Below, piece after piece: positions 1 through 18,125 of a stretch of DNA of 18,125 nt. How positions within the stretch are numbered: position 1 is the stretch's first letter; each line of letters opens with the position of its first letter. Below the pieces are notes generated by a model, which saw only the letters and a program-made list of their open reading frames with translations, searched no databases and was not told where the DNA came from. The DNA comes from Abditibacteriaceae bacterium (GTDB lineage: Bacteria > Armatimonadota > Abditibacteriia > Abditibacteriales > Abditibacteriaceae). The translations under genes were made by a program, and so were the position numbers. Where the stretch lies: assembly GCA_031425655.1 (NCBI GenBank), contig JANPJS010000007.1, positions 1 through 18,125 of the forward strand, read 5' to 3'.

Positions 1-23
1 CTTTCGAAGTGGCTCCAGCTTGG

Positions 24-312
24 CAGGGCAAACGCATTGCTCCGCATCTCCCGGTTAAAACCGGGAGCTATAGTTACAACGTCCGCCTGCGCGGACTAAA
101 ACTTGAGTCCGCGCAGGCGGACTTTGTATGCGTAGACCCCGATTTCAATCGGGGTGACAGGGCAAACGCATTGCTCTGTCACCCCGATTGAAATCGGGGT
201 CTACGCATACAAAGTCCGCCGGCGCGCCCAAACCCTGGCGTCCGCGCAGGCGCACTTTGTAACTATACCTCCCGGTTACAACCGGGAGATGCGGAGCAAT
301 GCGTTTGCCCTG
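24..312. repeat. BIME-like cluster of four REP-type units forming a nested inverted repeat
   Basis: Outer arms 24-96/240-312 are near-perfect reverse complements; inner arms 116-160/176-220 are a perfect 45-bp inverted repeat. Each unit is a GTCCGCGCAGGCGGAC-type hairpin plus a GTAG/ATAG-type tag plus a second hairpin (ACCCCGATTTCAATCGGGGT or CTCCCGGTT..AACCGGGAG). The linker CAGGGCAAACGCATTGCTC occurs at 24-42, 158-176 and (reverse) 294-312. Confidence 0.9.
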
Positions 313-354
313 GCCGTAAGGCTTCCCTGCCGGGTATTTCCATGCCCGAAAACG

Positions 355-360
355 TAAACT
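355..360 (+). promoter_or_regulatory. Putative -10 element (TAAACT) for a leaderless transcript
   Basis: TANNNT hexamer followed by 6 nt and then the ATG at 367; no Shine-Dalgarno sequence upstream. Confidence 0.45.
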
Positions 361-366
361 GCGAGC

Positions 367-3300
367 ATGAAAATTTGTATCTGGCTCGCCTGTCTTTGCG
401 CTTTTGCAAATATCGCCGTCGCCGCAACGGTCGAGGTAAAAAACAGCGGCTTTTCAACTCAAAACGGCCAAGTTTCCGGTTGGAAATTATCGGGCGGCAA
501 CGGGCGCGGCGTCAGCGAAAAAGGGAACGATTTCGTCGCCGTGAAAGGTGACGGCGGCGATTCCAATTACTGGCGCAGCGAGGCACCGGATTTTCAGCCG
601 AACGCCACTTACCGGCTGCTATTTCGGGCGCGAGGGACGGGAGCTTCGGGCGGCACTCCGATTAGCGGGCCGGGCTTCGCCAACCGCGATTTGGGTGGTT
701 TAGGCAAGCAGTGGCACACGTTCACGACATATTTCACGACGCCGCGACAACTTACGCCAGACAATTCATGGCTGCGCTTTGGCCAGTGGAATGTCAACGG
801 CGAAATCGCTTTCGATGACGTGCATTTAGCGACTGCACAGCCGGTTTACGCGCGCAGCGGCTCTCTTGAACTCGGCGAGGGCGAGTCAGTTTCCGGCAAC
901 GAGTATTCGTGTCGCGCGCCGTTAGACGGCGAGTCCAACAACACCAGTCGCGCGCTGCTTTCGCACAATTGTAACTTCAACACGAATCGCTGGGTTTTCG
1001 GCGCGGACAGCGAAGTCATCTACAAGCACGCGGTCGCCGGGCGCAAGCAAACGGCGGCGCAAATTGAGGTCGGCGTGACGTGGCATTCCGGCGGCGTGCT
1101 GGCCATAGATGCCAGCCGCGACGGCCAAAACTGGGTGCCTCTGGCCAGTCAAGACAAACTCGGCACACTTTCGCCAACAATTCCCGCCGAATTGCTGCCC
1201 GCCGAGGCGATTTTCATCCGGCTGCGTGCCGCTGCTACACAAAAAGTCGGCGCGAATTCCGATCCCGGCTCGTTTCAAGTCGGCAGCTATCGCTTTCGCT
1301 CGAAGTTCGATGGCGCTCCGCTGAATCTTCGTGGCAGCACGCGTTTTTTTGCTATTGAGAAGGAATCGCCGGGTTTGCGTGTCAAGATTTTGGACGCTGG
1401 AGACGGCGTGCCCGGCGGACGCAACGAAGTGAGGCTGGAAATAGAACGGTCTCAAAACGGGCCGCAGAAAATCGCGGCGGGCTTCTCCGCTTCGCTTCTG
1501 AATCCGCCTGAGAATTCTTTAGGAGTGAGAGGATCGAGTCCAAAAACATTGGTATTGGGAAAACAAACTGTCGTTCTTCCCTACTCGATGCCAACAACCG
1601 GCGATATGAGTGGCAATATCTCACTGCGGATGAACGACGCCACTCGTTTGCCCTTGTTTGAAGCCTCAACGACGTGGAACGTGCCGGAACTTTATGCCGC
1701 CAATTACGGCGAAAAACTGCCGGCTTCGACGCGTGACAACAAATTGTGGTGGTGCAGTTCCGGCTGGAAAATCTCGCAAACGCGGCCCGCGCCCGACAAA
1801 ACCGGCGTGGCCTTAAAAATCAGTGCTGCGCGCAACGAAAGCGAGGCCGCGCAATTCGTTTTGCGCCCGAATGGCGGCTTGAAAAACCTCACGATTCAAA
1901 CCGCGCCTTTGCGCTCGAAAAACGGGACGATTGACGCGAAAAACATCGAAATTTTGCGCGTGCGCTATGTAGACATCACGCAGCCTACCGACGCCACCGG
2001 CACCGCAGCAGCATGGCCCGACCCGCTTCCGCCCATCGGAGCGCCGCTGAACCTCGCGCCCAACGTCAATCAACCGTTTTGGCTGCGTGTGCGCGTGCCC
2101 AAAGACGCCAAACCCGGACTTTACAGCGGCGCGATTCGCCTGCGCGCCGACGGCTACGACGCGACGATGCCGATTCAACTCACGGTCTGGAACTTCGCCC
2201 TGCCCGACTCGCTGACGTGCCAGACCGCCTTCGGATTTTCGCCGGAAAACGTTTATCGTTATCAAAAGCTCGACACTCCCGCGCAGCGACGGCAAGTGCT
2301 GGATTTATATCTCAAGAACTTCAGCGCGCACCATGTTTCGCCCTATGATCCGGCGCCGCTTGACCCGATTAAAGTGACGTGGCAGGGCGGCAGTTCGTGG
2401 CAGGGCGGACAGCGCAGCGCCGAAGGCGCGCACAGCGGCAAGCACTCGCTTTTGGTGGCAGATAGCAGCGCGACCAAACAGTTTTCCGCGCGCTACGCCG
2501 TGCCTCTGGGCATTGCCAAAGCCGGATTGAAACTGAGTTTTTGGTATCGCACTCAAGGCGCCGCACGGAGCATCGTGACGCTGAATCACAATGATGCCAA
2601 CGGCCAATGGATGTCGGGGCGCAACAACGACATGGCGTTTGAAGGCGACGGCTCGTGGCAGCATTTCGAGCGCGTCGTCACGCAATTTCCCGCCGGCGCC
2701 CACAGCGTGACGCTGACGCTGTGGGCCGCGCCGTGGGCCGACGACGGCTCGACGACCGGCGCCGTCAGCTTCGATGATGTGTCGGTCATTGACCTCACTT
2801 CCGGCAAAGAACTGCTTACGGACGGCGCTTTCGAGAACGCAAACGCTGCCGCGCCGCGCCCGATTTTCGATTGGACGGCGTGGGACGCCGCGATGGAAAA
2901 AGCCATCGGACAATACGGTTTCAATTCGTTTCGTCTGGCGCCTCAAGGTTTGGGCGGCGGCACCTTTGCATCGCGCGACGAGCCGGAACTGCTCGGCTTC
3001 CGCGAAAACACGCCGGAATACGAAGCGGCGCTCAAAGCGTATCTGCAAGGCATCGAAGCGCACTTGAAAGCCAAAGACTGGCTGGACAAAGCCTTTGTTT
3101 ACTGGTTCGACGAACCCGACCCGAAAGATTACGCCTTCGTGATGAACGGCTTCGCCAAGCTGAAAAATTACGCGCCGGGCCTGCAAAGAATGCTGACCGA
3201 ACAGCCCGAAAAAGATTTAATCGGCGGGCCAAACCTGTGGTGTCCGGTGACGCCGGAGTTCCAGCAATCCATCGCCGACGAACGCACCAAAGCCGGCGAC

Positions 3301-3873
3301 AAATTCTGGTGGTATGTCTGCACGGTGCCCAAAGCGCCTTACGCCACGCTGTTTATAGATCACCCGGCCACCGAAATGCGCGTCTGGCTCTGGCAAACCT
3401 GGCAGCGCGGCATCAGCGGCGTGCTGGTGTGGGAAACCGCGTATTGGACGAGCGACTCGGCTTACCCCGACGCGCCGCAAAACCCTTACGCCGACCCGAT
3501 GAGCTGGGTTTCGGGTTACAGCACCGCCAAAGGCGCCAAACTGCCGTGGGGCAACGGCGACGGGCGCTTCATTTATCCGCCCGAAGCCGCCGCCAATGCC
3601 AACTCGCAGGCGCCCGTCATCGCCGGGCCGGTGGATTCGATTCGCTGGAAAATGCTGCGCGACGGCCTAGAAGATTACGAATATCTGGCCATTCTACGCC
3701 GATTGTTGAACGCGAAAAAAGTGCCACACACACGCCGCGCCGCGCTCGAAAAGCTGCTGATCGTGCCAGAATCCATCACGCGCAACGCCACAACTTTCAC
3801 GCGCGACCCGGCCCCGATGGAAGCCCGCCGCGCCGAGCTTGCACGGGCGATTGAAGAACTTTCAGTTCATTAA
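367..3873 (+). CDS. Secreted multi-domain glycoside hydrolase, GH123-like / DUF4091-containing, with two CBM4/9-like modules
   Basis: 1168-aa ORF. Signal peptide MKICIWLACLCAFANIAVA; N-terminal CBM-like module (VKNSGFS...FDDVHL); GH123 N-terminal-like motif ISAARNESEAAQFVL; WFDEP acidic pair; WWYVC; C-terminal DUF4091-like GDGRFIYP...SIRWKMLRDGLEDYEYL. Confidence 0.75.
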   Translation: MKICIWLACLCAFANIAVAATVEVKNSGFSTQNGQVSGWKLSGGNGRGVSEKGNDFVAVKGDGGDSNYWRSEAPDFQPNATYRLLFRARGTGASGGTPISGPGFANRDLGGLGKQWHTFTTYFTTPRQLTPDNSWLRFGQWNVNGEIAFDDVHLATAQPVYARSGSLELGEGESVSGNEYSCRAPLDGESNNTSRALLSHNCNFNTNRWVFGADSEVIYKHAVAGRKQTAAQIEVGVTWHSGGVLAIDASRDGQNWVPLASQDKLGTLSPTIPAELLPAEAIFIRLRAAATQKVGANSDPGSFQVGSYRFRSKFDGAPLNLRGSTRFFAIEKESPGLRVKILDAGDGVPGGRNEVRLEIERSQNGPQKIAAGFSASLLNPPENSLGVRGSSPKTLVLGKQTVVLPYSMPTTGDMSGNISLRMNDATRLPLFEASTTWNVPELYAANYGEKLPASTRDNKLWWCSSGWKISQTRPAPDKTGVALKISAARNESEAAQFVLRPNGGLKNLTIQTAPLRSKNGTIDAKNIEILRVRYVDITQPTDATGTAAAWPDPLPPIGAPLNLAPNVNQPFWLRVRVPKDAKPGLYSGAIRLRADGYDATMPIQLTVWNFALPDSLTCQTAFGFSPENVYRYQKLDTPAQRRQVLDLYLKNFSAHHVSPYDPAPLDPIKVTWQGGSSWQGGQRSAEGAHSGKHSLLVADSSATKQFSARYAVPLGIAKAGLKLSFWYRTQGAARSIVTLNHNDANGQWMSGRNNDMAFEGDGSWQHFERVVTQFPAGAHSVTLTLWAAPWADDGSTTGAVSFDDVSVIDLTSGKELLTDGAFENANAAAPRPIFDWTAWDAAMEKAIGQYGFNSFRLAPQGLGGGTFASRDEPELLGFRENTPEYEAALKAYLQGIEAHLKAKDWLDKAFVYWFDEPDPKDYAFVMNGFAKLKNYAPGLQRMLTEQPEKDLIGGPNLWCPVTPEFQQSIADERTKAGDKFWWYVCTVPKAPYATLFIDHPATEMRVWLWQTWQRGISGVLVWETAYWTSDSAYPDAPQNPYADPMSWVSGYSTAKGAKLPWGNGDGRFIYPPEAAANANSQAPVIAGPVDSIRWKMLRDGLEDYEYLAILRRLLNAKKVPHTRRAALEKLLIVPESITRNATTFTRDPAPMEARRAELARAIEELSVH

Positions 3874-3963
3874 ACACAAAGACACGAAGGCACAAAGGAC
3901 GGCACAAAGAATCTTATATCGTTTCTCTGTGCCGTCCTTTGTGTCTTCGTGTCTTTGTGTTTA
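3871..3963. repeat. 41-bp inverted repeat built from CACAAAGA-type 8-mers between convergent genes; possible bidirectional terminator or mRNA stabiliser
   Basis: Arms 3871-3911 and 3923-3963, 2 mismatches, 11-nt loop. The left arm begins at the TAA of the upstream gene. Confidence 0.9.
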
Positions 3964-3967
3964 GAAA

Positions 3968-4846
3968 CTACTGCAAAAGTTCGCGCACTAAATCGGGAAT
4001 CTCGCTCGGCAGTTCGACGACGCGGGCGCCGGCGGCTTCGAGCGCCGCAATTTTCGCCTGTGCGGTGCCGGCGCTGCCGCTGACGATTGCACCGGCGTGG
4101 CCCATGCGCTTGCCGGCGGGCGCGGTTTTTCCGGCGATGAAGCCGATGACGGGTTTAGTCATGGTTTTGATGAATTCGGCGGCTTTTTCTTCGTCGTTGC
4201 CGCCGATTTCGCCGGCCATGACCACGATTTCCGTATCGGCGTCGTCCTCAAACCAACCCAGCACATCCACGAAACTGGAACCGATAATCGGGTCGCCGCC
4301 GATGCCGACGCAGGTGGTTTGGCCCAATCCGGCGCGCGTCAGTTCGTCCACGATTTCATAAGTCAGTGTGCCGCTGCGCGAGACGATGCCGACGTTGCCG
4401 GGCATGAAAATATCGGCGGGCATGATGCCGATTTTGCATTCGCCGGGCGTGATTAATCCGGGGCAGTTGGGGCCGATCATCCAGCCGTTGCGCTCCTGCA
4501 AAAAGCGGTAGCACTTCATCATGTCCTGAATCGGAATGCCTTCGGTGATGCACACGATGCCGTGAATGCCGGCGTCAATGGCCTCGAAAATCGCGTCCGC
4601 GCCAAAGGGCGGCGGCACGAAAATCACGCTGGTATCGGCGCCGGTCATCTCGACGGCTTCGGCCACGGTGTTGAAAACCGGAACCGTATCGTCGCCGTGC
4701 TCGATGAATTGACCGCCTTTGCCCGGCGTGACGCCGGCCACGACATTAGTGCCGTATTCGAGCATTTGCCGCGTGTGGAACTCGCCTTCGCGGCCCGTTA
4801 CGCCCTGCACCAAAACTTTGGTTTCTTTGTTAATTAGAATCGCCAT
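3968..4846 (-). CDS. sucD: Succinate--CoA ligase subunit alpha
   Basis: [45 protein letters not shown] and the phospho-His motif [16 protein letters not shown] upstream. Confidence 0.98.
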
Positions 4847-5444
4847 TTGTCGTTTCCTTGTCGTTAAGTCCGGCGTCGTCCAACGCCTTTTCCAGTAAAT
4901 CCGCCACGTTAATCTCGTGCGCCCAATGTGCGAGGTAATCGAAGTCGAGATTGAAGCACTGCATTTTCAGCACGCCGGTGATGTCGCCCCATTGCTTATC
5001 CGAAGTGCCGCCCGTTGCACGAAACCATTCGATTTTTGCCAAAACCACGTCTTCCGGCTGCGCCATAAATGCTTCCATGAACGGCGGGTTGCCCAATGGC
5101 CCGAATTCGCGTCGCTTGGCAACTTCCCTATCGTAGGTTCGCTGCTTTAATGGAAAAACGTCAATCTTAAAAAACGTGGTCTTGTGAATGATATTAAACG
5201 TTCCAGCGCGCCGAACTTCGCGCTCAATCATTTGGTCATCCACATGAAAGTCGGCACTTAGACTCTGCACTAACGCTGCGACGTGTTCGCTGCGCAGGTC
5301 GGCAACGATGTCAATGTCCTGAGTCATGCGCGCGATGCTCCACGTCGTGCTGGCAACTGAACCCACCACGAAATACACCACGTCGAGAGATTCCAACGCT
5401 TGTGTAAATGGCTTCAGAGTCTGTGCGAGCGGAAGGTTCATCAC
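4830..5444 (-). CDS. Putative nucleotidyltransferase toxin, MenT1/AbiEii-superfamily-like
   Basis: NTase signature [17 protein letters not shown] (hGS...DhD), KIDVF, EDVVLAK, QWGD. Start is GTG 5444 or ATG 5441. The 3' end overlaps the sucD start by 17 bp. Confidence 0.7.
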
Positions 5445-5450
5445 GTTTCT

Positions 5451-5717
5451 TTATGAAGATGGCTTCACTGCTATTGTCCGACGAATCTTTGCAGCCCATT
5501 CATCTCCGTAATGCACTTCAACCCAATGCAAAGACACTTCCTGCTCGCTCCACTGAGGATGGCGGCGCCTCACGCCGGCACGCCATAAATCAATCGCGGC
5601 TTCGGTGATGTCGCTCGTCATCTGAAATCGTTCAGCCGGTGTTTTCTGGCGGAGCAAATCGAACAGCAGCTTTTCCATTTCCGGCGAAGTGTCGGGCGAT
5701 TGCGTTTTGTAAGGCAT
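5451..5717 (-). CDS. Small helical protein (88 aa), putative MenA1-like antitoxin
   Basis: Start re-called at ATG 5717 (MPYKTQSPDTSPEME) with SD GAGGGGAG. Motif PAERFQMTSDITEAAIDLWRAGVRRRHPQWSEQEV. Lies 6-9 bp upstream of the NTase gene. Confidence 0.6.
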   Translation of the reverse strand: MPYKTQSPDTSPEMEKLLFDLLRQKTPAERFQMTSDITEAAIDLWRAGVRRRHPQWSEQEVSLHWVEVHYGDEWAAKIRRTIAVKPSS

Positions 5718-5728
5718 AATGACTCCCC

Positions 5729-6103
5729 TCACCGCGTCACGCCGTCGAAGGCGCCGCCGCCTTGTAATTCGTATTCGCAATACAAGCATTTGCGATGGCG
5801 CTGCGAAACGGGACGATGGCACTGCGGGCATTCGGTGACGGCGGGGCGCACATGACCATCCAGATCGCCATCCTGCAAATCGAGCGCTGTCACCTGCTGA
5901 ATCAATTCTTCATCCGTCCAGCCTTCGTGCTTTTTCACCAACGTCCACAACGCCATACTCAGCAGCGCCAAACGATCAACGCGCTGCTCCAATTCAGCCA
6001 CGCGGTCGGCCAAATACTCGGTGCGCCGCGCGCCTAATTCCTCACCGACTTCGCTTCCGTCACGCCAATTAGCACGACCTCCGAGCAAACCTTGCAATGC
6101 CAT
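5729..6103 (-). CDS. Hypothetical protein with coiled coil, acidic DxxDGxxDG loop and C-terminal Zn-ribbon
   Basis: 124 aa with SD GGAGG; RVAELEQRVDRL coiled coil; DLQDGDLDG; CPQC-x10-CLYC. Confidence 0.75.
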   Translation of the reverse strand: MALQGLLGGRANWRDGSEVGEELGARRTEYLADRVAELEQRVDRLALLSMALWTLVKKHEGWTDEELIQQVTALDLQDGDLDGHVRPAVTECPQCHRPVSQRHRKCLYCEYELQGGGAFDGVTR

Positions 6104-6133
6104 GTTGCCTCCGAACCTTTCCGCATCCAGATA

Positions 6134-6282
6134 CTTTCAATAGAACACGGGTTTCGCGAAAACGGCCACGGATCTACACGGTTTTTGAAGGCAATCCCCA
6201 AAGTGACTTGCCTTTTTCATCCATAACAACGAATCCGTGTAAATCCGTGGCCGTTTCCGCGAAATCCGTGTTCCATTGAAAG
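6134..6282. repeat. 48-bp inverted repeat with repeated CACGG/TCCGTG units
   Basis: Arms 6134-6181 and 6235-6282 with 4 transition mismatches; inner stem AAGGCAA (6188-6194)/TTGCCTT (6208-6214); ends in CCATTGAAAG. Confidence 0.9.
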
Positions 6283-6319
6283 CCTCGGCAGCAGCTCTCT
6301 ATTTTGCGCAAGAAATTTC

Positions 6320-7456
6320 TTACGCGGCGTTAACAAGTGCCACGATCTTCTGTGCGCCTTCCTGCATCGTCGCGGCAGGCGTGAGCGTGCTGCCTTCAAG
6401 AAGGGCCAGACCTTCGGCGGCGCGCGTGCCGGTTAAACGCACCACAATCGGCACCTGAATGTTCATGGTGCCGATTGCTTCGAGCATTCCCTTCGCCACT
6501 TCGTCGCCGCGCGTGATGCCGCCGAAAATGTTGAAGAAAATGCCTTTTACATTCTTATCAAGCAAAACCGTGTCAATCGCTTTGGTCACGACTTCGGCTT
6601 TGGCGCCGCCGCCGATGTCGAGGAAGTTGGCCGGGCGTCCGCCTTCGCGCTGCACTACGTCAAGCGTCGTCATCACCAAGCCGGCGCCGTTGCCGATGAT
6701 GCCGATGTCGCCTTCCAAACGCACATAAGTCAGGCCGCGCTTGTGCGCTTCGGCTTCAATGGGGTCTTCTTCCTGCGCTTCCTGAAACTGCGCCATGTCG
6801 GGATGGCGAAACAGCGCGTTGTCGTCAATGTTGATTTTGGCGTCGGCGGCGATGAGCTTGCCTTCGCCGTTGAGAACAAGCGGGTTGATTTCGGCTAAAG
6901 AGCAATCGAAATCGTTGTAAACCTTGTAAAGCGCCTTGAGAAACGGCCCGATTTGCTTCACTGCCGCTGCGGGAAGTTTGGCGTCGAAGGCCAACTGGCG
7001 AATCTGAAAATCGAGCAGGCCCAATGCCGGATCAAGGTGCAGTTTGGCGATTTTTTCGGGTGTTTCTTCCGCGACTTCTTCGATGTCAATGCCGCCCGCC
7101 GCCGATACCATCACGATGTTGCGCCGCTCAGCGCGGTCGGTCGTAATGCCGATGTAATATTCCTCTTTGATGTCGCAAGCCTGCTCGACCAGCACTTCGG
7201 CGACGGTCAGACCTTTGATGTCCATGCCTAAAATGCGTTCGCTGACCTCGCGCGCTTCGTTGGCCGTGGCCGCCAACTTGATCCCGCCGGCTTTGCCGCG
7301 TCCGCCGACGTGAACCTGCGCCTTGACGACAACCGTGCCGCCAATTTCAGCGGCGATGACTTTGACTTCATCCGGCGTGCGCGCCACGCGCCCGGCGGGA
7401 ATCGGCACGCCGTAGCGCGCGAAGATTTCTTTGGCCTGATACTCGTGAATTTTCAT
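6320..7456 (-). CDS. sucC: Succinate--CoA ligase subunit beta
   Basis: Start re-called at ATG 7456 (MKIHEYQAKE), SD AGGA. Motifs VVKAQVHVGGRGKAGG, EINPL, DDNALFRH, GNGAGLVM, ANFLDIGGGA, NIFGGI. Confidence 0.98.
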   Translation of the reverse strand: MKIHEYQAKEIFARYGVPIPAGRVARTPDEVKVIAAEIGGTVVVKAQVHVGGRGKAGGIKLAATANEAREVSERILGMDIKGLTVAEVLVEQACDIKEEYYIGITTDRAERRNIVMVSAAGGIDIEEVAEETPEKIAKLHLDPALGLLDFQIRQLAFDAKLPAAAVKQIGPFLKALYKVYNDFDCSLAEINPLVLNGEGKLIAADAKINIDDNALFRHPDMAQFQEAQEEDPIEAEAHKRGLTYVRLEGDIGIIGNGAGLVMTTLDVVQREGGRPANFLDIGGGAKAEVVTKAIDTVLLDKNVKGIFFNIFGGITRGDEVAKGMLEAIGTMNIQVPIVVRLTGTRAAEGLALLEGSTLTPAATMQEGAQKIVALVNAA

Positions 7457-7466
7457 AAGTTCCTGT

Positions 7467-7531
7467 GGTGCTGGGTTGTGGGTTTTGGGTGCTGGAAACA
7501 GGCTAAAACCCAGCACCCAACGCCCAACACC
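7467..7531. repeat. Inverted arrays of 7-mer tandem repeats (GGTGCTG/GGTTTTG type, STRR-like)
   Basis: Left GGTGCTG GGTTGTG GGTTTTG GGTGCTG (7467-7494); right TAAAACC CAGCACC CAACGCC CAACACC (7504-7531). Confidence 0.8.
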
Positions 7532-7537
7532 TAATTT

Positions 7538-7864
7538 CTATCCGCCTTGCTGCAAGCGATGCACTTCCGAAGAAAAGCGCACTGTGTCTTCGATGAAACT
7601 CGTGATTTCGGCTTCTTCGCCCAAAACGGCGATGTGTTCGTCGGCCTGCGCGATGGCTTCGCGCATTTTTACGCGCATGGCCTCGTCTTCGGCTAAATCA
7701 AGTTCGTCTTGCAAAAGAGCGCGGCGCTTTTCCAGAGCGCGCTTCAATTGAAACCATTCCGCCGCGCGCGGTTGTCCTTCTAACGCTTCGCCAATCGCTT
7801 CATCTAAGGCTGCGTCGTAGGACTCATCACGCGGCAAACTTTCGTGCGGCAAATCTTCGGGCAT
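7538..7864 (-). CDS. Hypothetical acidic helical/coiled-coil protein (108 aa)
   Basis: Start re-called at ATG 7864 (MPEDLPHES) on the basis of SD GGAGG; helical E/A/R-rich composition; no family recognised. Confidence 0.7.
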   Translation of the reverse strand: MPEDLPHESLPRDESYDAALDEAIGEALEGQPRAAEWFQLKRALEKRRALLQDELDLAEDEAMRVKMREAIAQADEHIAVLGEEAEITSFIEDTVRFSSEVHRLQQGG

Positions 7865-7886
7865 TTTGGCCTCCGCAGCGCACGCG

Positions 7887-7895
7887 AGTATAGCA
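7887..7895 (-). promoter_or_regulatory. Putative extended -10 promoter TGCTATACT for the hypothetical-sucC-...-sucD unit
   Basis: The minus strand reads TG-C-TATACT, ending 22 nt upstream of ATG 7864, in the gap after the dnaJ stop. Confidence 0.55.
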
Positions 7896-7935
7896 ATCCG
7901 CGTCGCGCCGTTCGTTTCGTCGGTGTTAAGCGTTT

Positions 7936-9087
7936 TCAATCGCCTAAAATGGCATCTTTCAGGCGATGCAGCAAGCCGCGCGGATGCTCGGCGACTTGCT
8001 CATCCGAAGTGCTGGCGAATTCGCGCAAAAGCTCTTTCTGGCGCTCGGTCAAGCGTTTGGGAACGATGATGCGCGCCACGCAAATCTGGTCGCCGCGTGC
8101 GCCATAGGAATTAGGAAAGCCTTTATCAGCGATGCGAAACACGTCGCCGGTTTGCGTCGCGGCGGAAACCGTGAGAGTGGTTTTGATCGGCTCGCCGTCA
8201 GTTCCAATTTCCAAAGTCGGCACTTCTACGGTATCGCCCAGCGCCGCTTGGGGAAACGTCAGCGGCAACACGCACGCCACATCGTTGCCGTGACGCTCGA
8301 ACAAATCATGCTCTTGCAGATAAATAAAGCCGTATAAATCGCCGGGCGGGATGCCGTTTTGGCCTTCTTCTCCGGCGCCGGGCACGCGAATCTGCGTGCC
8401 TTCATCTACACCGGCGGGAATCCGCACCGTGACTTCGCGTTTGCCGCGCACGCGGCCTTCGCCGTGACAATCGGCGCACGGATTCGGCACGATTTGCCCG
8501 GTGCCGTTGCAGCGAGTGCAGGGCGTTTCCTGCACAAATTGGCCGAAAAACGTGGTTTTCACGCTGCGCGTGCGCCCGCTGCCGGCGCATTGCACGCACT
8601 TTTCAACCGACGTGCCGGGCGCCGCCCCGCTGCCGCTGCACGTCTTGCAGCCGAGCATGGTGGCGATGTCAAGCGTGCGTGTGGCGCCGGCCCACGCTTC
8701 TTCGAGCGTGAGTTGCAAATTGGCGCGCAGATGGTTGCCCTGACGCGCCGCCTCGCGGCGCTGCCCGCCAAACGGCGAGCCGCCGCCACCTCCGAAAAAC
8801 ACGTCAAAAATGTCGTTCAGATTGACGTTGTTCATGTCCGGGCCGCCCGCGCCGCCTAATCCAGCTTCGCCGTATTGATCGTAACGCGCGCGTTTTTCGG
8901 GGTCGGAAAGAACTGTATAAGCCGCGCCGATTTCTTTGAATTTCGCTTCGGCGGCCTCGCGGCGTTCGGGGTTTACGTCCGGGTGATGCTCGCGCGCTAA
9001 AAGTCGGTAAGCGCGCTTGATGTCGTCGGCGCTGGCGTTGCGCTGCACGCCTAAAATCTCGTAATAATCTTTGGTCATCGTAGCCAT
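7936..9087 (-). CDS. dnaJ: Molecular chaperone DnaJ (class A)
   Basis: J-domain [14 protein letters not shown]-rich region; four CxxCxGxG repeats ([32 protein letters not shown]); C-terminal domain. Confidence 0.97.
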
Positions 9088-9097
9088 AAATCAACTT

Positions 9098-9637
9098 TTA
9101 ACGTGCGACTTTAACGCTGCTGGCGCGCAGCACCTGTCCTTTATAGGTGTAACCGCGCTGCGCTTCTTCGACGACAGTGCCGGGCGCGTGCTCGTCCGAT
9201 TCGACCTGATCAAGCGCCTCATGCTGCATCGGATCGAAGGGCTTGCCCTGCGCTTCAATCGGCGTCACGCCGTGGTTTTGCAAGGCGTTTTGGAACATTT
9301 GCAAAATGAATTCGATGCCGATGCGCAGTGAACTCATATCCGTCGCACTTTTCGAGGCATCCACGGCGCGCTGGAAATTATCGAGAACCGGCAGCAGGTC
9401 TTCGACTACCGAACGCACCGCGCGGTCTTTGACTTCGCTTTCGCGCCGCGCCGTCTGGCGCTTGTAATTCTCGAAATCGGCAGCTAATTGCAACAGTGCC
9501 GCTTTGGTTTGCGCCAGTTCTTCCTGCATTTGCGCCCATTCGTCGGCGCCTTGCTCCGTCATTTCGTCTTCCGGCACGGCCTCCTCGACGACCTCATCGG
9601 CGATTTCTTCTTTATTTAAAATTGGAATGCGAACCAT
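9098..9637 (-). CDS. grpE: Nucleotide exchange factor GrpE
   Basis: ADFENYKRQ, LLPVLDNFQRA, FDPMQHEA, GYTYKGQVLRASSVKV; SD GAGGA. Confidence 0.96.
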   Translation of the reverse strand: MVRIPILNKEEIADEVVEEAVPEDEMTEQGADEWAQMQEELAQTKAALLQLAADFENYKRQTARRESEVKDRAVRSVVEDLLPVLDNFQRAVDASKSATDMSSLRIGIEFILQMFQNALQNHGVTPIEAQGKPFDPMQHEALDQVESDEHAPGTVVEEAQRGYTYKGQVLRASSVKVAR

Positions 9638-9660
9638 GATATTTTCCTCTCAGAATGCGG

Positions 9661-9807
9661 AATGGCACGCGGAGCCTGTGGCTTCGCGGACTTCGTGCGC
9701 GGATTTTCGCCGATTGAGTGATAGATTTCACACCATTCTCTCTATTTCTCGGCCGCGAAAATCCGCGCACGAAGTCCGTGTGACGAAGTCCCGCGTCCCA
9801 TTGAAAG
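9661..9807. repeat. Long inverted repeat between hrcA and grpE, related to the 6134-6282 element
   Basis: Perfect 24-bp core 9687-9710/9755-9778; outer stem 9661-9672/9791-9802 (1 mismatch); repeated TCCGYG units; ends in CCATTGAAAG (9798-9807). Confidence 0.85.
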
Positions 9808-9820
9808 TTCCGCGTTCAAT

Positions 9821-10888
9821 TTACAACGTTTCCAAGCAAAAGCGCAGGCGCGCGGCCAAAGCCGGCATCAGCGAAATTGCATCGGTGTAATTCATGCGCG
9901 TCGGGCCAAGCACGCCGACGGTGCCCAAAATCTCGCCGCCCGCGCCGTAAGCCACGCCCACGAGGGAAAACCGCTCGACGGCGGGATTGATCGAATGCGG
10001 CAATTCGTGGCCGATGACGACTGTGTGCGGCGTTGGCGAGTCGGAGGAAAACGAAGTGCGCAGCAAATCGCCGAGCATAATTTGGTCGTCGAAAAGCTGC
10101 ATCGCGGCCCTCGCGTGGCCGATTTCCGAAAATTCCGGCTCGTTGAGCAAGGTAATCAAGCCTTGCACCATGACTTTTTCATCGCCGACTTCAGCCACCG
10201 ATTGACGCACCATTTCCCACGCGCGGCGCGCCACACTGATCGCTTCGGCATCGTGCAAACCCGCCGAAACGTCTTCAAAATTCAGCGAGCGCACCGCGCC
10301 CAACGGCTTGCCACCAAGTTGCTCATTGAGGAAGTTCACGACCGTTCGCACACGATGCTCCGGCACGCCGCCCTCGACATCGAAAAGACGATGCTCAATG
10401 CGTCCGGCGCCGGTTACCAACACTAAAATCAGGCGGCAGGGCGGAATCGGATTGAGTTGCACATGACGCATCGTATCCTGCCGCGCGGCGGGCAGCGAAG
10501 CCACAGCGGGATAGCCGGTTAGCTTCGCCAAAGCCACCGTCGCATCGCGCAAGGCGTCTTCGAGCGAGCCGGGTGGCGCCGGCAGCCACGATTCCAGATG
10601 CTCCCGTTCGGCAGCGCGCAGAGGTCGCGGACGTAGCATTTCGTTGACGTAAACGCGGTAGCCGGCGTCGGTTGGCACACGCCCCGCCGAGGTGTGCGGA
10701 TGCTTCAGCAAACCCAAGTCTTCGAGTTCCGCCAGCTCGTTGCGAATCGTGGCCGACGACAATTGACCGCACAAGCCGACGACCTGCGGGTCGCCAACCA
10801 GCGCCGCCGAACCCACAGGTTCGGCGCTGGCCACATAACGCTCGATCACCGCCGCCAACAAGATTTTCTGTCGAGACTTTAGAATCAT
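9821..10888 (-). CDS. hrcA: Heat-inducible transcription repressor HrcA
   Basis: RQKILLAAVIERYV..EPVGS, SSATIRNELAELEDLGLL.HPHTSAGRVPTDAGYR.YV, GVLGPTRMNY. Confidence 0.97.
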   Translation of the reverse strand: MILKSRQKILLAAVIERYVASAEPVGSAALVGDPQVVGLCGQLSSATIRNELAELEDLGLLKHPHTSAGRVPTDAGYRVYVNEMLRPRPLRAAEREHLESWLPAPPGSLEDALRDATVALAKLTGYPAVASLPAARQDTMRHVQLNPIPPCRLILVLVTGAGRIEHRLFDVEGGVPEHRVRTVVNFLNEQLGGKPLGAVRSLNFEDVSAGLHDAEAISVARRAWEMVRQSVAEVGDEKVMVQGLITLLNEPEFSEIGHARAAMQLFDDQIMLGDLLRTSFSSDSPTPHTVVIGHELPHSINPAVERFSLVGVAYGAGGEILGTVGVLGPTRMNYTDAISLMPALAARLRFCLETL

Positions 10889-10968
10889 AGTTTTGAGTTT
10901 TGAGTTTTGAGTTTTGAGTTCAGAATTGACTGCATCAACTCAAAACTCACAATTCAAAACTCAAAACT
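10889..10968. repeat. Inverted (AGTTTTG)n heptamer arrays exactly filling the mnmA-hrcA gap
   Basis: Left arm 10889-10920 = (AGTTTTG)x4 AGTT; right arm 10937-10968 is the reverse complement with 2 mismatches; 16-nt loop. Confidence 0.93.
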
Positions 10969-12048
10969 TTATCGAATCGTTCCTGCGCCCAATACTTCGT
11001 CACCGTCGTAGAGCACGCACATTTGGCCGGGCGTCACGCCGTGCTGGGCTTCGTCGAAGCGAATTTCAAAATCGTCCTCACTGGCACTGACCAGCGTTCC
11101 GGGCCACGGGCGGGCATGAGCGCGCGTTTGGGCGAGGATTTTCATCTCGGCGGGCGGCGGCGCGAACGACCACTTCGTCTTTTCGGCGCCAAGTCCGTCG
11201 CACGCTAACTCTTCGCGCGGGCCGACGACGAGCGTGTTGCTTGGCGCGTCAATTTTGGTGACGAAAAGCGGATGCGCCGCCGCGATGCCCAGCCCTTTGC
11301 GCTGCCCGACGGTATAACGCGCCAAACCGTTATGATCGCCGATTTTGTGGCCGCTTTCGTCCAAAATCGGCCCGGCGAGGGCCATTTCCGGCGCGCGTTC
11401 GATGACAAAGCGCGCGTAATCGCCATCTTCGACGAAGCAAATTTCCTGACTATCGGGCTTGGCCGCAACGCAAAAACCAAGCTCGGCGGCACGTTGCCGC
11501 GTTTCGGTTTTTTCCATGTGCCCGATAGGCAATAATGTGCGCGATAATTCGCGCTGCGTCAGCATTCCCAGCACATAGCTTTGATCTTTGCGATGATCGG
11601 CGCCGCGCCGCAAAGCGAAACGTGATCCGCGCGCGTCGTCAATCTGCTCAATTTGCGCGTAATGGCCGGTTGCGATGAAGTCGCAATCCAATTCGTCGGC
11701 GCGGTCGAGAAACGACTTGAATTTGATGAATTCGTTGCACCGCGCGCACGGATTCGGCGTGCGGCCCCGCGCATATTCGGCCACGAAGTCGTCCACGACG
11801 GCCTGATGAAACTCTTCCTGCAAGTTCAACACATAATAAGGCACGCCAAGCTGATCGGAAACGCGCCGCGCATCCTCGGACGCGCCGACGGTGCAGCAGC
11901 CGCCGAAGCGATGCGCCGCGAAGGGGTCATCCTCGCCTTTCCACAGTTTCATGGTGACGCCGATGACTTCGTAACCTTGTTCCACCAAAAGCGCCGCTGC
12001 AACGCTGGAATCCACGCCGCCGCTCATCGCGCATAAAACTCGTTTCAT
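10969..12048 (-). CDS. mnmA: tRNA 2-thiouridine(34) synthase MnmA
   Basis: PP-loop AMSGGVDSSV, GRTPNPCARCN, ATGHYA, KDQSY, DSQEICF, YTVGQRKGLG, TPGQ. Confidence 0.98.
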   Translation of the reverse strand: MKRVLCAMSGGVDSSVAAALLVEQGYEVIGVTMKLWKGEDDPFAAHRFGGCCTVGASEDARRVSDQLGVPYYVLNLQEEFHQAVVDDFVAEYARGRTPNPCARCNEFIKFKSFLDRADELDCDFIATGHYAQIEQIDDARGSRFALRRGADHRKDQSYVLGMLTQRELSRTLLPIGHMEKTETRQRAAELGFCVAAKPDSQEICFVEDGDYARFVIERAPEMALAGPILDESGHKIGDHNGLARYTVGQRKGLGIAAAHPLFVTKIDAPSNTLVVGPREELACDGLGAEKTKWSFAPPPAEMKILAQTRAHARPWPGTLVSASEDDFEIRFDEAQHGVTPGQMCVLYDGDEVLGAGTIR

Positions 12049-12100
12049 TTTTTAGTCTCTCGCAAAGACGCAAAGTCGCAAAGAAGTCCAAGCCCTTTAT

Positions 12101-12302
12101 TAAGTAGCCGGACACAATTAAATGAGGATAACGCGGGTGTCATTCCGAGCGGAGCCGCCGGTCGTTTGACGGCGCAGTCGAGGAATCTTTTCCTCGTCGC
12201 ACGGCAAGATTCCTCGACCCTGCCCAGAGGGCGCCGGCTCGTCCCTCGCTCCGCTCGGAATGACACGGCTATTAATCTCAACTAATTCTGCCCGACTACT
12301 TA
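12101..12302. mobile_element. Putative MITE-like element with TAAGTAG termini (middle layer)
   Basis: Imperfect 31-bp terminal inverted repeats 12101-12131/12272-12302 (7 mismatches) beginning TAAGTAG; TA at both ends is compatible with a TA target site; no transposase. Confidence 0.5.
12137..12266. repeat. TGTC/CGTC-type REP dimer (inner layer), branched cruciform
   Basis: Perfect 19-bp arms GTGTCATTCCGAGCGGAGC 12137-12155/12248-12266; perfect 13-bp inner stem GTCGAGGAATCTT 12177-12189/12206-12218; short side hairpins between the stems. Confidence 0.85.
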
Positions 12303-13460
12303 CCTTTGCGCCTTTGCGTCTTTGCGAGAGACCAATTCCTCCAAAACTTCCAAAAACTCGTCTACTTCGTCCGCTGTGTTTTGCGGGCCGAAGGAAATGC
12401 GCAGCGAGGCTTTGGCTTCGTCAGCGCTGCGTCCCATCGCCGATAAAACGTGCGACGGCTCCAAAGCGCCGGACGCGCACGCCGAGCCTGTTCCTACCGC
12501 GATGCCGCGCAAATCGAGATTCAACGCCAGCGATTCGGCGCGCTGTCCGGGCAGCGATACATTGCTGATATGCGGCGCCCGCGCGGCACCTTCACCGTTA
12601 ATCCGGGCGCCGGAAAAAGCGCGCAAACCGCTTTCCAATCGTTCGCACAGCGCCGTCAAGTGCGCCGCGTTCGCTTCCAAATTCTCGCGCGCGATTTGCG
12701 CCGCCGCGCCGAAACCGACGATGCCCGGCACGTTTTCGGTTCCCGCACGGCGTCCTCGCTCCTGACCGCCGCCGCGAAAAATCGGTTTCATACGCTGTCC
12801 GCGCCGCATCCACAACGCGCCTACGCCTTTTGGCCCGCCGATTTTATGCGCCGAAAACGTCAGTAAATCAGCGGCCAACTCTTCGACATTGAGCGGAATT
12901 TTGCCCGCCGCCTGCACCGCATCGCTGTGTAATGCGATTTCACGTTCGCGCGTGATTTCGGCGATTTTCTCAAGCGGTTGGCGCACGCCGGTTTCGTTGT
13001 TGACCAGCATGACCGAAACGAGGCACGTTTCGGGACGCAGCAGGCGCTCAACGGTTTCGGCTTCGCACACGCCCTGCGCGTCAACCGGCGCGTGTTCGAT
13101 TTCAAAACCCAGTTCGGCCAGCGTTTCGGCGCCTTCGAGCACGGCATGATGCTCAATCGCCGAAATCAGGACGTGTTTTTTATCGCTTTGCCAGTGAGAT
13201 AACGCGATGCCGAGCAACGCCCAGTTGTCGCTTTCGGTGCCGCCCGACGTGAAAACGATTTCGTCGGGATACGCGCCGATCAGCGCCGCAACTTGCGCTC
13301 TGGCGCGGTCAACGGCCATGCGCGCTTTGCGGCTCACGGCATACGGGCTGCTGGCGTTGCCGAAAACCTCGCGGAGATACGGCTCCATTGCGCCGCGCGC
13401 CGCTTCGCTGAGCGGAGTCGTCGCTGCGTTGTCGAAATAGATGCGTGTGCTTTTTTCCAT
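12300..13460 (-). CDS. iscS: Cysteine desulfurase (IscS/NifS group I, YrvO-like partner of MnmA)
   Basis: IYFDNAATT, FTSGGTESDN, IEHHAV, PLP-lysine motif SAHKIGGPKG, RAGTENV, catalytic GSACAS. Start ATG 13460 (alternative TTG 13472). Confidence 0.93.
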   Translation of the reverse strand: MEKSTRIYFDNAATTPLSEAARGAMEPYLREVFGNASSPYAVSRKARMAVDRARAQVAALIGAYPDEIVFTSGGTESDNWALLGIALSHWQSDKKHVLISAIEHHAVLEGAETLAELGFEIEHAPVDAQGVCEAETVERLLRPETCLVSVMLVNNETGVRQPLEKIAEITREREIALHSDAVQAAGKIPLNVEELAADLLTFSAHKIGGPKGVGALWMRRGQRMKPIFRGGGQERGRRAGTENVPGIVGFGAAAQIARENLEANAAHLTALCERLESGLRAFSGARINGEGAARAPHISNVSLPGQRAESLALNLDLRGIAVGTGSACASGALEPSHVLSAMGRSADEAKASLRISFGPQNTADEVDEFLEVLEELVSRKDAKAQR

Positions 13461-13476
13461 CGGCAAGCCCAATGGA

Positions 13477-13485
13477 ATTTTAACA
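13477..13485 (-). promoter_or_regulatory. Putative extended -10 promoter TGTTAAAAT for iscS-mnmA-hrcA-grpE-dnaJ
   Basis: The minus strand reads TG-T-TAAAAT in the short AT-rich gap between the kinase stop (13496) and the iscS start. Confidence 0.5.
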
Positions 13486-13495
13486 AAGATAGGAA

Positions 13496-14686
13496 TTACG
13501 CCGATTCGGGAGACGCGGCGGCTGCGGGAATCGCGGTTTCGGGCCGTTGAACGGGAATCGCAAACGAAAAACTGCTGCCCTGACCCAACTCACTTTCGAT
13601 CCAGATGCGGCCACCGTGCGCCTCAACGACCATTTTGCAAAAGGTCAGACCCAACCCGGTTGACATCTTGCGTCCCGCGCGGCGGCTCTCGACCTGGCCG
13701 AACTTGGCGAAAATCCGGTCGAACGATTCTTCAGGGATGCCTTCGCCGGTGTCAATGACGCGAAACACAAAGGCATTGGTGCGGCCCGGACGCGTGACGT
13801 AATCGGTTTCGACGGTAATCGTGCCGTCCGGCGGCGTGAACTTGACGGCATTGCCCAACAAATTGACAAGGGCACGGCCGATTTTATCTTCGTCGGCAAC
13901 AATTGGATTCGAGGTCACGTTGTCTTCGCAGAGCAACTTCAGTTGTTTGTTGGCGGCCAACGATGACACTTGCTTTAACACCTGACGCACCAAATCCGAC
14001 GGCTTGAATTGGCTGTAATCGAGTTGGACAGTTCCACTTTCCATCTTGGAAATGTCCAACAAATCGTTGATCATGCCTAAGAGAACTTCGCCGCCCTCGA
14101 CCGACATATTCATGCATTCAAGCTGATCTTCATTGAGATCGCCCAGACATTCGACGGTCTGCAAGCCGGAAATCAACGAAGTTAAGGGTGTTCGCAGATC
14201 GTGGACGATCATGTGCGTGAGGCTGTCGCGCAGTTCTTCGAGTTCCTTCAACTGCTGATATTTTTCGGTGAGTTCGCGGTGCAGAGCGAACTCTTCTTCG
14301 TGCCAACGCTTCTTTTCGAGCGAGTTTTCGATGCGCGCCCGCAGCAGCGCGGGGTCGGCGGGTTTGTGCAGATAATCGGCGGCGCCCATTTCGATACAAG
14401 CCACCACGCCCGTCATTTCCCCGAAGCCCGACACCATAATTACCGGGATTTTCTTGAATTCATCGTGCTTCATAATGGTTTCCAGCACTTGAAAACCATC
14501 CATGTCCGGCATTTCGATGTCGCATAAAATGACATCGAAAGGCGCTTCGGCCAAGCGTTTGAGTCCCTGCGGGCCGCCCTCAACCGCTTCGACTGTGTGA
14601 CCGATTTGCGTCAGGCTGCGCGTGAGCAGCATCCGCTGCATCCGGTCGTCGTCAATGATTAAAATCCGTCCCGGCTCGATTTTCAT
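13496..14686 (-). CDS. Hybrid response regulator / histidine kinase (REC-HisKA-HATPase)
   Basis: [26 protein letters not shown]-box HDLRTPL; N-box [11 protein letters not shown]-boxes DTGEGI, TGLGL. ATGA overlap with the upstream gene. Confidence 0.93.
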
Positions 14687-17600
14687 GCTGAGATTCCCGA
14701 TTTTACCGATTCAAGGGCCGTTTTAACCTGCCCGTAGTGATGAAATACCTGCTCGACGCGCGTTGCGGCGCCTTCAAGTTCTCCGGCTTTGGCTTGCTCT
14801 TCCAATTCTTTACACAATCCCGACAGCGCGAAAGCCCCGAAGTTGGCGCTGTTGGACTTCAAAGTGTGCGCCGACCGCTTAAGAAGATTCGCGTCCTGCT
14901 GCGCGGCGGACTGACGCAGATCGCTCAGCATCACTTCCGAATCCGTGAGAAACGTTTCGATAAGCTCGACCAGAAATTCGTCGCCTAAAGTTTCGCGCAG
15001 ACGTTCGAGCGTCGGGCTGTCGAGTGCCGGTTCTGCCGATTCTCCTGCCTCGGTTGCCGATAATTGCGGCGCATCTGCCGCCGCAATCGGAACCGGCTCA
15101 GCGACAATCTTAACCGGCGCGGCTACCGTGCTAACTGCGATTTCCGGCGCGGTTTTTAAGGCAGGAGCGAGCGATTCGGCGACATTTTGCGGCTCCTCAG
15201 CGATAGGGGACGCAGTTTTATGCTTCGATAACGGGCGGCAACGGCGCAGGGCGGCGATAAGGTCTTCGTTGTGAATCGGCTTGCTGAGATAATCGTCCAT
15301 GCCCGCTTCGAGGCAATCTTCGCGGTCGCCCTGCATGGCGTTGGCGGTCATGGCGATGATGCGCGGGCGCACGTCGCGCGGCCAACGCGCGCAAATGCGC
15401 CGCGAGGCTTCATGACCGTCCATTTCCGGCATTTGCACATCCATGAAAGCCACGTCGTAAGACTGCCGTTCCAGCGCCTCAATCGCTTCCAGTCCGTTCC
15501 CCGCGACATCGGCCATGTATCCCATTTGTCCCAACAAGCGCAACGCCAACTTTTGATTCACGGCGTTGTCTTCCACCAGCAAAATGCGCAGCGGCAGCTT
15601 CGTCGCCATTTCTTTGTCGAATTTCAGTTCGTCGGTGTCGTAATGGTTTTCCGGCACATGATCGGAGAACAAGCCCGCCAAAACATCGAACATCTGCGAC
15701 TGCTTGACCGGCTTGGTCATGTAAGCGGCCCATTTGACGGTTTCGGTATCCGCTAAGCGCCGTCCGATGGACGTGCACATCACGAGGGGCAGGTTTTCAT
15801 CGTCGCGGTATTTACGAATCTCGTGGGCGAGGCTGAGGCCGTCCATTTCCGGCATTTGCATATCGAGAATGGCCACGTCGAAGGGGTCGCCGCGCTTGAT
15901 CCATTCCAGAGCCTCGAAGGCCGATTCGGTGTCGCGCGGGTGCATTCCCCACGATTCGGTTTGCAGCATGAGAATACGCCGATTTGTGGCGTTGTCGTCT
16001 ACGATCAAGACACGTTTTTCTTCCAAAGCCACCTGAGTGCCCTGCAAACGCGAACGGCGGTGCGGCATCGGAACGGCTTCGGCGCGCAGCGTAAAATGAA
16101 AGGTCGTGCCCGTCCCGGTGCCTGCGCTTTCGGCCCACATTTCGCCGTCCATTAGCTCAACTAAACGTTTGCTGATCATCAAGCCCAAACCGGTGCCACC
16201 GAACTTGCGCGTCATCGAGGCATCCACCTGGCTGAAGGACTTGAACAAGCGATCCATGCGATCCGCAGGGATGCCGATTCCGGTGTCTTTGACCGCGAAA
16301 TGCAGCTCGTAGCAGCCTTCACCGGAGTCCGCCGCGTTCGCCGGCGCATCATCTACGCGTTTGGAATTAATCGCCAGCACGATTTCACCGTTGGGTGTGA
16401 ACTTTTCCGCGTTGGTCAGCAGATTTATAAGGATTTGTCGCAGCCGTGTCACATCGCCTACGATGGCTGCCGGCGCCGCCGGGTCTAAAACGTAGACCAT
16501 CTCCAAGCCTTTGTCGGCGGCTCTGGGCGCCACTAAGTCGAATGCGGATTCGATGCAATGACGCAGATCGAAAGGATGGTTTTCCAGTTCCATGCGCCCG
16601 GCTTCGATTTTGGAAAAATCCAAAATATCGTTGATAATGGTCAACAAAGCGTCGGCGCTGTTGCGAATAATTTCGCCGCACTCTTTTTGATCCGGCGTTA
16701 ATTCCGTTTGCAAAATCAAGCCCGACATTCCGATGATGGCGTTCATCGGCGTGCGGATTTCGTGGCTCATGCTGGCCAAAAACGCGCTTTTGGTGCGGTT
16801 GGCCGATTCGGCCATTTCTTTGGCTTGCAACAATTGCTCAGCGTTTTTCGCCTGCGCGTCTTCGTAACGCTGCAAGTCGGTCAGCATACCATTGATGGCG
16901 ATACCGGCTCTGGCTAATTCGTCTTTGCCTTTGGTTTCCAAACGCAGTGTTAAATCGTGGCTGTAACCGATGCTTTCTACGTCGCGCGTAAAACGATCCA
17001 GCCGCGATAACACCAGCTTTTCTAAGAGCAACATGGTCAGCGCGGCGAAGATCACACCGACGACACCGACGGCGCTCATTAAATAGGCTAAATCCGATTT
17101 GCTGGAATCCGAAATCTGGCGCGGCATCGCCGCGCGCATCAGCAAAGCCGGCTGGCCGTAAATGTCGTCTAACGAGGCATAGGCAGCCATGTCTTCGGAA
17201 TCGAGAGGACTCACGAACGGCATCGAGCGCGCTTGTCGAAGTTCGGTGCGAGCCACGAGAAAGTCGCGCGGCAATTTGCTTTTGAGAGGCAGGAATTTCA
17301 AGCCCAACCGCGTTGCCTCGCTGAGTTCGGTGATTTCGCGGGCGCCGAGATAACGACCCACGACTAAAGTGCCACGCACCGGCCCCTTTCTGCTACTGGG
17401 AATAATGGGCCGCGCGGTCAGGAGCATCGGGCCTTCATCGGCGACGAAAAACCCGGTGTGATTGTCGTCTACGCCGCTGTGTTGAAGTAACGCATCGCCG
17501 GCGCGCAAGCGTTCCATCAACTGCACGGGGAAATCCGTTTTTTGCTTGGTTTTGCTATCGAAGCCCGTCGAATAAACGATGCGGCCTTCGGCATCCACAA

Positions 17601-17910
17601 ACGCAACGGCGTTAACGCGCAGCGTGTTGAGCGACTCGCCAATTAAATTCGATTCCCGGTATTTTTGATTGCCGTCGGCGAGGAAGCGGTAGGTATCGTC
17701 CCAGGCCGACCAGGTGGCGAAACGGTCGCTGAAATCCTTCGCGCTCTGGCCAACGATGGTCACCGCTCCGCTCATGGATTGCTGCGCGTTTTCGATTTCC
17801 GTCACGCCTAAATTGCGTTTGAGCAAGCGCGAAGAGACATTGAAAAGAACGGCGACCAGAGCCAGCAAAGTGCCGCCGGTGAGAAGAAGAGTTTTAAGTC
17901 TGAGCGTCAT
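14683..17910 (-). CDS. Membrane hybrid sensor kinase (TM-CHASE4-TM-HAMP-HisKA-HATPase-REC-REC-Hpt)
   Basis: Start re-called at ATG 17910 ([10 protein letters not shown] + TM helix). CHASE4-like [14 protein letters not shown]-like [46 protein letters not shown]; two REC domains (LDMQMP, MDVQMP); Hpt [13 protein letters not shown]. Confidence 0.92.
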
Positions 17911-17942
17911 GGGTTTTTGGGGATTCCCCTGCATTTTACAAC

Positions 17943-17966
17943 AAAAAAAGCCTTCGTTACGAAAGG
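17943..17966 (-). terminator. Weak hairpin plus U-tract upstream of the sensor kinase
   Basis: Minus strand CCTTTCG-TAA-CGAAGG-C-TTTTTTT, followed by a TAAAAT -10-like hexamer (17933-17938). Confidence 0.3.
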
Positions 17967-18008
17967 TTGAGGGCGCTGCAGGCAAGGTCGGGTTAACTAA
18001 GTATTCCC

Positions 18009-18125
18009 ATGACTTATTTTTCAACTTTATGGCGGGACGAGGCCAAAGATCAAACGGCGATTGAGGCCATGCTGCTTCGCATGGGCCTTTTCGAGCGCAT
18101 CAAGCCGCAGCCCACCAAAACCAAA
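18009..18125 (+). CDS. Possible divergent gene, 5' part only ([39 protein letters not shown]...)
   Basis: Open frame from ATG 18009 (or ATG 18069 with GAGG SD) to the window edge; no family recognised. Confidence 0.3.

Follow-up and report, generated by a model that had tools for sequence, protein, structure and literature searches.

Repeat-armed hairpins at gene junctions of an Abditibacteriaceae genome: likely empty versions of a small cassette that is probably mobile

A published example of a gene held within a repeat-armed unit is the intervening sequence (IVS) in the 23S rRNA of Coxiella burnetii, which carries an ORF for an S23p four-helix bundle and for which excision by RNase III was demonstrated, according to the available part of PMC4990558. 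Intergenic heptamer repeats are known from Xanthomonas, where 70-75 inverted pairs were reported; the part of PMC4692102 available to us draws no link to mobile elements. The available parts of PMC4679880 and PMC4990558 leave open the source of heptamer repeats and of ORF-bearing IVSs, respectively. GxxExxY proteins, which enter the picture below, are listed as a family of unknown function (PMC3424549). Our search of the literature found no paper on a genome-wide system of arm-bounded cassettes.

We analysed a stretch of 18,125 nucleotides (the window) from the genome of an Abditibacteriaceae bacterium (G000). It holds six hairpins, all between protein genes (Table 1), which likely represent a small and probably mobile cassette in its form without a gene. 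A preliminary description placed such palindromes at nearly every junction and sorted them into three families of two; they in fact fill 6 of 13 junctions (6 of 8 among gaps of at least 40 nt), and five copies belong to five families (8, 1, 3, 0 and 9), the sixth resembling family 22 as judged by eye. The pairing it gave was reproduced: 39/41 at 3871-3963, 30/32 at 10889-10968, 28/29 between 12055-12083 and 12304-12332, and 44/48 in the core of 6134-6282 (46/51 over the whole arms). At 9661-9807 the core pairs 24/24 (9687-9710/9755-9778), and the outer part of the hairpin is ragged. The paired length of the window copies is 24-46 bp. Five of them reached inverted-repeat scores of 51-77 against maxima of 20-25 in 100 dinucleotide shuffles per hairpin. 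The sixth, at 7467-7531, scored 24 where its shuffles reached at most 23 (best ungapped match 15/17), barely over chance, and was missed by the genome-wide scan; we accepted it as a decayed copy because of its 7-mer periodicity and its orthologue in the congener G003. An Rfam search of the window gave no family at gathering score, just sub-threshold miRNA look-alikes.

Table 1. Hairpins of the window and repeats nested in one of them
Feature	Position	Strand	Description	Family or basis
Hairpin	3871..3963	.	empty, 8-mer arms, GxxExxY-type	family 8, 38 pairs in genome
Hairpin	6134..6282	.	empty, composite arms, sucC / small ORF gap	family 1, 63 pairs
Hairpin	7467..7531	.	decayed, 7-mer arms, small ORF / sucC gap	resembles family 22, 15 pairs
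Hairpin	9661..9807	.	empty, composite arms, hrcA / grpE gap	family 3, 49 pairs
Hairpin	10889..10968	.	empty, 7-mer arms, mnmA / hrcA gap	family 0, 84 pairs
Hairpin	12055..12332	.	8-mer arms, nifS / mnmA gap	family 9, 38 pairs
CGTC/TGTC-type REP doublet	12137..12266	.	nested in the 12055-12332 loop, unrelated; class described in PMC3733652	alignment and fold, assigned by inspection
17-20 nt insert copy	12219..12235	+	often within other repeats	231 genome copies

The reported contact with codon boundaries also held. The first base of the hairpin at 3871 lies at the stop of the upstream, GH123-like gene, from which the hairpin spans to 4 nt ahead of the stop of the convergent sucD. The ends at 10889/10968 are flush with the hrcA ATG and the mnmA stop, and those at 7467/7531 lie 10 nt from an ATG and 6 nt from a stop. 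Position 12055 is 6 nt from the mnmA ATG; the NifS frame crosses the opposite arm and stops at 12300.

Scanned across G000, repeat-armed hairpins occupy 554 of 4,008 gene junctions (about one in seven, or 14%) and ~1% of the genome; their arms fall into about 26 word families, and the cargo genes number 16. The window hairpins had been claimed to be multicopy, and all their families, six with 15-84 copies each, are repeated across the genome. Arms are tandem 7-10-mers and not themselves short palindromes, families 1 and 3 having just a small internal one; median paired arms in large families measure 25-37 bp, and 4-5 heptamers make up each paired arm at 176 of 211 sites in a scan of arms of at least 20 bp. 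The commonest family lacks G runs. Arm polarity proved fixed genome-wide, as claimed for the window: the commonest word forms the left arm 84 times and its complement 8 times. The arms are also asymmetric and oriented, the start-codon-proximal arm being the more regular one; in family 0, oriented with transcription, the 5′ arm is the less regular by 51:11. The preference for tight junctions is plain in the 7-mer class, where co-oriented genes flank 196 of 220 sites; at these 196 a stop codon falls within -6..+10 nt in 143, and an ATG at the arm end is in frame in 136, against 5 and 10 out of frame. An inverted repeat reaching into the flanking genes, seen at one locus (C260), was not general, and insertion at hairpin tips was rejected, as the word families show few nested cases.

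The loaded forms with four-helix-bundle and GxxExxY genes that the preliminary description suggested for other genomes are present in this same one. Here 14 of 16 four-helix-bundle (PF05635) and GxxExxY nuclease-like (PF13366) genes sit between word arms. Loaded twins exist for four of the window families: those of families 1 (C215), 3 (C228, matched by eye) and 9 (C143) enclose a GxxExxY gene, and that of family 0 (C92:12200-12637) a four-helix-bundle gene. Family 8 has no loaded copy in G000, its nearest loaded arms, by eye, being L068 in G002 and L057 in G005; several large families likewise have none in G000. Arm type goes with gene: four-helix-bundle genes have 7-8-mer arms and GxxExxY genes 8-10-mer and composite ones, and inverted arms (score at least 28) flank 50 of the 55 cargo genes that could be scored across six genomes, compared with 17 of 442 small G000 genes. 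Arms were found at 20 of 23 further four-helix-bundle loci across the phylum, with period 7 in 19 of those 20. The genes observed between arms were cargo or housekeeping genes. Empties outnumber loaded copies ~35:1, and extra-arm loaded forms (left-gene-left-right and similar) occur in G000 (C74, C126, C143) and in relatives (L047, L059, L062, L065).

In the GxxExxY proteins D68, E78, K80 and QxxxY are invariant (13/13 aligned), and the predicted structure has a restriction-endonuclease-like fold. The PD-(D/E)XK catalytic D...E-x-K motif and, in the model, the corresponding fold are both present, making the protein a putative nuclease. A fold search gave a best Z of 8.5 (rmsd 2.9, 95 aligned) with no standout relative; it did not single out a Holliday-junction resolvase, Hjc scoring Z 6.5 among many, and no solved structure matching GxxExxY by sequence was found. 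We know of no catalytic activity of the four-helix bundles. By sequence comparison, the arm word tracks the lineage of the cargo protein, clearly for helix bundles (Mantel test, p~0.002) and partially for GxxExxY, where the Mantel test gave no correlation (rho 0.05, p 0.32-0.38). Arm words are common to protein clades across different sites and genera, and the nearest protein was within the top three arm neighbours in 11/24 and 10/19 cases, against about 3 expected.

Across related species the cassette seems to settle repeatedly at the same gene junctions. Of the junctions that carry a loaded cassette in relatives, 12 are syntenic in G000, and we sorted their contents by eye. Neither that gene nor its arm word is present at any of them in G000, which instead has an other-word hairpin at seven, a lone arm, a REP and no insert at one each, and other genes at two. 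Compared with G003, 20 of 155 syntenic junctions are occupied in both genomes (odds ratio 4.4, p 6e-4), 18-19 of the 20 by the same class but only 4 by the same family; retention of the class and turnover of the word suggest overwriting. At the ORF-sucC junction (7467-7531) G000 and G003 have the downstream arm and loop in common and differ in the upstream word. No excess of shared occupancy was found against G005 (a single doubly occupied junction among 44, p 0.63). The guaA site (G000, G002, G013) and the ORF-sucC junction (G000, G003) show vertical persistence with single-step word drift, so that mobility is not needed at such sites. We found no near-identical strain in metagenomes for a clean filled/empty pair, the best match having 60% identity. 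Presence and word, then, differ among relatives at orthologous junctions, the comparison the preliminary description had called for; contrary to what it expected of ordinary terminators or stabilisers, the hairpins are multicopy, vary in junction content among relatives, are enriched at ATG codons and, in loaded copies, enclose cargo.

Loops are common to several sites: 76 of 224 loop cores recur elsewhere, which argues that empty units are copied whole. Cargo remnants were sought among the loop cores and none was found. The two arms of a window copy had been said to be much closer to one another than to the sister copy, and they are so for the sisters named, because these come from different families; against the whole family, partner-arm identity (0.90-0.99) is above the median member and not above the best one. 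A partner arm better than any family member was rejected for the 7-mer class (50 better, 46 equal, 95 worse) and for GxxExxY-type families (136, 84 and 110). The arm-to-arm templating proposed to explain such matching was, in alignments that take in flank columns, clear in one orthologous pair only (L058/L063, 16 columns altered in both arms versus 6 in one); in the other 9, joint changes are fewer than single ones.

We favour, as the probable though far from certain reading, that the hairpins are gene-less forms of IVS-like arm-gene-arm cassettes spread by their own cargo proteins; we infer movement of the units. A given cargo protein would read the word of its own arms and assist in copying units bounded by them, whether loaded or empty, to tight junctions between genes, where an incoming unit would often overwrite a resident hairpin of the same class. 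GxxExxY may cut DNA at extruded arms; a helix-bundle pentamer may bind the 4-5 heptamers of an unpaired arm and rely on host repair. The host could tolerate the insert if the mRNA loops it out as a ~30-bp stem, by analogy with the 23S IVS folding out of rRNA; stop and start codon would then stay near each other and operon translation would be left intact, as the preliminary description proposed.

It is unlikely, in our judgement, that the hairpins are instead RNA elements kept by the host, with a ~30-bp operon-junction stem selected for mRNA processing, stabilisation or translational coupling, words drifting in place by slippage or template switching and homogenised by gene conversion, and cargo genes as passengers or binding regulators. 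Such an account would fit the GxxExxY-type hairpin found directly past sucD in 6/6 genomes examined despite differing downstream genes, the class and gap length retained at shared junctions, the paired arm length near 25-37 bp in large families, the more regular arm adjoining the start codon, and the translational role proposed for TAACTGA repeats in the available part of PMC4679880. However, many congener junctions have no hairpin (39 of 155 are occupied in G000 only; the mnmA-hrcA gap of G001 is 15 bp), and independent drift would not predict discrete families matching cargo lineages. Selection on RNA pairing, which had also been proposed, was not seen in 7-mer arms, which have no G-U excess (85 G-U versus 138 A-C on the sense strand, the A-C excess arising because the upstream arm is more variable, with 84 versus 45 deviations); in GxxExxY-type arms it is modest (163 versus 124), G-U selection there being weak (62 versus 42). 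The mismatch rate is independent of the Shine-Dalgarno site, weaker stems where none follows being rejected (p 0.40 and 0.32).

An improbable and already weakened alternative is that a separate transposase, acting in trans, moves the hairpins as MITE- or REPIN-like elements and that the small genes were simply captured: terminal inverted repeats, shared loops and the six Y1 transposase genes (PF01797) of G000 fit it, but word arms flank none of the six (two or three have other palindromes), capture would not yield two fixed cargo families with their own arm periods, and no excess of flanking direct repeats that would mark target duplication appeared in 7 of 8 GxxExxY-type families tested (family 12, n=14, reached 0.005, uncorrected). 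That the hairpins are immobile scars left when extra-arm cassettes lose their gene by direct-repeat recombination, the circles re-entering other hairpins as landing pads, is very improbable: extra-arm forms exist in G000 and relatives and neighbouring hairpins are of the same family twice as often as by chance (21/165 versus 10.5), but about 35 empties per loaded copy, loops free of cargo remnants and often common to distant sites, and entry into a hairpin-free junction (C193) speak against it.

Under the cassette reading, TIGR02436 and TIGR04256, both large orphan families of proteins, would gain a defined partner among nucleic acids, and heptamer repeats between genes and IVSs with an ORF are given an origin that can be tested. 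Since one genome has ~26 word families and 16 cargo genes, cognate protein-word pairs can be compared directly with non-cognate ones; should the specificity be borne out, the proteins would be sequence-specific binders and nucleases of very small size.

Among known systems, as far as the available parts of the papers describe them, the Coxiella IVS (PMC4990558) shares terminal inverted repeats (a 28-bp stem there, a median of 25-37 bp here), tandem heptamers upstream of the ORF, a patchy distribution and a four-helix-bundle cargo (TIGR02436/PF05635) between heptamer arms, present here in loaded twins like C92, the window copies being empty. It lies, however, in an rRNA helix rather than at mRNA gene junctions, whereas in G000 the gene-less copies number in the hundreds, the word families are many and there is a second, GxxExxY class. 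REPIN-RAYT systems (PMC3116915) likewise combine many gene-less extragenic inverted doublets per genome, coexisting families and nesting, and each of their families goes with a single cognate gene that has the family's repeat on its flanks; here, in contrast, the cognate genes are not Y1 transposases, the arms are tandem words rather than short palindromes, and the gene lies within the hairpin, at different sites in relatives. Avd of diversity-generating retroelements, a pentameric, positively charged S23-like barrel that binds RNA (10.1101/2023.10.23.563531), offers a precedent by analogy for arm binding by helix bundles; unlike those retroelements, G000 (97% complete) has no reverse transcriptase (no PF00078 match) and the cassettes have no template or variable repeat. 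The heptamer arrays of Xanthomonas and Nostoc (PMC4692102) and the TAACTGA arrays of Beggiatoaceae (PMC4679880) also lie between aligned genes, one arm just past a stop and the other just ahead of a start, but the available text treats them as single words acting as SSR, G-quadruplex or translation signals and names no cargo gene. More tentatively, it is possible that the G000 hairpins belong to a mobile system that works without a transposase, in which two small proteins, unrelated to each other and with private tandem words, target stop-start operon junctions, overwrite rivals of the same class and contest ~1 junction in 7, and of which rRNA IVSs and the Xanthomonas, Nostoc and Beggiatoa heptamers would be scattered, already-seen pieces.

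Five of the six long palindromes that the preliminary description had placed in gaps between genes of the window pair as claimed (inverted-repeat scores 51-77 against shuffle maxima of 20-25), whereas the sixth, at 7467-7531, scarcely exceeds chance pairing (24 against 23). Their supposed presence at nearly every gene junction did not hold, as hairpins stand at only 6 of 13 junctions; 5 of the 13 are too short for one. The end of NifS falls within arm 12304-12332. The window is the entire contig C7 of an assembly of 5.98 Mb in 327 contigs; its features, and those of other source-genome contigs (C numbers), are collected in the table.

Features of the window and of other source-genome contigs
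Feature	Location	Strand	Remark
GH123-like gene	window		name read from Pfam match
nifS, mnmA, hrcA, grpE, dnaJ, small ORF, sucC, three small ORFs, sucD	window	minus	names read from Pfam matches
Nested palindrome, REP-like family 13	window 24-312		outer arms 73 nt at 93%, inner 56 nt at 96%
Hairpin	window 3871-3963
Hairpin	window 6134-6282		loaded twin (by eye) on C215
Hairpin	window 7467-7531
Hairpin	window 9661-9807		loaded twin (by eye) on C228
Hairpin	window 10889-10968		loaded twin (by eye) on C92
Hairpin	window 12055-12332		loaded twin (by eye) on C143
Putative toxin-antitoxin pair, between sucC and sucD	window 4830-5717	minus	DUF6036-like nucleotidyltransferase (below cut-off), Rv0078B-related antitoxin
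Copy of 17-20 nt G+C-rich insert	window 12219-12235
Y1 transposase flanked by repeats like those of 24-312	C12:4782-5123
Word hairpins flanking apparent tRNA genes (by eye)	C85:2179-2510; C273:8581-8915		G003 also has 7-mer hairpins at the C85 site, of a different word
Onion-like nests	C191:4252-4528; C319:17143-17464; C290:15010-15334		outer word arms, then common inverted shell, innermost REP doublet
Divergent, longer GxxExxY-like protein	C106:16830-17561		family-18 hairpin precedes
Inverted repeat around GxxExxY gene	C260:1482-1988		runs ~15 nt into end of upstream gene
Ordinary genes (rbfA-, rplB-, mreC-like, others) between same-family hairpins	C174, C207, C28, C119, C151, C222

The palindrome at the window's start is likely a RAYT-linked REPIN cluster, because similar repeats flank the Y1 transposase on C12. 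The toxin-antitoxin pair lies near sucC in relatives G007 and G013, and is absent between sucC and sucD in G002, G003 and G008. The short insert, present in relative G001 too (locus L055), has 231 copies in the source genome (11-nt core), 100 of them within detected inverted repeats, and in sampled cases takes the place of 4-5 nt of the host repeat; it presumably resembles small dispersed repeats of cyanobacteria.

Scanning the source genome gave 1,434 inverted repeats, of which 444 have arms with a regular period (7 in 295, 8 in 86). The 1,155 non-coding pairs clustered into 14 families with 7-8-mer arms, 12 with 8-10-mer or composite arms (class labels assigned in this analysis) and REP-like families. 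Hairpins with arms of a tandemly repeated word occupy 554 of 4,008 junctions defined by a purpose-made gene caller (4,479 genes, starts approximate): 444 of 3,015 co-oriented, 77 of 484 convergent and 33 of 509 divergent. Of 196 co-oriented 7-mer sites, 143 have the stop codon of the upstream gene between -6 and +10 nt of the arm, and 136 have an ATG in frame after the other arm (other frames, 5 and 10); the longer-word class gave 130 and 98 of 249, and REP-like controls 19 and 27 of 123, the stop proximity arising in part because arms themselves contain stop codons. The gap minus the element has a median of 14 nt at 7-mer sites versus 69 nt at free junctions.

Loaded forms, which the preliminary description thought might exist elsewhere, occur in this genome. 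Nine genes match PF13366 (GxxExxY) and seven PF05635 (four-helix bundle), and 14 of these 16 lie between inverted arms scoring at least 28; on C193 the arms are degenerate, and on C106 a longer protein, possibly a third cargo type, has a hairpin upstream only. The arms around helix-bundle genes are of the 7-8-mer type, those around GxxExxY genes have longer words. When 41 loci of five relatives are added and 2 at contig ends dropped, 50 of 55 scorable cargo genes pass the arm score, against 17 of 442 small source-genome genes, a pool that contains some cargo genes. Across the phylum 20 of 23 further four-helix-bundle loci pass (30 returned; 25 scored, after 3 scored earlier and 2 weak matches were omitted; 2 at contig ends). 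Taken as a whole, the hairpins are genuine, are not a product of chance and belong to an arm-gene-arm system that is widespread. Family 18 has 20 pairs, 12 with a common loop; extension into a flanking gene, as on C260, is not general across families; and ordinary genes bracketed by one family could pass for cargo.

Words and cargo are linked by lineage. Trees of 33 helix-bundle and 24 GxxExxY proteins contain several supported clades whose members have one word at different sites and in different genera. Arm similarity follows protein identity among the 24 helix bundles compared (rho 0.19, p 0.002, likewise under within-genome permutation; such p-values are overstated because kin are not independent), with no overall correlation for GxxExxY (n=19, rho 0.05); protein and arm nearest neighbours agree in 11 of 24 and 10 of 19, respectively, about 3 being expected. 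These comparisons exclude 4 rows with weak arms, 2 loci at contig ends and duplicates from one site.

Orthologous junctions turn over. Gene order at mnmA-hrcA is kept in 17 of 22 loci, 8 of which have heptamer hairpins of six different words (by eye), the rest including a REP, a decayed arm and a 15-bp gap (G001). A longer-word hairpin, of differing families, lies 3' of sucD in five of five relatives. Of the relatives' loaded loci, 15 of 41 rows (12 junctions) are syntenic in the source genome, which has neither gene nor same word there; one source-genome junction is a stop/start overlap where a GxxExxY cassette sits in three congeners. Among 155 junctions syntenic with G003 (1.2 Mb of ~5.3 Mb covered), both genomes have a hairpin at 20, the source genome alone at 39, G003 alone at 10 and neither genome at 86. 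The family is identical at 4 of the 20 and the class at 18-19. Occupancy is shared with G005 at just 1 of 44 junctions (0.4 Mb of G005; p 0.63). In relatives the detector, built mainly on source-genome families, will overlook decayed copies. The guaA cassette, retained by three genomes whose words differ in one letter, and the downstream arm before sucC, common to the source genome and G003, speak against pure turnover.

We consider it probable that hairpin spread is driven by the cognate cargo. Loop cores recur at further sites in 76 of 224 cases, and among 165 cases of neighbours at most 3 kb apart, 21 are of one family (10.5 expected). Asymmetry is fixed and follows transcription in families 0 (51:11) and 15 (12:2) and is absent from families 10 and 21. 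GxxExxY retains an intact PD-(D/E)XK motif and is modelled with that type of fold; this predicted nuclease likely cuts extruded arms. The available text of PMC4990558 cites the helix bundle as a pentamer in Xanthomonas, and that of 10.1101/2023.10.23.563531 relates it to RNA-binding Avd; arms have 4-5 heptamers at 176 of 211 sites, which such a pentamer may hold. Host repair would then copy the arm-bounded unit into a junction; entry without flanking homology lies outside this account. Mobility of the unit and activity of the cargo we infer.

That hosts keep the hairpins as RNA stems while their words drift seems unlikely. Single words recur with related cargo at different sites. A separate transposase moving MITE- or REPIN-like elements, or deletion scars and landing pads of loaded cassettes, are even taken together doubtful. 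Target duplications, which the preliminary description had proposed looking for, are not general (7 of the 8 GxxExxY-type families examined have no excess), and word arms stand beside 0 of 6 Y1 transposase genes. No reverse transcriptase was matched in the source genome.

We found no literature joining arms, cargo and empty copies in the full texts available, which lie mostly outside subscription journals. In the accessible parts, PMC4692102 and PMC4679880 have heptamers hugging gene junctions and describe no cargo, PMC3424549 enters PF13366 as of unknown function with many transfers, and 10.1101/2021.01.26.428298 names GxxExxY only in passing. The Coxiella 23S IVS of PMC4990558 has a 28-bp stem, tandem heptamers and an S23p ORF and is cleaved by RNase III; it amounts to a loaded 7-mer cassette sited in rRNA. 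What this analysis adds is the matching of four window families to loaded twins within one genome, and orthologous junctions that keep the class and change the word. The system acts like a REPIN-RAYT pair made of IVS-like parts, yet belongs to neither REPIN-RAYT (REPINs and tagged REPs being defined in PMC3116915 and PMC3733652) nor IVS as defined.
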